Positions 1-64,000 of a DNA stretch of 64,000 bases are shown one piece after another (the first letter of the stretch is position 1; the number at the start of each line of letters is the position of its first letter). The stretch covers positions 29,788 through 93,787 of the forward strand of contig CALMMC010000125.1 in NCBI GenBank assembly GCA_937868205.1. The letters are read 5' to 3'. The translations under genes and the position numbers were made by a program. The notes under the pieces are model-generated. The model was not told the origin of the DNA and made no database searches. It saw only the letters and a program-made list of their open reading frames with translations. The stretch is from an uncultured bacterium. Its GTDB lineage: Bacteria; Acidobacteriota; Aminicenantia; Aminicenantales; UBA4085.

Positions 1-188
1 AATTTCCGTTTCCATGGAAATAAGGAAAAGGTTGAACAGGCACTGATTTTAAACGGACGCCGATTTCAAAAGCCCGGATAGATCCCCGATCCCTCATCCC
101 TGGGAAAAGCAGAAAATCCGAAAACCGGCTTTTCGCTGAGCTTCAAGGCGAAATCATCAGGGGAAAGAACAACGCGTCCCCCGATTGA

Positions 189-1568
189 TCAGCCGGTGAC
201 GATGCCCAAGGGAGGATTGATCTTCCACTTGCCCCGGGTGAAATCCGGGATCTCGAACGGACGGCTGCCGGCCGCCACGCTCCCGCAGCTGGCTCCGACG
301 ACCGCGCTCCAGGCGGCCGCGTCGTAGACGTCCTGGTCGAGAGGCTCGCCCTTGAGGAGGGACTGGATCAGGCGGTAATCCTCGATGTAATCCATGCCGC
401 CGTGGCCTCGTCCTTCCCCCTTGGCCGCGATCGCCTTCCAGAGAGGATGTTCGTACTCGGCCGCGAACTTCTCGAAGTCGTCCCACGCATGGGATTCCGC
501 GGCCAGCCCCTCGACATAGACGCGATCGGGCCATTTCTGGGCGACGCCTTTCGTCCCCTGAACGAGATTGATCCGGGTGTAGGGCCGGGGGAGGTTGGTA
601 TCGTGGATGAGGATGATCGTCTTGCCGAGCTTGGTCCGGATGAGAGTGGAGTTGACATCGCCGAGGGCGTATTTTTCGGCGGCTTGGGGCGAGGACGGCC
701 CGAAATTCGCGGCGGCGTACTCGTGGAGCCCGCGGGCCGGAGAGCTCATCGAGACGATGAAGTCGAGGGCGTCGCCGCGGTTGACGTTGAGGCACTGGGC
801 GACCGGCCCGAGGCCGTGGGTCGGGTAGAGATTGCCGTTGAGCTTCCGGGACCAGGCCCGCCGCCAGAGCCCCTCCCCCTCGCTGGAGAACTTGACCTCG
901 CGGAGGTCGTGGAGGTAGCCCGCCTCGGCATGGAGGATTTCGCCGAGGACGCCGCGACGGACGAGGTTGAGGGTCATGAGCTCGATCCGGTCGTAACAGC
1001 AATTCTCCATCATCTGGCAATGCCGTCCCGTTTTTTCCGCCGTCTCGACCAGGGCCCAGCAGTCGTCCAAGGTCATGGCCGCCGGAACCTCGGTCGCGGC
1101 ATGCTTGCCGTTCCTCATGGCCGAAAGGCAGACCGGGACGTGCCACTCCCAGGGCGTGGCCGTGAAAACCAGGTCGAGATCTTCCGTCTCGCACATCCTC
1201 TCGAAGTCATGGTCGCCCCGCGTATAAGCCGAGGGGAGGGGCTGGCCGGCTTCGACGACCCATTTCCGGGCCCGCTCGACTTTGGCCGGAACGATGTCGC
1301 AGAGAGCCTTGATTTGAACGCCGTCGATGTTGAGGAGATTCTGAACGTGGGCCGAGCCCATGCCCCCCACGCCGACGAAGCCGATGCGGACGCGGGGAAG
1401 CGGAGCGGCGGCGAAAGCGGTCCGGCCTTCGCCCGGAACCCGGCGCTGATCGCCGAGAAGAGGCTTGAAACCGGCCAAGACAGCGCTCACGCCGGCGGCC
1501 CCGGCGGCGGCGGCTTTCAGAAAATCACGGCGGTTTTGAACGCCGGAGCCGGCGGAATCGTCTTTCAT
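189..1568 (-). CDS. Gfo/Idh/MocA-family NAD-binding oxidoreductase with twin-arginine (Tat) signal, GH109-like
   Basis: 459-aa ORF; N-terminal RRDFLKAAAAGAAG Tat motif followed by a Rossmann GxGxxG motif (GFVGVGGMG); AAGGAGG SD 5 nt upstream of the ATG at 1568. The longer 157..1194 frame is rejected. Confidence 0.75.
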   Translation of the reverse strand: MKDDSAGSGVQNRRDFLKAAAAGAAGVSAVLAGFKPLLGDQRRVPGEGRTAFAAAPLPRVRIGFVGVGGMGSAHVQNLLNIDGVQIKALCDIVPAKVERARKWVVEAGQPLPSAYTRGDHDFERMCETEDLDLVFTATPWEWHVPVCLSAMRNGKHAATEVPAAMTLDDCWALVETAEKTGRHCQMMENCCYDRIELMTLNLVRRGVLGEILHAEAGYLHDLREVKFSSEGEGLWRRAWSRKLNGNLYPTHGLGPVAQCLNVNRGDALDFIVSMSSPARGLHEYAAANFGPSSPQAAEKYALGDVNSTLIRTKLGKTIILIHDTNLPRPYTRINLVQGTKGVAQKWPDRVYVEGLAAESHAWDDFEKFAAEYEHPLWKAIAAKGEGRGHGGMDYIEDYRLIQSLLKGEPLDQDVYDAAAWSAVVGASCGSVAAGSRPFEIPDFTRGKWKINPPLGIVTG

Positions 1569-1808
1569 GTCATCCTCCTTGCCGGTATCCGCCCCGCGGA
1601 CGGGCGGGAATGATTATATCCAAATCGGAGACACATTGCTTATTCCCCAAATGATCACGGTTTACGGCCGGTCAAAACACAAAATCGAAAAAGCGAGGAA
1701 TGAAGCTAAAATGAGGCGAATATGCATGGCCCCACCTGTCTAATTGTTTCATATTAATATAAATACATATTATTGGATTATGCCTTCAAAAATCCGGGTC
1801 GATTCTTC

Positions 1809-1837
1809 TTGACAAGCCTCTCTTTTCTTCCTATGTT
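1809..1837 (+). promoter_or_regulatory. sigma70-type promoter TTGACA-17nt-TATGTT preceded by an AT-rich UP-like tract (1735-1800), driving the 1896 gene
   Basis: TTGACA at 1809-1814, a 17-nt spacer, TATGTT at 1832-1837. The flanking 1735-1800 is about 75% AT in a ~68% GC genome. A TATAAT (1614-1619, minus strand) is a candidate -10 for the divergent oxidoreductase gene. Confidence 0.45.
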
Positions 1838-1895
1838 GTCGACTTAAGGGAGGCCCGGCGGTCTCCCGTCCCGTCAGGGAGGAAATCCCCCGATC

Positions 1896-2930
1896 ATGAG
1901 CGCCTCGAATGTCAAGAGTCTCGTCCAAAGCTGGGAGACCGTGCGCTTTGAGTTGCTGAACCGCAGGATTTCCGACCTCAACCTGAAGATCGAGGGATCC
2001 CCGGCCGAGCGTTTCGTCCAACGGCTGCGCCGCGAGCTCGAGACCAAGAAATTCATCTTCAAACCGTCCTTCTACCTGACCGACGCCTGGGGCTGCCCCG
2101 ACCGGACACCGGTCATCGGCGTCCCCTTCTACTTGGCCGATGAGCGGCTGACCCGCCTCGAGGAGGAGCAAAACGGCGAAATGGAGGATCCCAAGACGAT
2201 CATGATGCTCTTCCGCCACGAGGCCGGGCATGCGATCAACTACGCGTTCAAGCTTTGGGAGCGGTCGTCCTGGAAGGAGATCTTCGGTTCTTTCACCAAA
2301 CCCTATCGGGACATCTTCCGGCCGGACCGCTTCAGCCGGCAATTCGTCCGCCATATCGACGCCCATCCCTACGGCCGGACCTACGCCCAAAAACATCCCG
2401 ACGAGGATTTCGCCGAAACCTTCGCCGTCTGGCTCGCCCCGCGGAGCGACTGGCGGAACCGTTATAAACACTGGCCCGTTCTGCGCAAGCTCAAGTACGT
2501 CGACCGCTTGATGAGGGAGATCCGCAGGCAGAAGCCGCGCAACATCCGCCGCAAGGTCGTCCTGCCGGTCGAAAAGATGAACCTGACCCTGGCCGATTTC
2601 TACGGCAAGAAGGCCGATGTCTTCCGCCGATCCGCCAGGGGGTATGTCGACGACCGGCTCCGGCAGGTCTTCCCCCCTTCGCGGGCCGAAGTCCTCCTCC
2701 CGGCCGTGGACCTGTTCCGCCGGCGCCGGGCGGAGCTTTTGGACAGCATCGTCCGCTGGTCGAGCCTCGACGAAAAAGAAGCCGACGCCATCCTTCGCAA
2801 GCTCGAAAGCCGGACAAAGACCCTCGACCTCCGCTATCCTCCGGGTAAGAAACGATCGCGAGAGATGGAGATCGCCGCCCTGGCCGTGGCCCTGGCCATG
2901 GACTACGCCTATACCGGCCGCCTCGCCTGA
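1896..2930 (+). CDS. HExxH-motif zincin-like putative metallopeptidase
   Basis: 344-aa ORF with HEAGH (HExxH) and a downstream DEDFAETF acidic motif. No signal peptide. GGGAGGAA SD upstream. Confidence 0.55.
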   Translation: MSASNVKSLVQSWETVRFELLNRRISDLNLKIEGSPAERFVQRLRRELETKKFIFKPSFYLTDAWGCPDRTPVIGVPFYLADERLTRLEEEQNGEMEDPKTIMMLFRHEAGHAINYAFKLWERSSWKEIFGSFTKPYRDIFRPDRFSRQFVRHIDAHPYGRTYAQKHPDEDFAETFAVWLAPRSDWRNRYKHWPVLRKLKYVDRLMREIRRQKPRNIRRKVVLPVEKMNLTLADFYGKKADVFRRSARGYVDDRLRQVFPPSRAEVLLPAVDLFRRRRAELLDSIVRWSSLDEKEADAILRKLESRTKTLDLRYPPGKKRSREMEIAALAVALAMDYAYTGRLA

Positions 2931-3299
2931 TCTGATCGGCCGCGATTCCATCCGGGATCGTCGGTTTCCCCTATCCGCGACCTCCCGGCCCCGCTCCATG
3001 TCGATCCGCGGGTAAAAATAGGACGGCGATCGGCATGGAAAGCGCATCGCCTGAGGACGGAACGGATGGCCTTTTGTTTCCGCGAACAGCGGAGAGAGCG
3101 CCGGATGATCGCCAAGGAGGCATCACTGAGCGGACATTAAGGCAAGGCCGGGGAACGGGAAAAGCAATCCTGGCGATCGCCAAGGAGCCGGGCCCGCATC
3201 GGGCGTTGGAAAAGCCGCCTCTTCCGCCGCGGAACCGGGGGGAAGGCGCCGTTGGAAAAGCCGCCGCCGACTCAAGCGCCGCTTTTCCCAGCCTTAACA

Positions 3300-3395
3300 A
3301 ATCGGGAAATGGATAAACAGGTACCGATATGAATCGGGAAATGGATAAACAGGTACCGATATGAATCGGGAAATGGTTGACCAGGTACCGATTGG
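3300..3395. repeat. 32-bp direct tandem repeat, 3 copies (two identical, third degenerate), each with an internal hairpin ATCGG...GGTACCGAT
   Basis: aatcgggaaatggataaacaggtaccgatatg at 3300-3331 and 3332-3363; degenerate copy aatcgggaaatggttgaccaggtaccgattgg at 3364-3395. Sits in the intergenic region between convergent genes. Confidence 0.9.
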
Positions 3396-3405
3396 CGGGC
3401 CGGAT

Positions 3406-4476
3406 TTATTTGGGACGGGGGGCCGGGCGGTTGTTGAGTCCGAAAATCGGCAGGTTCATATCGAACGGAGGGCCCTCGAAGGCCGCCTTGATGATGATAC
3501 CCATGAGTGCGGAATAATTGATGCCCGCCCTCTTGGCCGCCCGGGCGAGTCCCATGTCGTTGTCCAGGCAGGGGTTGCAATTCACCTCGAGAACGCGCGG
3601 CCGGCCCTCGGAATCCAAGCGGATGTCGACCCGGCCGTATCCCCACCCCCCGACCACCCGGAAGGCTTTCTTGGCGGTTTCGCCGATGGCCTGGGTCAGC
3701 TCCGGCTTGGTCTTGGCCGGGCAGAGGACCCGCGTCTTCTGGAATTCCACGGTGGTCTCGATCCATTTGGCCGCATAGGACATGATCGGGGGAATCGTCC
3801 CGGGCAGGGCGGAATAATCGACCTCGGCCAGGGGCAAAACGCGAAGCTTCCTCCCGCCGATGACCCCGACGTTGAACTCCCGCCCGGCGAGAAAATCCTG
3901 GACGAGCGCCGGCTGGCGGTATGTCTTCAGGATCTCGCGGACCTTGTCCTTCAAGGCGGCCTTGGTATGGACGACGGAATGACGATCCAGGCCGATGCCC
4001 GCGTGCTCCTGGCTGGCGTGGACGATGAGGGGGAATTTCCAGTCGCGGCCGTTCAGCTCGCCGATCCGCTCGATCAGCATGGTCTGGCCCGGAATGGGGA
4101 CGCCTGCGCCCTGCAGCAGGCTGGCCGCCATGTACTTGTGGCGGCTGAGGCCGAGGGCGATGGCCGGCGACCCGGTGATCGGAAATCCCAGCATCCGGAT
4201 GAAGGCCGCGACCCGCATCTCGTACAAGGCCCCGTGAACGACGTCGTCGTATTGGTTGAAGACGACGTGCGGCTTCAGCCGGCGGAGGCGGCGCTGGAGA
4301 TAGTTGAGATCATCAGTCAACGGGATGACGGTCACCTTGTGCCCGAGCCGGCGGACCGCCCGGGCGATGGTGAAGATCATCTCCCGCAGATACGCCGCGC
4401 CGCTCTGGTCGTCCTCGGCGGACTCCTGGGCGTCGGCGTAGGCGTTGTAAACGAGCGCGACCCGGAGTTTCCTCAT
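3406..4476 (-). CDS. ATP-grasp ligase, D-alanine--D-alanine ligase (Ddl) family
   Basis: 356-aa ORF; Ddl-like N-terminal domain followed by an ATP-grasp domain (EVNCNPCL, GWGYGRVDIRLD motifs). Confidence 0.7.
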   Translation of the reverse strand: MRKLRVALVYNAYADAQESAEDDQSGAAYLREMIFTIARAVRRLGHKVTVIPLTDDLNYLQRRLRRLKPHVVFNQYDDVVHGALYEMRVAAFIRMLGFPITGSPAIALGLSRHKYMAASLLQGAGVPIPGQTMLIERIGELNGRDWKFPLIVHASQEHAGIGLDRHSVVHTKAALKDKVREILKTYRQPALVQDFLAGREFNVGVIGGRKLRVLPLAEVDYSALPGTIPPIMSYAAKWIETTVEFQKTRVLCPAKTKPELTQAIGETAKKAFRVVGGWGYGRVDIRLDSEGRPRVLEVNCNPCLDNDMGLARAAKRAGINYSALMGIIIKAAFEGPPFDMNLPIFGLNNRPAPRPK

Positions 4477-4717
4477 CTCTTCCTCAATTTCAATGGAACG
4501 GCGCTTTCATCATAACGAAGGACGCGCGCCGGCGCAAGCGCGCGCATGGAATCACCGGTCAAAATCCCGATCCTTCCTCGGCAACAGTTTATATGATTCA
4601 ACGGCCCTGCGTTCGGTCACATGGCTCTACGAGTTGACACGGCGGCGCGGCCGGGGGGACGGGCGGGCCGGGATGTCCTCCGCGGCGGGAATATCCCGGG
4701 AGGAGCGGCCGGCCGCC

Positions 4718-5332
4718 TCAAGCGATCCGGAAGCGGGCGAGCTCCGTTCTCCGCTCTTTCCCGTCGGGGACGAGGCGGGCCAGCAAATCGTAAAACGGGC
4801 GCCCGTGATGATGATGGCGGAGATGGCAGAGCTCGTGGAGAATCACATAGTCGATGCAGGCCGGCGGAAGCTGGGCCAACCGGACATTGAGCACGATCCG
4901 CCCGTCCCGGGCGCAGCTCCCCCAGCGCCGCTTCATCATCCGGAAGGAAACCGCCGGCCGGGGGAGGTTGTGGGCCGCGGCGAGGGGGAGACAGGCCTCC
5001 AAGCGTTCCTGAAGCCGGCGTTCACATTCGGTCCGGAGCCGGGCTTGTTCCCGGCGATCCTCCGGCCACGTCAGCCGCCGGCGGGCCAGGGCCTTGGCCC
5101 GCGTCCGGAGAATCCAGGCCGCCTTTCCGGCCACGAACGACAGGACCGCGTCCGCCCCGGCCCGGGCGGGGGAATGGACGCGGATCTCTCCGTCCTCCCG
5201 GACCTCAAGGCGCAGACGGCGGCCCCGGCCCCGAACCCAAAGGAAAACGACGGTCTCCCCGCCGCAGGTCAGGCTGTGGCGCGTCGGCGGCGGAAGACGC
5301 GTCGTCCGGAATCGTCCGATCATCCCGGCCAT
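4718..5332 (-). CDS. YgjP/DUF45-family metal-dependent hydrolase (WLM/SprT-like zincin)
   Basis: 204-aa ORF with a C-terminal ILHELCHLRHHHH motif typical of DUF45. Confidence 0.65.
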   Translation of the reverse strand: MAGMIGRFRTTRLPPPTRHSLTCGGETVVFLWVRGRGRRLRLEVREDGEIRVHSPARAGADAVLSFVAGKAAWILRTRAKALARRRLTWPEDRREQARLRTECERRLQERLEACLPLAAAHNLPRPAVSFRMMKRRWGSCARDGRIVLNVRLAQLPPACIDYVILHELCHLRHHHHGRPFYDLLARLVPDGKERRTELARFRIA

Positions 5333-5389
5333 CTTACCCGAGAACGGGCGCCCGTTGCCATTCGCCGGCGATCATGATATTTTTTTTTC

Positions 5390-6442
5390 ATGCCGAATCC
5401 GAAAGCCGCCGCCCGCTCCCCGCGCCGCCCCAAGGTCGGCCTCGTCCTCGGAAGCGGCGGAGCCCGGGGCCTCGTCCACTTCGAAATCATCGAAGGGCTT
5501 CTCCGGATGGACATCCCGATCGACCTCATCGCCGGTTCGAGCATCGGCGCCGTCGTCGCCGGCATCTACGCCGCCGGCGGGCTTCCCCGCCTTCGGGAGG
5601 ACCTTCAAACGATGAAGCGGGAGGATTTCGTGCGGCTTTTCGATCCGGCTCTTTCCCGCTATGGATTCTTCGCCGGCCGGAAAGTGATGGTCTTCCTCCG
5701 CCGGTATATCCCGCCCGAAACGAGACTCGAGGACCTCGGCCTTCCCCTGGGCATCGTGGCCACCGATTACGAGACCGGCCGGCCGGTCGTTTTCCGCAAA
5801 GGCAATCTCCTGGAGGCGATCCGGGCGAGCATTTCCATCCCCGGCGTCTTCACCCCGGTCCGCGTCGGATCGAAGCTTCTCCTGGACGGCGGAGTCGTCT
5901 CCCCGCTGCCGATCGACATCGCCGAACAGATGGGCGGCCACCTGATCGTCGCCGTCAGCCTTCTGCCGACCATCGGAAAGCTCCGGGGAATCCTCCCCCT
6001 GGGCTGGAAAAAACGGAGGGGCGGGGACAAGCCCCCTCCCGGGCGCCTGCCGCTGAAGGAGAAAATCGCCCGCCGCCTCCCGCCCGGCCGGAAGGAAGAG
6101 CGCCGCTGGCTGAGGATCGCCGACCAGTGGCTGACGGCGAAGAACGGGGAAGCCGGCGAGCCGGAGAAGACGCCGAATCTGATCGACATCGTCACCCGAA
6201 CGATCGACATCATGGCTTACACGGAAACCCGGCAGATGCTGGCCGCCCATCCGCCGGCGGTTCTCTTCGAGTTCGACTTTCCCGACCTCGGCGTTCTCGA
6301 TTTCACCCGGAGCCAGGAGCTTCTGGACGCCGCCCGCCGGGCGTTTGAGCTCAAAATTCCCGAATTGACCGAAAAGGTTAAAAAACGCCTGTCCCTGCCG
6401 ATGCCTCCGTCGTTTGGGAAAGCCCGGCGCGAGATTCGCTGA
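5390..6442 (+). CDS. patatin-like phospholipase
   Basis: 350-aa ORF; GxGxxG oxyanion motif (GSGGARG) and GxSxG nucleophile motif (GSSIG). Confidence 0.8.
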   Translation: MPNPKAAARSPRRPKVGLVLGSGGARGLVHFEIIEGLLRMDIPIDLIAGSSIGAVVAGIYAAGGLPRLREDLQTMKREDFVRLFDPALSRYGFFAGRKVMVFLRRYIPPETRLEDLGLPLGIVATDYETGRPVVFRKGNLLEAIRASISIPGVFTPVRVGSKLLLDGGVVSPLPIDIAEQMGGHLIVAVSLLPTIGKLRGILPLGWKKRRGGDKPPPGRLPLKEKIARRLPPGRKEERRWLRIADQWLTAKNGEAGEPEKTPNLIDIVTRTIDIMAYTETRQMLAAHPPAVLFEFDFPDLGVLDFTRSQELLDAARRAFELKIPELTEKVKKRLSLPMPPSFGKARREIR

Positions 6443-6448
6443 GCCCGG

Positions 6449-8362
6449 TTACTCGAACCGGGAGATGATCATCCGGTTCTGGGGATTGTCGATGGTCTTT
6501 CCCTCGGCCGTGAACAGGTTATCGATCCGGGACCGGTAAAAGTCCTCGATCTTTCCCCGGACGATCTTCATGGTCGAGTTCATGAGATGGTTCTGCTCGG
6601 TGAATCCCTCGCCCAGGACGGCGACGGTCGCCGGCAGCCAGCGGGCCGGGAACTGGCCGGCGAAAGGACCGCCCTCGCGATACTTGGCGATTTCCCCGTC
6701 CAAGAGCCGGAGAACGGCCTCCTGCCCCTCGGGCGCGCGGGCCGACAAACCGCTCTTTTTCAGCCAGGCGAGGAGGGCTTCCTTGTTGGGAACGAGAAGC
6801 CCGACCGTATAGGGCGACTGGTTGTTGTAAAGCATGAACTGCTCGATGTAAGGCGAGGATTCGATGATCGCCTCCTCGATGGATTCGGGACTGTATTTCT
6901 CCCCGTCGTTGGCGATCAGCAGGCTCTTGGTCCGGCCGAGGACATAGAGATAGCCGTCCTCATCGAGATAGCCGAGATCGCCGGTGTAGAGCCAGCCGTT
7001 CTTGAGCGCCTCCGCCGTGGCCTTTTCGTTCTTCCAGTAGCCGGCCATGACGTTTTCGCCGCGGATGACGATTTCTCCCCGGCCGCCGACCGGCAGGGGC
7101 GTGCCGGAGGAGTCGCAGATGCGGATTTCGATCCCCTTGGCCACCCGGCCGGAGGAGCCCAGCTTATGGGCCGCGCCGCTGTTGGCCGAGATGACCGGGG
7201 CGGCCTCGGTGAGACCGTAGCCCTGGAACATCGGGATGCCAAGGGCGTAGAAAAACCGCTGGAGCTCGATGTCGAGGAGAGCTCCGCCGCCGACGAAAAA
7301 CTGGAGCCGGCCGCCGAAATTCTCCCGGATCTTGCTGAAGAGGATCTTGTCGTAAAGGAGAACGAGCGGCTTCTTCAGGGCCTGCCGGCCGCGGCCCCGG
7401 TTGCAGCCCTCGGCGTTGTAGGCGACCGCCGTTTTGAGGGCCTTCCGGAACAGGGCCTCGACTTTCGGGCCTTTCTCCCGCACGCCCTTCTCGATGTTCT
7501 TCCGGAAGCTCTTGGCCAGGGAAGGGACGCTGAGGAGAATGTGGGGCCGGGTTTCCTTGATATTGACGGGGATGTTGCGCAGCGTTTCCATGCCCGTCTG
7601 GCCGGCCTGTATCGAGGCCAGGCTCGCCCCGCGCATCATCAGCGTATAAACGCCGCAGGTGTGGGCGAAGGCGTGATCCCAGGGAAGGATGATCAGGCTG
7701 AGCCAGTCCTCCTCGCACCGGACCAAGTCGAGCGACTGCTCGCAGTTGGCCGTGTAGTTGCGGTGGGTCAGGATGATGCCCTTGGGATCGGCCGTCGTCC
7801 CCGACGTATAGCAGATGTTGGCGTAATCCGATTCCTGGACGGACCGCCAACGCTCGGCGAAGGCTTCCCGGGCCGCGGGCGGCAGGGACTCCCCGGCCGT
7901 GAGGATGTCGCCGGCGTATATCTCGTCGCTTTCAAACGACTTGAGCTCGTCCAGGACGATGACCTTTTCCAGCTGGGGGAGGTCGTTCTTGATCCTTCGG
8001 ATTTTTTCCACCTGGCCGCGCGAGACGATCACGAAGCGGCAGCCTGAATGGCTTAGGCGGAACTTGAGGTCGTTCGGCTCGTCAAGCTTGATCGAGATGG
8101 GGACGTTGATTGCCCCGCAGTAGAGAATGCCCATCTCGCTCACGACCCAATCGTTCCGGCCTTCGGAGATCAGGGCGACTCGGTCGCCCTTATTGAGGCC
8201 CAAGGACATCAACCCGGCCCCGAAGGCGTGAACCCGCTCGCGCGTCCGGGCGTAGGTCATCGGCTCGTAGACGTCGGTCTTCTTCTCCCAAAGCAGCGGA
8301 TTGCCGGGAAAGCGGTCGGCGCTGGTTTCCAGGAGCCGGGGCAGGGTCCGGGGTTCGGTCAT
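6449..8362 (-). CDS. AMP-dependent synthetase/ligase (long-chain acyl-CoA synthetase-like)
   Basis: 637-aa ORF; AMP-binding signature YTSGTTADPKGIILTHRNY; GGAGGAGGA SD upstream of the ATG at 8362. Confidence 0.85.
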   Translation of the reverse strand: MTEPRTLPRLLETSADRFPGNPLLWEKKTDVYEPMTYARTRERVHAFGAGLMSLGLNKGDRVALISEGRNDWVVSEMGILYCGAINVPISIKLDEPNDLKFRLSHSGCRFVIVSRGQVEKIRRIKNDLPQLEKVIVLDELKSFESDEIYAGDILTAGESLPPAAREAFAERWRSVQESDYANICYTSGTTADPKGIILTHRNYTANCEQSLDLVRCEEDWLSLIILPWDHAFAHTCGVYTLMMRGASLASIQAGQTGMETLRNIPVNIKETRPHILLSVPSLAKSFRKNIEKGVREKGPKVEALFRKALKTAVAYNAEGCNRGRGRQALKKPLVLLYDKILFSKIRENFGGRLQFFVGGGALLDIELQRFFYALGIPMFQGYGLTEAAPVISANSGAAHKLGSSGRVAKGIEIRICDSSGTPLPVGGRGEIVIRGENVMAGYWKNEKATAEALKNGWLYTGDLGYLDEDGYLYVLGRTKSLLIANDGEKYSPESIEEAIIESSPYIEQFMLYNNQSPYTVGLLVPNKEALLAWLKKSGLSARAPEGQEAVLRLLDGEIAKYREGGPFAGQFPARWLPATVAVLGEGFTEQNHLMNSTMKIVRGKIEDFYRSRIDNLFTAEGKTIDNPQNRMIISRFE

Positions 8363-8510
8363 GGCATCCTCCTCCGTGGCCTATGACTGCGGGCGCGGGC
8401 CCTCGTCGATGATGGGTGTATTCTATACTAAAACCGCGCCCGGAAGGGAATCCCCGAATTCCCTTTCACCGCGGTTGTCCCGGCCGGCCGTTTTCGGGTA
8501 GAATGTTTCC

Positions 8511-8864
8511 ATGAACGCGGATCCCCAAGCCGACCCGGCGGCCCAAGCCAAGCTGGACGAAATCCTCCATCCGAGCACGACCGCCGATTCCTTCCGCGTT
8601 ACCGGCGTGTTCGGCCACAAGCTGGATTCCAGGTATCAGAAGGCCGTCTTCCTGGCCAAGCGCAATCCGACCTACCGGGAGGAAGGGGAAGGCGAATGGA
8701 TCCGGCATTCGGCCGTCTACACGCCGGCCGAGGTCGAGGATTTGTTCGACCTGTTCAACATCGTCCACGACTGGGAACACACCGAAATCCTGGTCAACCA
8801 CAAGCCCCTCCCCTACGGCCACCAGCTCTGGCTCCCCCTGATGTGGTTTTACCGCATCACCTGA
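8511..8864 (+). CDS. hypothetical protein
   Basis: 117-aa ORF in an otherwise non-coding gap. No recognisable motif; coding potential only. Confidence 0.35.
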   Translation: MNADPQADPAAQAKLDEILHPSTTADSFRVTGVFGHKLDSRYQKAVFLAKRNPTYREEGEGEWIRHSAVYTPAEVEDLFDLFNIVHDWEHTEILVNHKPLPYGHQLWLPLMWFYRIT

Positions 8865-9175
8865 GCCGCGCCCCGGACCACCGGCTGTTTTCATCCTGTC
8901 CCTGAGCGGGAAAAAGCCCGTCCGTCCGTTTTTGGATTCCGCTGGGATTTCCCGGCGGGTGGAGACGGGCGGCTGAAAGCTCATCGTCGCCGGCGGAGAT
9001 TCCTCTCGAGGAAAGAAGGCGGCGGATCTTCCCCTTCATGGACTTCGAGGGGGAACGGCCGAGGAATCGTCGTCCCCGCCTTCCGATCCCGCCCTTGTCC
9101 CGCCGAGGATGACGCCCGGGATTCCCCCCTGAACGGATTTCCGCCCTGGATCCGAAGGAGAAAATCCTCCGCTCG

Positions 9176-11815
9176 TCAGGCCGGAGGCTCGACGGGACGG
9201 TCGGGAAACGTGATCGTGAACGAAACCCCCGGCCCGGTCTCGATCCTGACTTCGCCCCGGATCTGCTCGACAAGCATTCCGATGAGCTGGAAGCCGATCG
9301 TCTCGGCCTCGGCCAGGTCGACCGGCCCGGGCATCCCGACTCCGTCGTCCCGGACCTGGAGCGTGTGCCGGCCGTTTTGTTCCTCCTCCAGCCGGATGAA
9401 GATCTCCCCCGTCCGGTCGTCGGGGAAGGCATGCCGGAGGGCGTTGACGAGGAGCTCGTTGAGGATAAGACCCAAGGGGATGGAGACGTCGACGCCGAAA
9501 ACCGAGGGGGACAAGTCGTACGTCCGCCGGATCCGTTCAGACGGGATCTGGTAGACCTGGAACAGGTGGACGACCAGACTTTGGATATAATCGGCGAAAT
9601 CGACGCGGGCCAGGTCTTCCGACCGGTAAAGCTTTTCATGGACCAGGGACATCGCCTTAATCCGGTCCCGGCTGGCCCGGAACGCTTGACGCAGGGCGGG
9701 ATCGGAAATCGCGGCGGCCTGGTGGTTGAGCAGGCTCGTAACGATCTGCATGTTGTTGCGGACCCGGCTTTGGACTTCCCGGAGAAGGATGACTTTCTCC
9801 TCAAAGGCGGACCGGAGGCTTTCCTCGGCCCGCTTGCGCTCGGCGATGTCCCGGATGAAGACGAGGGCTCCGTCGAGCTCCCGGTAGCGGATGGGAACGG
9901 AGGCCGTTTCCGTCTCCACCGGCGTCCCGTCGAGCTGGAGGAAGATTTCCTCCTGGTGGGGAAAGCTCCGTTTCTTCTCGTTGATCAGCTTGATCCGCTC
10001 CAAGAGCTTGGGCCGGGCCTCGGGACGGACGCGCTCGGCAAAGGGCCGGCCCAGCAGCTGGTCGGCGGACCGGGCTCCGAAGAGGCGGACGGCGGCCTCG
10101 TTGAGATACGCGAAGACTCCCTCGGCTTGGACGACGATCGCGTCGGGCGCGCCCTCGACGAGCTTCCGGAACCGCTCCTCGCTCTCCCGGCGGGCGTCCT
10201 CGATCGTCCGCTTTTCCCAGCTGATATAGGCATGGGCGGCCGCGTCGGCGATTTCGGCGACGAATCGGACCTCGTCCTCCAGCCAGCGGCGCGGCGGGCC
10301 GACGTATTCCCCGCTGATGACGCCGATGACGTCGGCCGAGACCCGCACGGGCGCGTCGATCAGGGAGCCGATCCCGAGAGGTTTGAAGTAAACGTCGGTG
10401 AATTCCCGGGTCCGCGGATCAGAGGCGGCGGCGGACGCGTCGATCACCCGGTCCCGGTCCAGGGCTTCGAAGTACCGGGGAAACCGATCGGCCATGAGAA
10501 CGGGCCCCTGGGCATGGTGATCCTTCGACCGCTCATAAAGGTCGATGCAGCGGATGAGCCCTTCCCGGGCATTGCCCAGCCAGAAGCTCGCCCGCTCGAC
10601 TTCAAGATTCCGGGCCAGGGCCTCCGTGATCTCCCGGATGGCGATCGGGAAATCGCCCTCGGCCGCCGCCCGGGAGAAGGATAAATCCAAAAGCGCTTTT
10701 CTCTGGGCATTGATGCGCTCGGCCGCGGCCGCCCGTTCCTCCTCGGCCGTATGGCTCTCGGTGATGTCCCGGGCGATAAGATACCAGGATTTGACCTCGC
10801 CGGAACGGCTGTAGATATTGAAAATCCGCGTTTCCAGCCAGTTCGCGCCGCGCGGCCCCTTGAAGACACGAACTCCGGTCATGCGAAGAAAGGAGGCGAG
10901 ACGGTCCCGGTACTCCGGCCAACGCTCCAGGATTTGATCGAACGGCCAGCCGACATACTCGGGAGGCATCTCGAAAAGCCGCTCGGCCGCGGGATTGGCT
11001 TCGATCACCCGGTTCTTATCGTCGAAGACGATGACCGCGTCGGTCATGTAATCGAAGATGCTGCCGAAGGCGACCGGGGTGATCTTCAGGAGATGATGCC
11101 GAAAAAAACTCCGGGAGATGAAAAGCCCGGAAAGGACGAAACCGAACGGCGTGAGGTCCAAACCCTTCGGTCCTAGGTCGAGGAGATGGACCAGGTTGGC
11201 CACCCCGGGCGCGAGCGCGCCCAGGATGAGCCAAACGGCTTGGTGCCGGACCGGCCGTTCCTTGCTCTTGACGATCAAACCGAAAAGAATGGCCGTTCCG
11301 ATCAGCACCAGAGTGCAGGCATAGCCCACGTGGACCCAGACGGCCGGGCCGTAGTTATAAATCAGAATCGAGAGCTTCGCCCCGGGGAGCGGGGTGACCG
11401 ATGTCCAGACGAGATGGTGGAGGGGATTGGTGAAGGCCAGGGCCGCGACGACGAGCCCCGGAATCCAGAGAATCCACCGGAATACTACGGGAATCCGGGC
11501 ATGAAACTCGTGATAATCGTAGCAGAAGAGCATGTACAGCAGGGAGACGCCCGACACGGCGATATATCTGAACTGGGCGCAGAGGATTTTGTCGGACGAC
11601 GAAACCAGGATGAATTCCAGAATGGCGAAGACTTGCCACCAGACGAGGGCGAGCATCAACCAGAAAAACGTCCGGCCGCCGGGCGAGCGGCGCTTGGACC
11701 AGGCTGAGACCGCCAGGAATATGGAAACGATGACGCCGAGGGCGAAGACCGCCGCCCAGGGGGAAAATTGAAACATCATCGCCATGCTTCTCCAAAGGGA
11801 TGCGGAATATCGCAT
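9176..11815 (-). CDS. sensor histidine kinase: N-terminal 7TM region, PAS/GAF sensor domains, HisKA_2-type kinase core plus HATPase
   Basis: 879-aa ORF. The N-terminus has multiple TM helices. HisKA_2 motifs are present (VRNNMQIVTSLL, HEKLY), and a C-terminal GxGxG ATPase motif. An alternative start at 11779 (M13) is supported by a GGAGAAG SD. No response regulator is adjacent. Confidence 0.85.
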   Translation of the reverse strand: MRYSASLWRSMAMMFQFSPWAAVFALGVIVSIFLAVSAWSKRRSPGGRTFFWLMLALVWWQVFAILEFILVSSSDKILCAQFRYIAVSGVSLLYMLFCYDYHEFHARIPVVFRWILWIPGLVVAALAFTNPLHHLVWTSVTPLPGAKLSILIYNYGPAVWVHVGYACTLVLIGTAILFGLIVKSKERPVRHQAVWLILGALAPGVANLVHLLDLGPKGLDLTPFGFVLSGLFISRSFFRHHLLKITPVAFGSIFDYMTDAVIVFDDKNRVIEANPAAERLFEMPPEYVGWPFDQILERWPEYRDRLASFLRMTGVRVFKGPRGANWLETRIFNIYSRSGEVKSWYLIARDITESHTAEEERAAAAERINAQRKALLDLSFSRAAAEGDFPIAIREITEALARNLEVERASFWLGNAREGLIRCIDLYERSKDHHAQGPVLMADRFPRYFEALDRDRVIDASAAASDPRTREFTDVYFKPLGIGSLIDAPVRVSADVIGVISGEYVGPPRRWLEDEVRFVAEIADAAAHAYISWEKRTIEDARRESEERFRKLVEGAPDAIVVQAEGVFAYLNEAAVRLFGARSADQLLGRPFAERVRPEARPKLLERIKLINEKKRSFPHQEEIFLQLDGTPVETETASVPIRYRELDGALVFIRDIAERKRAEESLRSAFEEKVILLREVQSRVRNNMQIVTSLLNHQAAAISDPALRQAFRASRDRIKAMSLVHEKLYRSEDLARVDFADYIQSLVVHLFQVYQIPSERIRRTYDLSPSVFGVDVSIPLGLILNELLVNALRHAFPDDRTGEIFIRLEEEQNGRHTLQVRDDGVGMPGPVDLAEAETIGFQLIGMLVEQIRGEVRIETGPGVSFTITFPDRPVEPPA

Positions 11816-11884
11816 CCCCGCGCCCCGTGATTATACCAAAGACGGGGGATCGCCGTCAGGAAAGCCGGGACGGAGCGCGGACGC

Positions 11885-13267
11885 TCAGTCGATCTCTTCG
11901 AAGCGGGCGGTGAAATGCCGGAGGAAGCGGGGTTCCTCGACGATCCGAACGCCCTTGACCCGCTCCGGCTTCCGGGCGATCGCACCCAGAGCCTGGGCCA
12001 CGAAGACCATGTGCGAAGCCGTGTAGACGCGCCGGGGGATCGCCAGCCGGACCAGTTCCAGATCCGGGAACTCCTCCCGGCCGGTCCGGGGATTCTTCCG
12101 CCCGAACATCACTCCGCCGATTTCGACGGCCCGGATCCCCGATTCACGGTAGAGGGCCACGGTCAGAGCCCAGCCGGGAAAGCGGTCCCGGGGGATATGC
12201 GGAAGAAGCCGGTCGGCCAGGACGTAGACGGCGTGGCCTCCGGCCGGCTTGAAATACGGCACGCCGGCCTCGTCAAGCAGGTTCCCCAAATAGGCCACCT
12301 GCCTCATCCGATGCTCCAAGTAAGATTCGTCCAGGACTTCCTGCAGTCCCTGGGCCATCGCCTCGAGGTCCCGTCCGGCCAAGCCGCCGTACGTCGGGAA
12401 TCCCTCCCCGATAATAAGCATGTTCTTGATCCGGGCGGCCAAGTCCGAGTCGTTGAGGGTGACGAATCCGCCGATATTGACCAGCGCGTCCTTCTTGGCG
12501 CTCATCGTCGCCCCATCGGCGTAGGAAAACATCTTCCGGGCGATGTCCCGGACCGTCCAGCTTCCGTAGCTCTTCTCCCGGCGCTTGATAAACCAGGCGT
12601 TTTCGGCGAACCGGCAGGCGTCGAAGAAGAACGGGATTTTCCGGAGACGGCAGACGGCCGAGACCTTCCGGATGTTGGCCAGCGAAACCGGCTGGCCGCC
12701 CCCGCTGTTGTTGGTCACGGTCATCATCACGATGGGCACGCGGCCGGCGCTGCGGTCCAAGAACGACTCGAGCTTGGCCGTATCCATGTCGCCCTTGAAC
12801 GGCAGGTCGGCGTCCGGATCATAAGCGGCGGCTCCGGCCAGGTCGACGGCCTTGGCGTTCCGGACCTCGATGTTGGCCCGGGTCGTGTCGAAATGAATGT
12901 TGCTCGGCACGGCGCTGTTCCGGCCGAGAACCGATTCGAAGAGAATCCGCTCGGCCGCCCTGCCCTGGTGGGTGGGGATGACGTGGGCGAAGCCGAAGAT
13001 GTCGCGGACCGCCTTCTCAAACCGGAAGAAGCTCCGGGCTCCGGCGTAGGACTCATCGCCCATCATGATTCCGGCCCATTGTCGGTCGCTCATGGCCGAG
13101 GTTCCAGAATCGGTTAAAAGATCGATGAACACTTTTTCGGCGGGCAGGTTGAAGACGTTGAACCCGGCGGCCCGGATCAGCTTGTCGCGCTCGCGCCTTG
13201 TGGTCCGGCCCAGCGGCTCGACCATCTTGATCCGGAACGGCTCGACGGGCGGGGGAATCATGCTCAT
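11885..13267 (-). CDS. tryptophanase / tyrosine phenol-lyase family beta-eliminating lyase (PLP-dependent)
   Basis: Start trimmed to the MSMIPPPVEPFRIKMVEP methionine (GGGAGG SD 7 nt upstream). PLP-lysine motif SAKKDALVNIGG is present. 461 aa. Confidence 0.85.
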   Translation of the reverse strand: MSMIPPPVEPFRIKMVEPLGRTTRRERDKLIRAAGFNVFNLPAEKVFIDLLTDSGTSAMSDRQWAGIMMGDESYAGARSFFRFEKAVRDIFGFAHVIPTHQGRAAERILFESVLGRNSAVPSNIHFDTTRANIEVRNAKAVDLAGAAAYDPDADLPFKGDMDTAKLESFLDRSAGRVPIVMMTVTNNSGGGQPVSLANIRKVSAVCRLRKIPFFFDACRFAENAWFIKRREKSYGSWTVRDIARKMFSYADGATMSAKKDALVNIGGFVTLNDSDLAARIKNMLIIGEGFPTYGGLAGRDLEAMAQGLQEVLDESYLEHRMRQVAYLGNLLDEAGVPYFKPAGGHAVYVLADRLLPHIPRDRFPGWALTVALYRESGIRAVEIGGVMFGRKNPRTGREEFPDLELVRLAIPRRVYTASHMVFVAQALGAIARKPERVKGVRIVEEPRFLRHFTARFEEID

Positions 13268-13302
13268 AAACGACCTCCCATGATTATGGAATGAATGCGG
13301 TT

Positions 13303-14205
13303 TCATACGGAGACGAGTTTTTTCAAGGCGGCGAAGCGGCCTTCGACGTCGGCCGGTTTCATGGTCTTGAACCGCTCGATGCCGAAATCCTCGATCGTAA
13401 ACGAGGCCAGGACGCTGCCGTATACGGCGGCTTTGCGGACAGCCGGGGACCGGAGGGTCCCGGCCCGGTCGAGAAAGCCGAGAAACGCCCCGGCGAAGCT
13501 GTCTCCGGCGCCGGTCGGATCGACGACCCGGTCGCACGGATGGGCCATGATACCGAAAAGCCAATGCCGGCCGAACACAAAAGCCCCATGCTCCCCTTTC
13601 TTCAGGACGACGAGGCGGGGGCCGCGTTCGACCAGGCGGCGGCCGGCCCGGATGAGGTTCAGCTCTCCGGTCATCAGCCGGGCCTCCTCGTCATTGGCGA
13701 AAAAGATATCCGTCCGCTGGAGGACGCGCTCGAGGGCCTCGGGCTCCGACTCGATGTAATGGCGGATCGTGTCCATGGCCACGATTCGGGGCTTCTTCAC
13801 CTGCGACAGGACGTGTTCCTGCAAACCGGGGCCGATGTTGGCCAGGAAAAGGATGTCGGGGTCGCGGTAAGACGAGGGCAGGGTCGGACGGAAGTCCCGG
13901 AAGACGTTCAGATCGAGCCGGACGGTGTCCCGCTGGTTGGGATCGTCGCCGTAGCGGCCTTCCCAGAAAAACGTCTTCCCCCTGGGAACAACCGTCAATC
14001 CCTTGAGATCGACGCCTCGTTTTTTCAGAAAATCGGCCGTCGGCTTCGGGAAATCCTCGCCGACGACGGCCACGATCCGGGGCCGGGTGAAATAGCTGGC
14101 GGCCAGGGCGCTGTAGGTGCAAGAGCCGCCGATGATGCGCTCCCGGCGCGTTTCCGGCGTTTGGATCGTGTCGAAGGCGACCGAGCCGACGATGACCAGG
14201 CTCAT
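13303..14205 (-). CDS. PfkB-family carbohydrate/nucleoside kinase (ribokinase-like)
   Basis: Start trimmed to MSLVIVGS (ATG at 14205), which overlaps the upstream stop by an ATGA. C-terminal DPTGAGDSFAGAF ribokinase signature. 301 aa. Confidence 0.8.
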   Translation of the reverse strand: MSLVIVGSVAFDTIQTPETRRERIIGGSCTYSALAASYFTRPRIVAVVGEDFPKPTADFLKKRGVDLKGLTVVPRGKTFFWEGRYGDDPNQRDTVRLDLNVFRDFRPTLPSSYRDPDILFLANIGPGLQEHVLSQVKKPRIVAMDTIRHYIESEPEALERVLQRTDIFFANDEEARLMTGELNLIRAGRRLVERGPRLVVLKKGEHGAFVFGRHWLFGIMAHPCDRVVDPTGAGDSFAGAFLGFLDRAGTLRSPAVRKAAVYGSVLASFTIEDFGIERFKTMKPADVEGRFAALKKLVSV

Positions 14206-15149
14206 CGGCCGGTCCGGTATTCGGGAACGAGGAGGGCCAGCTTTTTCCGGGTGGCCGCCGGGACGTGCTTGGCCGCGGTGACGACGGCCGCCGCCAGGAC
14301 ATGCCGGCAGGAACAGGCCGTCTCGTCGTGCGGCGGAAGCGCGGCCACGGCTTTCCGGATGATCTCCTTGGCTTTGGAGATGTTCACCCGCAGATTTTCG
14401 AAAATCATCCCGACCGTGACGCCCTCCTCGTGCAGCCTCCATGTGTCGTAGTCGGTGGCTAGGTTCATCGTCGCATAGCAGATCTCGGCCTCGCGGAAAA
14501 GCTTGGCCTCGGTGGCCGCGGTCATCCCGATCAAGTCGCCGCCCCACACCTGGTGCATCTTCGATTCGGCCCGGGTTGAAAACGCCGGCCCTTCCATACA
14601 GACGTAAGTCGCCCCCAGGTGGGAGCGGAGGCCGAGACCGACGGCGGCGGCATGGCAATGCCGGGACAACTGGGGACAGACCGGCTCGGCCAGGGAGATA
14701 TGGGCGACGCAGCCCCCGCCGAAAAAGGTGCAGTCGCGCTTCGTCTTGTCGATGAACTGGTCGGCGAAGACAATGTCGCGGGGACGGATCTCCTCGCGGA
14801 GCGAGCCGACGGAGTTGACCGAGATCAACCGCTCGACGCCGAGCATCTTGAAGCCGTACACGTTGGCCCGGTAGTTGATCTCGGACGGGCTGAACCGGTG
14901 ACCCCGGCCGTGACGGCTGAGGAAAGCCACCTTGCGGCCTTCCAGGGCGCCGAGAATATACTCATCCGAGGGATCCCCCCACGGGGTTTTCAGCCGGACT
15001 TCCTCCAGGTTGTGGATGCCCTCGATCTCGTACAATCCCGTCCCGCCGAGGATGCCGATTTCGGCCCGGGGAGCTTCTTTTTTTCTGATCGCCGGAGATT
15101 TTTTCGCGGTTGTTTCCGCCGGCTTGCGGACGGCTTTTCTCGGAGTCAT
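14202..15149 (-). CDS. mtnP: S-methyl-5'-thioadenosine phosphorylase (MTAP/PNP family)
   Basis: 315-aa ORF; an IGILGGTGL phosphate-binding N-terminal motif follows a 28-aa Lys-rich extension. GGAG SD 6 nt upstream of the ATG. Confidence 0.8.
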   Translation of the reverse strand: MTPRKAVRKPAETTAKKSPAIRKKEAPRAEIGILGGTGLYEIEGIHNLEEVRLKTPWGDPSDEYILGALEGRKVAFLSRHGRGHRFSPSEINYRANVYGFKMLGVERLISVNSVGSLREEIRPRDIVFADQFIDKTKRDCTFFGGGCVAHISLAEPVCPQLSRHCHAAAVGLGLRSHLGATYVCMEGPAFSTRAESKMHQVWGGDLIGMTAATEAKLFREAEICYATMNLATDYDTWRLHEEGVTVGMIFENLRVNISKAKEIIRKAVAALPPHDETACSCRHVLAAAVVTAAKHVPAATRKKLALLVPEYRTGR

Positions 15150-15305
15150 GGGATCTCCTTCTTTAGGAAAGGATAAAGATATCTTTTCCCCCGCGATGAG
15201 TCAACTTGAGAGGGGAATCCGCCCTATCCACGGCCGCGCATTTGTGCTATCGTTATTCATCGCGCGGCCTGCTCGGCGGACGGGCGGCTCCGCAGGAAAA
15301 CCACC

Positions 15306-16490
15306 ATGAAATTCGTCTATTTCGACGCCTCCGCCGGGTTGAGCGGCGATATGATCTCGGCCGCCCTGCTCGACCTGGGCGTCCCGCCGGCCGCCTATCG
15401 GGCCGCCGTCGACGGCCTCCGCCTTCCCGTCCGGGTGAAGGTTGGGATAGTCGAACGAGCCCATCTAAGAGCCCGGAAAATCGACGTCCGGATCCTGGGA
15501 AAAGGCTCGCCGGCCCGTCGGTGGAAGGATGTCTCCAGCCTGGTCAAAAAGGCGGATCTCCCGGCCGCGGTCAAGGAGAGGGGCCTGTCCGTGTTCGAGG
15601 CCCTGTTCAAAGCCGAGGCGAAAGTCCACGGCGAAGCGATCGATCAAGTTCACCTCCACGAGGCCGGGGCGGACGACGCCCTGGTCGACATCCTGGGGGC
15701 CTGCTGGCTGGCCGAATCGCTCGGCGTCGGCGAATTCTATTGCTCTCCCCTGAATGTCGGGGGAGGATCGGTCCGGACCGCCCACGGCGTCCTCCCGGTT
15801 CCGGCCCCGGCCGCGGCCGAGCTTCTCCGGGGGATCCCGGTCTATTCCGCCCACGTCCAAACCGAGCTCGTCACTCCGACGGGAGCCGCGCTCGTTAAAG
15901 CGCTCGTCTCGAAATTTCTCCCCTTCCCGGAGATCACATACGACCGAATCGGCTGCGGGGCCGGCGGGCGGGACCTGGAAACCCTTCCCAACATCCTCCG
16001 CGCCTTCTCCGGCGGGCGGCAAAGCTTCTCCCCGGACAAGCGGGTCTATCTTTTGGAGGCCGCCGTAGACGACGCCAGCCCCCAGGTCCTGGCCGCCTTC
16101 ATGGACCGGGCCCTGGAAGGGGGGGCCCTCGATGTTTACTTCACGCCCGTCGTCATGAAAAAGAACCGGCTGGGGACGAAGCTGACCCTGCTCGCCGAGG
16201 CCCGGCGGCTGGAGGACCTCATCGCCGAGGTCTTCACCGAAACCACCTCGATCGGTTTGCGGTATTTCCCCGTGGAGCGGCGGGCGCTTGTCCGCCGGAT
16301 TGAGACCGTCCGGCTGGACGGCCGGAACGTGCGGGTCAAAATCGCCCTTCTCGACGGCCGGCCGGTCAACGTCCAGCCGGAATACGAAGACTGCCTCGCC
16401 CTGGCCCGGGCGAAAAAGCTGCCCCTCAAAGATGTCCTGCGGAGGGCGGCCGAGGCCGCGGGCAAGCCTCGAAGGATGAAGATCCCATGA
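15306..16490 (+). CDS. larC: LarC-family nickel insertion protein (DUF111)
   Basis: 394-aa ORF starting [25 protein letters not shown], the typical LarC N-terminus. Confidence 0.8.
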
Positions 16491-17095
16491 CACTGAAGCC
16501 CAAGACCAAGGGGATGGATCTGGCGAAAATCGAGCGCGGCGTCCGCCTGATTCTCGAGGGGGTTGGCGAAGACCCGGACCGCCCGGACCTGCGCGGCACG
16601 CCCCGGCGGGTCGCCCGGATGTACGCCGAAATCCTCGGCGGCCTTCATGAAAGCCCCGAGACCCACCTCCGCCAAGTTCACGAGGAACGCCACGACGAGA
16701 TGGTCCTGATCAAGAACATCCCCTTGTACTCGATGTGCGAGCACCACATGCTGCCGTTCGCCGGCGTCGCCCACGTCGCCTACATTCCCAAGGGCGGCCG
16801 GATCGTCGGCCTCTCCAAGATCGCCCGGGTGGTGGAAACGCTGTCCCGCCGGCTCCAGGTCCAAGAGCGGCTGACCAAGCAGGTCGCCGACATCATCATG
16901 GATCACCTGGACCCGCTCGGCGTCATCGTCGTGATCGAGGCCGAGCACATGTGCGTCTCCATGCGGGGGGCCAAGAAGCCCAAGTCCGTCACCGTCACCT
17001 CGGCCGTCCGCGGGCTGTTCCGAAGCCGTTCGGTGACCCGGCTTGAAGCCATTTCCCTGATCCGGGGAGGATTTTCCAGTGGAAAAGAAGTCTAA
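16487..17095 (+). CDS. folE: GTP cyclohydrolase I
   Basis: 202-aa ORF; CEHHMLPF active-site motif. Overlaps the larC stop (ATGA). Confidence 0.9.
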
Positions 17096-19055
17096 GCCTC
17101 CGTTTTACGTCACGACGCCGATCTATTATGTCAACGACGTCCCCCATATCGGCCACGCCTATACGACGATCATCGCCGACGCCTTGGCCCGGTTCATGAA
17201 GATGGACGGACGGGAGGTGTTCTTTCTCACCGGGACGGACGAGCACGGCCAGAAGGTGGAAAAGGCCGCGGCCGAGCACGGCGTCGATCCGCGGACCTGG
17301 GCGGACAGGGTCGTCGTCCGGTTCTTCGATCTTTGGAAGGCCCTCGACTGCGAGCCCGATTTCTTCATCCGGACGACCATGGAGCTCCACGAGAAGGGCG
17401 TCCAGAAGATGTTCCGCCTCCTCCTCGACAAGGGCGACATCTACAAGGGCGAGTACAAGGGCTGGTACTGCGTCTCGGACGAGAATTTCCTCACCGACGA
17501 CGTTCCGGCCTCGGCCGACGGCACGAAAACGTGTCCGGACTGCGGCCGGAAAGCCCAGGTTGTTTCCGAGGAGACGTATTTCTTCCGCCTCTCCGCCTTC
17601 CAGCAGAGGCTGCTCGATCATTACCGGGACCATCCCCGGTTCGTCCGGCCGCAAAGCCGGATGAACGAGGTCGCGAGCTTCGTCCGCGGCGGCCTCAAGG
17701 ACTTGAGCATCACCCGGACGACGGTCAAGTGGGGCGTTCCCGTTCCGGGGGACCCGGCCCACACGATTTATGTCTGGTATGACGCCCTGCACAACTACGT
17801 GACGGGGATCGGCTACGACCGGGACCCGGCCCTGTTCGAGAAATTCTGGCCGGCCACCGTCCACCTCATCGGCAAGGATATCCTTCGCTTCCACGCCGTT
17901 TTCTGGCCGGCTTTTCTCCTGGCCGCCGGCCTGCCGCTTCCCGAATGCGTCTTCGGCCACGGATGGTGGCTGAAGGACGAAGCCAAGATGTCCAAATCGA
18001 AGGGCAACGTTCTGGATCCCTATGTTCTTCTCCGGGCGATGGGTCCCGACCCTCTGCGGTATTTCCTCCTGCGGGAGGTTCCGATCGGCCTGGACGGGAA
18101 TTTCAGCCACGAGGGTTTCATCCACCGGGTCAACTCCGACCTGGCCAACGACCTGGGCAACCTCGTCAGCCGGGCCCTGACCATGGTCCGCAATTACTTC
18201 CAGGGGACGATCCCCCCCCCCGCTCCGGAGGAACCGGACGACGCGGAGATCCGGAAGACGTTCGGAGAGATGAAGGACCGGGCCGTCGCTCATTACGAAT
18301 CCTACGCCCTCAACAAGGCCCTGGAGGAAATCTGGAGCTTTATCACGGCCGTCAACAAGTACCTGGCCGACAAGGCCCCGTGGAAGCTGGCCAAGGATCC
18401 GGCGCTCCGGCCGCGGCTGGCCCGGGTGCTCCATCAGGCGGTCGCGGCCATCCGCGGAACGGCCGCCCTCATCGCCCCGGTCATGCCCGGCTCGGCCCAG
18501 AAGATGTGGGAGTTCACCGGGGAGCCCGGCCGGGTCCGGGACGTCCGCTTTGATACCCTGCGTTTCGAGGATTTGCCGGCGGGGAGGCCGATGAAGGAGC
18601 CCGAACAGCTCTTTCCCCGGGTGAATCTAAAGGAGTTCCTGGCCGAAGACGCCGGGACGGCAAAGGAAAAAACCATGAACGAGATTCCATCTCCCCCCGA
18701 ACGCCCGGCCGCTCCGGCTGTTTCGGAGGCGCCCCTCATCACGTACGACGAATTCGCCAAGCTGGACCTGAGAGTCGCCCATGTCCTCGAGGCGGTTAAG
18801 GTCGAGGGAGCCAAGAAGCTCCTGAAGCTCAAGATCGACCTGGGGACGGAGCAGCGGCAGATCGTGGCCGGAGTAGCCGAATCCTATGCCCCGGAACAGC
18901 TCGTGGGGAAGAAATTCATCATCATCGCCAATCTCCAGCCCGCGGTCATCCGGGGAGTCGAATCGCAAGGCATGCTGCTGGCGGCCGCCGCCGGCGGCAA
19001 GGCGATGATTCCATTTTTCGAGCCGGACGTGCCGGCCGGAACGAAGGTGAAATAG
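17079..19055 (+). CDS. metG: methionyl-tRNA synthetase with C-terminal EMAP/tRNA-binding domain
   Basis: 658-aa ORF; HIGH (PHIGHAY) and KMSKS motifs, CxxC zinc knuckle. GTG start with GGGGAGGA SD. Confidence 0.95.
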
Positions 19056-19061
19056 GCCGCC

Positions 19062-19697
19062 TCAGGCGAGAAAAGGCGCGAGACATTCGACCGGGATCGC
19101 CCCTTCGCGGATGATCTTCGGCGGCGACATGGTTACGTCGACGATCGTGCTCGCCAATCCGCCGGGGGTCCGCCCGGCATCAATGATCGTGACGTCCCGA
19201 TTCTTGAAATCCCGCGTCAGCATGAGCGGATCGGCGTTTTCGCTGTTGCCCGACAGGTTGGCGCTCGTGGACGTCAGGGGAACCCCCAGGTCGGCTAAAA
19301 ACTCCCGGAGCCAGGACAGCCCGGGAACGCGGACGGCGATCGTTTCGTCCGGCCCGAGTATTTCCGGCGGAAACACCGGGCGGGCATGGACGACGAGGTT
19401 CAAGGGGCCCGGCCAAAACTGCCGGATCAAATCGAAGAAGACGCGGGGAAGGCGGCGGCCGAGGGAAAGAACGGCGCCCGCGTCCGCGGCCACGATCGGC
19501 AGGGGCTTTTTCCGGTCGCGATGCTTGAGCGCGTAAACCGCCTTCACCGCCTCGGCCGAAAACGCGTTCGCCCCCAGCCCGTAAAACGTCTCCGTCGGGA
19601 AAACGACCAGGCCCCCGGCGAGGATCTCTTCCCGGACTTTAAAGACGGGCTCGGGATCATACTTTTTCGGATCGACGCGGACGATTCTCAACGGCAT
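19062..19697 (-). CDS. tsaC: L-threonylcarbamoyladenylate synthase (YrdC/TsaC/Sua5 family)
   Basis: 211-aa ORF; VFPTETFYGLGANA YrdC motif. Confidence 0.85.
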   Translation of the reverse strand: MPLRIVRVDPKKYDPEPVFKVREEILAGGLVVFPTETFYGLGANAFSAEAVKAVYALKHRDRKKPLPIVAADAGAVLSLGRRLPRVFFDLIRQFWPGPLNLVVHARPVFPPEILGPDETIAVRVPGLSWLREFLADLGVPLTSTSANLSGNSENADPLMLTRDFKNRDVTIIDAGRTPGGLASTIVDVTMSPPKIIREGAIPVECLAPFLA

Positions 19698-19796
19698 CGT
19701 TCATTTCCCTGCCATGGAATTATCCACCATTCCCGGAACAATTTCCACTTCTTTCTTGGGGGGGCGGGGGCCGTCGAAAAAGGCAACCTCGGCAGG

Positions 19797-19834
19797 AAAA
19801 AAAACGGCGGGCCGGGGACGTATCCGGCCCGCCG
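19797..19834 (-). terminator. Rho-independent terminator for the OMP gene
   Basis: On the minus strand: 11-bp GC stem cggcgggccgg/ccggcccgccg with an 8-nt loop, followed by an 8-U run (the A8 at 19797-19804 on the plus strand). Confidence 0.65.
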
Positions 19835-19843
19835 CGACGGATC

Positions 19844-20611
19844 TCAGAACCAGTAGTTGAGCCCGAGGGAGAACTGGAATCCCCCGGCGTCGAGAGATTC
19901 GAAATCCGTAAAGGCGTTTTCGAATTTCGCCGGACAGGAGAAATATTGGCCGCCGATGTCGACCGTCATCCGGCGCCCGATGGGGATCATGACCCCTCCG
20001 AAGGCCTGCCAGCCGAAAGAGACGCGCCCGATGCCGTCGGACTCCCTGGCGTTGACGTCAAAGATCTGGTAGACGGTCACCTCGCCGTATTCATCCTCGT
20101 AGACATACGGGACGTCGAAGTCGATCATGGCGCCCTGCATCTTGATGTTCCAGAACATCACGTGCCCGCCGCCGCCGACATAAGGGATGATATTGCCCCG
20201 CCTTCCGAGCGGCGTCCACTTGATCGAAGCCTGGAGCGGCGCGGAGGAAATGCTGATCGAATGATTGGGATCGAAGGCCCCCTTGAACTCGCTCGCCGGA
20301 AAGGCGAAGGCCGTTCCGTCGTTGAAATAATATCCGACCCAGTTCGTGTAATAAGATCCCTTGTTTTTCCGGAAGAGATCGAAGGCGACAAGCAGGCTGA
20401 ATCCCCGGGTCAGGAAGGTTTCGTACTGGACGCCGAACGAGACGTCATAGAAGCTCGATTTTTTAAAGGCCATGTTCTCGAACTCGATGTCCCAGAAATC
20501 CCCCTTCAGGTGGGGGACGAAGTAGCTCAACCGGAACGACAGCAGATTGGCCGAGGCCGCTCCGGCCGCGAGGATGAAAACCAGCATTCCGACGGCGAGT
20601 CTTTTTTTCAT
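19844..20611 (-). CDS. outer-membrane beta-barrel protein (signal peptide, C-terminal aromatic YWF)
   Basis: 255-aa ORF; N-terminal signal peptide; alternating amphipathic strands ending in LGLNYWF. Confidence 0.5.
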   Translation of the reverse strand: MKKRLAVGMLVFILAAGAASANLLSFRLSYFVPHLKGDFWDIEFENMAFKKSSFYDVSFGVQYETFLTRGFSLLVAFDLFRKNKGSYYTNWVGYYFNDGTAFAFPASEFKGAFDPNHSISISSAPLQASIKWTPLGRRGNIIPYVGGGGHVMFWNIKMQGAMIDFDVPYVYEDEYGEVTVYQIFDVNARESDGIGRVSFGWQAFGGVMIPIGRRMTVDIGGQYFSCPAKFENAFTDFESLDAGGFQFSLGLNYWF

Positions 20612-20637
20612 CTTGATTCTCCTGGCTCAACGCCTTT

Positions 20638-21588
20638 TTATGATGCAAAATCCGTGCCACCCGCTTCTCCCATAAAGCGGGCCGGGCCGTTGTGATGTAA
20701 AAAGGTCGTTTGTCCTCTTTCTTTTTCCCCCGCCGGGACCGCCCCGGCCGAAAGAGACGACTTCCGAACCGGCGTTTTCGCCGTCCGGTCGAAAGCGACG
20801 ACCCAGCGTCCCCAGGGCGTGGCGATCTCGGCTTCCCCCGAAATCCGGACATCAAGGGCCGCTCCGTTCAGGCCGTCGGCCACGGCCGCTCCGGTCTCAA
20901 AAAAATCCAGGATCAGGGGAAAAACGAAGGTTTTTTCGCCCCGGGCGGAGATGCTCGATCCTTCGCCGATTTCGCCCTTGATCACCGAAAAGCCGGCCAG
21001 CTCCAGGGAATACGCCAGCCGGTCCAAGGTGAAGGCAAAGCCGTTGGGATTGCGGAGAGCGAATCCCAGGCTGATTTCCGCGCCGCCGATGGACAAAGAT
21101 TTCGCCTCGACGGGAACAGGGGCGAAATCCAGGCCGCGGTAAACCGGGAAATCCCCCGAAAAGGCCACGGGGACGCGCCTTTCCCTTCCCCTATCATCCG
21201 CGAAGATCAATCCTCCGGCGACATAACAGACGGCTTGGTCCTTGTCCTTCAAGTCCGGGACGACGGGGAAGAGATGGGCGAAATTCAGCTTGACCGGAAG
21301 GGCGATCGTGATCTCGCTTCCGGCCTCGACCCGGATGGGCTCGGGCAGCGGGACTTGGAGCTTGAGGTATTCGGCGTCTCCGATGACCACCTGGTAATCG
21401 TAGCGGGTCAGCCGGACGGCCGTCTCCGCCGGATTGCGCAGAATCAGGCGGAAAACAAGAGTGAGCCCCCGGGGGGAAGGATCGACGATCCGTTTTTCGT
21501 GAAGCCGGACCCCCGGAACCGCCCTTTGGCCGAAGGCCGAAAGCGCCACCAGAAGACCGAGCCACGCCGCGACTTGAGCTTTCTTCAT
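20638..21588 (-). CDS. secreted protein with two LEA_2/WHy-like domains
   Basis: Start trimmed to MKKAQ (GGAGAG SD, ATG at 21588). Signal peptide, and repeated NPN-containing LEA_2-like segments (LRNPNGFAFTL). 316 aa. Confidence 0.5.
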   Translation of the reverse strand: MKKAQVAAWLGLLVALSAFGQRAVPGVRLHEKRIVDPSPRGLTLVFRLILRNPAETAVRLTRYDYQVVIGDAEYLKLQVPLPEPIRVEAGSEITIALPVKLNFAHLFPVVPDLKDKDQAVCYVAGGLIFADDRGRERRVPVAFSGDFPVYRGLDFAPVPVEAKSLSIGGAEISLGFALRNPNGFAFTLDRLAYSLELAGFSVIKGEIGEGSSISARGEKTFVFPLILDFFETGAAVADGLNGAALDVRISGEAEIATPWGRWVVAFDRTAKTPVRKSSLSAGAVPAGEKERGQTTFLHHNGPARFMGEAGGTDFAS

Positions 21589-21649
21589 GTTCTCTCCGCC
21601 GGTATGAAAGAAATATTTTACCATAAATCGACGGAAAGGCGATTTCCGG

Positions 21650-21655
21650 TATAAT
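21650..21655 (+). promoter_or_regulatory. candidate -10 box (TATAAT) for the cca-galE operon
   Basis: Perfect TATAAT 22 nt upstream of the ATG at 21677. The -35 is weak. Confidence 0.3.
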
Positions 21656-21676
21656 AGGCGGGGAAATTTCCGATCA

Positions 21677-23137
21677 ATGCCCAAGCTTGAGCCTGACTTC
21701 CAAGACCGGCGCTTCTTCGTCCGGCTTTTCGGCGACGACGTCTACGCCGTCGGCGGGTTCGTCCGGGACATTCTCCGCCGGAAGCCCTCCGGAGAGATCG
21801 ATCTCCTCGTCACCCGGCGGACCCTCGATGAAATCATCGGGATTCTGGAGCCGAAGGGCAAGGTCGACCTGGTGGGGAAAAGCTTCGGGGTGATCAAATT
21901 CACCCGGGCCGGACGGACCGTCGATATCGCCCTCCCCCGAATCGACCGGGCCGCGGTCAAGAGCGTCCGGGGGCACAAGGACATCCGGGCTCAATCCGAT
22001 CCCATGCTCCCCGTCGAAGAGGATCTCCGGCGCCGCGACTTCCGGTGCAACAGCCTCGCTTGGCGGCTGTCCGACGGAGCCCTGATCGATCCCTTCAACG
22101 GCCGCCGGGATATCCGGGAGAAAATCCTCCGCCTGACCGACCCGGCGGCTTTTCCCGAGGACCCGCTCCGAGTGCTGCGGGCGGCCCGGTTCGCCTCCGT
22201 CCTCGAATTCGCCGTCGATCCCGAGGTCTACCCCATCGCCCGGAAAGTCGACCTCTCCGGCCTCAGCGTCGAACGGATCGCCGACGAGCTTTTTAAAATC
22301 CTTCTCCGCTCCCCCCGGCCTTCGCGGGGCTTGGAGGAGCTTTTCCGGCTGGGAGCCCTGCGGGCCCTTCTCCCCGAGCTCTATGCCCTGACCTTGGTCA
22401 TCCAGGATTCCGTTTTTCATCCCGAAAAGGACGATTTCGGGCACCACACGGTCTGGGCCCACACAAAGCTCACCGTCGACCAGGCCAAGCGGCTGGCCGA
22501 AAAGCTCGATCTCGATCCGGCCAAGCGGCCGGCTCTTCTCTGGGCCGCCCTGTTTCATGACGCCGGCAAGGCGGAGACGACGCATTGGGAATACAAGCGG
22601 GGACGAATGGCCGTCACCAGCGCCGGACACGACACGGCCGGCGAGAAGCTGGCCCTCCGGGTCTTTGACCGCCTGAAAATCCACGCCTGGAACGGGGCCG
22701 ACGTCCGCGACCTCGCCCTGCGTCTCATCCGGACGCATCACCGGGCGGCCGAGCTTTGGAACAACCGGACGATCGTGACCAAGAAGGCGTTCAACCGCTT
22801 CGCCGCCGACACGGGGGGCGAGTTCGAACTGGCGGCCGTCCTGGACGCGGCCGACCGGGCCGGACGGGCCGAGCGGCCGGCGGCCGGGCTCGACCGCGAG
22901 GCCCGCTGGCTGCTCGAGTCGATGCGGAAGCACAACGTCTCCAGGGAAACGATCCGTCCGCTCCTGCAAGGGCGGGATCTTCTGAAGCTGAACGTCCCCC
23001 CCGGTCCGGGCATGGGCAAGCTTCTCAAGGATCTCTACCGACGGCAGCTGGATAATGAATTCGACACCCGGGCCGGCGCCCTGAAAGCGGCCCGCCGCCT
23101 CGTCCGGGAACAACGGCCGGCAAAGGAGCGCCCATGA
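21677..23137 (+). CDS. tRNA nucleotidyltransferase / poly(A) polymerase family protein with HD domain (CCA-adding enzyme-like)
   Basis: 486-aa ORF; N-terminal nucleotidyltransferase motif (GGFVRD...DIDL) and an HD phosphohydrolase motif in the C-terminal half. Confidence 0.8.
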   Translation: MPKLEPDFQDRRFFVRLFGDDVYAVGGFVRDILRRKPSGEIDLLVTRRTLDEIIGILEPKGKVDLVGKSFGVIKFTRAGRTVDIALPRIDRAAVKSVRGHKDIRAQSDPMLPVEEDLRRRDFRCNSLAWRLSDGALIDPFNGRRDIREKILRLTDPAAFPEDPLRVLRAARFASVLEFAVDPEVYPIARKVDLSGLSVERIADELFKILLRSPRPSRGLEELFRLGALRALLPELYALTLVIQDSVFHPEKDDFGHHTVWAHTKLTVDQAKRLAEKLDLDPAKRPALLWAALFHDAGKAETTHWEYKRGRMAVTSAGHDTAGEKLALRVFDRLKIHAWNGADVRDLALRLIRTHHRAAELWNNRTIVTKKAFNRFAADTGGEFELAAVLDAADRAGRAERPAAGLDREARWLLESMRKHNVSRETIRPLLQGRDLLKLNVPPGPGMGKLLKDLYRRQLDNEFDTRAGALKAARRLVREQRPAKERP

Positions 23138-24147
23138 AAAAGGTCCTGGTCGCCGGCGGAGCCGGCTACATCGGCTCCCACACGGTCAAGGAGCTCCGCC
23201 GGGCCGGCTTCAAACCCGTGGTCTTCGACAATCTTTCAAGCGGGCACCGCGACGCGGCCGGCGGGGCCGAGCTCATCGAGGGCGACCTGCGCGATCCGGA
23301 CCTGATCGGGCGCCTGCTCAAGGAGGGCGGTTTCTCGGCCGTTCTCCATTTCGCCTCGCTCATCCAGGTCGGCGAGTCCTTTGTCGATCCCCGCAAATAT
23401 TACGAGCACAACCTCCGGACTTCCCTGAACCTGCTGGGGGCGGCCCTGGACGCCGGCGTCCGGGTGTTCATCTTCAGCTCGAGCGCGGCCGTCTACGGCC
23501 TGCCCCGGGAGACGCCCATCCGCGAGGACCACCCCCTCGACCCGGTCAATCCCTACGGCCGGACCAAGGCGATGATCGAGCAGGTCCTTCGGGATTACGA
23601 CCGGGCCTACGGCCTCAAGCACGTCTCCCTCCGCTACTTCAACGCGGCCGGGGCGGACCCGGACGGGGAGCTCGGCGAGCGCCATCATCCGGAAACGCAC
23701 CTTATCCCCAATGTCCTCCGGGCCGCCGCCGGGGACGGTTCCATCCTCGGCGTCTTCGGGACGGATTTCCCCACGGCCGACGGGACGGCCGTCCGGGATT
23801 ACATTCACGTCACCGACCTGGCCTCGGCCCATGTCCTCGCCCTCCGCCGTCTCCTGGACGGCGGATCGAGCGAGGTCATCAACCTGGGGACAAACCGGGG
23901 ATATTCCGTCCGCGAAGTCATCGCCGCCGCCGAAAAAGCCACCGGGCGGCGCGTTCCCCGGGAAGATCGGCCCCGCCGGGAAGGCGACCCTCCCATTCTT
24001 CTGGCCTCGAAGGAAAAAGCCGAGCGCGTCCTGGGATGGAGGCTTCGCTTTTCCGACCTCGGCACGATTCTCGAGACCGCCTGGGCTTGGCACCTCAAGG
24101 AATCCGGAGAGCGGAAACGTCCGGGCGGCGGCGAAGCCGGTCGCTGA
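23134..24147 (+). CDS. galE: UDP-glucose 4-epimerase
   Basis: 337-aa ORF; GGAGYIGSH NAD-binding motif, YxxxK catalytic motif. ATGA overlap with the upstream gene. Confidence 0.9.
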   Translation: MKKVLVAGGAGYIGSHTVKELRRAGFKPVVFDNLSSGHRDAAGGAELIEGDLRDPDLIGRLLKEGGFSAVLHFASLIQVGESFVDPRKYYEHNLRTSLNLLGAALDAGVRVFIFSSSAAVYGLPRETPIREDHPLDPVNPYGRTKAMIEQVLRDYDRAYGLKHVSLRYFNAAGADPDGELGERHHPETHLIPNVLRAAAGDGSILGVFGTDFPTADGTAVRDYIHVTDLASAHVLALRRLLDGGSSEVINLGTNRGYSVREVIAAAEKATGRRVPREDRPRREGDPPILLASKEKAERVLGWRLRFSDLGTILETAWAWHLKESGERKRPGGGEAGR

Positions 24148-24178
24148 CGGAGAACGCGATCCTCCGGCTCCCTCTTTG

Positions 24179-24207
24179 TTTGACTCCCCTCCGCCCGCGT
24201 GTTATAA
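24179..24207 (+). promoter_or_regulatory. sigma70-type promoter TTGACT-17nt-TATAAA for the mltD-like gene
   Basis: TTGACT at 24179-24184, 17-nt spacer, TATAAA at 24202-24207, ATG at 24223. Confidence 0.45.
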
Positions 24208-24222
24208 AAGTTCATTGATCTC

Positions 24223-25656
24223 ATGAAATCATTGAAATTCCTGCCGATCATCCTCATCCTCGCCGGCTGTCTCTTTCTCGTCGACTGCGCCCGCAATGAG
24301 ACGGCCGTCCGAACGGTTCCGCCGCCGCCGGGCAAGGCGGCCGCCGTCCCTGAAGCGCCGCCGTCCGAAAAAGCGGCGCCCGCTCCGGTCCAAGAGGCGA
24401 CCGGGAAAACGATCATTCCCGTCGAGGAAAAAAACTTGGCTTCCGGCGTCCTTCCGGTCAACGGCCAGGCGGCCGATGACGCCTCGATCACGATCGAGGA
24501 CGTCCTCGAGCTGTACGCCGAAGCCAAGGCCGCCCGGGAACGAGGCGATTTCGAAGGAGCGGTGGCTTACCTGGACGAGGCTTACGCCGCGCTTCTCCGC
24601 CTCCGCATCCCCGCCGATTCGCCCCTGATCCAGGACAAGGACAACCTCCGCCTGCTGATCGCCCAGCGCATCCAGGAAATCAGCGCCGCCCGCCGCAATC
24701 CGGCCGTGGAGAATCACAAATCGATCCCCTTGATCGAGAACGAATGGGTTCTCCGGGAGATTCGGTCCTTCACCGGCCCCGAGCGGACGGCCTTCCTGGA
24801 AGGCTACCGGCGCTCCGGATTTTACAAGGATTGGATCGTCGACGAGCTGCAGAAAGCCGGCCTGCCTTCGGATCTGGTCTGGCTCCCGATCGTTGAAAGC
24901 ATGTACAAACCCCTGGCTCTGTCTTCGGCCCGGGCTCTCGGCATCTGGCAATTCATCCGGACGACCGGCCTGAATTACGGCTTGAACCAGGACAAGTTCA
25001 TCGACGAGCGCCGGGACCCCTATAAGTCGACCTTCGCCGCGATCAAGTACTTGGAACATCTCCACTCGTTTTTCGGCGATTGGACGACCGCCCTGGCCGC
25101 CTACAACTGCGGCGAGGGATATGTCCAGCGGATCATCAATTCGCAGAACATCAGCTACCTGGATAATTTCTGGGATCTTTTCCAGCGCCTTCCCTACCAG
25201 ACGGCCCGGTATGTTCCCCGCTTCATCGCCGTCGTCTTGATCATCCGGGACCCGGAAAAATACGGGGTGAGCCTGCCCGCGTCGTATCCGCCGCTCCGCT
25301 TCGACACGGTCCGGATCCAGCACCCGGCCAAGCTGAGCGTCCTGGCGGCCGCCATGGGCTTGGATTCCTCCGAGCTCGAGTTTCTCAACCCCGAGCTCCG
25401 TTATCAATCCACGCCCGACACGCCGTACGATCTCCGCGTCCCCGTCGGGATGGAGGAGCGTCTCCTGGCCGCGCTGCCCGCTCTGCCGAAATATATTCCG
25501 CCCGAATACGGGACGCACAAGGTGAGGTCGGGGGAAACCCTTTCAACCATCGCCCGCCGGTACGGGACTTCCGTCCAGAACTTGCAGAAAATCAACGGGA
25601 TCCGGGGAACCTTGATCCGCGCCGGACAAGTCCTCCGCATCCCCAGCCGCGGCTGA
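24223..25656 (+). CDS. membrane-bound lytic murein transglycosylase D-like lipoprotein (SLT domain plus C-terminal LysM)
   Basis: 477-aa ORF; lipobox (LAGC), SLT motif AYNCGEG, C-terminal LysM (HKVRSGETLSTIARRYG). Confidence 0.85.
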   Translation: MKSLKFLPIILILAGCLFLVDCARNETAVRTVPPPPGKAAAVPEAPPSEKAAPAPVQEATGKTIIPVEEKNLASGVLPVNGQAADDASITIEDVLELYAEAKAARERGDFEGAVAYLDEAYAALLRLRIPADSPLIQDKDNLRLLIAQRIQEISAARRNPAVENHKSIPLIENEWVLREIRSFTGPERTAFLEGYRRSGFYKDWIVDELQKAGLPSDLVWLPIVESMYKPLALSSARALGIWQFIRTTGLNYGLNQDKFIDERRDPYKSTFAAIKYLEHLHSFFGDWTTALAAYNCGEGYVQRIINSQNISYLDNFWDLFQRLPYQTARYVPRFIAVVLIIRDPEKYGVSLPASYPPLRFDTVRIQHPAKLSVLAAAMGLDSSELEFLNPELRYQSTPDTPYDLRVPVGMEERLLAALPALPKYIPPEYGTHKVRSGETLSTIARRYGTSVQNLQKINGIRGTLIRAGQVLRIPSRG

Positions 25657-25666
25657 AATCGAAAGA

Positions 25667-25752
25667 GGGAGACACAAAGCCTTTTCACCCTGTTTCCCTG
25701 TTTCCCAGAGCCGGATATCAACTGAAATTAGGTGAAGAGGCATTGTGTCTCC
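25667..25752. repeat. ~86-nt palindromic extragenic element, copy A (14-bp terminal inverted repeats GGAGACACAAAGCC / GGCATTGTGTCTCC with a conserved core)
   Basis: Shares GGGAGACAC...TTCACCC..TTTCCCTG...AGCCGGA.AT.CA...GGTG..CATTG..GTGTCTCC with copy B at 28996-29082. Starts 11 nt after the mltD-like stop. Confidence 0.7.
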
Positions 25753-25942
25753 TCATTATAAGAGAGACGCTTCCACATAGAACGGCCGCGATGGATCATG
25801 GCTTTCGAGTGTCAAGAGCGGATCAGCTCGGCGATCGTCAAGAGCAAAACCGATCCGTCCGAAAACCGGGCCAGGCCGTCGATAAACCGCATTGACACCG
25901 GCCGGGGATGAACGTATCATCTTCCCGGCAAGGAAAGGTTCC

Positions 25943-26368
25943 ATGATTCTCAAATACGCCGTACTATGGATTGTTTCTTTCATCGGCGTAAGCGCCGTGG
26001 ACGCCCTCTGGCATCTCGTTCTCTGGGGACGGATCTACCGCCGGGACATCCGCAAGGTCGCCGCGGTCGTCGACGGCAAGCTCGTCCTGAACGGGATCAG
26101 CGGAGCGCTCTCCCAAGTCCTGGTGATCACGGCTTTCGTCGTCCTCGCTTCCCTTCAGCTTTCCTCGGCCGATCCCTATCTCAAAGGAATCCTGGCCTGC
26201 GCGGCCGGCGGCGTTCTCGGGATTTCCGCGTATGGATTGGTGAACCACTGGATCGTCCGGGACTGGAGCCTTTCCCTGACGGTTCTCGAAGTCATTTGGG
26301 GCCCGGTCCTCGGGGCGTTCGCCGGATTTCTCATCGTCGGGACGGCCCGGCTGTTGAAGATCGGCTGA
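25943..26368 (+). CDS. small integral membrane protein (hypothetical)
   Basis: Start chosen at MILKYAVLW (AGGAAAGG SD 4 nt upstream). Three to four predicted TM helices. 141 aa. Confidence 0.45.
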   Translation: MILKYAVLWIVSFIGVSAVDALWHLVLWGRIYRRDIRKVAAVVDGKLVLNGISGALSQVLVITAFVVLASLQLSSADPYLKGILACAAGGVLGISAYGLVNHWIVRDWSLSLTVLEVIWGPVLGAFAGFLIVGTARLLKIG

Positions 26369-26383
26369 TTCGGACGATCGGCG

Positions 26384-28201
26384 ATGTCCACGACATCCCA
26401 GCGGTCAAACGGAAAAAGCTATTATTACGCCTTTCTCGCCGGGACGAAAAAGATCCTGGAAAATCAGAATGAGCTGAACCGGATCAATGTTTTTCCCGTC
26501 CCCGATGCCGACACCGGCTCCAATCTCGCCTCGACCCTCCGGGCCGTCGTCGAGCGAGTCCGTCCGCATCGCTCCTACGGGGCGACCTCCGCGGCGATCG
26601 CGGCGGCCGCCCTGGAGGGCGCCCGGGGCAACTCAGGCGTCATTTTCGCCCAATTTCTTTACGGTCTCGGGGCCGAATCCCGAGACTGGACCGAGGTTTC
26701 GCCGGCCCGCTTCGCCCGCTCCGTCCTGAAAGCGGTCCGCTATATGTACGAAGCGATCGCCGAGCCGGTCGAGGGAACGATGATTACGGTCATCCGCCGG
26801 TGGGCCGAGTATCTCGAATCCCGGGAGAAAGAAGCTGAAAATTTTTTGAAGGTCTTGGCCGATTCCCGCGGCCGGGCGCTCGAAGCCCTCCAGGAAACAC
26901 GACACCGGTTGGCGGCCATGAAGAAAGCCGGCGTCGTCGACGCCGGCTCCAAGGGCGTGGTCCTCTTTCTCGAGGGGGCGATCGATTTCTTGATCAAGCC
27001 CTCGCATAAGAAGATCATCTCGATCCGGGCCGAGGCGATCGAAATCGAACACACCGAAGCGGTCTCGGCCGCCCCCGTCGGCCGGCGCTACTGTGTCGAG
27101 GCCTTGATCCGCCCCCATCCGGGCCGGGAGGCCGCGGGATTGGACCGGGACGCCTTGAGTTCCCTGGTTTCAAAAGCCGGGGACTCCCTGGTGATCGCCG
27201 GATCCAGGGACACCCTCCGCCTCCACGTCCACGCGGACGAGCCTCCGGAAATCTTTTACGCGATCCGCGATTTCGGGCTCTGCGTCCATCAGAAAGCCGA
27301 TGACATGCAGCGGCAATACGAAACGGTCCACCGCCGGAAGAGAAACGTCGCCCTGGTCACGGATTCCAGCTGCGATCTTCCCGGCCTCCTTCTCGACCAT
27401 CATCAGGTCCATGTGATTCCGCTCCGCCTGAATTTCGGCCCTTGTTCCTATCTCGACAAGACGACAATCTCCCCCGACCGCTTCTACACGATGTTGGACG
27501 AAGACCGCGGATTTCCCACGTCGGCCCAACCTAACGCCAAGGCGTTCGAGGACATGTACGCCCGGCTGGCCGCCCATTATGATTCGATCCTCTCCATCCA
27601 CCTGTCCGGGAAACTGAGCGGGACGTACGCCGGCGCCGCCTCGGTTGCCGAGCGGGTTTCGCGGAAGACGGGGAAAAAAATCACCGTCATTGATTCCCGG
27701 ACGCTGTCCGGCGCCCTCGGCTTGGTGGTTCTCCGGACAGCCCGGGCCCTTGAGGCGGGCGCCTCCCACGAAGAGGCCGCGGCCGAAGCCGAACGGGTCA
27801 GGCCGAGGTCGAGAATCCTGGTGGGCGTGCGGACCCTGAAATACATGGTCCGCGGCGGCCGGGTCAGCCCGATGGCCGGCCGATTGGCGAACCTGTTGAA
27901 CCTGAAACCGGTCGTGTCCATGAAGGAAAACGGCGAGTCAACCGTTTCCGACAAGGCGTTCAGCCGCCGGGGCAACCTCAAAAACATCCGCCGGCAGGCG
28001 AGAAAGGCCGCGGCCGGAAGCCGGGTTTGGGAATCCTGCGTCCTTCACGCCCACAACCCGGAGGAAGCCGGGATTTATGCCCTTGAGATGGAAGAGATCT
28101 TCGGCCGGAAGCCGGCCTATCTCATGGATATTTCGCCCGTGATCGGCCTGAACGCGGGCGTGGGGGCCGTGGCCGTCTCGTTCCTGATGGAAGAGGCGTG
28201 A
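26384..28201 (+). CDS. DAK2-domain / DegV-domain fusion protein (FakA-like N-terminus fused to a FakB/DegV-like fatty-acid-binding domain)
   Basis: 605-aa ORF. The N-terminal PVPDADTGSN is a Dak2/DhaL motif. The C-terminal ~290 aa has DegV hallmarks (VALVTDSSCDLP, SIHLSGKLSGTY, VIDSRTLSGALG). Confidence 0.75.
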   Translation: MSTTSQRSNGKSYYYAFLAGTKKILENQNELNRINVFPVPDADTGSNLASTLRAVVERVRPHRSYGATSAAIAAAALEGARGNSGVIFAQFLYGLGAESRDWTEVSPARFARSVLKAVRYMYEAIAEPVEGTMITVIRRWAEYLESREKEAENFLKVLADSRGRALEALQETRHRLAAMKKAGVVDAGSKGVVLFLEGAIDFLIKPSHKKIISIRAEAIEIEHTEAVSAAPVGRRYCVEALIRPHPGREAAGLDRDALSSLVSKAGDSLVIAGSRDTLRLHVHADEPPEIFYAIRDFGLCVHQKADDMQRQYETVHRRKRNVALVTDSSCDLPGLLLDHHQVHVIPLRLNFGPCSYLDKTTISPDRFYTMLDEDRGFPTSAQPNAKAFEDMYARLAAHYDSILSIHLSGKLSGTYAGAASVAERVSRKTGKKITVIDSRTLSGALGLVVLRTARALEAGASHEEAAAEAERVRPRSRILVGVRTLKYMVRGGRVSPMAGRLANLLNLKPVVSMKENGESTVSDKAFSRRGNLKNIRRQARKAAAGSRVWESCVLHAHNPEEAGIYALEMEEIFGRKPAYLMDISPVIGLNAGVGAVAVSFLMEEA

Positions 28202-28223
28202 GCCGCCGGAAGGGAAGGCTTCG

Positions 28224-28994
28224 GTGATCGGACCGCTTTTGACCGCGGCGGGGATCGTGTTCCTCTACATGACCGGGCTCTGCGTCCTGGCCCTGGTCCG
28301 GAAGAATTATTCCATCGTCGACGCCGGCTGGGGACCCGGCTTCGTCCTGGCGGCCGCGGCCTTGTTCCTCCGAGATCCGGATTTTTCTCCGGCCCGTCTC
28401 CTCATGACCGCTCTGATCACGCTCTGGGCCGCCCGCTTGAGCTTCCACATTCTTCGGAGAAACGCCGGAAAGCCGGAGGACTTCCGCTACGCCGCCATGA
28501 GGAAACGGTGGGGCAAAGCCGCCCCGCTGAAGTCGTACATTTTCATCTTCCTCTTCCAAGGGGCGGTGATGCTCCTCGTCTCCTCCCCCCTGACGGCCGT
28601 CTTCCTCTCCCCGGCCAGGCCGCTCTCCATCCTCGACGCCGCCGGAACGGCGGTCTTTCTGGCCGGGTTTCTTTTCGAGACCGTCGCCGACCGCCAGCTC
28701 GCCGCCCACATCCGCGACTCGGGAAACAAAAAGATGCTCATGACCCGAGGTCTCTGGTCGCTTTCCCGTCACCCGAACCATTTCGGGGAAGCGACTCTGT
28801 GGTGGGGTTTGGGCCTGATCGCCCTGTCTTCAAGATATGGCTGGGCCGGGCTCATCGGCCCGGCCGTCATCACCTTCTTCCTCCGGTTCGTTTCCGGCGT
28901 GCCGCTCCTGGAGAAAAAGTATGCCGGTCGGCCGGACTGGGAGGAGTATAAAAAGAAGACGCCCGTCTTTTTCCCGCGCTTGCCCGGGGCGTGA
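28224..28994 (+). CDS. DUF1295 / ICMT-like membrane methyltransferase-reductase family protein
   Basis: 256-aa ORF; GTG start with GGGAAGG SD; multi-TM; LSRHPNHFGE...WWG motif. Confidence 0.65.
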   Translation: MIGPLLTAAGIVFLYMTGLCVLALVRKNYSIVDAGWGPGFVLAAAALFLRDPDFSPARLLMTALITLWAARLSFHILRRNAGKPEDFRYAAMRKRWGKAAPLKSYIFIFLFQGAVMLLVSSPLTAVFLSPARPLSILDAAGTAVFLAGFLFETVADRQLAAHIRDSGNKKMLMTRGLWSLSRHPNHFGEATLWWGLGLIALSSRYGWAGLIGPAVITFFLRFVSGVPLLEKKYAGRPDWEEYKKKTPVFFPRLPGA

Positions 28995-28995
28995 C

Positions 28996-29082
28996 AATCG
29001 GGAGACACCATCCCCATTCACCCGATTTCCCTGAGCCGGAAATTCACAAAAACAGGGTGCATTGGGATGGTGTCTCCCGATT
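28996..29082. repeat. ~87-nt palindromic extragenic element, copy B (20-bp perfect terminal inverted repeats AATCGGGAGACACCATCCCA / TGGGATGGTGTCTCCCGATT)
   Basis: Starts 2 nt after the DUF1295 stop, between convergent genes. Its core aligns with copy A. Confidence 0.75.
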
Positions 29083-29136
29083 GCCTCCGTATTGGCGGCC
29101 GCCCCGAAGAGGAGAACGGCGTCTTCGAACCCCTCT

Positions 29137-30075
29137 TCAACCGGACAGGCGGCCGCCCTCCGCCGGATGGATATGGACATACACCTTGCGAAGCATCTCC
29201 ACGTCCTCTCGCAATCGCGTCTCGGCGGCCGTGGCGATTTCGTCCGCCTCGCCGACGCGGAGGGCGCTGTTCACCCGGATGATGATATTGGCCACGAGGT
29301 AGGGTCCGAAGCGATGAGCCCGAATGTCCTCGATGCTGACGACGCCCGGAACGTCCCGCAGGGAGGCCGCGAACCGCTCCTTCATCTCCTCGCTCGGGAG
29401 GGTGTTCATCAGCTCGTCGGCCGACTCCAGGAGAATGGAAAATCCGGTTTTGGCCACGATCACCGCGACCGCCGCCCCGGCGATCGGATCGGCCCAGGGA
29501 TGCCCGGAAAGGGAAAGGAGAATGCCGGCTCCCACGCCGAGAGAGGCGAGAACGTCGTTGCGATGGTCCCGGGCGATGGCCTTCACGGCGAGGCTGTCGG
29601 TCACCCGCCCGGCGCGACGGGCTTGGAACATCAAAAAAAGCTTGGCGGCCACCGTGCCGGCGGCCGTCCACAACGTGAAAGAGGCGATGGCCGCGGGCGT
29701 CTCCTTTCCTTTGATCAAATCGAAAAGGGAATCGACGGCGTCCCAAAAAATCGCCAGGCCGCTCGTGACGACGAAGGCGCCGACCACGAGAGCGGCGATC
29801 GTTTCGTATTGATGATGGCCGTAGGGATGTTCGCGGTCGGCCGGCTTGCCCGACATCCCGACGAAGAATTTGACCACCAGGAAGTAGACGACGTCTGAGA
29901 CGGAATTGATCCCGTCGGCCAGGAGGGCCTTGCTGTGGCCGAGGATTCCCAAGCCGAGCTTGGCCGCGGCCAGGACGGCGTTTCCGGCCAAGCCGAGGTT
30001 GACGACGAGCCGGATCATGCGCCGTTGCTTCACCCGGCCGTCCGGCGGGCGCGGGACACCGTCCGCCGGCTTCAT
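29137..30075 (-). CDS. cation diffusion facilitator (CDF) family metal efflux transporter
   Basis: 312-aa ORF; six-TM domain with an HSKALLADGINSVSD motif, C-terminal cytoplasmic domain. ATGA overlap with the upstream methyltransferase. Confidence 0.9.
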   Translation of the reverse strand: MKPADGVPRPPDGRVKQRRMIRLVVNLGLAGNAVLAAAKLGLGILGHSKALLADGINSVSDVVYFLVVKFFVGMSGKPADREHPYGHHQYETIAALVVGAFVVTSGLAIFWDAVDSLFDLIKGKETPAAIASFTLWTAAGTVAAKLFLMFQARRAGRVTDSLAVKAIARDHRNDVLASLGVGAGILLSLSGHPWADPIAGAAVAVIVAKTGFSILLESADELMNTLPSEEMKERFAASLRDVPGVVSIEDIRAHRFGPYLVANIIIRVNSALRVGEADEIATAAETRLREDVEMLRKVYVHIHPAEGGRLSG

Positions 30076-30836
30076 TCCGTCCTCCGGGCCACGAAAAATT
30101 CATAGCCGAGCTCGGTCGAGCATTTTTCAAAGCCTTCGATTTCGGCCTGAGCCGCGTCGAGGACCTCCCGGGCGGCGGCCTTGTCTCGGCATGTCTCCCG
30201 CAATTCGCGGATGCGGGCCCGCATGGGGCCGTAATACGAATCGATCCAGGAGGAGGCCGGCAGGGTGAAATGGCCGTCCACCTCGTACCCGCACGCCTCG
30301 AACAGGGCGAGGTTGTCCTTGACATCCTTCATGTCCGCGTAGTCCCAGGCCCATTTCACGGCCTCGTCCGACCGGTCGTCCGTCAGCCAGACCAGCTCGG
30401 TCAGGCCGATCGAGCCGCCCGCTTTCAACAAGGGCCGGCAAGCCCGAAGTCCCTCGGCGAAGCCCATTTGGTAGAGGGCGCCCTCGGACCAGATCACATC
30501 GAACGTCCCGGGGGCGAAATCCATCGTCTTCATATCCTGGAGGACGGTCTTGATGCGCGCCGAAAGACCGAGCGCCCGGGCATCGGCCTCGACCCTCTCC
30601 AAGAACGGCCGGTGGTTGTCCAAGGCAATGATTCGTCCGCCGGAAATCCGGGCCAGGACCAGGGTTTGTTTTCCCGGGCCGCAGCCGATGTCCAGAATCA
30701 TCGGTTTTTCCGGAACGCCGTTCATCATCCGGAAGGCTTTTTCCGTCGAGGCGTCGTCGCCCGGGCCGGCCCGGGGGAGGGCTCCATAGACCTCGAAAAA
30801 ATAAGCCGTTTTGTCTTCCATCGGCTTATCATACAT
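30072..30836 (-). CDS. class I SAM-dependent methyltransferase
   Basis: 254-aa ORF; motif I ILDIGCGPG; GGAGG SD. Confidence 0.85.
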   Translation of the reverse strand: MYDKPMEDKTAYFFEVYGALPRAGPGDDASTEKAFRMMNGVPEKPMILDIGCGPGKQTLVLARISGGRIIALDNHRPFLERVEADARALGLSARIKTVLQDMKTMDFAPGTFDVIWSEGALYQMGFAEGLRACRPLLKAGGSIGLTELVWLTDDRSDEAVKWAWDYADMKDVKDNLALFEACGYEVDGHFTLPASSWIDSYYGPMRARIRELRETCRDKAAAREVLDAAQAEIEGFEKCSTELGYEFFVARRTE

Positions 30837-31020
30837 TATTTGGCGCCTCCGGCCATCATCCGGGCCCGCCGCGGTCCCCAGGGTCAGCCCCCTTCTCGGG
30901 CTTTTGCAGGATCGACGGACGCCGCATCTCGCGACGGCTCAAGCTGATCCATTCCTCCAAGTCCGCCTCCATCCCGAAGGGGACATTTTCGCTTTGCTAT
31001 CACATGCCCGCCGCCGTTCA

Positions 31021-31049
31021 TTGTCCGGACCGTTCCGATATGGTAAAAT
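31021..31049 (+). promoter_or_regulatory. candidate extended -10 promoter (TTGTCC-17-TAAAAT with upstream TG; TGgTAAAAT) for the ALDH / giant-protein operon
   Basis: tatggtaaaat at 31039-31049 in an AT-rich patch, about 175 nt upstream of the ATG at 31232. The leader ends in the inverted repeat TCCGGAA...TTCCGGA spanning the start codon. Confidence 0.35.
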
Positions 31050-31231
31050 ATTGTCTTCTATTTCATCTCATCGTCCTCGCCGGGGGATGATCCGGGAGAA
31101 GAAATCCCGTGGAACGCGTGTCGGTCTCTTGTTCTCGCCCTGTCTCCGGCGCAGCCTGTCGCCTCGGATCAGCCCCGGCCGATTTAACCGCTCTTTTCGT
31201 CCGGAAAGAGGACATTCCCCGTGAATTCCGG

Positions 31232-32791
31232 ATGGAGAAACCGATCGAGCCGGACCGGGTGTTCCTGGGCGGCGATCTGCAACCCTGGAAAGGGCGCCGT
31301 CTTGACGTCTACTCCCCCATCGATGTCCGAACCCAGGAGGGATTTTCCCCCCTGCGGCTGGGCTCCCTTCCCCGGATGACGGGCCGCGACGCCCTCCGCG
31401 CCCTGGCCGCCGCCCGGAAGGCTTTTTGCGGCGGACGCGGGGCTTGGCCCTCCCTGACTCTCGCCGGCCGCATCCGCCGCCTCGAGGACTTCAGCGCCCG
31501 GCTGGCCGGCCTCAAGGAGCCGGTCGTCCGGACATTAATGTGGGAAATCGCCAAACCCCGGGTCGAGCTCGAGGCCGAGTTCGACCGGACGATCGAATTG
31601 ATCGGCCGATTGATTCAAGCCGCGGTCAAACGGGACCGGGCCTCGCGGTCCCTGATCCGGCAAAAGGGCATCATCGGCCTCGTCTGCGACGAGCCGCGGG
31701 GCGTCGCCCTGTGCGCCGGGCCGTATAATTATCCTCTGTTCGAGACGTTTGGGCTCGTTGTGCCCGCCCTCCTGGCCGGCAACACGGTGATCATCAAGCC
31801 TCCCCGCTTCGGCGTCTTGTTTTTCGATTTCCTTCTCGAGCCTCTCGCGTCCTGCTTCCCTCCGGGCACGGTCCACGTCCTTTCGGGAGACGGGCCGGCC
31901 GTTCTCGATCCCCTCTTGAAAATCGGCGGGATCGACGTCTTCGCCTTCATCGGTTCCAAGGCGGTGGCCGACCGGCTGACCAGCCTGCATCCGAAGCGGA
32001 CGCGCCTGCGGGTCCTCCTCGGCCTGGGCGCCAAGAACGCGGCCGTGATCCTGCCCGACGCCGACCTGGAGACGGCCGTCGGCGAGTGCCTGCTGGGCGC
32101 CCTGGCCTTCAACGGCCAACGCTGCGCGGCCCTGAAGATTCTCTTCGTCCACGAGGCGGTCCGGAAGCCGTTCCTCGACCGCCTTGCTGCGGAAACGGCC
32201 AAAATCAGAATCGGCATGCCCTGGGCGAAAGGCGTCCGCATCACCCCCCTGGCCGACCCTGTCCGGATGTCCTATCTCCGGTCGCTCATCGACGACGCCG
32301 CCGGCCGCGGGGCGGACGTCATCAACGAAAACGGCGGCCGGTCCGCGGGCTCGCTCCTCTGTCCCGCCGTCCTTCAACCGGTCACGCCCCGGATGCGGAT
32401 CTATCGCGAGGAGCAGTTCGGGCCGCTCGTTCCGATCGTCGATTTCCGCCGGATGGAGGAGCCGGTCGACTACCTCCGGGCGTCCTCCTTCGGTCAACAG
32501 GCGAGCGTCTTCGGGACCGACGTCCGGACGCTCGGTCCGCTCATCGACGCCGCCCGCGCCCAGGTCGCCCGGGTCAACCTCAACGCCAAGTGCCAACGCG
32601 GGCCGGATGTCTTTCCCTTCACCGGGAAGAAAGATTCGGCCCGGGGGGATTTCTCGGTTTCGGAAATTTTTGGATTCTTCGCCGACCGGACCGTCGTCGC
32701 CGCCAGGGACGACGGCCGAGGGGCGGCCCTCCTCAAGCGGTATCGGGCGGTCTCCGGGCGGAGCGGATCCGGAGAAAGGATCGTCTCATGA
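31232..32791 (+). CDS. aldehyde dehydrogenase family protein, GapN-like (non-phosphorylating glyceraldehyde-3-phosphate dehydrogenase-like)
   Basis: 519-aa ORF from the ATG at 31232 (an in-frame GTG at 31109 with a GGGAGA SD is an alternative start). Catalytic-Cys region ALAFNGQRCAALK and C-terminal CQRGPDVFPFTGKKDSARG resemble GapN. Its stop overlaps the next start (ATGA). Confidence 0.8.
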   Translation: MEKPIEPDRVFLGGDLQPWKGRRLDVYSPIDVRTQEGFSPLRLGSLPRMTGRDALRALAAARKAFCGGRGAWPSLTLAGRIRRLEDFSARLAGLKEPVVRTLMWEIAKPRVELEAEFDRTIELIGRLIQAAVKRDRASRSLIRQKGIIGLVCDEPRGVALCAGPYNYPLFETFGLVVPALLAGNTVIIKPPRFGVLFFDFLLEPLASCFPPGTVHVLSGDGPAVLDPLLKIGGIDVFAFIGSKAVADRLTSLHPKRTRLRVLLGLGAKNAAVILPDADLETAVGECLLGALAFNGQRCAALKILFVHEAVRKPFLDRLAAETAKIRIGMPWAKGVRITPLADPVRMSYLRSLIDDAAGRGADVINENGGRSAGSLLCPAVLQPVTPRMRIYREEQFGPLVPIVDFRRMEEPVDYLRASSFGQQASVFGTDVRTLGPLIDAARAQVARVNLNAKCQRGPDVFPFTGKKDSARGDFSVSEIFGFFADRTVVAARDDGRGAALLKRYRAVSGRSGSGERIVS

Positions 32792-35700
32792 GCCCGACGA
32801 ACGCCCATTCCCTCCGGACGGGCGGGTCCGACCCCGTTCTCCCCCCTCCGGCCCGGACGCTGATCGAGCTGGTCCGGGAATCCTACGGAACGCACCTCCG
32901 CATCCGCAATTTTTTGGAGGATTACCACCGGACCGGGCGGAAAGAGGCCGCCCGGGCCGAGGACTGGCGGCGGATCAGCCTCGAGGATTTTCACGTTTTC
33001 GACGCCCATCCCCGGGGGCGGGAAGCCCATGAAATCGTCGTCGACCTGTTTTTCGAGATGATCGAGCCGTCGCAAGAAGAGGACGTCCGGGAGAAAAGCC
33101 TCGCCGGGTTGTTCGAGTATCTCCGCAAGATCATGAACGACAGCGGGCCGAACCTCGACCGCAATCTTCCCCTCGTCGACCGGGCTTTCAACCGGGTTCT
33201 TTCCGCCGTTCCGGACGGAGACGGCCTCCTGAAAAAGTCGGCCCGGGACATGAAGCTGATCCTGGGAACCTGCCTCGAGAGGAACCTTCCCCTTTCGCAC
33301 GGAGCGTATCAAAGCTTGGCCGGCCGGGCGTTCCGGTCGTCCTTCGATTACTGGCTCGCCCAACCCGATCCGGAGGAAGGATTCATTCCCTTCAAGGCCG
33401 AGGACGGAGACGGAGCGGACCGGGATCTTTATTTGAGCCTGGTCGAGCCGCTGAGCCGGAAACGGCTCCGGGAATGGAAAAGCCTGGTCGACGCCTGCGA
33501 CGGCGGCTCGGAGCCCGGCGACTGGGCCGGGTTTTCCGGCCTCCTCGAATGGCCGGATTACTACCAAATCGCCAAGGGGTATTTGAAAATCGCCGACGAA
33601 ATCGAGAAAGCGTCCTTCTCGGACGGCCGCCGGCACGAAATCCGACTCCTGTACCTTTTCCGGATCATTTCCGTCCCCGGATTCCGGGACATCCACCGCG
33701 AAGCCCTGATCGAGATCAACCGTTCCCTGGGCCGGGTGTTCGCCGGTCTTCCTCCCGACAAGCGGGAGCCGATGATCTCCCTGCTGTTCCAGACGTTCCG
33801 GGAGAGCGCCGCCCGGGCCGCGTATCCCGACACCATGATGAGCTGCCTCAGCACGGCGGCCCGGGAAGTCTTCAAGCTCGACCGCCATCCCGAGGTCAAG
33901 GTCCTGCTCGACGAGATCATCCGGTTCGGTTTCGTCGGCCCCGGCATCCGCGGGGCGACCACCGACTGGGAAGTGAAATTCAACCCTCTCCACGTCAAGA
34001 ACATCCGGGCCTGGATCGAAATCATCGCCCTCAAGCCCCGCTGGACCAAGCCTCTGCTGTCGGCCTTGATCGCCCATCTGAAAATCGGCGGGGTCTTCGT
34101 CCGCGACGCCGACCTCCTCCAGAAGGACATTTCCGCCCTTCTCAACGCCGACATCACCCCGGCCCACAACCTGGTTCTTCAATTGGCCCGCCTCTTCCCG
34201 GTGTATTTCAACGACATCAACGCCGGCGGCGAGCTCCGGGATAATACGACCCGCCTGGACGCCCTCTGCTTTCGGGAGGATCCGCTCATCCACTTCATCC
34301 GGAAACAGACTCACGTGGAGTGCAACAGCACGCTTGTCCCCTTCTGCGAAGCCGTCCTGGAATATTGGGCGGCGGGCCGAAAGGAAGGAATGAAGCCGTT
34401 CCTCCCGGCGGAGATCTACGACGCGCTCCAGCCCTCCGGGCCATTCTACGACGGCCTTCACCGGGTGATGGCCGGAGTGTCGCGGGAGGCCGGCGGCGAT
34501 CTCCGGGAAACGCTCGCCTGGGACCAGATGAAAATCCTCAAAACCGTCCGGGAAATCCCGGACGTTCCCGAGCCGGACAAGGAGAAGGCGGCCCTGTTCC
34601 TCCGTCTCTATCAGCTCCTCCACCGCAAGTATTTCGTCCAGCATCAGGACGTCCTCAAGGATCTCGACGCCTCCTTCTTGTTCGACCGCCGGAAAATCGA
34701 CATTTTGAAGCGGGCCTTGGCCCGGCAAACGCCCGGCCCGGCCCTGGCGGTTCTCCTGGAATTCCTCGAGATCCTGAAGGACCGCTTCCTCTCCCCCAAA
34801 AAGACCGAGGCGCTGGAGGATCTCTACGAAAAGCGGCACATCGCCGTCGGGATCCCGTCCGTCTACGGCACCTACCGCGAGGAGAAATTCGACGCCCTCC
34901 GTCTCTACCTCAAGCTCCAAAGCCTGGCCGACGTCCAGCTCGAGCACGCCCTCGCCCCGGTGAATCTCCGCTTCATCACCCGGAGCACGCTGGTCGAAAT
35001 CCACCGCTTCCTCGTGATCTTTCTGAAGGTCCTCGCCTTGGAGGGGATCGCGACCGAGGGCCTGACGTCCAAGGTCCGTCTCCTCGAAGGAGCCCTCAAG
35101 GCTCCGCGGTTCAGCATGGCCCAATACACCGACATCTTCCAATTCATCTCCAAGGGCGTCCAAGACGTCATCCACGTTTATTTCATCGACGCCCACCGGG
35201 CCCGACTGCCGCTCGTCATCCGTCAGGTCCTGGCCGCTCTCCCCCAAGAGGAACGCCCCAGTCCGGACAAGGAAGAGGAGGAGATCTACATCCGGACCGA
35301 AAACTTCATCCGCTCGCTGATCGCCTCGTCCTTCGGCCTGCAGACGATCGACAATTTCGTCAGCACCATCCTCCGGACGCTCTGCGCCGAGGAGGAGAAA
35401 TTCAAGGACCAAGCGCATCTCCGCAACGTCCTGATGAGCTACGATCCCGGGGCCGCCGTCGTCCCGATCGGGGAAAAAATGGGTCCCCGGGACGACCAAA
35501 TCCTCCTCGGAAACAAGGGATATTTCCTGAAAAAATTGCACTCCTTCGGATTTCCCGTCCCCCCGGGATTCATCCTGACGACGGAAGTCTTCCGCTGCAA
35601 AGAAGCCATCCGGAGCGACCGGAACATCGGCCGGGACCTCGACCAGCGCATCGACCGGCAATTAAGAATTCTCGAACAGACCGCCCGCAAGAAGCTGGGG

Positions 35701-36987
35701 GATCCCCATAATCCTCTCCTTCTTTCGGTCCGGAGCGGATCGGCGATCTCCGCTCCCGGGATGATGACGTCGTTTCTCAATGTGGGCCTCAACGATCAAA
35801 TCGCCGAGGCTCTGGCCGCCCGCCCCAGGTACGCCTGGGCCGCCTGGGACTGTTACCGCCGGTTTCTCCAGTTCTGGGGCATGTCGGAGGGCATGGACCG
35901 GGACTTCTTCGACGACACCATCGACCAGTTCAAGGCCGATCTCGGGATCGTCAAGAAATTCGATTTCACGCCGGAACAGATGCGGGACATCGCCTTCGCC
36001 TACCGGAAGGGTCTGAGCCAAAGCGGAATCACCCTCCCGGATAATCCCCGGGAGCAATTGGACAAGGCCTTTTTCAAGGTGATCGAATCCTGGGATTCTC
36101 CCCGGGCCGAGATCTACCGGGCGGAGATGAACATCTCCAGCGACTGGGGCACGGCCGTCATCGTCCAGGCCATGGTGTACGGCAACTTAAACAGCGATTC
36201 CGGGACGGGGGTCATCTTCACCCGGGAACCCAAGGGGCTGACGAGCTCCGTTTCCCTGTTCGGCGACTTCACCCACGGCGCCCAAGGGGACGATATCGTC
36301 ACCGGCTTGGTTGAAACCTACCCCATTTCCGAAACGCAGCGAATCAGCGAAGGACGGGACGAGCCGATCTCCCTGGAATCCCAGTTTCCGGCGGTCTACG
36401 GCGAGCTCAAGCGCCTGGCCGAAACCCTGGTCTATGAAAAGGGATTCGAGCACCAGGAGATCGAATTCACCTTCGAAAGCGCGACGAAAGAGGGGCTCTA
36501 CATCCTTCAGACGCGCGATCTGCCGCCGCCGGAACCCGCCCGGGTGAAGGTCTTCACCCGGACCGAAAAGCTCGAAAAATCCCGCCTCGGCAACGGAATC
36601 GGCATCAGCGGGGGGGCCTTGTGCGGCCGGGCCGTTTTCTCGGAGGCCGACATCGAGGAATTCAGCCGACAGGATCCAAACGTCCCCCTGATCTTGATCC
36701 GGCCGGACACGGTTCCCGACGACATCGGCCTGCTGCGGGGAGTCGAAGGCCTCCTGACGGCCAAAGGCGGCAGCACCTCGCACGCCGCGGTGATTATCCC
36801 CCAGCTCAAGAAAGTCGGCGTTGTCGGGCTCCGGAGCCTGAAGGTCGATGAAAAAAGCGGAACGGGGACGATCCACGACGCCGTCATCCGCCGCGGCGAT
36901 TTCCTCAGCCTGGACGGCTGGAGCGGAGCCGTCTATCGCGGCCGCCACCGGATCGAACCGGAGCCGGCCGTTCCGGCCAAGGTCTGA
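32788..36987 (+). CDS. 1399-aa multidomain protein: ~890-aa uncharacterised helical N-terminal region fused to a PEP-synthase/PPDK-type ATP-grasp nucleotide-binding domain and a PEP-utilising phosphohistidine swivel domain (no PEP/pyruvate TIM-barrel domain)
   Basis: Continuous 4.2-kb ORF; GGAGAAAGGA SD 7 nt upstream. The PPDK_N-like region starts around 35470 (LLGNKGYFLKKL...GFPVPPGFILTTE). The mobile-domain motif GGSTSHAAVI has its His codon at 36781-36783. Confidence 0.8.
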   Translation: MSPTNAHSLRTGGSDPVLPPPARTLIELVRESYGTHLRIRNFLEDYHRTGRKEAARAEDWRRISLEDFHVFDAHPRGREAHEIVVDLFFEMIEPSQEEDVREKSLAGLFEYLRKIMNDSGPNLDRNLPLVDRAFNRVLSAVPDGDGLLKKSARDMKLILGTCLERNLPLSHGAYQSLAGRAFRSSFDYWLAQPDPEEGFIPFKAEDGDGADRDLYLSLVEPLSRKRLREWKSLVDACDGGSEPGDWAGFSGLLEWPDYYQIAKGYLKIADEIEKASFSDGRRHEIRLLYLFRIISVPGFRDIHREALIEINRSLGRVFAGLPPDKREPMISLLFQTFRESAARAAYPDTMMSCLSTAAREVFKLDRHPEVKVLLDEIIRFGFVGPGIRGATTDWEVKFNPLHVKNIRAWIEIIALKPRWTKPLLSALIAHLKIGGVFVRDADLLQKDISALLNADITPAHNLVLQLARLFPVYFNDINAGGELRDNTTRLDALCFREDPLIHFIRKQTHVECNSTLVPFCEAVLEYWAAGRKEGMKPFLPAEIYDALQPSGPFYDGLHRVMAGVSREAGGDLRETLAWDQMKILKTVREIPDVPEPDKEKAALFLRLYQLLHRKYFVQHQDVLKDLDASFLFDRRKIDILKRALARQTPGPALAVLLEFLEILKDRFLSPKKTEALEDLYEKRHIAVGIPSVYGTYREEKFDALRLYLKLQSLADVQLEHALAPVNLRFITRSTLVEIHRFLVIFLKVLALEGIATEGLTSKVRLLEGALKAPRFSMAQYTDIFQFISKGVQDVIHVYFIDAHRARLPLVIRQVLAALPQEERPSPDKEEEEIYIRTENFIRSLIASSFGLQTIDNFVSTILRTLCAEEEKFKDQAHLRNVLMSYDPGAAVVPIGEKMGPRDDQILLGNKGYFLKKLHSFGFPVPPGFILTTEVFRCKEAIRSDRNIGRDLDQRIDRQLRILEQTARKKLGDPHNPLLLSVRSGSAISAPGMMTSFLNVGLNDQIAEALAARPRYAWAAWDCYRRFLQFWGMSEGMDRDFFDDTIDQFKADLGIVKKFDFTPEQMRDIAFAYRKGLSQSGITLPDNPREQLDKAFFKVIESWDSPRAEIYRAEMNISSDWGTAVIVQAMVYGNLNSDSGTGVIFTREPKGLTSSVSLFGDFTHGAQGDDIVTGLVETYPISETQRISEGRDEPISLESQFPAVYGELKRLAETLVYEKGFEHQEIEFTFESATKEGLYILQTRDLPPPEPARVKVFTRTEKLEKSRLGNGIGISGGALCGRAVFSEADIEEFSRQDPNVPLILIRPDTVPDDIGLLRGVEGLLTAKGGSTSHAAVIIPQLKKVGVVGLRSLKVDEKSGTGTIHDAVIRRGDFLSLDGWSGAVYRGRHRIEPEPAVPAKV

Positions 36988-37011
36988 AACGCGTTTCGGA
37001 CGGAACCGGCC

Positions 37012-38283
37012 TTACTTCAATGACTGCTGGATGTGGACGGCCAGGTCGCCCATCCGGTTCGTGTAGCTCCCGTATTCATTGTCATACCAGCCGAAGACTT
37101 TGGCGTGGACGACCGGGATCTCCAGGCGCTTGACGGGAAAAGCGGCCCGGGTTTCCGGCGGTAGGGCGGAGATCTGCGACACGTCGATGTCGATGAAGGC
37201 GGTCCGGGTGTGATTGAACTGACCCTCGATGACGACCGAGGCGTCGACGCCGGCCACGTCGGCCGAGACGTTCTGCTCCTCGGAGAACACCAGGCGCCGT
37301 TCCGGGTCGCGGGCCGCGGCCTGCCGGTAGATCTCGTTGATCGCCCGGGCGTCGATCGCCGGGACGCCGGCGTCTCCGGGATTTTGGAACGTGACGTTCA
37401 GGATGATGATCGATTCCGTCTTCATCGGGATGCGGATGGAATCGGCCATGAAGCCGATGGCTTTCACCTCGGGAACGGCCAGGGCCAGGGCCTCGGCCGC
37501 GTTGGTCGACGTCAGGATGATGTTGTCGAGGACGGAGCGCGATTTTCTCAGGTCCTTCGCCCCGGCCTTGGGGACGTTGTCCAGGACGCTCTGCGAATTC
37601 GTGGCCGCGTGGACCGTTGAGGCCGAGGCGGTCAGGATCGCCCGAGTCTTTTCGTGGTCGACGAGGGGCTTGATCATATGGGCGAGGGCGGTCGTCGTGC
37701 AGGAGGCGGCCGAGACGAGGGAATGCCGGTCCGGATCGAAAGCCCGGTGATTGATGCCGTAGATCAGGGTCACGGCGTCCTCGGGCATGGGCAGGGCCCG
37801 GTTCTTGAGCTTGAAGGCCGCCGAGGCGAGGACGACCCGGGCGCCGCCCTGCAAATGGCCGCGGAGCGATCCCTTGGCCGCGTCCGGTTCCGCCGTCGGA
37901 TCCAGGAACTGTCCGGTGCAATCGGCCACCACATCCACGCCGTAATCGCGCCATGGGATGTCCTTGGGATTCCGGTCCTTCCGCAGAACCGTCACCGGGA
38001 TCCCGTCGATCAGAAGCTTGCCTTCCTTTTCATCGACGATCTGGATCCGGGGCTCGGCGTTGATCCCGTAAAGAAACGTATGCATGCGGCCGTAGGTTGA
38101 ATCTTTTTCGATCGTCTGGACGACGGCGTCCATCCCGGCGCCGATTTCCCGGCCCTGGCTGACGACGATCTCCTTGAAATACTTCCGCCCGACATGATGC
38201 CACAGGGTGAGCTTGCCGATCCTCCCCAGGCTGTTGATGCCCAGAACCGGTTTTTTTTCCGAGAACAAAGCAGACGCCTTCAT
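37012..38283 (-). CDS. glyceraldehyde-3-phosphate dehydrogenase family protein (divergent, extended to 423 aa)
   Basis: N-terminal NAD motif INSLGRIGK, catalytic ASCTTTALAH (GAPDH has SCTTNCLAP), and C-terminal WYDNEYGSYTNR. GAGGAG SD 8 nt upstream. Confidence 0.75.
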   Translation of the reverse strand: MKASALFSEKKPVLGINSLGRIGKLTLWHHVGRKYFKEIVVSQGREIGAGMDAVVQTIEKDSTYGRMHTFLYGINAEPRIQIVDEKEGKLLIDGIPVTVLRKDRNPKDIPWRDYGVDVVADCTGQFLDPTAEPDAAKGSLRGHLQGGARVVLASAAFKLKNRALPMPEDAVTLIYGINHRAFDPDRHSLVSAASCTTTALAHMIKPLVDHEKTRAILTASASTVHAATNSQSVLDNVPKAGAKDLRKSRSVLDNIILTSTNAAEALALAVPEVKAIGFMADSIRIPMKTESIIILNVTFQNPGDAGVPAIDARAINEIYRQAAARDPERRLVFSEEQNVSADVAGVDASVVIEGQFNHTRTAFIDIDVSQISALPPETRAAFPVKRLEIPVVHAKVFGWYDNEYGSYTNRMGDLAVHIQQSLK

Positions 38284-38392
38284 CGGAGACTCCTCGATTG
38301 TTTTTTTAAACGAAAGAAAACGAATTACTCCCTAATAACGAAACATCCCGCGGCCGGCGGACGCGCCGCCCGGCTGGAGGATGTTAGATGAA

Positions 38393-38421
38393 AACATATC
38401 ATCGGGAGCGCCGGCTGTCAA
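38393..38421 (-). promoter_or_regulatory. sigma70-type promoter TTGACA-17nt-TATGTT (minus strand) for the GAPDH-like gene
   Basis: On the minus strand: TTGACA (38416-38421), 17-nt spacer, TATGTT (38393-38398). These are the same hexamers as the promoter at 1809-1837. Confidence 0.45.
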
Positions 38422-38590
38422 GGCCGTGAACTCGTCCAGGCCGTCCGGGCTCTATGACGAATATTGTGGCAGTCATGGGATCAAAACGGCCAGTACGGAT
38501 ATCGATATCGACATTGCGGAAGCCGAAGCTAACCCTTTATATCATCTTGATTTGAGTATGGACGTCTTCGGCGAAAGCCCGGAAATCTTC

Positions 38591-39418
38591 TCACCGGCGT
38601 CCGGATGTTCCGCCGACCGAGGCGACGATGAAATCCGCCAACCGCTCGAGATAAATCCGGCCTTTTTCCGCGGACGCCTTTCGGGGGTCGCCCAGAACAC
38701 CGTCGGCGGAAAGCGCGGGCATGCCTTTTTCCAGCAGAAGCCTCATCTCGGCCCCGCCGAACGGCCCGCAATACCCGGGAGCAAACCGCTCGGACGCGAC
38801 CAGCCCGCCCTCCAAAGTCATCATCATCGAGGTTTCGTTCTCGCCGGCGTGGTCTCCGGCCTCCGTTTTGGAGACGCCGTATTCGGCCGATAGGCGGCCG
38901 AGGAAGTCCGTCAAGCCGGGCAAGTCCAGGAACGCCGTGACGTCGATCCCGGGGTGAGCCTTCCGGGCCTCGGCTGCAAACCGCCCCACGGTTTCGAAAT
39001 TTCCGCCATGCATCGGAATGAAGAGGATGCGCTTGAAGCCGTGGCGGACGAGACTGGCCGTATAATCTCGAAGGATCAGCCGCAGCGTCTCGGGCTTGAG
39101 GGAAATCGTCCCGGCGAAAGCGAGGTGATGATCCGACAGTCCGGTCTCGATCGTCCGTGCTTGAAGCGCGCCGCCCAGCTTGCGGGCGACGAGCTCGGCC
39201 AGGGCGTCGCTGATCCGCGCATCGGTCATAGTCGGCAGATGGGGTCCGTGCTGTTCGATCGAACCCACGCCGACGACCGCGGTCGTGCAGCCCGATTCGA
39301 TCGCCTTCTTGATGTCCGGCCAATTCATCCGCTCCATGCGGACGGTTTCCGCGGCCCGGACGGCCGGGGAAAAGCACAAACAGAGAACCATCGGAACAAC
39401 CCTCAAGCCTCGTTTCAT
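38591..39418 (-). CDS. creatininase-family (creatinine amidohydrolase-like) protein with N-terminal signal peptide
   Basis: Start trimmed to MKRGLRVV (GGAGGAGGAAGA SD). Signal peptide; GSIEQHGPHLP and FIPMHGGN metal-binding motifs. 275 aa. Confidence 0.75.
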   Translation of the reverse strand: MKRGLRVVPMVLCLCFSPAVRAAETVRMERMNWPDIKKAIESGCTTAVVGVGSIEQHGPHLPTMTDARISDALAELVARKLGGALQARTIETGLSDHHLAFAGTISLKPETLRLILRDYTASLVRHGFKRILFIPMHGGNFETVGRFAAEARKAHPGIDVTAFLDLPGLTDFLGRLSAEYGVSKTEAGDHAGENETSMMMTLEGGLVASERFAPGYCGPFGGAEMRLLLEKGMPALSADGVLGDPRKASAEKGRIYLERLADFIVASVGGTSGRR

Positions 39419-39667
39419 GATCTTCCTCCTCCCGGATGCCGGTGCGGGCTTGAAACCCGGGATATCAACCCGGGCCGGGGGCGCGCGCCGGCCCGGAAAC
39501 GCCCTTCGTCCCGCGGCGCGCGTCCCGTCTCTCACCCGTTCCTTGAGCGCCGGCAAGCTCCCGTCCTCCCCGCCCTTGCGGGACGGCGGCCGTCGTCCGG
39601 GCGGACACAGGATAAATCCGGCGGAAAAGCGATGTCAAGAAACCGCCTTGTCCGCCCCAGCGGGCGC

Positions 39668-40888
39668 TCAGCGCGAAAAAACGATCCGGCCCCGGCTGAT
39701 GACCGTCCGCACGACGGCCGTTTCCCGGAGGGGATCGGCGCTGAAAATCACCACGTCGGCGTCCTTGCCCGCCTCCAGCGAACCGATCCGGCCGTCGACG
39801 GAGAAGATCTCGGCCGCGTTGAGCGTCAGAGCCCGCCAGGCCTCCTCCTCGGGAAGGCCGTGGGCGACGGCCAGGCGGGCGATCTCCAGCAGCGCGTCCG
39901 GCCGGCGCCCGGAATTTCCCTGAAAGGCGATCTTGACGCCGGCCCGCTGAAGGCGGACGGCGCTTTCCAGCGAATCGGCCGCCGACTCCGGCGTGCTCCG
40001 AAAGTCGGCCAGCGGGCCGACCAGGACGGGGATCTTTCGTTCGGCCAGCTCGGAAGCCGCCCGAAAAGCCGCGGCGCCGTGATTGATGACGAGGCGGAGG
40101 CCGAACTCGTCCGCCAAGCGGACGGCCGTCAGGATGTCGTCCAAGCGGTTGGCCCGCACGACCAGGGGCATTTCCCCTTTCAGCATCGGCCCGAGCGATT
40201 CGACGGCCGCGGCCGCCGCCCGGTCCGGTCCGGTCTTGCTCTCCATGGCCTGCCGGGCGTCCAGGAGAGTCTGGCGCAGCAAGGCCATCGCGCCCATGCG
40301 GGTCGAGGGATACTGGTTGCGGCTTCCAAAACGGAGCTTGGCCGCTTCCCCCAGGTTGGCGTGGACCGCAGCCGGAAAGCGCAGCGTCTCGCCGCTCCCG
40401 GAGGAGTGTCCGGGAAGGCGGACCAAGGCGCTTTGGCCGCTCAGAAGCGCGCCCTCGCCGGGGGCCGAGAGGGCGGAGGTGACGCCTTCGGAGCACGCGG
40501 CCGGGAAGTCTTCATTTTCCCAGTCGATGGCGTCGATGACGCGCAATTGCGGGAGAACGGCCTTGGCCGACTCGTCATAGTCGCCGCCGCCGGCTTCCGG
40601 CCGTTCCATCCCCAGGTGAGTGAAAGCGTCGATCAAGCCGGGGGTGATGACCGCCCCGGCGGCCTCGATGACCTCGGCGCCGGGCGGAACAGCCACGTCC
40701 CGGCCGACGGCCTCGAGGCGTCCGCCGCGGATGAGCAGGACGCCGTTTTCGATCACGCCGCCGCTGACGGTGATGATCCGGCCGCCGCGGACGGCCAGAA
40801 GCGGATCGGCCTCCCCTCCGCCGGCCGGGCGAACGAACAGAAAGGCCAGGACCGCCGCCGCCCAAAGAACGGTATTTCTCTTTTTCAT
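39668..40888 (-). CDS. secreted amidohydrolase-superfamily protein (non-canonical THLG in place of the HxH metal motif)
   Basis: 406-aa ORF; signal peptide. A paralogue of the C-terminal half of the 40908-43436 product (shared TRMGxMALLR, LRLADEF motifs). GGAAGGA SD. Confidence 0.75.
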   Translation of the reverse strand: MKKRNTVLWAAAVLAFLFVRPAGGGEADPLLAVRGGRIITVSGGVIENGVLLIRGGRLEAVGRDVAVPPGAEVIEAAGAVITPGLIDAFTHLGMERPEAGGGDYDESAKAVLPQLRVIDAIDWENEDFPAACSEGVTSALSAPGEGALLSGQSALVRLPGHSSGSGETLRFPAAVHANLGEAAKLRFGSRNQYPSTRMGAMALLRQTLLDARQAMESKTGPDRAAAAAVESLGPMLKGEMPLVVRANRLDDILTAVRLADEFGLRLVINHGAAAFRAASELAERKIPVLVGPLADFRSTPESAADSLESAVRLQRAGVKIAFQGNSGRRPDALLEIARLAVAHGLPEEEAWRALTLNAAEIFSVDGRIGSLEAGKDADVVIFSADPLRETAVVRTVISRGRIVFSR

Positions 40889-40907
40889 GGCCGCGTCCTT
40901 CCGGGGT

Positions 40908-43436
40908 TCACCGCCGGTCCGGCTGAGCGCGGGCCTCCAGCCGGCCGTCGATGAAAACCGCCTCCGGGATGGCGCCGGTCAGGAACGGATGACCGCGCAG
41001 AATGACGATGTCGGCATCCTTTCCGGCCTCCAGGCTTCCGACCCGCTTGGCGAGGCCGGCGATGCGCGCCGGCTCGATGGTCACGGCCTTGAGCGCCTCC
41101 TCCTCGGTCAGGCCGCCGCGGTAGGCGAACGCGGCCAGCGTCAACGGTTCGCCGCCGGGCTGCCCGGCCGCGGGCGTCCGCCATGAACCCTCGTCCGGAC
41201 GGAAGGCCACGGTCACGCCGGCCCGGATGAGGATGACGGCGTTGTCTTCGTTGAATCCCCGGTCCTCCACCTGGCCCAAGCCTCGGAACAGTCCCTCCAG
41301 AACGACAGGAATGCCGCGCTTCCGGATCTCGTCGACCACTTTGTAGGCGTCGGTGGCCCCGTCGAGGATGATCTTCAACTGAAATTCATCGGCCAGGCGC
41401 AGAGCCGCCAGGATGTCGTCGCGGCGCTCGGCGTGGATCATGACCGGCATCTCTCCGCGCAGCACCGGCTGCAGGGCGTCCAGGGCCAGGTCCGCGGCCG
41501 GAGTTTCATTCTTTTTATCCCGGGCGGCCCGGTCCCGCTTTTCGCCGTATTCCCTCGCCTTGACCAGCGTCTCGCGCAACAGGGCCATGATCCCCATGCG
41601 GGTCGTGGGCATCTCCCCCTCCCGCCGGGCGTTCGCCCCGAGGCCGAACATCATGACCGCCCGATCCTTGATGATCATCCGGTCGACGACCGCTCCACAG
41701 CTCTTGATCGCCGTCCCCTGCCCGCCGATGACGTTGAGGTTGCCGGGGGTCACGAGCAGCGAAGTGATGCCGTCCCCGCGGAGGAACGAGAAAAGCGGGG
41801 CCTGCGGCTCGATGGAATTTTTCACCTCCAGCTCGGGCACGACCGGCTGGGACGTTTCATTGACATAGCTCTGACGTTTCCAGTTGTCGGAGATTCCGGC
41901 GTGGGACCGCGGCGAGACCAGGCCGGGCATGACCACCCGGTCGCCGGCCTCGATCACCGGCCAGCCCTCCGGGACGGCGACGTCGCGGCCGATCTTTTCG
42001 ATCCGCCCGTCTTTCACCAGGATGACGGCGTCGCGCAGCGGCTCCCCGGCCAGGGTGAAGACCGTTCCGGCCCGGATGGCGAACGCCCCGGCCGCGCCGA
42101 GGTTCTCCGGCAGATCCAGGGGACGGGCGGCCAGGGGGGCCGCGGTCAATCCGGCCAGGGGTTTCAGGCTTTCGTTCCGGTATTCAACACGGCCGTCGAT
42201 GATCACCTGGGTGATGCGGGTGGTCAAGGCCAGCGGCTCGCCGTCGTAGAGCACAAGGTCGGCGTCCTTGCCGGGCTCGAGGCTGCCGATCCGCCCGTCC
42301 AGTCCGGCGGCCCGGGCGCCGTTCAGGGTGATCGCTTTCAGCGCATCCGCTTCCTTCATGCCGCGGCGGACGCACAGGACGGCCAGTTGGAGAAGATTCT
42401 GCTGGCCGCCGCCCAAGGCGTCGGTTTGGAGAGAGACGTCCAGCCCGGCCTCGGCCAGGATAGCCGCCGTGTTATGGAAGACATGGGGATTGTCAAAATA
42501 CCCAAAGAGCATCGGCGGGCCGACGTTGAAGGCGACATCCTTGTATTCCTTGAGTTCGTCCACCACAAGATAGACCCAATAGCAATGGGCCAGGGTCAGC
42601 CTCAGGTTGAATTCCCGGGCCAGGCGGATGCAGCTCATGGCCTCCGCGGCCGTGGCGCAGTGCATGTGGACGGGGATTTCCCGCCGGAGGGCTTTCAACA
42701 CCGTCTCCTTGCCGAGCTCCCGCTTCGGAGCCGCGGCCGCCTTTCCCGCCTTCTTCTCCTTCTCGAACTTCTCCCAGGCGGCCTCGTATTCCCGCGCCTC
42801 GACGAACGCCTTGCGGGCTAAATGGTAAACGGCCATCAGCGTGGCGGGCATCTGTTTGCGCGGCCCGTAGACGCCGATGGGATTCCCTTCGATGGCCATT
42901 TTCAGGCAGTTGTCTTCCTGGAGGACCATGCGATCGGGCCGGTCGTCTTTCAGCTTCACCGAAACGCCGGTCCCGCCGATGACGTTGCCGCTTCCCGGGA
43001 GAGCCACGATCGTCGTCACCCCTCCGGCCCGGGCCACGGGAATGGCCGGATCCTCGAAGTTGAACGAATCCAGGGCCCGCACCTGCGGGGTGAGGGGATT
43101 GGTCATTTCATTTCCGTCACTGTTCTCTTCCACCGAGGGCACGGAATAGACGCCGACGTGGGAATGAATATCCACCAGCCCCGGGGTGACCGCCCAGGCC
43201 TGGACGACGGGCGTTCCCGGAGGCGGGACGATCTCCGTTCCGACGGCGGCGATCTTTCCGTCCCGGATGAGGACGGCCCCGTTTTCCACGACGGCTCCGC
43301 TGATCGTATAAATTTTCTTTGCCCGGATCATCAGGGTTTCCCCCGACGCTTGAACCGCGAAAAAAACAAGGGCACCGGCCAGTAACAATCCGACGGTCGA
43401 TTTACGCACGGACATCTCCTTTCTCAAGGTTTTCAT
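40908..43436 (-). CDS. secreted tandem-domain amidohydrolase (N-terminal domain with canonical HxH: DIHSHVG; C-terminal domain degenerate: RSHAG)
   Basis: 842-aa ORF; signal peptide; two amidohydrolase-like halves. The start may be M1 (43436) or M8 (43415). Confidence 0.75.
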   Translation of the reverse strand: MKTLRKEMSVRKSTVGLLLAGALVFFAVQASGETLMIRAKKIYTISGAVVENGAVLIRDGKIAAVGTEIVPPPGTPVVQAWAVTPGLVDIHSHVGVYSVPSVEENSDGNEMTNPLTPQVRALDSFNFEDPAIPVARAGGVTTIVALPGSGNVIGGTGVSVKLKDDRPDRMVLQEDNCLKMAIEGNPIGVYGPRKQMPATLMAVYHLARKAFVEAREYEAAWEKFEKEKKAGKAAAAPKRELGKETVLKALRREIPVHMHCATAAEAMSCIRLAREFNLRLTLAHCYWVYLVVDELKEYKDVAFNVGPPMLFGYFDNPHVFHNTAAILAEAGLDVSLQTDALGGGQQNLLQLAVLCVRRGMKEADALKAITLNGARAAGLDGRIGSLEPGKDADLVLYDGEPLALTTRITQVIIDGRVEYRNESLKPLAGLTAAPLAARPLDLPENLGAAGAFAIRAGTVFTLAGEPLRDAVILVKDGRIEKIGRDVAVPEGWPVIEAGDRVVMPGLVSPRSHAGISDNWKRQSYVNETSQPVVPELEVKNSIEPQAPLFSFLRGDGITSLLVTPGNLNVIGGQGTAIKSCGAVVDRMIIKDRAVMMFGLGANARREGEMPTTRMGIMALLRETLVKAREYGEKRDRAARDKKNETPAADLALDALQPVLRGEMPVMIHAERRDDILAALRLADEFQLKIILDGATDAYKVVDEIRKRGIPVVLEGLFRGLGQVEDRGFNEDNAVILIRAGVTVAFRPDEGSWRTPAAGQPGGEPLTLAAFAYRGGLTEEEALKAVTIEPARIAGLAKRVGSLEAGKDADIVILRGHPFLTGAIPEAVFIDGRLEARAQPDRR

Positions 43437-43764
43437 TATTCAAATCGGACACCCCGTCGCGAGATATCCTAGATATGATATTTTAGCACGGGTTCTCTTG
43501 TTTCCGAACCGGACATGGTTTCGATTCTTCAGTCTCGTCAGCATTACGCCGGCGACAGGGCGCCTCCGGTCGTTCCGCGGAGCGGAGAACATCACCGATC
43601 GGACAGGCCCCCGCGGGAAAAGGGAAACGATCAACCGGGCCGGCCGCCGGATGTTATCTAGCGCCTCAACCCGGATGCGCGCGGCGAGTCGCGCCGACCC
43701 GGGTTGGAACTCCAGGAGCAAAAGCATCGACGGCCTTTGTCGTATCAGCGGTCCGCGGCCTCCA

Positions 43765-44616
43765 TCACCTCGCCGGGCGCGAAGTCGGGGAGCCTCGGTC
43801 GTTTATCCCTCGCAGGAAGAGGACCGAGAAGATCAGCCCGACGCCGGAGAGGGCCAGCATGATCGGAACCGCGCCGGCCGACGCCGAGGGGTCGTGGAGA
43901 CGCCCGAAAGCCTGATCGACGGCGATGCCGGCGGTCTCGATCGTCAACATGATCACCATCATTCCGGAGATCGGATAACCCCACGCGCGCCGGCGCCAGA
44001 GCCAAGCGGCGCCGACCGCCAGCATCGGGAAGGTGAAAGCGAAGTCCAATACGTAGATCGCATTCTGGGCAAGCCCGGCGCCCTCGAAACTCTCCGGCAT
44101 GGTGTTGTGGATCATCGCCGGAACGATGTCCTGGAGCCAAACGAAGCCGAAGACGATCAGGCAAATCATCATATAGACCGCGATCGTCCGCCCGGGGACG
44201 CCTGAACCGGCCGCCTGGACCGCGGCGAGATCGAAGCTCGCCAGGAGAGTCAGCAGCGCCCAAAAGGACAGGCCGAGCAAGGCGGCGAAAAGAAGGAAAA
44301 ACGAGTTGAAATGCACCATGAAGCAGAACAGCACGGCATTGTAGGCGATGTAGGCGAGGGATCCCAGCCAGACAAAGCGGGCGCGCAGCGAGCCGCGGGC
44401 CGTCAGGATCATCGAGACGATGAGAACGGGCCCCGCGAGGACCAGCATGGACAGGGCCGTCCCCCTCATGTTCCCAATGATGAAGGGCGCGTCCCGGCGG
44501 AAGACACCCCAGAAATAAAACGACGCCGACGAGGCGATGACGGCCGCGGCCGCTAAGACGGCGGACACGCGGTAGGGAGTCCGCGGATGGATTCCGAGAT
44601 CGATCCGGTCGGCCAT
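43765..44616 (-). CDS. polytopic integral membrane protein (hypothetical)
   Basis: 283-aa ORF with about 8 hydrophobic helices. Confidence 0.45.
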   Translation of the reverse strand: MADRIDLGIHPRTPYRVSAVLAAAAVIASSASFYFWGVFRRDAPFIIGNMRGTALSMLVLAGPVLIVSMILTARGSLRARFVWLGSLAYIAYNAVLFCFMVHFNSFFLLFAALLGLSFWALLTLLASFDLAAVQAAGSGVPGRTIAVYMMICLIVFGFVWLQDIVPAMIHNTMPESFEGAGLAQNAIYVLDFAFTFPMLAVGAAWLWRRRAWGYPISGMMVIMLTIETAGIAVDQAFGRLHDPSASAGAVPIMLALSGVGLIFSVLFLRGINDRGSPTSRPAR

Positions 44617-44934
44617 GTCAGATCCTTAATCCCGTTTTCGACGATCGCATGGACGCCTCCCTCCTCAGCTCGACGTCGGGGACGAGAACGGCTCAGGCTC
44701 CTCTTCGGCCGGGGATGATCTCGAGATCTTACGAATCGCGCAAGTCATGGAGCTAAGCGGCGGGCGTCGATTGTTTTGTCGATTCGATCTTTGAATGGAC
44801 AATCCGGCCTCGCGGGAGCGACGATTTCAAACCCATTATCATATGGATTTTTCCCGCGGTGTCCAGGAGCGTGATCATGGGCAAGCAGACCGGATTCCGG
44901 ATCTTGGATGATGCGGCCGCGTTCTTCCAGCGGC

Positions 44935-44971
44935 AAAAAAAAAGCCCGCCCCGCTTTGCGGCGGGGCGGGC
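44935..44971 (-). terminator. Rho-independent terminator ending the ribosomal alpha operon (after rplQ)
   Basis: On the minus strand: 11-bp GC stem GCCCGCCCCGC/GCGGGGCGGGC with a 6-nt loop, followed by a 9-U run (A9 at 44935-44943 on the plus strand), 20 nt after the rplQ stop. Confidence 0.8.
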
Positions 44972-44990
44972 GCGAATGGCTTGCCCGGGC

Positions 44991-45410
44991 CTACGCCTTG
45001 GCCGGCTTCTTGCCCTTCTCCTTGTCCTTTTTCTTCTTTTCCTTGGCCTTGAATTCCGAGCCGACCAGCTCGATCACGGCCATCTCCGCCCCGTCGCCCT
45101 TGCGCGGGCTGAGCTTGACGATCCGGGTGTAGCCCCCGGCCCGCTCGGAAAACCGCGGGGCGACCGTCTCAAACAGGCGGGTCACGGCGTCTTCCTTCAT
45201 CAGGACGGCCAGCGCCCGGCGCCGGGCGGCCAGCGTGCCGGTCTTGCCCATGGTGATCAGCTTCTCGACGAAGGGCCGGAGCTCCTTGGCCTTGGCGACC
45301 GTCGTCCGGACGCGTTCCTTCTCGATCAGCGAGGTGGCCAGATTCCGCAGGAGCATCTCCCGATGGGCCGTGGTCCGGCCCAGCTTTCTTCCGCTCAAAC
45401 GATGCCTCAT
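44991..45410 (-). CDS. rplQ: 50S ribosomal protein L17
   Basis: 139-aa ORF with conserved L17 sequence. Confidence 0.95.
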
Positions 45411-46432
45411 TCCTCCGTCTCCTTCGCTTTGTCCTTCGTCTCGCCCTTGATCCGTTCCAGCAGCTTGGGATTCAGGTCGAGGTTCAAGCCGAGCCCGAGG
45501 GTGACCAGGGTCTCCTTGATCTCCCCCAAGGATTTGCGGCCGAAGTTCTTCGTCTTCAGCAGCTCCTCCTCGCTCTTCATCACGAGCTCGTAAATCTTTT
45601 CGATGCCCGCCGAGCGGAGACAGTTATTGGACCGGACGGAAAGCTCGAGATGCTCGATGGGCTTGGCCAGGAGCTCGGTCTGGCCGGCGTAGGGGATCTC
45701 CCGCTTGGCCGTCACGGGCTCGCTGTCGGCCCGCTCGTCGACGACATTGAGGAAGATGATCAGGTGATCCCGCATGATCTTGGCCGCCTGGGCCAGAGCT
45801 TCGACCGGCGCGACCGCGCCCGTCGTCCAGATTTCCAGGGTCAGCTTCTCGTAATCGATCCGCTTGCCCACGCGGGCCGGTTCGACCCGGTAGTTGACCT
45901 TGAGGACGGGCGAATGGGACGAGTCGAGGGGGATGGTGTCGATGCTCCGCGTCTCGTCGAAATTCTGGTCGGCGGTGATGAACCCCCGGTTGTTCTCAAC
46001 GATGAGCTCGGCGTCCAACAGGCCGTCCTTGTCGAGCGAGGCGATGGCGACGGTCTTGTCGAGGACCTCGACGTCGCCGTCGCCGGTCAGGTCGGCCGAC
46101 GTGGCCGTGACCGGCCCTTCCTTGCGGAGGGTCAGGACGCTCGGCCCTTCCCCCTTCAGCTTCAGGGGGATGGATTTCAAATTGAGGATGATGTCGGTGA
46201 CGTCCTCAACCACCCCGGGGATGGTCGAAAATTCATGGAGCACGCCCTGGATCCGGACGGCGGTGATGGCCGCGCCCTTGATCGAGGACAGCAGAATCCG
46301 CCGCAAGGCGTTGCCCACGGTCGTCCCGTACCCGCGCTCGAACGGCTGGGCCGTGAACCGGCCGTACGTCGACGTCAAGGTCTCATAATCGCATTCCAAT
46401 AGCTTCGGCCGCTGAAAACCAAATTCGGTCAT
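45407..46432 (-). CDS. rpoA: DNA-directed RNA polymerase subunit alpha
   Basis: 341-aa ORF with the conserved alpha NTD and CTD. Confidence 0.95.
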
Positions 46433-46468
46433 GGGTCCTCCTTCCGGAAACCGTTATCGAGCCGGGCC

Positions 46469-47095
46469 CTACTTCGAGTAGAGCTCGACGACCATGTGCT
46501 CCTCGACCGGGAGGGTCACGTCGGCGCGCGTCGGCAGGGCCATGACGCGGGCGGTGAGGTTTTCCCGGTTGACCTGGATCCAGCCGGGGACGGTCTTGCC
46601 GGCGTACGCTTCGGCCACGGCCTTCAGGTCCTCGGATTTCACCGATTGGGGCCGGAAGCCGATTTCATCGTTGGCCTTGACCATGAACGAGGGAATGGCG
46701 ACCCGGCCGCTGTTGACTAGGACGTGCCCGTGGGTCACCAGCTGGCGGGCGTGAGCCCGGGAATGGGCGTAGCCGGCGATGTACAGAAGGTTGTCCAAGC
46801 GCCGCTCGAGCATCTGGAGGAGGATCTCGCCGGTGATGCCCTTGGTCCGTTCGGCCCGCTCGAAGAACAGGCGGAACTGCTTTTCGGACATCCCGTAGAA
46901 CCGTTTCATCTTCTGCTTCTCGCGGAGCTGGAGGCCGTAGCCGAGGATGCGCCGGCGGCTTCGGCCGTGCTGGCCGGGGGCGTAGGCCCGGCGCTCGACC
47001 GGGCACTTATCGGTCAGGCACTTGTGCCCCTTGAGAAAGAGCTTGGTTTTTTCGACCCGGCAAAGCCGGCACAAGGGTTCGCGATATCGGGACAT
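46469..47095 (-). CDS. rpsD: 30S ribosomal protein S4
   Basis: 208-aa ORF; S4 with N-terminal Cys cluster. Confidence 0.95.
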   Translation of the reverse strand: MSRYREPLCRLCRVEKTKLFLKGHKCLTDKCPVERRAYAPGQHGRSRRRILGYGLQLREKQKMKRFYGMSEKQFRLFFERAERTKGITGEILLQMLERRLDNLLYIAGYAHSRAHARQLVTHGHVLVNSGRVAIPSFMVKANDEIGFRPQSVKSEDLKAVAEAYAGKTVPGWIQVNRENLTARVMALPTRADVTLPVEEHMVVELYSK

Positions 47096-47106
47096 GAGGA
47101 CTCTCC

Positions 47107-47499
47107 TTAGACTCTGCGGCGGCGGCGGACGCGGCAGCCGTTATGGGGAATCGGGGTGACGTCCTTGATCGAACGGATTTCCACCCCGCCGCTTTGCAGG
47201 GACCGGATGGCCGACTCGCGGCCGGCCCCCGGGCCGCTGACCCGGACGTCCAGGTAACGGACGCCGAATTCCCGGGCTTTCGTCGCGGCTTCCTTGCCGG
47301 CGAGCTGGGCCGCGAACGGCGTTCCTTTCCGGGCGCCCTTGAAGCCCACCGTCCCGGAGCTCGTCCAACACACCGCGTTGCCCGCGTGATCGGAGATCGT
47401 GATGATCGTGTTGTTGAACGTGGACTGGATGTGGGCCGTTCCGTAGCCGATGTCCTTGCGGACTTTTTTCTTGGTCCGTGTCTTCGCTTTCGTGGCCAT
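47107..47499 (-). CDS. rpsK: 30S ribosomal protein S11
   Basis: 130-aa ORF. Confidence 0.95.
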
Positions 47500-47514
47500 G
47501 CGCTGCTTCCTTCC

Positions 47515-47898
47515 TTATGATTTGGCGGCCGGCTTCAATTTCTTGATCGTGTGGCCGCGAGGCCCCTTCCGGGTCCGGGCGTTCGTTTTCGTCCGCTGGC
47601 CGCGGACCGGGAGTTTCCTTTTATGCCGCTGGCCCCGGTAGCACCCGATATCGATCAGGCGCTTGATCGAAAGGCTGATGTCCTTGCGGAGGTCGCCCTC
47701 GATCTTCTCCCTCTTTTCGATGATCTGGCGGATCTTGTTGACTTCCTCCTCGCTCAGGGCCTTGACCTTCTTGTTCTTGTCGATCTTGGCTTCCTGGAGG
47801 ATCTGGCTCGACTTGGACCGGCCGATCCCGAAGATGTAGGTCAGCCCGATTTCGATCCGCTTATCCGGAGGAAGCGTGATGCCTGCAATGCGTGCCAT
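47515..47898 (-). CDS. rpsM: 30S ribosomal protein S13
   Basis: 127-aa ORF. Confidence 0.95.
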
Positions 47899-47909
47899 GG
47901 GTGCCGTCC

Positions 47910-48023
47910 TTATCCTTGACGTTGTTTATGCCGGGGATTCGTGCAGATGATCCGGACCAATCCCTTGCGCCGGATGACCTTGCAGTTGCGGCAGATTTTC
48001 TTGACGGAGGCTCGGACTTTCAT
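47910..48023 (-). CDS. rpmJ: 50S ribosomal protein L36 (zinc-binding C-x2-C-x12-C-x4-H type)
   Basis: Not in the ORF track (below its size cut-off). The reverse-strand translation is [37 protein letters not shown]. Confidence 0.9.
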
Positions 48024-48035
48024 GTCGTCTCCCCT

Positions 48036-48254
48036 TTATTTAAATCGGTACGTGATCCGTCCCTTGGTCAGGTCGTAGGGCGAAATCTCGACCAGGACCC
48101 GGTCCCCGGGCAGGATCCGGATGAAATGTTTTCTCATCTTGCCCGAAATATGGGCTAAAATGATGTGCTTGTTCTGCAGCTCCACGCGGAACATCGCGTT
48201 GGGAAGCGTTTCGCGAACCACGCCTTCGGCTTCGAAGACGTCTTCTTTAGGCAT
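48036..48254 (-). CDS. infA: translation initiation factor IF-1
   Basis: 72-aa ORF. Confidence 0.95.
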
Positions 48255-49047
48255 ACGGCAACTCCTTCCGGGCCGGCTCCACGGCCTTCGTTCCGACTCG
48301 GCTCAGGACCTCGGCGCCCCGGTCGGTCAGGGCGACGGTCTCTTCGAAATGGGCCGCCAGGCTGCGGTCCCGGGTGACGGCCGTCCAGCCGTCGCCCAGG
48401 ATGTCCACTTCCCAGCGGCCGGCGGCGATCATCGGCTCGACGGCCAGGACGAGGCCCTTGCGGATCCGGGGACCCCGGCCGGGAAAGCCGAAGTTCGGGA
48501 GCTGTGGATCCTCGTGGAGCTCCTGGCCGATGCCGTGGCCGACAAACGAACGGATCACCGAGAAGCCGGCCGCCTCGACGGCCGACTGGATCGCGTGGGA
48601 GACATCCGAGAGATGGTTGCCCTCGACGAAGCGCAAAAGACCGCTCTCAAACGACTCCTCGGCGATCCGGATCAGACGCAGGGCCTCCGGCTCCACCCGC
48701 CCGACGGGAAACGTCCGGGCGGCATCGCCGTAGTATCCGTCGTAAAAAACGCCGAAATCCAGGCTGACGATGTCCCCCTCCCGGAGTCGCCGGGACGAGG
48801 GGAATCCGTGGATGATCTCCTCGTTGATCGAGACGCAAAGGGCGCCGGGAAAGCCCCGATATCCCTTGAAGGCGGGGCGGGCTCCCAACTCCCGGGACCT
48901 CCGGTCGGCGTGGGCGTCCAGATCCTGGGTCCGCACGCCGGGGGCGATCAGGGTCTCGAGTTCGGCCAGGATCAGCCCCGTGATCCGGGAGCTCTCCCGC
49001 ATCCGGTCGATCTCGGCTTCGGTCTTGTGGACGATCACAGCCGGCAT
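48247..49047 (-). CDS. map: methionine aminopeptidase type I
   Basis: 266-aa ORF with metal-ligand motifs. Confidence 0.9.
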
Positions 49048-49685
49048 CCCTCCCCGGCCAGGACGCCGGCCGCCCGGGAATACACGTCCTCGGGAAAGCC
49101 GTCGCCGTCCACCGGCCGGTACGTCCCCTTGGCCCGGTACCGGGCCTGAAGCGGGGCCGTCGCCTCGCGGTAGACGCGCAGACGCTCCCGGACGGTCGCG
49201 GCCGCGTCGTCGGGCCGCTGGACGAGATCTCCGCCGCAGGCGTCGCAGACGCTCGGGGTTTTCGGAGGCTTATTGACGATATGATACACGTCTCCGCATG
49301 CTTCGCAAATCCGCCGCCCGTCCAGCCGGGCTACGATGACGTCCTCGCTCACGAGCAGGTCGAGGACGACTTCCGGCCGGGCCGGATCGATCGCCTCGAC
49401 CGCCTCCGCCTGGGCGACGGTCCGGGGGAAACCGTCCAGAATATATCCCCCCAGACAGTCCGGGGCGGCGATCCGGTCGCGGACAAGCCCGGTGACGGTC
49501 GCGTCATCCACGAGCCCGCCGGCCTTCATGACTGCCTCGGCCTTGCGGCCCACCGGGGTTCCCTCCCGGACGGCCTTCCGGAGAAGGTCGCCGGTCGAGA
49601 TGCGGGGAAATCCAGTCGCCCGGGAGATTCTCTCCCCCAGGGTTCCTTTCCCGCTTCCCGGCGCGCCGAGGAGAATCACTCTCAT
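49035..49685 (-). CDS. adk: adenylate kinase (zinc-lid type, CxxC...CxxC)
   Basis: 216-aa ORF; P-loop GAPGSGKGT; lid motifs CEACG and CDACGG. Confidence 0.95.
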   Translation of the reverse strand: MRVILLGAPGSGKGTLGERISRATGFPRISTGDLLRKAVREGTPVGRKAEAVMKAGGLVDDATVTGLVRDRIAAPDCLGGYILDGFPRTVAQAEAVEAIDPARPEVVLDLLVSEDVIVARLDGRRICEACGDVYHIVNKPPKTPSVCDACGGDLVQRPDDAAATVRERLRVYREATAPLQARYRAKGTYRPVDGDGFPEDVYSRAAGVLAGEGCRL

Positions 49686-51076
49686 CCCCTTCTCCCCCGG
49701 ATCCGGCCGCGGCGCATGAATCCGTCGTAATGACGCATCACGAGCTGAGCCTCGATCTGCTGCAGGGTGTCCATGGCCACGCCGACCACGATCAGAATGG
49801 ATGTCCCGCCGAAATAGAAGTTGACGCCCAAGCCGTTCATGATCCAGCTCGGCAGGCTCCGCTCCAGGAAACGGCCGACGAACGGCAGGTACTGGATCTT
49901 GAACCCGGTCGTCAGGAACTCCGGCAGGATGGCCAAGAGGGCCAGGTAGACCGCTCCGACGAGCGTGATCCGGGAGAGGATCTCGTCGATGTAATCCGAC
50001 GTGTTCTTCCCCGGACGAATGCCCGGGATGAATCCGCCGTACTTGCGGAGGTTCTCGGCCACGTCATTCGGGTTGAAGATGATCGAAACGTAGAAATAGG
50101 TGAAGAAGATGATCGCCGCGACATACAGGAGGTTATAAAGCGGCATGCCGACGTTGAACCACCGGGCGAACGTCTGGAAGGCCGGGGTTTTGATCAAGGC
50201 GGCGATCGTCGCCGGGATGGTGATGATCGAGGCGGCGAAGATGATCGGGATGACGCCACCGGTGTTGACCCGGAGCGGCAGGTGAGTGCTTTGTCCCCCG
50301 AAGACCTTCCGGCCGACGACCCGCTTGGCATAGGACACCGGGATGCGGCGCTGGCCCCGCTCGACAAAGACGATGAAGGCGATGACCGAGACCATCATCG
50401 CGGTGAGGAGGATGATCTTGATCGGATTCCAGTCGCCGCTCTTCAGGCCGCTGATGATGCTGTTCAGGCCGGCCGGAAACCGGGCGACAATGCCGGCAAA
50501 GATGATCAGCGAGATGCCGTTGCCGATCCCCCGCTCGGAAATCTGTTCGCCGAGCCACATGACGAAGACCGTTCCCGTGGTCAGGGTCAGAACCGTCAGG
50601 AAGATAAAGCCGAGGCCCGGGTTGGGGACGACCGGCTGGCCGGTGTTCGTCTTCAGGGTCTGGAGGAAGTAGGCGATCCCGATGGACTGGACAAGGCAGA
50701 TGAGAATCGTGCCGTACCGGGTGTACTGGGTGATCTTCTTCCGCCCCAGCTCCCCTTCCTTGGACAGCCTCTCGAGATAGGGCCAGACGACGGTCAGCAG
50801 CTGAAGGATGATCGAGGAGCTGATGTAGGGCATGATCCCCAGGGCGAAAATCGTCATCTTCGACATGTACTGGCCCGAGAACAGGTCGACGAATCCCAGG
50901 ATCGTGCCCTTCTGGGCGTTCCAGAACTCGGCCAGGGCCGAGGCGCTGATGCCCGGGTTCGGGATCTGCCCGCCGATCCGGTAAATCGCCAGCAGGATCA
51001 GGGTGAAGAAAACCCTCTTCCGGAGGTCCGGAATGCTGAAGATATTGCGGATGCTTTCCAGCATGGCCTTACTCAA
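49682..51076 (-). CDS. secY: preprotein translocase subunit SecY
   Basis: 464-aa ORF with 10 TM helices. Confidence 0.95.
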   Translation of the reverse strand: MSKAMLESIRNIFSIPDLRKRVFFTLILLAIYRIGGQIPNPGISASALAEFWNAQKGTILGFVDLFSGQYMSKMTIFALGIMPYISSSIILQLLTVVWPYLERLSKEGELGRKKITQYTRYGTILICLVQSIGIAYFLQTLKTNTGQPVVPNPGLGFIFLTVLTLTTGTVFVMWLGEQISERGIGNGISLIIFAGIVARFPAGLNSIISGLKSGDWNPIKIILLTAMMVSVIAFIVFVERGQRRIPVSYAKRVVGRKVFGGQSTHLPLRVNTGGVIPIIFAASIITIPATIAALIKTPAFQTFARWFNVGMPLYNLLYVAAIIFFTYFYVSIIFNPNDVAENLRKYGGFIPGIRPGKNTSDYIDEILSRITLVGAVYLALLAILPEFLTTGFKIQYLPFVGRFLERSLPSWIMNGLGVNFYFGGTSILIVVGVAMDTLQQIEAQLVMRHYDGFMRRGRIRGRRG

Positions 51077-51509
51077 TCACGACGGCCTTGCCCCCGGCCG
51101 CTTCGATTTTTTTCACGGCCGCGGCCGAGAAGGAATGAGCCCGGATCGTCTTGGCCTCGGCGATTCCGCCGCGGCCGAGGATTTTGACCCGGGCGGATGC
51201 CGGTTTCAGAGCCCCGGCGGCGGCCATTTCGGCCGGACCTATCTCGGCTCCGGAGATCTTGGCCAGGCGGTCGAGGTTGAGGACGGCCGGCTCATGGCGG
51301 AAAATATTGGTGAAGCCCCGCTTCGGAATCCGGCGGACGAGCGGCATCTGACCGCCCTCGAATCCGCGCATGGCCTTGTAGCCCGCTCCGGACAACTGGC
51401 CCTTATGGCCGCGTCCCGAGGTCTTGCCCCGGCCCGAGCCGGGCCCGCGCCCGACCCGCCGGTCTTTTTTCCGAGCCCCTTTGGCGGGTTGGAGTTGACT
51501 GAGGTTCAT
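51069..51509 (-). CDS. rplO: 50S ribosomal protein L15
   Basis: 146-aa ORF. Confidence 0.95.
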
Positions 51510-51703
51510 TCGACGCCCTCCACTTTCACCACATGGTTGATTTTCCGGATCATGCCGCGGATGGACGGCGTGTCCTCGCGGACGACCGAGGATTTCAGCC
51601 GGCCCAGCCCCAGCCCCCGGGCGACCTTGCGCTGGCTTTCCGGGCGGCTGATCAAGCTGCGGACCAGGGTGATCTTGATTTTCTTAGAGGCGGCGGCTTT
51701 CAT
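51506..51703 (-). CDS. rpmD: 50S ribosomal protein L30
   Basis: 65-aa ORF. Confidence 0.9.
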
Positions 51704-52239
51704 TTCTCGACTGGTCCTTTCCCCTTGCCCCGATCCCGGGCGACCTGTTCCGGATTCTTAAGCTTCATCAAGGCGTCCATCGTCGCGTGGGCGACGCTGA
51801 TCGGATTCGGGCTGCGGAGAGACTTGGTCAGGATGTCCTTGACTCCGGCCAGCTCCAGGATGATCCGGACGGCGCCGCCGGCGATCACGCCCGTTCCCTT
51901 GGAAGCGGGGCGGAGAATCACGACGCCGGCGTCGGCCTCTCCCCGGATCATATGGGGGATGGTCGTGTCGGCCAGCTGGATCCTGATCATGTGTTTCTTG
52001 GCGTGCTCCACGGCCTTGGCGATAGCCGAGGGAACCTCGCGGGCCTTGCCCTTGCCGATGCCGATTTGGCCGCGCTCGTCACCGATGGCCACCAGGGCCG
52101 CGAAGCTCAGGTTCTTGCCGCCCTTGACGACCTTCGTCACCCGGCGGATGGTGATGACCTGGTCCTTGAGCTCGGTTCCATCGTCCAGCCGGGGCCGGGG
52201 AGGCCGGTTCCCTTCTTTGCGTGTCGATTCAGTTTGCAC
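51700..52239 (-). CDS. rpsE: 30S ribosomal protein S5
   Basis: 179-aa ORF. Confidence 0.95.
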
Positions 52240-52263
52240 CTGTGATTCTCCTTCGCGCCGGCC

Positions 52264-52638
52264 TTAAAAGGCCAAGCCGCCCTTCCGCATGGCTTCGGCG
52301 ACGGCCTTGACCCGGCCGTGGTAGGGGTAGACGCCCCGGTCGAAGACGACCTTGTCGATATTGCGGGCCTTGAGCCGCTGGGCCAGAACCTCGCCCAGCT
52401 TCTCGCAGCCGGCCAGGTTCTTGGTGTTCTTGAGCGCGGCCCGGAGGTCCTTCTCCAGGGTGCTGGCGGAAGCGATGACCGATCCGGTCTCATCGTTGAC
52501 CGCCTGCGTATAGATGTACCGGTTGCTCTTGAAGACGAACACCCGGGGCCGGTCGGCCGTTCCCTGGATCTTGCGGCGGATTCTCCGGCGCAGGCGCTCG
52601 TCCCGTTCCGCTCTGATTTTGATCTTGTCTTTATGCAC
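52264..52638 (-). CDS. rplR: 50S ribosomal protein L18
   Basis: 124-aa ORF. Confidence 0.95.
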   Translation of the reverse strand: MHKDKIKIRAERDERLRRRIRRKIQGTADRPRVFVFKSNRYIYTQAVNDETGSVIASASTLEKDLRAALKNTKNLAGCEKLGEVLAQRLKARNIDKVVFDRGVYPYHGRVKAVAEAMRKGGLAF

Positions 52639-53176
52639 CGGTCACTCCTGCCTTCCGTTCTTTTTTAATGAGCTTCTCTCCGACATAGCGCACCCCCTTG
52701 AGCTTGTACGGATCGGGCTTGCGGAACCGGTGGATGTCGTCCGCGACCTGGCCGACCCGCTGCCGGTCGATCCCCCGGACGCTGATGAGAGTCGGCTTCT
52801 CGCACACGACCTCGACGTCGGGAGGGATCGGATACAGCTTCGGTTTGGAATAACCCACGCTCAGCTCGAGATGGTTGCGGTCGACCCGGGCCTTGTACCC
52901 GACGCCGACGATTTCCAGCTGCTTCTGGAACCCGGCTGAAACGCCGATGACGGCGTTTTGAGCCAGGGCCCGGCAAAGCCCGTGGAACATCCTTCGCTGC
53001 TTGGTGTCGTCGGACCGGACGAAGGAGAGGGTCGTCCCCTCCAGGTTCGCCGTGATCCCCTCGTAGAGAGGAGTCGTGAGCTTGCCTTTCTTGCCCTCGA
53101 TCTCGATCCGATCGGCGAAAACCGCGGCCTTGACGCCCGCGGGCAAGATGATCGACCGTTTGCCTATGCGTGACAT
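52631..53176 (-). CDS. rplF: 50S ribosomal protein L6
   Basis: Start trimmed to MSRIGKR (ATG at 53176). 181 aa. Confidence 0.93.
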   Translation of the reverse strand: MSRIGKRSIILPAGVKAAVFADRIEIEGKKGKLTTPLYEGITANLEGTTLSFVRSDDTKQRRMFHGLCRALAQNAVIGVSAGFQKQLEIVGVGYKARVDRNHLELSVGYSKPKLYPIPPDVEVVCEKPTLISVRGIDRQRVGQVADDIHRFRKPDPYKLKGVRYVGEKLIKKERKAGVTGA

Positions 53177-53201
53177 GGCGTGTCCCTTTCTTTCGGGCCT
53201 C

Positions 53202-53600
53202 TCACCAGACGGTGCAGAGCACCTCTCCGCCCAGCCCAAGCTCCTCGCATTTGGCGCCCGTCAGGATGCCCTTGGAGGTGCTGATGACGGCCAAGCCGAG
53301 CCCGTTGTAAACCTTCGGGATCGTGTCCTTTGTGCAGTAGACCCGGCAGCCGGGCTTGGAGATGCGCCGGGCGCCGGCCAGGACGCTCTGGTTGCCCTCG
53401 GTGTATTTCAGCGTGACGGCCAGGATTCCCTGGGGACCGTCCTTGATGACCTTGTAATTGCGGATGAAGCCTTCTTCCTTGAGGATCCGGGCGATCTCCG
53501 TCCTCAGCTTGGAGGCGGGGATCTGCACTTCCCGTCTCCGCATGAGAGCGGCGTTGCGCATCCGGGTGAGCATATCGGCGATGGGATCCGTGGCGCTCAT
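53202..53600 (-). CDS. rpsH: 30S ribosomal protein S8
   Basis: 132-aa ORF. Confidence 0.95.
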   Translation of the reverse strand: MSATDPIADMLTRMRNAALMRRREVQIPASKLRTEIARILKEEGFIRNYKVIKDGPQGILAVTLKYTEGNQSVLAGARRISKPGCRVYCTKDTIPKVYNGLGLAVISTSKGILTGAKCEELGLGGEVLCTVW

Positions 53601-53622
53601 CGTACTTTTCCTTTCCTGCCCC

Positions 53623-53808
53623 TCACCAGGAGGCCTTGACGATGCCCGGGATCTCGCCCTTGTGGGCCAGGTCCCGGAAACACAGGCGGCACATCTCGAA
53701 CTTCCGGTAATAGCCCCGGGAGCGGCCGCAGATCTTGCAGCGCCGCCGCGTCCGGATGGCGTACTTGGGGGTCCGAAGGTATTTGGCGTAAGCGGACGTG
53801 GTAGACAT
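53623..53808 (-). CDS. rpsN: 30S ribosomal protein S14 type Z (zinc-ribbon form)
   Basis: 61-aa ORF with CKICGR...CRLC. Confidence 0.93.
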   Translation of the reverse strand: MSTTSAYAKYLRTPKYAIRTRRRCKICGRSRGYYRKFEMCRLCFRDLAHKGEIPGIVKASW

Positions 53809-53825
53809 GAATAACCTCTCTTCTC

Positions 53826-54371
53826 TTAAGCCGTCTCGCGGAAGGGCATTCCCAGCTTCTTGAGCAAGGCCTGAGCCTCGGCGTCGGTCCGGGCCGTCGT
53901 GACGATGGTGATATTCATCCCCCGGGGCCGTTCCACCTTGGTGTAATCGATCTCGGGGAAGACGAGCTGGTCCCGCAGCCCGAGGGTGTAGTTGCCCCGG
54001 CCGTCGAAGGCCTTGGGCGACACGCCCCGGAAATCGCGGACGCGCGGCAGGACGATGTTGACCAGCCGGTCGAAGAATTCGTACATCCGCCGCTGGCGGA
54101 GGGTGACGAAGCAGGCGATCGGCAGGCCCTTGCGGAGCTTGAAAGCCGAAATCGACTTCTTGGCCCGGGAAACCACCGGGGCCTGTCCCGTGATCTGGGT
54201 CAGCTCGAGCTTGGCCGCGTCGAGGGCCTTGGCGTTCTGGATGGCTTCGCCGACCCCGACGTTGATGACGATCTTTTCCAGCCGGGGAACGGCCATGGGA
54301 TTGGCGATGTCCAGCTCCTTCTCCAGCTCGGCCAGGATCTCTTTTTTATAGCGTTCCAGCAGACGGCTCAT
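53826..54371 (-). CDS. rplE: 50S ribosomal protein L5
   Basis: 181-aa ORF. Confidence 0.95.
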
Positions 54372-54378
54372 GGATTCC

Positions 54379-54711
54379 TCACTTTCCCGGTTCCAAAACC
54401 GTCCCGCACTTGACGCAGACGCGGGTCCGCGTGCCGTCCTGGAGCTTTTTCGACCGGATCCGGACGCCTTCCGCGCAGTCGGGGCAGAAAAGCATCAAGC
54501 GGCTCAGGGGAATCCGGGATTCCTTCTCCATGATTCCGCCCTGAACGTTCTTGGACCGGTCGGGCCGGATGAAATGCTTGGCCATGGCCACGCCCTCGAC
54601 GAGGGCCCGGCCCTTGTCCGGATCGACGGAAAGGACCTTGCCGGTCTTTCCCTTATCCTTGCCCTGGCGGACGATGACCTGGTCGTTTTTCCGGATGAAC
54701 GGGACGCTCAT
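54379..54711 (-). CDS. rplX: 50S ribosomal protein L24 with unusual C-terminal CxxC...CxxC motif
   Basis: Start trimmed to [14 protein letters not shown] (ATG at 54711, ATGA overlap with the rplN stop). 110 aa. The C-terminus is [29 protein letters not shown]. Confidence 0.9.
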
Positions 54712-55079
54712 CAGATCACCTCCGGGGCCAGCGAGACGATTTTCATGAATTTCTTTTCGCGCAGTTCGCGGCCGACCGGCCCGAAGACGCGGGTCCCGAC
54801 GGGTTCGCCCTGCTTGTCGATGATGACCGCGGCGTTGTCGTCGAAGCGGATGTAGGATCCGTCCTTGCGGCGGATCTCCTTGCGGGCCCGAACGACGACC
54901 GCCCGGACCACTTTGCCCTTCTCGACCTTGCTTTCCGGGTCGGCCGCCCGGACGGAGGCGGAGACGATGTCGCCGATGGAGCAGACGAGACCGGTGCCGC
55001 CGCCCAGCGGAGTGATCGTCCGGAGACGGCGGGCCCCGGAGTTGTCCGCGACCTTGAGAACCGTGTATTGCTGGATCAT
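54711..55079 (-). CDS. rplN: 50S ribosomal protein L14
   Basis: 122-aa ORF. Confidence 0.95.
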
Positions 55080-55381
55080 GACTGGGCCTCACCGAGATCC
55101 GTTTCGACGCTCGGGGGAACGAGCCCGACGATTTCGACGACGCGCCAGCGCTTGTGGCGGCTGAGGGGGCGCGTCTCGACAATGCGGACCACGTCCCCGA
55201 CCTTGCACTTCCCGTGCTCGTCATGAGCCAGGAAGATGCGCCGGGTCCGGACGATTTTTTTGTAGAGCGGATGGCGGTACTGCCGCTCGACCTGCACGGA
55301 GACGGTCTTGGCCATCTTGGCCCCTATGACCGTCCCCACCTTGGTCGTCTTCCGCGAGGGAGTCTGTTCTTTGGAATTCAT
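55076..55381 (-). CDS. rpsQ: 30S ribosomal protein S17
   Basis: 101-aa ORF. Confidence 0.93.
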
Positions 55382-55390
55382 GGCCGTTTC

Positions 55391-55594
55391 CTATTCCGCC
55401 TTCGCCTTCCGGTCCTTTTCGCCGGCCAGAGTCTCGATCCGGGCGATCTCCCTGCGGACGTTCCGCAGCTTCGCCGTCGATTCGAGCTGGCCCAGCGAGT
55501 GCTGGAAGCGGAGCTTGAAGATCTGGTCTTTGAGCTCGGCTTTTTTCACCAGGAGCTCGTCCTTGGACAATTCTCGGAGTTCGCTGAGTTTCAT
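55391..55594 (-). CDS. rpmC: 50S ribosomal protein L29
   Basis: Start trimmed to MKLSELREL (ATG at 55594, ATGA overlap with the rplP stop). 67 aa. Confidence 0.9.
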
Positions 55595-56013
55595 CGGAGT
55601 TCCCTGTTTTCCCGGGAGACGAATCGCGTCTTCATCGGGAGCTTCTGAGCCGCCAGGCGCATCGCCTCGCGGGCCACGTCCTCGGGCACACCTTCCACCT
55701 CGTAGACGACCCGTCCGGGCTTGATGACGTCTACCCAGAATTCCGGGTCGCCCTTGCCCTTGCCCATGCGGACCTCGGTCGGCTTTTTGGTGACCGGCTT
55801 CCAGGGGAACGAGCGCACCCACAGCTTTCCGCGCCGCTTCATGAACCGGGTGATCGTGATCCGTCCGGCCTCGAGCTGGCGGGCGGTGAGCCAGCAACAT
55901 TCGCAGGCCTGGAGCCCGTACTGTCCGAACGAGAGGGTCGCCCCCCGGTCGGCCAGCCCGGACATCCGGCCGCGGCTTTGCTTCCGGTACTTGACTTTCT
56001 TCGGCATCAACAT
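55591..56013 (-). CDS. rplP: 50S ribosomal protein L16
   Basis: 140-aa ORF. Confidence 0.95.
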
Positions 56014-56015
56014 AG

Positions 56016-56684
56016 TCAGATCTCCTCGACCTCCGCCGTCTGCGACGTCATCTTGGCTTTTTCCGTATCGCCCCGGTAAATCCAGACCTTGATTCCGATC
56101 TGGCCGTAGGTGGTGAAAGCCTCGGTGAAGCCGTAATCGATGTCAGCCTTGAGCGTTTGGAGCGGCAGCTGGCCGCGCAGGTACCACTCCGAGCGGGCGA
56201 TTTCGACGCCGCCCAGGCGGCCGGCGCACATCACCTTGATCCCTTTGGCTCCCATCTTCAGGGCCATCTCGACCGCCTTGCGCATGGCCCGGCGGTAGGC
56301 GATGCGCTTTTCCAGCTGGACGGCGATGCCCTCGGCGACCAGCAGGGCGACGAGCTCGGGCTTCTCGACTTCGCGGATGTCGACGTAGACTTCGCGCTTG
56401 ACGATGCTCTCCAGGTGATGCTTCAGGCTTTCGATTTCCTTGCCGCCCCGGCCGATGATGATCCCGGGCCGGGCGGTGAAAATGAGGACCCGGATCTTCG
56501 GGCCGACCCGCTCGACGGCCACTTCGGAAATGCCGGCGTGGGCGTATTTTTTCTTGATCTCCTGTTTCATCCGGAGGTCTTCATGGATGAGACGGGCGTA
56601 TTCGGGGCCTTTGGCGAACCAGCGGGAGCTCCACTGCTTGTTGAACCCGAGCCGGAAGCCGTGCGGATGCGTTTTCTGTCCCAC
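56016..56684 (-). CDS. rpsC: 30S ribosomal protein S3
   Basis: 222-aa ORF with KH domain. Confidence 0.95.
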
Positions 56685-56687
56685 GGG

Positions 56688-57050
56688 TTACCTCCCTGTC
56701 CTTTCTTCAAGGTAGACGTGCACGTGGCTCGTCTGTTTCTGAATCCGGTAGGCCCGGCCCTGGGGGGCCGGACGGATCCGCTTCCAGGCCGGTCCCTGGT
56801 TGACGACGATCTTGCCGATGACCAGGTTGTCGACATCCAGGCCGGCGTTCTTCTGCTGGGCGTTGGCGATCGCCGAGCGGAGGGTCTTCTCCAGGACTTG
56901 GGCGGGCTTGGCCTTGGCGTTGTACCGGAGGATCGTCAAGGCTTCACCGACCAGGCGCTTCCGGACCAGGTCGGCGACCAGCCGGGCTTTCTGAGTCGAA
57001 AGCCGGACATGGCGGGTCGAGGCCGAGGCGATGTACTTGGGGGCGTTCAT
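56688..57050 (-). CDS. rplV: 50S ribosomal protein L22
   Basis: 120-aa ORF. Confidence 0.95.
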   Translation of the reverse strand: MNAPKYIASASTRHVRLSTQKARLVADLVRKRLVGEALTILRYNAKAKPAQVLEKTLRSAIANAQQKNAGLDVDNLVIGKIVVNQGPAWKRIRPAPQGRAYRIQKQTSHVHVYLEERTGR

Positions 57051-57051
57051 G

Positions 57052-57342
57052 TCAGGCTCCCACCTTCACCGCTTTGGCCGCCTTCGTGGTGTGGCCCTTG
57101 AACGTCCGAGTGGGCGAGAATTCCCCCAGCCGGTGGCCGACCATGTTCTCGGTGATGAACACGGGGATGAACTTGCGGCCGTTGTGAACGGCGATGGTCA
57201 TGCCGACCATTTCGGGGATGACGGTCGAGCGGCGGGACCAGGTCCGGATCACGGTCCGTTGCTTGGTCTGTCCGGCCTGGACCTCGATCTTCTCCACGAG
57301 ATGGCTGTCGATGAACGGTCCTTTAGCGAGCGAACGGCCCAT
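57052..57342 (-). CDS. rpsS: 30S ribosomal protein S19
   Basis: Start trimmed to [12 protein letters not shown] (ATG at 57342). 96 aa. Confidence 0.93.
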
Positions 57343-57344
57343 GG

Positions 57345-58172
57345 TTATTTGCTCCTTCTCCGGACGATGAAGATCTGCGTCCGCTTGTTCTTCCGGGTCT
57401 TGTATCCCTTCGTCGGGATGCCCGTCGGGCTGACCGGATGGCGTCCGCCCTTGGCCTTGCCCTCGCCTCCCCCGTGGGGATGGTCGATCGGATTCATGGC
57501 CGTTCCCCGGACGTGGGGCCGCCAGCCCATCCAGCGGCTGCGGCCGGCCTTGCCGACGCTGATATTCTGGTGGTCCAGGTTGCCGACTTGGCCGATGACC
57601 GCCCGGCAATCCAAGTGGATCTTGCGGATTTCGCTGGACGGCAGCCGGACCTGGGCAAACGCCCCTTCCTTGGCCAGGATCTGGGCGCCCGAACCGGCCG
57701 TCCGGCACATCTGGCCGCCCCGGTCCTTGTGGATCTCGATATTGTGAATGACCGTGCCTAGGGGGATGTTCCGCAGCAGGGTCGCGTTTCCCGGGAGGAC
57801 ATCCACGACCCGGTCCGAAGAGATGATGGTCTGGCCGACCTTCATCTCCAGAGGGGTCAGGATATAGCGCCGCTCGCCGTCCCGGTACTTGATCAGGGAA
57901 ATGAAGGAGGACCGGTTCGGGTCGTATTCCACGGTCTCGACGACGCCGGGGACGTCGAGTTTGTCGCGGCGGAAGTCGATGAGGCGGTACATCGTCTTGT
58001 TGCCGCCGCCCCGGTGGCGCATCGTCAGGCGGCCCCGGTTGTCGCGCCCGCCCTTCTTGGGCAGGGATTCCAGGAGAGGCTTGTGCGGACGGTCGCCGGT
58101 CAGTTCCTCGTAGGCAAGACCGGTTTTATGCCGCTGCCCGGCCGAGATGGGTCGGTACGATTTGATGCCCAT
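57345..58172 (-). CDS. rplB: 50S ribosomal protein L2
   Basis: 275-aa ORF. Confidence 0.95.
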
Positions 58173-58173
58173 G

Positions 58174-58470
58174 TCAGGCTCCCTCGAAGTATTCGATCAT
58201 TTTCTCGCCTTCCTTCAAGCGGACGAAGGCTTTTTTCCAATCGGGCCGGTATCCCGAGCTCCGGCCGAGGCGCCGCTCCTTGCCCGGCCGGATCTGCGTC
58301 CGGACGGTGTCCACTTTCACCTTGAAGAGGTGTTCGACCGCCTTCTTGATCTCGGACTTGTTGGCGGTCCGGGCGACGGCGAAGCAGACTTCGCGGTTCC
58401 GCTCCCTGAGGAGCGTGCTCTTTTCCGTGATGACGGGACGGAGGATGATCTGGGTCGGATCCTTGCTCAC
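58174..58470 (-). CDS. rplW: 50S ribosomal protein L23
   Basis: Start trimmed to a GTG ([17 protein letters not shown]) with a GGAGAG SD. GTGA overlap with the rplD stop. 98 aa. Confidence 0.85.
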
Positions 58471-59087
58471 TGGAGTCTCTCCATAAGGGCCGTGAACGCG
58501 TCCCGTCCGGCCACGAACCACTCGTGGCCGACGACGTCGTGGGTGTTGACCCGGGACGGTTCGACCGGCTTGACCTTGGGAATATTCCGGAGGGCGATGA
58601 ACAGGTTCTTGTTCGCGCCGAGGTCGACGACCAGGGCCGACGAGACCTTCAAGGCCTTCAACAGGGACGCCCCTTCCTTGGTTTTGGGCGCGGACAGGGC
58701 CAGGTTCTCAAGGATGAGAATGCGTCCGGCGGCCTGCTTGGCCGAGAGCGCCGCCCGCAGGGCGTTGCGCTTGGATTCCTTGGACAGGGAGTAGGAGTAA
58801 TCGCGGGGCTTGGGCCCGAACGTCGTTCCGCCTTTCCGCCAGAGCGGATTGCGGGTGGCCCCGGCCCGGGCCCGGCCCGTGCCTTTCTGCTTCCAGGGCT
58901 TGCGGTTGGATCCTTTGACCTCGGCCCGGGTCTTGGTCGAGGCCGTGCCCCGGCGCTGATTGGCCAGGTAATTAACGGCCGCCTCGTACACGAGATGTCC
59001 CTTGGCCGGATAGCCGAAGACGCTTTCCGGCAGGTCGATCTCGGCCTTGACGGCGCCTTGGGAATCGATGACTTTCGCTTTCTTCAT
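58467..59087 (-). CDS. rplD: 50S ribosomal protein L4
   Basis: 206-aa ORF. Confidence 0.95.
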   Translation of the reverse strand: MKKAKVIDSQGAVKAEIDLPESVFGYPAKGHLVYEAAVNYLANQRRGTASTKTRAEVKGSNRKPWKQKGTGRARAGATRNPLWRKGGTTFGPKPRDYSYSLSKESKRNALRAALSAKQAAGRILILENLALSAPKTKEGASLLKALKVSSALVVDLGANKNLFIALRNIPKVKPVEPSRVNTHDVVGHEWFVAGRDAFTALMERLQ

Positions 59088-59096
59088 GACGAGCCC

Positions 59097-59720
59097 TTAT
59101 ATTTTCCGGATCAAAACATACCCGCCGTTGGGGCCGGGAACGGCGCCCTTGACGACGAGGATGTTGTTGTCCTTGTCCGCCTCGAAGACGACCAGGTTGC
59201 GGACGGTGACTCGTTCACCGCCCATCCGGCCGGCCATCCGGAGGCCCTTGATGACCCGGGAGGGATAGGAGGACGCGCCGATGGACCCCGGAGCCCGGTG
59301 GAACATCGAGCCGTGGGCCCCGGCGCCTCCTCCGAAGTTGTGCCGCTTCATGACCCCGGCGAACCCCTTTCCCTTGGAGACGCCGGTGACGGCCACCTTC
59401 TCGCCGGCCTTGAAGACGTCGACGAAGATCTGGTCGCCTTCCTTGAGCGGGGTTTCGCCGTCACAGCGGACTTCCCGGAGGACCTTCATCACCGGGGCGC
59501 CCGACTTGACGTAATGTCCCTGGAGGGCCTTGCCGGGCTTGCGGGCCGGCCGGTCCTCGATCAAGGCCAGCTGGATGGCCTCGTAACCGTCGCGCTTCGT
59601 CGTCTTTCTCTGGATGACGGTGCACGGGCCGGCCTTGAGGACCGTGAGAGGCAGGGAATTGCCGGCGGCGTCGTAGCCCTGGGTCATCCCGATCTTTTTA
59701 CCGATCAGTCCATCCCGCAT
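59097..59720 (-). CDS. rplC: 50S ribosomal protein L3
   Basis: 207-aa ORF. Confidence 0.95.
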   Translation of the reverse strand: MRDGLIGKKIGMTQGYDAAGNSLPLTVLKAGPCTVIQRKTTKRDGYEAIQLALIEDRPARKPGKALQGHYVKSGAPVMKVLREVRCDGETPLKEGDQIFVDVFKAGEKVAVTGVSKGKGFAGVMKRHNFGGGAGAHGSMFHRAPGSIGASSYPSRVIKGLRMAGRMGGERVTVRNLVVFEADKDNNILVVKGAVPGPNGGYVLIRKI

Positions 59721-59723
59721 GGC

Positions 59724-60041
59724 TCACTCCCCCGCTCCATAGGCCTGGATCTCGACGTCGATGCCCGCGGGCAGGTCCAGCTTCTGCAGCTCCTCGATCG
59801 TCTCGTTGTTGTACTCGCTGATGTCGAGGAGACGCTTGTGGACCCGCATTTCGAAGTGCTCCCGGGCCTTCTTGTCCACGTGCGGCGACGTCAAGACGCA
59901 AAACCGGTGGATCCGCGTCGGCAGCGGGATCGGGCCCGCGATCTGGGCGCCGGTCCGCTTGGCCTTGATGATGATGTCCTTCACCGACTGGTCGAGCAGC
60001 CGATGGTCGAAGGATTTCAATCGAATTCTGATTTTTTCCAT
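59724..60041 (-). CDS. rpsJ: 30S ribosomal protein S10
   Basis: 105-aa ORF. Confidence 0.95.
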
Positions 60042-60108
60042 GATGTTCGGTCCTTCGTTATCTCCTCCCGCCGCCGCCCCTTCCGGGCCGGCGTCCGGGT
60101 TCGTTCGC

Positions 60109-61311
60109 TTACTCCAGGATTTCGGTGACGGTTCCGGCGCCGACGGTCCGTCCGCCCTCGCGGATGGCGAACCGCAGCCCCTTCTCCATCGCCACTTCCG
60201 AAATCAAGTCGATCTCCAGGTTCGCGTTGTCCCCGGGCATCACCATCTCCACGCCCTCCGGCAGCTTCGCGTTCCCCGTCACGTCCGTCGTCCGGAAAAA
60301 GAACTGCGGCCGGTACCCCGTGAAAAACGGCGTGTGCCGGCCCCCTTCTTCCTTCGTCAGGGCCACCACTTCCGCTTTAAACCGCTTGTGCGGCTTGATC
60401 GACCCCGGCTTGGCCAAAACCTGGCCCCGCTCCACGTCCGTCTTCCCAATCCCCCGCAGCAGACAACCGATGTTGTCCCCCGCCTGGGCCTGGTCCAGCA
60501 GCTTCCGGAACATCTCCACCCCGGTCACCACCGTCTTCCGCGTCTCCGTGAATCCGACGATTTCCACCTCGTCGCCCACCTTCACCGTCCCCCGGTCCAC
60601 CCGCCCCGTCACCACCGTCCCCCGGCCCGTGATCGTGAACACATCCTCCACGCTCATCAAAAACGGCTTGTCCACTTCCCGCGCCGGCTCCGGAATGAAC
60701 GTGTCCATCGCTTCAATCAAATCCCAAATCGGCTTCCCCCCGGGCCCCTCGATGTCTTCCATCGCCTTCGTCGCCGACCCCCGAATGATCGGCGTCGTGT
60801 CCCCGGGAAATCCGTACTTCGTCAACAGCTCCCGGACTTCCAGCTCCACCAGCTCCAGAATCTCCGGGTCGTCCACCAGGTCGCACTTGTTCAAAAATAC
60901 CACGATCGCCGGCACCATCACCTGCCGCGCCAGCAAAATGTGCTCCCGCGTCTGCGGCATCGGGCCGTCCGCCGCCGAGACCACCAGGATCGACCCGTCC
61001 ATCTGGGCCGCCCCCGAGATCATGTTCTTGATGTAATCGGCGTGCCCCGGACAGTCGATGTGCGCGTAATGCCGCTTCTCCGACTCGTATTCCACGTGGG
61101 CCAGGGCCACCGTCAGGATCTTCGTCGCGTCCCGACGGAACATCTTCGCGTCGGCTTTCGCCACATCGTCGTAGTTCTTCGCCTGCGCCAGCCCTTTCGT
61201 CGCCAGCACCTTCGTTATCGCCGCCGTCAACGTCGTCTTCCCGTGATCAATGTGCCCGATCGTCCCCACGTTCACATGGGGCTTCGTCCGCTCGAATTTC
61301 GCCTTTGCCAT
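60109..61311 (-). CDS. tuf: elongation factor Tu
   Basis: Start at the second ATG ([20 protein letters not shown]), with GGGAGGA 5 nt upstream. GHVDHGKT and DCPGH G-motifs. 400 aa. Confidence 0.97.
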
Positions 61312-63419
61312 CATGTCCTCCCTTCATTATCGTAGGAAACCCGTCCCTCGATCCGGGCGACGATCTGCTCCATGATCTGGGGCGGAACGGCTTCGTAGGC
61401 ATGGAATTCCATCGTGAACACGCCGCGGCCCTGGGTCAGGGTCCGCAGAACCGTGGCATATCCGAACATCTCCGCAAGCGGCGCCAGGGCGTGGATGACC
61501 CGGGCGCCGGACCGCGCCTCCACGTTGTCGATCGCCCCGCGCCGGGCGTTGAGGTCGCCGACGACGTCCCCCAGGTATTCTTCGGGGGCGATGACCTCCA
61601 GCCGGGCGATGGGTTCCAGCAGCACGGGGACGGCCTTGACCGCGGCCGTCTTGAAAGCCGCGGAGGCGGCGATCTTGAAGGCCGCTTCGGTCGTCTCGTC
61701 CTCCCGGTGGTCGGCTTCCTTCAGAGTCACCTTGAGGTCGGTCATCGGAAAGCCGGCCAGCTGGCCGAAGTCCAGCGCTTCCCGGACGCCGTCCTCGACC
61801 GGGGCGGCGTAAACGTCCGGCAGGATCCCGCTTTTCAGCCGGTTCTCAAAAACGAAGCCGGCTTGCCGTCCCAACGGCTCGACGGCCAGGCGGATCCGGG
61901 CGTATTGGGGCTTTCCGGCGATCGGCCGGTCAACCACGCCCTCGCCCTCGGCCGCCCGAAGGATGGTTTCCTTGTAGGCGACCTGGGGCCGGCCCATGTT
62001 GACCCGGAGGCCGAACTCCCGGGACAGCCGGTCCGTCAGAATCTCCAAGTGAAGCTCGCCCATGCCGTAAATAAGGGTTTGCCCCGTGTTGGGATCCTGG
62101 GTGACGCGGAGGGTCGGATCCTCCTTGGTTAGCTTGGCCAGGGCCGTTTGGAGCTTGACGTGTTCGGCCCGGGTGCGCGGCTCCAGGACGGCCGAGATGA
62201 CCGGCTCCGGGAAACGGATCGCCTCGAGGATGACGGGCCGGTTCTTGGCGCAAAACGTATCGCCCGTGGAGACGGGCTTCATCGTCCCCATGGCCGCGAT
62301 GTCGCCGGTGAAGAGCTCCTTGACCTCCCGGCGCTTGTTGGAGTGCATCTCCAGGAACTTGCCGGGGCGCTCCTCGTCGTCCTTGTTGGAGTTGTAAAAG
62401 GCCGTCCCGGCCTTGGCTTTTCCGGAATAAACCCGGAAATAGGCCAGGGCGCCGAGGAAGGGATCGTTCTGAAGCTTGAAGACGAGGGCCGAAAACGGCT
62501 CGTCGTCGGAGGGGCGGCGGATTTCGCGGTGGTGGGTTTTTGGGTGGAAACCCTCGACGGGCGGGATGTCGGCCGGCGAGGGGAGGTAATCCACGATGGC
62601 GTTCAATAGGGGTTGAACGCCCTTGTTCCGGAACGAGGCTCCGTAGAGAACCGGCACGCATCGGCCGGCGAGGGTGGCCCGGCGGAGGGCGGCCTTGATG
62701 TCGGCCGGCGGGATTTCGGCGCCGGAGAGATAGACCTCGAGGAGCTGTTCGTCCGCCTCGGCCAGGGCCTCGATCATCTCGACCCGCCGGGCGCGGAACT
62801 CGGCCTCCTCGGCCTCTCCGATCGTCCGTTTTTCAAATTCCGTTCCGGTCACTTGCCTACCCCAGTCATATACTTGCATTTCCACCAGGTCGGCGACCCC
62901 CTGAAAGGAGTCCTCCCGTCCCAACGGCACCTGAATGGGGAGGGGATAAGCGCCGAGCCGTGAGCGTATCATCGCCACGGCGTGCTCCGGATCCGCCCCG
63001 ACGCGGTCCATCTTATTGATGAACGCGATCCGGGGCACCCGGTACTTATCCGCCTGCCGCCAGACAGTTTCGGATTGGGGCTCGACTCCACCGACTCCAC
63101 AAAGGATCACCACCGCTCCGTCCAGGACGCGCAGAGACCTCTCGACTTCCGCCGTGAAGTCAACGTGTCCGGGCGTATCGATGATGTTGATCCGGTGGTG
63201 GTTCCAGTAACAGGTGGTGGCGGCAGAGGTGATCGTTATGCCACGTTCCTGCTCTTGAGCCATCCAATCCATGACGGCCGTTCCCTCGTCCACTTCCCCG
63301 ATCTTGTACGTGATCCCGGTCGTGAAGAGGATCCGTTCCGTCGTGGTCGTCTTTCCCGCGTCGATATGGGCCAAGATCCCGATATTGCGGGTGTCGGCGA
63401 GCGGCGTTGTCCGCGTCAT
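61311..63419 (-). CDS. fusA: elongation factor G
   Basis: 702-aa ORF; [10 protein letters not shown]1 motif. 1-nt overlap with the tuf start. Confidence 0.97.
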
Positions 63420-63485
63420 TCGCCATCCTCGCTTTTTCCGGGCATCCGGCTTCTCCGAACCGCAGAATTTCGACCATGTATCGGA

Positions 63486-63956
63486 TCACCAACGATAATG
63501 GGCAAAGGCCCTATTGGCTTCGGCCATTTTGTGCGTGTCCTCGCGTTTCTTGACCGCGCCGCCCTTGTTTCCCAAGGCGTCGAGGATCTCCGACGCGAGC
63601 TTGTCCTTCATCGTCTTTCCGCCGCGCTCCTCGGCGTACTTAACGATCCAGCGGGCGCCGACCGAGAGCGAGCGGTTCAGCTCGACCTCGACCGGAACCT
63701 GGTAGGTCGCTCCGCCGACGCGGCGCGATTTCGTTTCGACCATCGGACGAACGTTGTCCATGGCCTTTTCAAACATCTTCAGGGGGTCTTCCTTGGTTTT
63801 CTCCTGGACGATGTCCATCGCCCCGTAGACGATGTTTTCAGCCGTGCTCCGCTTCCCCTTCTGCATCACCGTCGTGATGAACTTGGTGATGAGGGTGGAG
63901 CCGTACTTTTGATCCCCCAGGGGTTTGCGCTTCTTGATGATTCCGCGGCGTGGCAT
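63486..63956 (-). CDS. rpsG: 30S ribosomal protein S7
   Basis: 156-aa ORF. Confidence 0.95.
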
Positions 63957-63971
63957 GGCGATTTCTCCCCG

Positions 63972-64000
63972 TTACGAACCGGCCCGCTTTTCCTTGGGAC
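63972..64000 (-). CDS. rpsL: 30S ribosomal protein S12, 3' end only (truncated by the window edge)
   Basis: The reverse-strand frame ends ...PKEKRAGS-stop at 63972-63974, at the expected position upstream of rpsG. Confidence 0.5.

Follow-up and report, generated by a model that had tools for sequence, protein, structure and literature searches.

Two look-alike palindromes, here called copies A and B, lie behind genes in the window, by which we mean the whole 64-kb stretch of DNA analysed. Are they structured RNAs that act at gene ends, or mobile DNA that has landed there? The initial annotation kept both options, proposing either a dispersed REP/MITE-like element or a protein-binding structured RNA.

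Two palindromes behind stop codons

The features concerned are given with window positions, strand and the evidence for each.

1622-1652, plus strand: putative solo arm in degenerate form, AAATCGGAGACACATTGCTTATTCCCC, left out of the copy count (nhmmer E 0.05; covariance model E 4.9; fold z +1.08)
24223-25656, plus strand: gene upstream of A, mltD-like lytic transglycosylase with LysM (SLT + LysM; ORF, and Pfam on identical genes in loci L001-L006)
25657-25757, no strand assigned: full extent of copy A, A/T-rich outer flanks included (AATCGAAAGAG ... TCATT; sequence, fold, covariance-model match at 25660-25760)
25667-25698, plus strand: 5′ arm of A, GGGAGACACAAAGCCTTTTCACCCTGTTTCCC, a diverged version of the family arm GGGAGACACAATACCTATTTCCCTATTTCC (family alignment, covariance-model alignment)
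25699-25723, plus strand: centre of A, with the 8-nt tandem duplication TGTTTCCC, the subfamily apical loop AGAGCC, then GGATAT and CAACT (pairwise alignment with B and with the L031 orthologue)
25724-25752, plus strand: 3′ arm of A, GAAATTAGGTGAAGAGGCATTGTGTCTCC (fold, family alignment, covariance model)
25892-25920, plus strand: sigma-70-like promoter TTGACA-17-TATCAT, 11/12 (consensus match; the TTGACA...TATCAT block is kept in relatives L017 and L019)
28224-28994, plus strand: gene upstream of B, DUF1295 (ORF, Pfam)
28995-29083, no strand assigned: copy B, whole palindrome CAATCGGGAGACAC ... GTGTCTCCCGATTG (inverted repeat I4 with 34-nt arms, 88% complementary; fold; covariance-model match at 28993-29085)
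29000-29031, plus strand: 5′ arm of B, GGGAGACACCATCCCCATTCACCCGATTTCCC (sequence, family alignment, covariance model)
29032-29054, plus strand: centre of B, with the apical loop TGAGCC, GGAAATT closing the apical stem, and a 10-nt 3′ bulge, CACAAAAACA (fold, sequence)
29055-29078, plus strand: 3′ arm of B, GGGTGCATTGGGATGGTGTCTCCC (sequence, fold)
29137-30075, minus strand: cation-efflux gene, convergent to the DUF1295 gene (ORF, Pfam)

A and B align with 78% column identity, the 8-nt tandem duplication being confined to A, and their flanks are unrelated to each other. Within the 64 kb, GGGAGACAC occurs three times, every time in A or B (0.45 expected from shuffles), and TTCACCCNNTTTCCCTG occurs in A and B only. 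As RNA, both copies fold into long hairpins far stabler than shuffles, at −43.1 kcal/mol (z −6.8) for A, whose core hairpin is 25667-25752, and −54.7 kcal/mol (z −7.5) for B. When they are folded as DNA, z is −5.3 and −6.7, respectively. The predicted stems have ~29 pairs in B and, with a single mismatch, ~22 in A, so that the long hairpin first described holds but its length, given as inverted repeats of 14-20 bp, does not. What had been read as a conserved internal loop of ~50 nt is predicted to be mostly paired inner arm, topped by a short apical hairpin, TTTCC-C(T/A)GAGCC-GGA(A/T)A.

A covariance model built from non-window family members only (R1) finds A at E 7.5e-11 and B at E 1e-9, both at full length and on both strands. 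R1 finds nothing else significant in the window, which gives a count of two copies in 64 kb. A third candidate in the 1619-1745 region was rejected, because its R1 match at 1619-1741 has E 4.9 and it folds no better than shuffles (z +1.08). The likeness of the two sites, noticed at the outset, is thus borne out by their identity, their stable hairpins and the R1 matches at E ~1e-10.

Both copies start just past a plus-strand stop codon, as also first described. The mltD-like gene has its stop codon at 25654-25656, and GGGAGACAC of A begins 10 nt on; the DUF1295 gene has its stop codon at 28992-28994, and palindrome B (CAATCGGGAGACAC...) starts 1 nt later. The promoter at 25892-25920 is followed by an operon of DUF2177, Dak2/DegV and DUF1295 genes. 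Copy A therefore sits in the interval from the end of one gene to the promoter that follows, and copy B is placed between two converging stop codons. Same-species strains contribute 11 loci with identical A and B, save one SNP in B, and assemblies from sewage and digesters, among them GCA_035340915.1 and GCA_029558755.1, encode identical proteins.

Two other observations were made in the window. A match to the Guanidine-II (mini-ykkC) riboswitch model at 26315-26350, inside the end of the DUF2177 ORF, stays below the gathering score of 32 at 17.6 bits (E 2.6) and is probably due to chance. A 32-nt unit, AATCGGGAAATGGATAAACAGGTACCGATATG, is repeated three times head to tail at intergenic positions 3299-3395, the third copy being diverged, and a lone copy, 72% identical, is found at 19-50. 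The unit has ATCGG...CCGAT ends, and its motif AATCGGGAAATGG resembles AATAGGGAAATAGG of the palindromic family.

A dispersed family in Aminicenantes

The first four known copies have GGAGACAC, CCCNNTTTC and GTGTCYCC in common. A two-gap pattern built on these three blocks (~22.5 specified bases) matched 55 loci in JGI metagenomes, where ~3 are expected by chance. The family consensus is AAATAG-GGAGACACAATACCTATTTCCCTATTTC-(15-40 nt, variable, G+C-richer)-GAAATAGGGAAATAGGTATTGTGTCTCC-CTATTT. The unit is an inverted pair of 30-36-nt arms (AAATAG GGAGACAC AATACC TATTTCC CTATTTC) around the variable spacer, and AATACC/GGTATT is nearly invariant in the arms although it was absent from the search pattern. 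Across 53 aligned copies, the arms are nearly invariant and the spacers are unalignable. The elements are 73-98 nt long and have 35-47% GC versus ~63% GC in their genomes, and the consensus element folds as DNA at −35.9 kcal/mol (z −13.9). In 361 kb of family-ascertained related contigs, R1 gave 133 strand matches, that is, ~67 sites. The initial annotation had allowed that only these two copies might exist and that their fold might not covary; the search in relatives that it suggested returned dozens of copies, 55 loci by pattern and ~67 sites by R1, and their arms covary (see below).

Named homologues of the flanking proteins belong to Candidatus Aminicenantes or Aminicenantales, and the MurB adjoining a consensus copy has named relatives only there. 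Rfam, which had also been proposed as a check, was run at gathering and permissive thresholds and has no family for the window, A, B or 20 consensus-bearing loci, giving only sub-threshold miRNA-like hairpin matches in A, B and the 20 loci. Literature searches on the arm sequence and on palindromic repeats of Aminicenantes returned nothing relevant. Plasmids, phages and viral contigs yielded no true family match, and a lone viral-contig match without a hairpin was rejected as chance. The A/B spacer pattern TTCACCCNNTTTCCCN{1,12}GAGCCGGA matched 10 times in GTDB representative genomes, all in unrelated organisms; since none of the 10 has a hairpin, all were taken to be chance. On this sequence evidence, the repeats are a previously undescribed palindromic family of ~85 bases, scattered in uncultivated Aminicenantes genomes, and A and B are old, sequence-diverged members of it.

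When paired elements and solo arms were counted with an arm HMM, there were 64 and 10, respectively, in loci ascertained with a pattern requiring both arms. Arms that occur alone are either truncated or duplicated, or belong to collapsed elements. Tandem 3′ arms occur in L040 and L074, tandem elements with decayed partners in L053, and collapsed mini-palindromes retaining the outer stem alone at L055:2531 and L063:1815. A single arm can form a weak 9-bp A/T-rich stem (AAATAGGGA/CCCTATTT) of −5.4 kcal/mol (z −2.9; 3/200 shuffles as good). The spacers fall into subfamilies whose members reappear at separate loci, inside a single contig and in either orientation. One such spacer, GGGAGTGCNGGGGTGGGCAG, is found in L036 (twice), L051, L053 (three times) and L060. 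The A/B spacer is one such subfamily, found otherwise only in their own orthologues, L031/L064.

The region orthologous to the window was taken from four relatives (L017-L020) via the Dak2/DegV protein. Three of them (L017, L019 and L020; 74-77% identity) have zero copies in 56 kb. L018, with an 81% identical DegV-Dak2 protein, has two copies, one between galE and mltD and the other between a pair of minus-strand genes. The A site of L018 lacks a copy, and the contig stops short of the B site. Thus, the elements are dispersed, not conserved in place. The differing sites in close relatives and the recurrence of spacer subfamilies at different loci together indicate that whole elements, arms plus spacer, are copied. 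By flank BLAST, neither a clean empty site nor an excision polymorphism was found, but orthologous filled sites and synteny breaks instead. With >50 distinct copies that are non-syntenic in close relatives and extragenic by stop codons, the dispersed REP/MITE-like option has prevailed.

Some locus pairs deserve separate description. Orthologous sites with ~87-92% identical flanks are both filled in L042:858-941 and L067:3833-3916, and likewise in L028:55-152 and L076:314-397. Their arms are near-identical and their spacers unalignable by eye, reflecting either spacer turnover much faster than that of the arms or in-place copy replacement. At L071:300-1280, two family copies bracket a gene for a 231-aa secreted protein, whereas the related L032:260-355 has a single copy without the gene; this ~1-kb indel bounded by elements suggests recombination at the copies or cassette-like gain between them. 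When L053:3594-3678 is compared with L055:7503-7590, or L039 with L040, the left flanks match at 92-100% identity as far as the element, beyond which the right flanks are unrelated, so the repeat coincides with either synteny breakpoints or assembly joins.

Hairpin maintenance and position at gene ends

Across 53 copies, 87% of the arm cells are paired, and double-sided changes occur in 13 of the 29 arm pairs. The covariation score is 0.112, compared with 0.065 in shuffles (0/500 reach 0.112) and 0.04-0.05 with slid partners. Orthologous alleles in L031, whose flanking genes are 97-100% identical, differ by four compensatory double changes in A and two in B (24-bp stems), where a rough estimate for positions changing independently, at the divergence of the local intergenic DNA, is well under one. 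Covariation, which the initial annotation had named as a check on the fold, is therefore present both in the score and in these six compensatory doubles.

Although the genes are near-identical, A and B differ from the L031 alleles at 15-20 positions. The idea that the elements are hypervariable was rejected, because the window and L031 have diverged just as much in the intergenic region at 30.8-31.0 kb, which contains no element; element hypermutability was therefore dropped, and the compensatory pattern stands. Between window positions 24100-34600 and L031 (ERZ795058 NODE_1183), divergence is a mosaic. Coding DNA is free of mismatches over many kb and includes some patches of 200-300 nt with 5-7% divergence; all three larger intergenic regions are 12-20% divergent with indels.

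A further case is found at L037:5123-5206, where a long A/T-rich hairpin (GGTGCCAGAAAACTCAATC.../...GATTGAGTTATCTGGCACC) lies directly past a stop codon whose orthologues in L060 and L051 are followed by consensus copies. This hairpin has ~60% identity to the family arm by eye and an R1 match with E 2.7e-6. The hairpin is shown to be kept by compensatory change in A, B and L037:5123 while the inner-arm sequence drifts.

Gene contexts were assigned with a crude ORF-based caller. The copies are extragenic and lie in A/T-rich sequence, and of those with both neighbours called (n = 40), 16 are in convergent, 16 in tandem and 8 in divergent contexts. Convergent contexts are enriched, as they hold 40% of the elements versus 20% of all intergenic gaps in the same loci, the other gaps being 58% tandem and 22% divergent. 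The distance to the facing stop codon has a median of 6 nt and is ≤7 nt in 24 of 43 copies, and in several copies the stop codon falls within the A/T-rich outer end of the element. Lying immediately after a stop codon, as was first noted for A, is therefore a trait of the family.

Comparable elements, proposed movement and competing readings

REPINs are REP doublets that form a hairpin and carry compensatory changes (PMC3116915), and their derivatives include singlets, tandem clusters and collapsed palindromes, as described by Bertels and Rainey (PMC3116915). REPINs and the REP (PU, BIME) sequences of Pseudomonas and Enterobacteria are mobilised by RAYT (Y1/HUH) transposases (PMC3116915, PMC3337134). 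The Aminicenantes family is alike in having two conserved inverted units of ~20-35 nt and a less conserved spacer, which are predicted to make one long hairpin in ssDNA or mRNA, and in its compensatory changes. Its doublets also far outnumber singlets, with singlets, tandem clusters and collapsed long palindromes all represented, and it is extragenic, often just 3′ of genes. On the other hand, it has no sequence similarity to REPINs and no 5′ GTAG, each of its arms is only weakly palindromic and A/T-rich, and its hosts are Aminicenantes (Acidobacteriota-related), not Proteobacteria. Classical gammaproteobacterial REPs have GTAG at the 5′ end of each REP; in the present family GTAG is absent from the ends, which read AAAT(A)G followed by GGAGACAC. 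REPs number tens to hundreds per genome, all of them extragenic, and their cognate RAYT is a single-copy gene with the repeats on its flanks. A further difference is that no RAYT/Y1 homologue was found when the six-frame ORFs of ~600 kb of scattered contigs, a small part of many genomes, were searched by phmmer with E. coli RayT (best E 0.93).

Other small elements compare as follows. Of the MITE criteria, the family has terminal inverted repeats (30-36 nt), a total length of 73-98 nt and no coding capacity. Correia elements (CREE/NEMIS) of Neisseria are likewise dispersed palindromes, of ~100-150 bp with terminal inverted repeats of ~26 bp, which lie near genes, are co-transcribed and form hairpins; Correia hairpins affect mRNA processing and termination. 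They differ in having a TA duplication, an internal IHF site and promoter elements, whereas our family has no detectable duplication and a variable interior. ERIC/IRU and other enterobacterial palindromes are similarly imperfect, ~70-130 bp long and located in transcribed intergenic regions, but the core of ERIC is conserved, whereas the Aminicenantes elements have conserved ends and a variable centre. The family is filed as REPIN/MITE-like, not as an established REPIN.

How the elements may move was approached through their junctions and neighbours. Target-site duplication was examined at offsets 0-8 and lengths 2-8 in 55 copies, and none was significant (best 20 versus 13.5 expected; null maximum 20); a palindromic 2-nt target duplication may still be present. 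The loci, plasmids, phages and viral contigs were also searched for a parent insertion sequence sharing the ends of the family, and none turned up. An rve-like IS in L081 and an ISL3-like gene in L074 were considered as parents and rejected for their unrelated ends. The former, at L081:240-1775 on the contig of L031, encodes a 414-aa protein with a faint rve match, lies between galE and mltD in that lineage only, and has repeated GCCAT(A/T)TAAAAACCTTACC motifs at its ends, unrelated to the palindromic family. Clustering of the flanking ORFs gave housekeeping orthologues only, and genes bracketed by two elements are ordinary.

As neither a target duplication nor a parent IS was found, the elements would move as single-stranded hairpins, in a REPIN-like way. 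Whole elements (arms plus spacer) have been copied to new extragenic sites by an enzyme that would act in trans, the mobile form presumably being a single-stranded hairpin, as for REPINs with HUH/Y1 transposases. The copies lie in A/T-rich sequence at or a few nt from stop codons, with an excess in convergent gaps. Once inserted they persist, with compensatory change preserving the hairpin. In the transcript, each copy would form a long 3′ hairpin right behind the stop codon, probably a 3′-end barrier or terminator-like structure, and this hairpin may have a damping effect on translation termination in the gene ahead of it, like that described for E. coli REPs. The mobilising enzyme and a terminator or mRNA-stabilising role are what we infer. 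Overall, it is quite probable that A and B belong to a dispersed family of 73-98-nt palindromes, REPIN-like or very short MITEs, that are mobilised in trans and persist by compensatory change.

A stricter MITE reading holds that the elements are internally deleted derivatives of a DDE IS, with ends of ~30 nt corresponding to the arms, moved by cut-and-paste with a short duplication such as TA or AT within an AAAT|ATTT target. The long conserved terminal inverted repeats and the variable interior suit this reading, and the A/T-rich palindromic flanks (AAWWN...NWWTT) could mask a TA/AT duplication. Moreover, the lineage carries a MITE-like insertion with a clear duplication. This 356-bp insertion, L017:9581-9936, is missing at the orthologous L019 site, has ACGGCAT on both flanks and has the terminal inverted repeats GATCTGGTTCAG...GGTGACACTCCC / GGAGGGTGTCACC...CTGAACCAG; it has the look of an independent classical MITE with target duplication. 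Against strict MITEs, however, stand the non-significant 2-8-nt duplication result and the lack of a parent with these ends in the sources searched, and solo and tandem arms together with arm-level compensatory change suit REP-type elements better. We regard strict MITEs as rather unlikely. Because REP-like arrangements accompany the lack of duplication, the REPIN-like single-strand route is favoured over DDE cut-and-paste.

The hairpins may instead be 3′-end RNA structures selected by the host, serving as terminators, exonuclease barriers or translation-termination regulators, with the module recruited repeatedly and mobility secondary. Tight stop-codon adjacency and convergent-gap enrichment fit this well, as do the location of copy A, precisely in the interval from a gene end to the promoter that follows, and the pairing preserved by compensatory changes in orthologues. 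The same gene end, too, has either a consensus copy (L060/L051) or a diverged hairpin (L037:5123-5206). Compensatory evolution with strict stop adjacency could mean that the hairpins are kept for host function and are not selfish DNA.

The resemblance to a Rho-independent bidirectional terminator extends to the location at gene ends and in convergent gaps and to the flanks, as AAATAG upstream and CTATTT downstream of the consensus resemble an A-tract plus U-tract. Canonical terminator-like sites are at chance level (24 versus 22.9 in shuffles) in the 20 kb scanned, a result in favour of host selection. The family stem, however, is much longer (~30 bp) and A/T-rich inside, and its sequence is common to unrelated loci. 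The sequences just downstream of A (TCATTATAAG) and B (CGATTGCCTC) contain no U-tract, and consensus copies carry just TATTT downstream. A and B are therefore not canonical intrinsic terminators, and the terminator scan reports neither of them.

If RNA on the sense strand of the upstream gene were selected, G.U pairs should exceed A.C mismatches, but there is no such excess (26 versus 29), and strand-specific RNA selection was rejected on this count. One loop/spacer type also points either way with respect to the gene in front of it (L055 versus L051/L060). Both results argue against a strand-specific RNA signal and fit a DNA-level or strand-symmetric constraint, with which a generic 3′ hairpin role may be compatible. 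The initial argument for a protein-binding structured RNA, that its loop is conserved, is unsupported for the same reasons and because the arms are conserved and the spacer variable, the A/B loop is a subfamily signature, and Rfam has no match. Host selection is further weakened by the ~20% of copies in divergent or 5′ contexts, by close relatives without the element at the same gene ends, and by solo, tandem and truncated arms, which are unexpected for a selected module. We consider it unlikely as the primary explanation.

That A and B are a local duplication, or a chance likeness of unrelated terminator hairpins, might be argued from their spacing of only 3.3 kb and a spacer subtype unseen elsewhere in GTDB representative genomes, but is highly improbable and was refuted by the 55 loci of the pattern scan, the ~67 R1 sites and the independent R1 matches to both copies (E ~1e-10), the flanks of A and B being unrelated and dozens of related copies existing elsewhere.

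The palindromes behind the two genes are, then, small mobile DNA of a familiar kind rather than a new RNA regulator, and the family opens no new class of mechanism. There is a small chance of something more particular: an Aminicenantes-specific REPIN-like replicator, possibly with a non-RAYT enzyme, outside the Proteobacteria, for which REPIN-RAYT systems are best documented. Its copies would have been domesticated next to stop codons as terminators or as 3′-end and translation-termination regulators and would be kept over long times by compensation or by hairpin-templated correction as their sequence drifts. A consensus and a usable covariance model are now available for this repeat, which is met again and again in assemblies of a widespread uncultivated lineage (digesters, sewage, sediments). 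Such repeats can supply ORF stop codons and mark synteny changes, as in L053 versus L055 and L032 versus L071. With young consensus copies beside old compensated ones, in a setting where canonical terminator-like sites are at chance level over the scanned 20 kb, the family is a natural experiment on selfish palindromes recruited as 3′-end structure.

Follow-up and report, generated by a model that had tools for sequence, protein, structure and literature searches.

Three neighbouring minus-strand genes of an uncultured Aminicenantia bacterium (Acidobacteriota, UBA4085) encode proteins that look secreted, and only one of their amidohydrolase domains has an obviously complete metal site. What, then, are the degenerate domains for, and do the three genes work together in a single periplasmic pathway? 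The genes lie in a window of 64,000 nucleotides, the whole stretch of DNA that was analysed (contig CALMMC010000125.1, positions 29,788 to 93,787); the features discussed below are the following, in positions of the window.

40908..43436, minus strand: gene A, putatively exported two-domain amidohydrolase (ORF from ATG, 842 aa)
43347..43409, minus strand: predicted signal peptide of A, (M)RKSTVGLLLAGALVFFAVQA followed by SG (read from the sequence, heuristic)
42162..43340, minus strand: domain AN, residues 33-425 of A, predicted catalytically competent barrel (six ligands kept)
40929..42089, minus strand: domain AC, residues 450-836 of A, degenerate barrel (ligand columns, 3OOQ alignment)
39668..40888, minus strand: gene B, putatively exported stand-alone degenerate amidohydrolase paralogue, 406 aa (ORF, Pfam)
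40817..40888, minus strand: predicted signal peptide of B, MKKRNTVLWAAAVLAFLFVRPAGG (read from the sequence, heuristic)
38591..39418, minus strand: gene C, putatively exported creatininase-family (PF02633) protein, 275 aa (Pfam)
43480..43488, minus strand: TGcTAAAAT, extended -10-like motif (44 nt before ATG 43436, 71 nt before GTG 43409)
39609..39638, minus strand: TTGACA-18-TATCCT, promoter-like site in the B-C spacer (10/12 consensus match)

The three open reading frames are present on the minus strand where a preliminary description of this DNA had placed them (40908..43436, 39668..40888 and 38591..39556). The true start of A is probably the GTG at 43409, which gives a protein of 833 aa, and not the ATG at 43436 (842 aa): AGGAG stands 6 nt before this GTG, the homologue P0001 has 833 aa, and the gene calls of a sister species also give 833 aa. 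The stop of A is separated by 19 nt from the start of B, which is preceded by a GGAAGGA ribosome-binding site, and the spacer between B and C is 249 nt long. For C, the ORF of 321 aa that begins with a TTG (38591..39556) was rejected as an over-extension; the ATG at 39418, with GGAGGAGG before it, gives 275 aa.

The N-termini were judged by eye and with a heuristic based on hydrophobicity and charge. In A, a positively charged n-region is followed by a hydrophobic core and by a VQA cleavage motif, and the N-terminus forms a helix (residues 3-29) in the AF2 model; that of C, MKRGLRVVPMVLCLCFSPAVRA followed by AE, is also signal-like. The heuristic is positive for 105 of 120 orthologues of A and for 108 of 120 orthologues of B, compared to 2 of 97 control proteins. 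At the level of this heuristic and of inspection, A, B and C have N-termini that resemble Sec signal peptides, in agreement with the export that had been proposed.

Fold and metal sites of the amidohydrolase domains

Pfam detects two Amidohydro_1/Amidohydro_3 stretches in A and one in B (PF01979/PF07969: 113.1 and 92.1 bits for A, 54.0 and 50.5 bits for B, with cutoffs of 25 and 29.7). The locus had been described as containing three amidohydrolase paralogue genes, which is correct for A and B but not for C, whose creatininase family lies outside the TIM-barrel amidohydrolase superfamily. There are nonetheless three paralogous domains, AN, AC and B, whose pairwise identities are 32-36% and which support a series of duplication and fusion. 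The motifs quoted for them (DIHSHVG, SPRSHAG and AFTHLG) are all present, and B is indeed most similar to the second, degenerate domain of A (36% vs 32%), AC and B being of the same degenerate subtype.

The predicted two-domain model of A is confident (AF2, 842 aa, pLDDT 89.3, pTM 0.88), and such a pTM for a protein of this size indicates that AN and AC meet in a defined interface; the pLDDT of the model of B is 86.4. Foldseek matches both models with a probability of 1.00 to 3OOQ, 3N2C, 3MTW, 1ONX and others, which identifies the distorted (beta/alpha)8 barrel and the beta-sandwich of the superfamily.

The only close relative of A and B whose structure is solved is 3OOQ, an uncharacterised structural-genomics entry from Thermotoga maritima MSB8, which is similar both in sequence (E 2.7e-67 for A, and 2.9e-56 for B over residues 49-405) and in structure (TM 0.90 for A and 0.88 for B, all other structures being at or below 0.63). 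The motifs that follow strands 1 and 5 are common to 3OOQ and to A and B. However, 3OOQ is a single domain of 396 aa which has kept all ligands (HxH, K, H, H, D) and has no degenerate partner domain. Its PDB entry has 10 chains and is classed under dihedral symmetry in a docking benchmark paper; 3OOQ thus looks like a homo-oligomer. Since its function is unassigned, it gives no clue to the substrate of A and B.

The next-best structural matches are prolidases, the Arg/Lys carboxypeptidase Cc2672, imidazolonepropionase and isoaspartyl dipeptidase. The cog1228 peptidases (Cc2672, 3MTW; the prolidase Sgx9260b, 3N2C/3FEQ; NF051886) belong to the same superfamily and have the same binuclear HxH/K/H/H/D type of site, but they are distant (TM 0.47-0.61, 15-22% identity) and, unlike A and B, they are single-domain homo-oligomers in which every subunit is active. 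Cc2672 and Sgx9260b, which were studied in the Raushel laboratory, are reportedly exported and act on peptide C-termini. NF051886 is among the top NCBIfam matches, yet with 94.4 bits for A and 67.7 bits for B, neither protein reaches its cutoff of 500; all other NCBIfam matches of A and B are also far under their cutoffs, and no characterised enzyme is close.

A subtype I binuclear site consists of HxH on strand 1, Lys on strand 4, His on strands 5 and 6 and Asp on strand 8. AN has them all: H91-x-H93, K179, H259, H284 and D339 are the counterparts of HxH, K, H, H and D in the alignment to 3OOQ, fall at the ends of the predicted strands 1, 4, 5, 6 and 8 in the AF2 model, and are kept in 119 to 120 of the 120 orthologues of A (about 840 aa, 57-96% identity). 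AC has instead R510-x-H/Y512, M595, H668, D692-G693 and a variable residue, 748, at strand 8; among the 120 orthologues R510, H668 and G693 are found in all, M595 in 117, and position 748 is R, A, S, Q or D. In B the equivalent residues are F89, H91, H176, R245, H270 and N325, and the B family varies at position 91 (N in 90, D in 14, H in 11), at 245 (R, T, S or A), at 270 (H in 61, G in 41) and at 325 (G in 111). Over their sets of orthologues, AC and B thus each lack at least three of the six ligands. The proposal of one canonical and two degenerate sites is upheld by the alignment, by the sets of 120 orthologues and by the predicted secondary structure; properly aligned, neither AC nor B retains all metal ligands.

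Several residues of these domains are nonetheless conserved. In an alignment of 50 sequences, R510, H668, E670, R671, D673, D674 and G693 of AC are invariant and D692 nearly so, and in the B family H176, N247 and R248 are nearly invariant. It may be that AC and B are functional modules, which bind a ligand or catalyse a reaction with a non-canonical site that is metal-independent or uses another metal geometry, for instance a domain for substrate capture or product binding, or a second activity. The polar residues R510, H668 and D692 of AC are located at the catalytic ends of barrel strands and could make a working site, and the three conserved residues of B can be read in the same way. The variability of the B family at the equivalents of the ligands, 91, 245 and 270, and that of AC at strand 8 count against it, and the wider family also bears on this matter (see below).

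Conservation of the A-B unit

Wherever the orthologue of A is at least 55% identical and the sequence extends far enough beyond it, the gene directly downstream is B; this holds in loci of Aminicenantes, Acidobacteriota and Gemmatimonadota. What is conserved is the A-B pair. In the sister species, B is 89% identical and the order A-B-C is the same. A form that is not fused is found in a deltaproteobacterium (locus L029), where a catalytic gene of 442 aa shares its last 4 nt with the fully degenerate gene of 406 aa that follows it; the fusion in A therefore joins partners that elsewhere are separate proteins. The constant adjacency of the genes, the existence of fused and split forms of the live-dead pair, and the pTM of the AN-AC model suggest, indirectly, that B may physically associate with A.

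Neighbouring genes include S9, S49 and M14 peptidases, TonB-dependent outer-membrane proteins, amino-acid permeases and Asp/Glu racemases, a context related to peptides; the peptidases speak weakly for the removal of a C-terminal residue from dipeptides or N-acyl amino acids. The neighbours vary widely, so that what they say about the substrate is weak.

If AC and B were functionless, decaying relics of recent duplications, the locus would encode one ordinary enzyme plus junk. It is true that dN/dS with respect to the sister species is higher in AC (0.115) and B (0.213) than in AN (0.046), and that the orthologues of B are 43-51% identical, compared to 57-65% for those of A. But these dN/dS values are well under 1, and AC and B are under purifying selection despite the loss of most ligands. 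The reading frames are intact and B adjoins A in at least three phyla, the proteins that carry AC and B keep their signal peptides, both domains have many invariant residues and confident, well-folded AF2 models, and the layout of one live plus dead domains recurs in 105 divergent clusters. We consider that this reading is largely refuted, and very improbable.

At most one intact site per protein in the wider family

With a threshold of E below 1e-30, the family has 1,688 representatives in a library clustered at 50% identity. Its members belong to Aminicenantes, Acidobacteriota, Gemmatimonadota, Planctomycetota, Armatimonadota and Deltaproteobacteria, and each is annotated as 'amidohydrolase family protein', nothing more. 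The multi-domain relatives, also clustered at 50% identity, amount to 121 representatives; a single domain with an intact HHKHH signature is present in 105 of these, and two or more such domains in none. The remaining 16, in which no domain has the complete signature, may result from alignment errors or may be proteins whose domains are all dead. The three-domain fusions are arranged dead-live-dead: in all 42 three-domain proteins that have one HHKHH domain, this is the middle one.

By similarity, the catalytic and the dead domains fall into distinct groups, since 327 of 334 have their nearest neighbour within their own class. The dead ones divide into an upstream and a downstream type, AC and B both being of the downstream type. 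The N-terminal dead domain of the three-domain fusions differs in subtype from B, and so these proteins are not just B joined to A.

The alternative that AC and B are modules with a site of their own is favoured by the purifying selection on both and by the fact that the dead-domain lineages are ancient and distinct. However, dead domains are far less alike than catalytic ones (29% identity within the class, compared to 41%), and the fact that a protein never has more than one intact site suggests that the remaining domains serve the live one. We regard this alternative as unlikely.

We argue that A and B probably form a Sec-exported, presumably periplasmic, 3OOQ-like enzyme made of different domains, in which AN alone is catalytic and AC and B are retained as pseudo-enzyme partners, gene C being transcribed separately. 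AN would carry a subtype I binuclear site, made of the HxH, two more His, an Asp and a presumably carboxylated Lys, and its substrate would most likely be an amide bond in a peptide-derived compound (a dipeptide, a C-terminal residue or an N-acyl amino acid). Our best guess is a periplasmic peptide or amide hydrolase, whose substrate may matter to peptide turnover among sediment bacteria. AC and B would be ancient paralogues of one subtype, that which stands downstream of the catalytic domain; they would have lost metal binding and been kept by selection. They likely pack on the catalytic barrel as fixed partners, filling the places that identical subunits hold in the homo-oligomeric relatives, and may help form the substrate pocket. 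The comparisons and models themselves establish the domain content, the state of the ligands, their conservation, the linkage of the two genes, the signal-like N-termini and a confident two-domain fold; that B binds A, which metals are present, what kind of substrate is used and what the dead domains do is inferred.

Active enzymes served by dead paralogues are familiar from kinases and from a few metabolic complexes. Amidohydrolase barrels that lack the metal ligands and act as structural or regulatory partners include PyrC' of the Pseudomonas aspartate transcarbamoylase, the DHOase-like domain of yeast Ura2, and CRMP/DRP. The principle is the same as that proposed here for AC and B, but the dead barrels of these systems have unrelated enzymes as partners or play non-enzymatic roles, whereas the partner of dead barrels of the AC/B type is a live paralogue of their own family, exported, with one or two dead barrels per live domain in a fixed order. 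We found no description of such an arrangement of live and dead paralogues among bacterial exported amidohydrolases.

More tentatively, and with slightly less than even confidence, we propose that the 3OOQ-like amidohydrolases include a large exported class in which one live barrel is combined with one or two ancient dead barrels, of the upstream and downstream types, by fusion or by gene coupling, and in which the dead barrels are obligatory for assembly or for the pocket; A-B would be the case of a live-dead fusion with a free dead subunit. The evidence points to a widespread family in which two or three barrels share exactly one active site. Should the dead domains prove to be obligatory, the expression of single domains is likely to fail, the number of active hydrolases is overestimated by automated annotation, and the family provides a clean natural series (split genes, two-domain fusion, two-domain fusion plus free subunit, three-domain fusion) for the passage from a homo-oligomer to a hetero-oligomer with division of labour.

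Gene C and its relation to A and B

The third gene had been assigned to the creatininase family, and this is borne out by a Pfam match above the cutoff (PF02633, 211.5 bits for a cutoff of 31.3, 1.5e-62, profile positions 1-236 of 238). The preliminary description had also placed it in a periplasmic pathway with A and B. In such a mechanism, A, B and C would form one operon for the multi-step periplasmic breakdown of a cyclic amide, a lactam or a peptide, in which C opens the ring and the amidohydrolases process the product. The three genes are adjacent and co-oriented, their products all have signal-like N-termini, and their order is retained in the sister species. In other Aminicenantes, exported creatininase homologues adjoin a different amidohydrolase, of the cog1228 type, and one A/B locus has an FmdA_AmdA amidase where C would stand.

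The co-orientation is uninformative, however, because the entire region, from rpoA and rplQ through to a GAPDH-like gene, is on one strand. Among the A/B loci that were compared, C adjoins A and B in the sister species only: tblastn finds no creatininase homologue in 18 related A loci (L001-L018), and the gene tables of three others (L023-L025) have no creatininase adjoining A and B. Among the 120 closest homologues of C, signal or lipoprotein leaders are found in 19 of the 23 longer proteins and in none of the 97 short ones; most close creatininase homologues thus appear to be cytoplasmic.

A single promoter for the three genes is also unlikely, because the B-C spacer carries the TTGACA-18-TATCCT site, which is kept in the sister species although the spacer downstream of it has a 32-nt indel and many substitutions. 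The TGcTAAAAT motif that was said to drive the cluster is present (43488..43480, minus strand), but that it serves all three genes is doubtful. It is identical in the sister species; this says little, since the whole surrounding stretch of about 95 nt is invariant. A consensus scan did not report it, because it has no -35 hexamer.

Not found with A and B at these loci outside the sister species, and having a promoter-like site of its own, the creatininase gene does not belong to a conserved unit, and the three-gene pathway is not supported; the operon is, in our opinion, improbable, a little more so than a working site in AC or B, and a pathway for a cyclic amide or a lactam is speculation. 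As part of the explanation that we favour, C is rather a separately transcribed exported enzyme, which probably stands next to A and B in this lineage only.

C has the E-Q-H-G-P-H-L-P and H-G-G-N motifs of the creatininase family (creatininase, MftE, ArfB, IolN). It scores under every equivalog cutoff (NCBIfam: 137.9 vs 172 for MftE, TIGR03964; 94.7 vs 235 for creatininase, TIGR04448), and it has a putative signal peptide, unlike 97 of its 120 closest homologues. The structure closest to C is 3NO4, which is uncharacterised.

Gene models and flanking genes

The three co-oriented minus-strand ORFs that the preliminary description had placed at 38.5–43.5 kb are found at the coordinates it gave, but the starts of two of them, A and C, had to be corrected.

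40908..43436, minus strand: A, two-domain amidohydrolase gene, ORF of 842 aa
39668..40888, minus strand: B, stand-alone amidohydrolase paralogue gene, ORF of 406 aa
38591..39556 as ORF, minus strand: C, creatininase-family gene, start corrected to ATG 39418
37012..38283, minus strand: 423-aa GAPDH-like protein, exceeding the typical type-I GAPDH length by about 90 aa
43765..44616, minus strand: 283-aa hydrophobic protein, apparently multi-pass membrane, between rplQ and A
32788..36987, plus strand: 1399-aa protein with C-terminal PPDK_N and PEP-utilizers domains, convergent with the cluster

Pfam recognises two Amidohydro_1/Amidohydro_3 stretches in A, one in B, and a full-length Creatininase domain in C (PF02633, 211 bits); none of the three proteins reaches an NCBIfam equivalog cutoff. 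The true start of A is most likely GTG 43409, since AGGAG lies 6 nt upstream and since the protein is 833 aa long both in the close homologue P0001 (96% identical to A) and in the gene calls of the sister species. The corrected start of C is preceded by GGAGGAGG and gives a protein of 275 aa. A stops 19 nt ahead of the start of B, with a GGAAGGA ribosome-binding site in this gap, and the spacing between B and C is 249 nt. The window contains no further paralogue of A, B or C elsewhere, and no tRNA.

Regarding the flanking genes, the GAPDH-like protein reaches 276 bits, below the TIGR01534 cutoff of 367, and its gene is very strongly constrained (dN/dS 0.034 relative to the sister species). The 283-aa hydrophobic protein, which has no Pfam or NCBIfam match, occupies the same position in the sister species and shows the highest dN/dS of the region (0.317). 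About 900 aa of N-terminal sequence in the 1399-aa PPDK-type protein are unannotated.

Metal ligands and selection in the three barrels

The N- and C-terminal barrels of A (AN and AC) and the barrel of B share 32–36% pairwise identity, B being nearest to AC. The sole close solved structure is 3OOQ, an uncharacterised amidohydrolase from Thermotoga maritima that retains the HxH, K, H, H and D ligands, and the equivalences in the table were read from residue-level alignments to it.

Table. Residues at the metal-ligand positions of 3OOQ, and dN/dS between the window and the sister species (L026), whose B is 89% identical.
Barrel; strand 1; strand 4; strand 5; strand 6; strand 8; dN/dS
AN; H91-x-H93; K179; H259; H284; D339; 0.046
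AC; R510-x-H512; M595; H668; G693 (preceded by D692); D748; 0.115
B; F89-x-H91; H176; R245; H270; N325; 0.213

The six AN ligands are kept in 119–120 of 120 A orthologues. In the AC domains of 120 A orthologues, R510, H668 and G693 are invariant and M595 is found in 117, position 512 is mostly Tyr and position 748 is variable; in the B family (121 sequences), F, N/D, H, R/T/S/A, H/G and G predominate at the corresponding positions. The AF2 models of A (pLDDT 89.3, pTM 0.88) and B (pLDDT 86.4) are both confident and put the ligand-equivalent residues where strands 1, 4, 5, 6 and 8 end; in Foldseek searches these models match 3OOQ with TM 0.88–0.90, all other matches being at or below 0.63. The alignments to 3OOQ, the orthologue columns and the modelled strand positions thus indicate that AN has a canonical subtype-I binuclear site, which AC and B appear incapable of forming. 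The suspicion that the second domain of A and the stand-alone protein are degenerate therefore holds on proper alignment. Hereafter, we call "live" a barrel whose binuclear-metal ligands are intact, and "dead" a paralogous barrel that has lost them.

The dN/dS of AN equals that of rpoA (0.046), and that of C is 0.156. Invariant residues are numerous in the family alignments of AC and B, and these dead domains are being maintained rather than decaying. A heuristic based on hydrophobicity and charge detects signal-like N-termini in 105 of the 120 orthologues of A and in 108 of the 120 of B, compared to 2 of 97 leaderless controls.

Dead amidohydrolase barrels are known: PyrC', the DHOase-like domain of yeast Ura2, and the CRMPs. 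These, however, partner with unrelated proteins, and no description of live-plus-dead paralogue assemblies in the amidohydrolase superfamily was found in the literature searched, whose coverage was incomplete. A and B fall within the superfamily and its 3OOQ-like subgroup; neither could be placed in any characterised enzyme family.

Live and dead domains across the family

An exhaustive search returned 1,688 proteins at E ≤1e-30 (representatives clustered at 50% identity), the best 149 of which were split into domains so that five reliably aligned ligand columns could be read in each domain. Among these best 149, 121 proteins have two or three full-length domains: exactly one domain is HHKHH in 105 of them and none in 16, and not a single protein has two. 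In each of the 42 three-domain proteins that have one live domain, this domain lies in the middle; in two-domain proteins the live domain comes first in 45 cases and second in 18. Pfam detects three amidohydrolase stretches in the proteins of 1,300–1,500 aa, and named members belong to Planctomycetota and Armatimonadota. As read from these sequences, the live-plus-dead pattern looks clean and widespread; its function and a complex between A and B are putative.

Identities by class are 41% between live domains, 29% between dead domains and 26% between live and dead ones, and in 327 of 334 cases a domain's nearest neighbour in another protein belongs to its own class. The dead domains are of two types, according to whether they lie upstream or downstream of the live domain. 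AC and B are both of the downstream type and form the mutually closest group in the identity matrix (37%), and B is therefore a duplicate of an AC-like domain, as had been suspected from the sequence of the window. The idea that the three-domain proteins are simple fusions of B to A is ruled out, their N-terminal dead domain being of another subtype than B. Neither three family HMMs nor BLAST discriminated well enough for assigning the fusion domains to AN, AC or B: the B profile, the most general, won almost everywhere, and the classes were taken instead from the ligand signatures and the identity matrix.

The live and dead partners can also be unfused. It is so in a deltaproteobacterial locus (L029; GCA_016192705.1, JACPTQ010000021.1, 6001..8546), where a 442-aa gene that retains all ligands shares its last 4 nt with the start of a 406-aa gene lacking every ligand, so that the AN–AC fusion joins partners that are elsewhere separate, translationally coupled proteins. 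An M49 peptidase is encoded 3 kb upstream of this pair.

Gene neighbourhood and putative function

A B orthologue (41–48% identity) lies immediately 3' of A in every locus whose A orthologue is at least 55% identical and whose downstream sequence is sufficient; such loci are found in Aminicenantes, Acidobacteriota and Gemmatimonadota. The L015 locus (Planctomycetota, 34% identity), more distant than the rest, is without a separate B gene. A and B make up the conserved unit. The window comes from an uncultured Aminicenantes lineage, and close homologues carry the label Candidatus Aminicenantes. Several public MAG records of A orthologues (L003, which is CAYPKX010000058.1, L005, L017 and L018) are titled "uncultured Eubacteriales bacterium"; yet the named relatives closest to them all belong to Aminicenantes or Acidobacteriota, and the records seem to be taxonomically mislabelled. 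One of them, L003, matches the window at 100% identity.

The creatininase gene had been described as part of the cluster, an association that does not extend beyond the sister species: tblastn of 18 other A loci gave no creatininase match, and the gene tables of L023–L025 contain no creatininase gene adjoining A and B. The full order (rpsD, rpoA, rplQ, 283-aa gene, A, B, C, GAPDH-like, PPDK-like) is shared only with the sister species. C probably has its own promoter, since a TTGACA-18-TATCCT site in the B–C spacer is kept in the sister species while the remaining spacer diverges (a 32-nt indel and many substitutions). As for the TGcTAAAAT motif previously proposed to drive the cluster, it is present at 43488..43480 and identical in the sister species, but the whole surrounding stretch of about 95 nt is invariant, so its conservation adds little. 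PPDK_N proteins flank A and B in the Gemmatimonadota loci L007–L009 and one lies near A and B in the window; we considered them as a conserved neighbour and rejected the idea as a coincidence, no relation between the 1399-aa protein and those of L007–L009 being detectable (BLASTP E 0.14).

C carries the family motifs but is only a distant relative of creatininase, MftE and all solved members. Its N-terminus, MKRGLRVVPMVLCLCFSPAVRA|AE, resembles a signal peptide. Among the 120 homologues closest to C, 97 lack a leader and measure about 252 aa; a hydrophobic leader is present in 19 of the 23 longer ones, and those inspected end in a lipobox-like Cys. The exported homologues adjoin a different, Cc2672-like amidohydrolase with a DAHTH motif. 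In L020 (7001..11527), a lipoprotein-type homologue precedes such an amidohydrolase, with an M28 peptidase beyond; in L021 (7001..13095), a pair of the same kind is followed by genes for an MR_MLE enzyme and an SSF transporter and by another creatininase paralogue. Exported enzymes of the creatininase family and exported amidohydrolases may be loosely linked by theme; gene comparisons point to no specific link of C to A and B.

We propose that A and B are exported via Sec. AN would bind two divalent metals, with K179 carboxylated, and hydrolyse an amide bond. AC, as part of the A chain, and B, as a subunit of its own, would take the sites of identical subunits in homo-oligomeric relatives, and may contribute to the substrate pocket. 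The pTM of the two-domain model of A implies a fixed AN–AC interface. The 3OOQ entry has ten deposited chains and appears in a docking benchmark paper under dihedral symmetry.

The substrate might be of peptide or amide type, by analogy with the next-best structural relatives after 3OOQ (prolidases, Cc2672 carboxypeptidase, imidazolonepropionase and isoaspartyl dipeptidase) and with the recurring yet variable neighbours of the A–B loci: S9, S49 and M14 peptidases, TonB-dependent outer-membrane proteins, amino-acid permeases, Asp/Glu racemases and a class-IV aminotransferase. In L001 (3750..7890), A and B are directly preceded by three Asp/Glu racemase paralogues in tandem and by an additional 413-aa amidohydrolase, an arrangement that hints at D-amino-acid peptide metabolism. 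In L013 (6445..9855), the one upstream ORF scanned is likewise a 413-aa amidohydrolase, and the others, similar in size to those of L001, are unannotated. Last, L024 (GCA_040961635.1, JBFOMZ010000023.1, 1048..16523) encodes a TonB-dependent-like outer-membrane protein, an S9 peptidase, A and B, followed by two further two-domain A paralogues with another S9 peptidase between them. This array appears to be a local expansion tied to peptidases.
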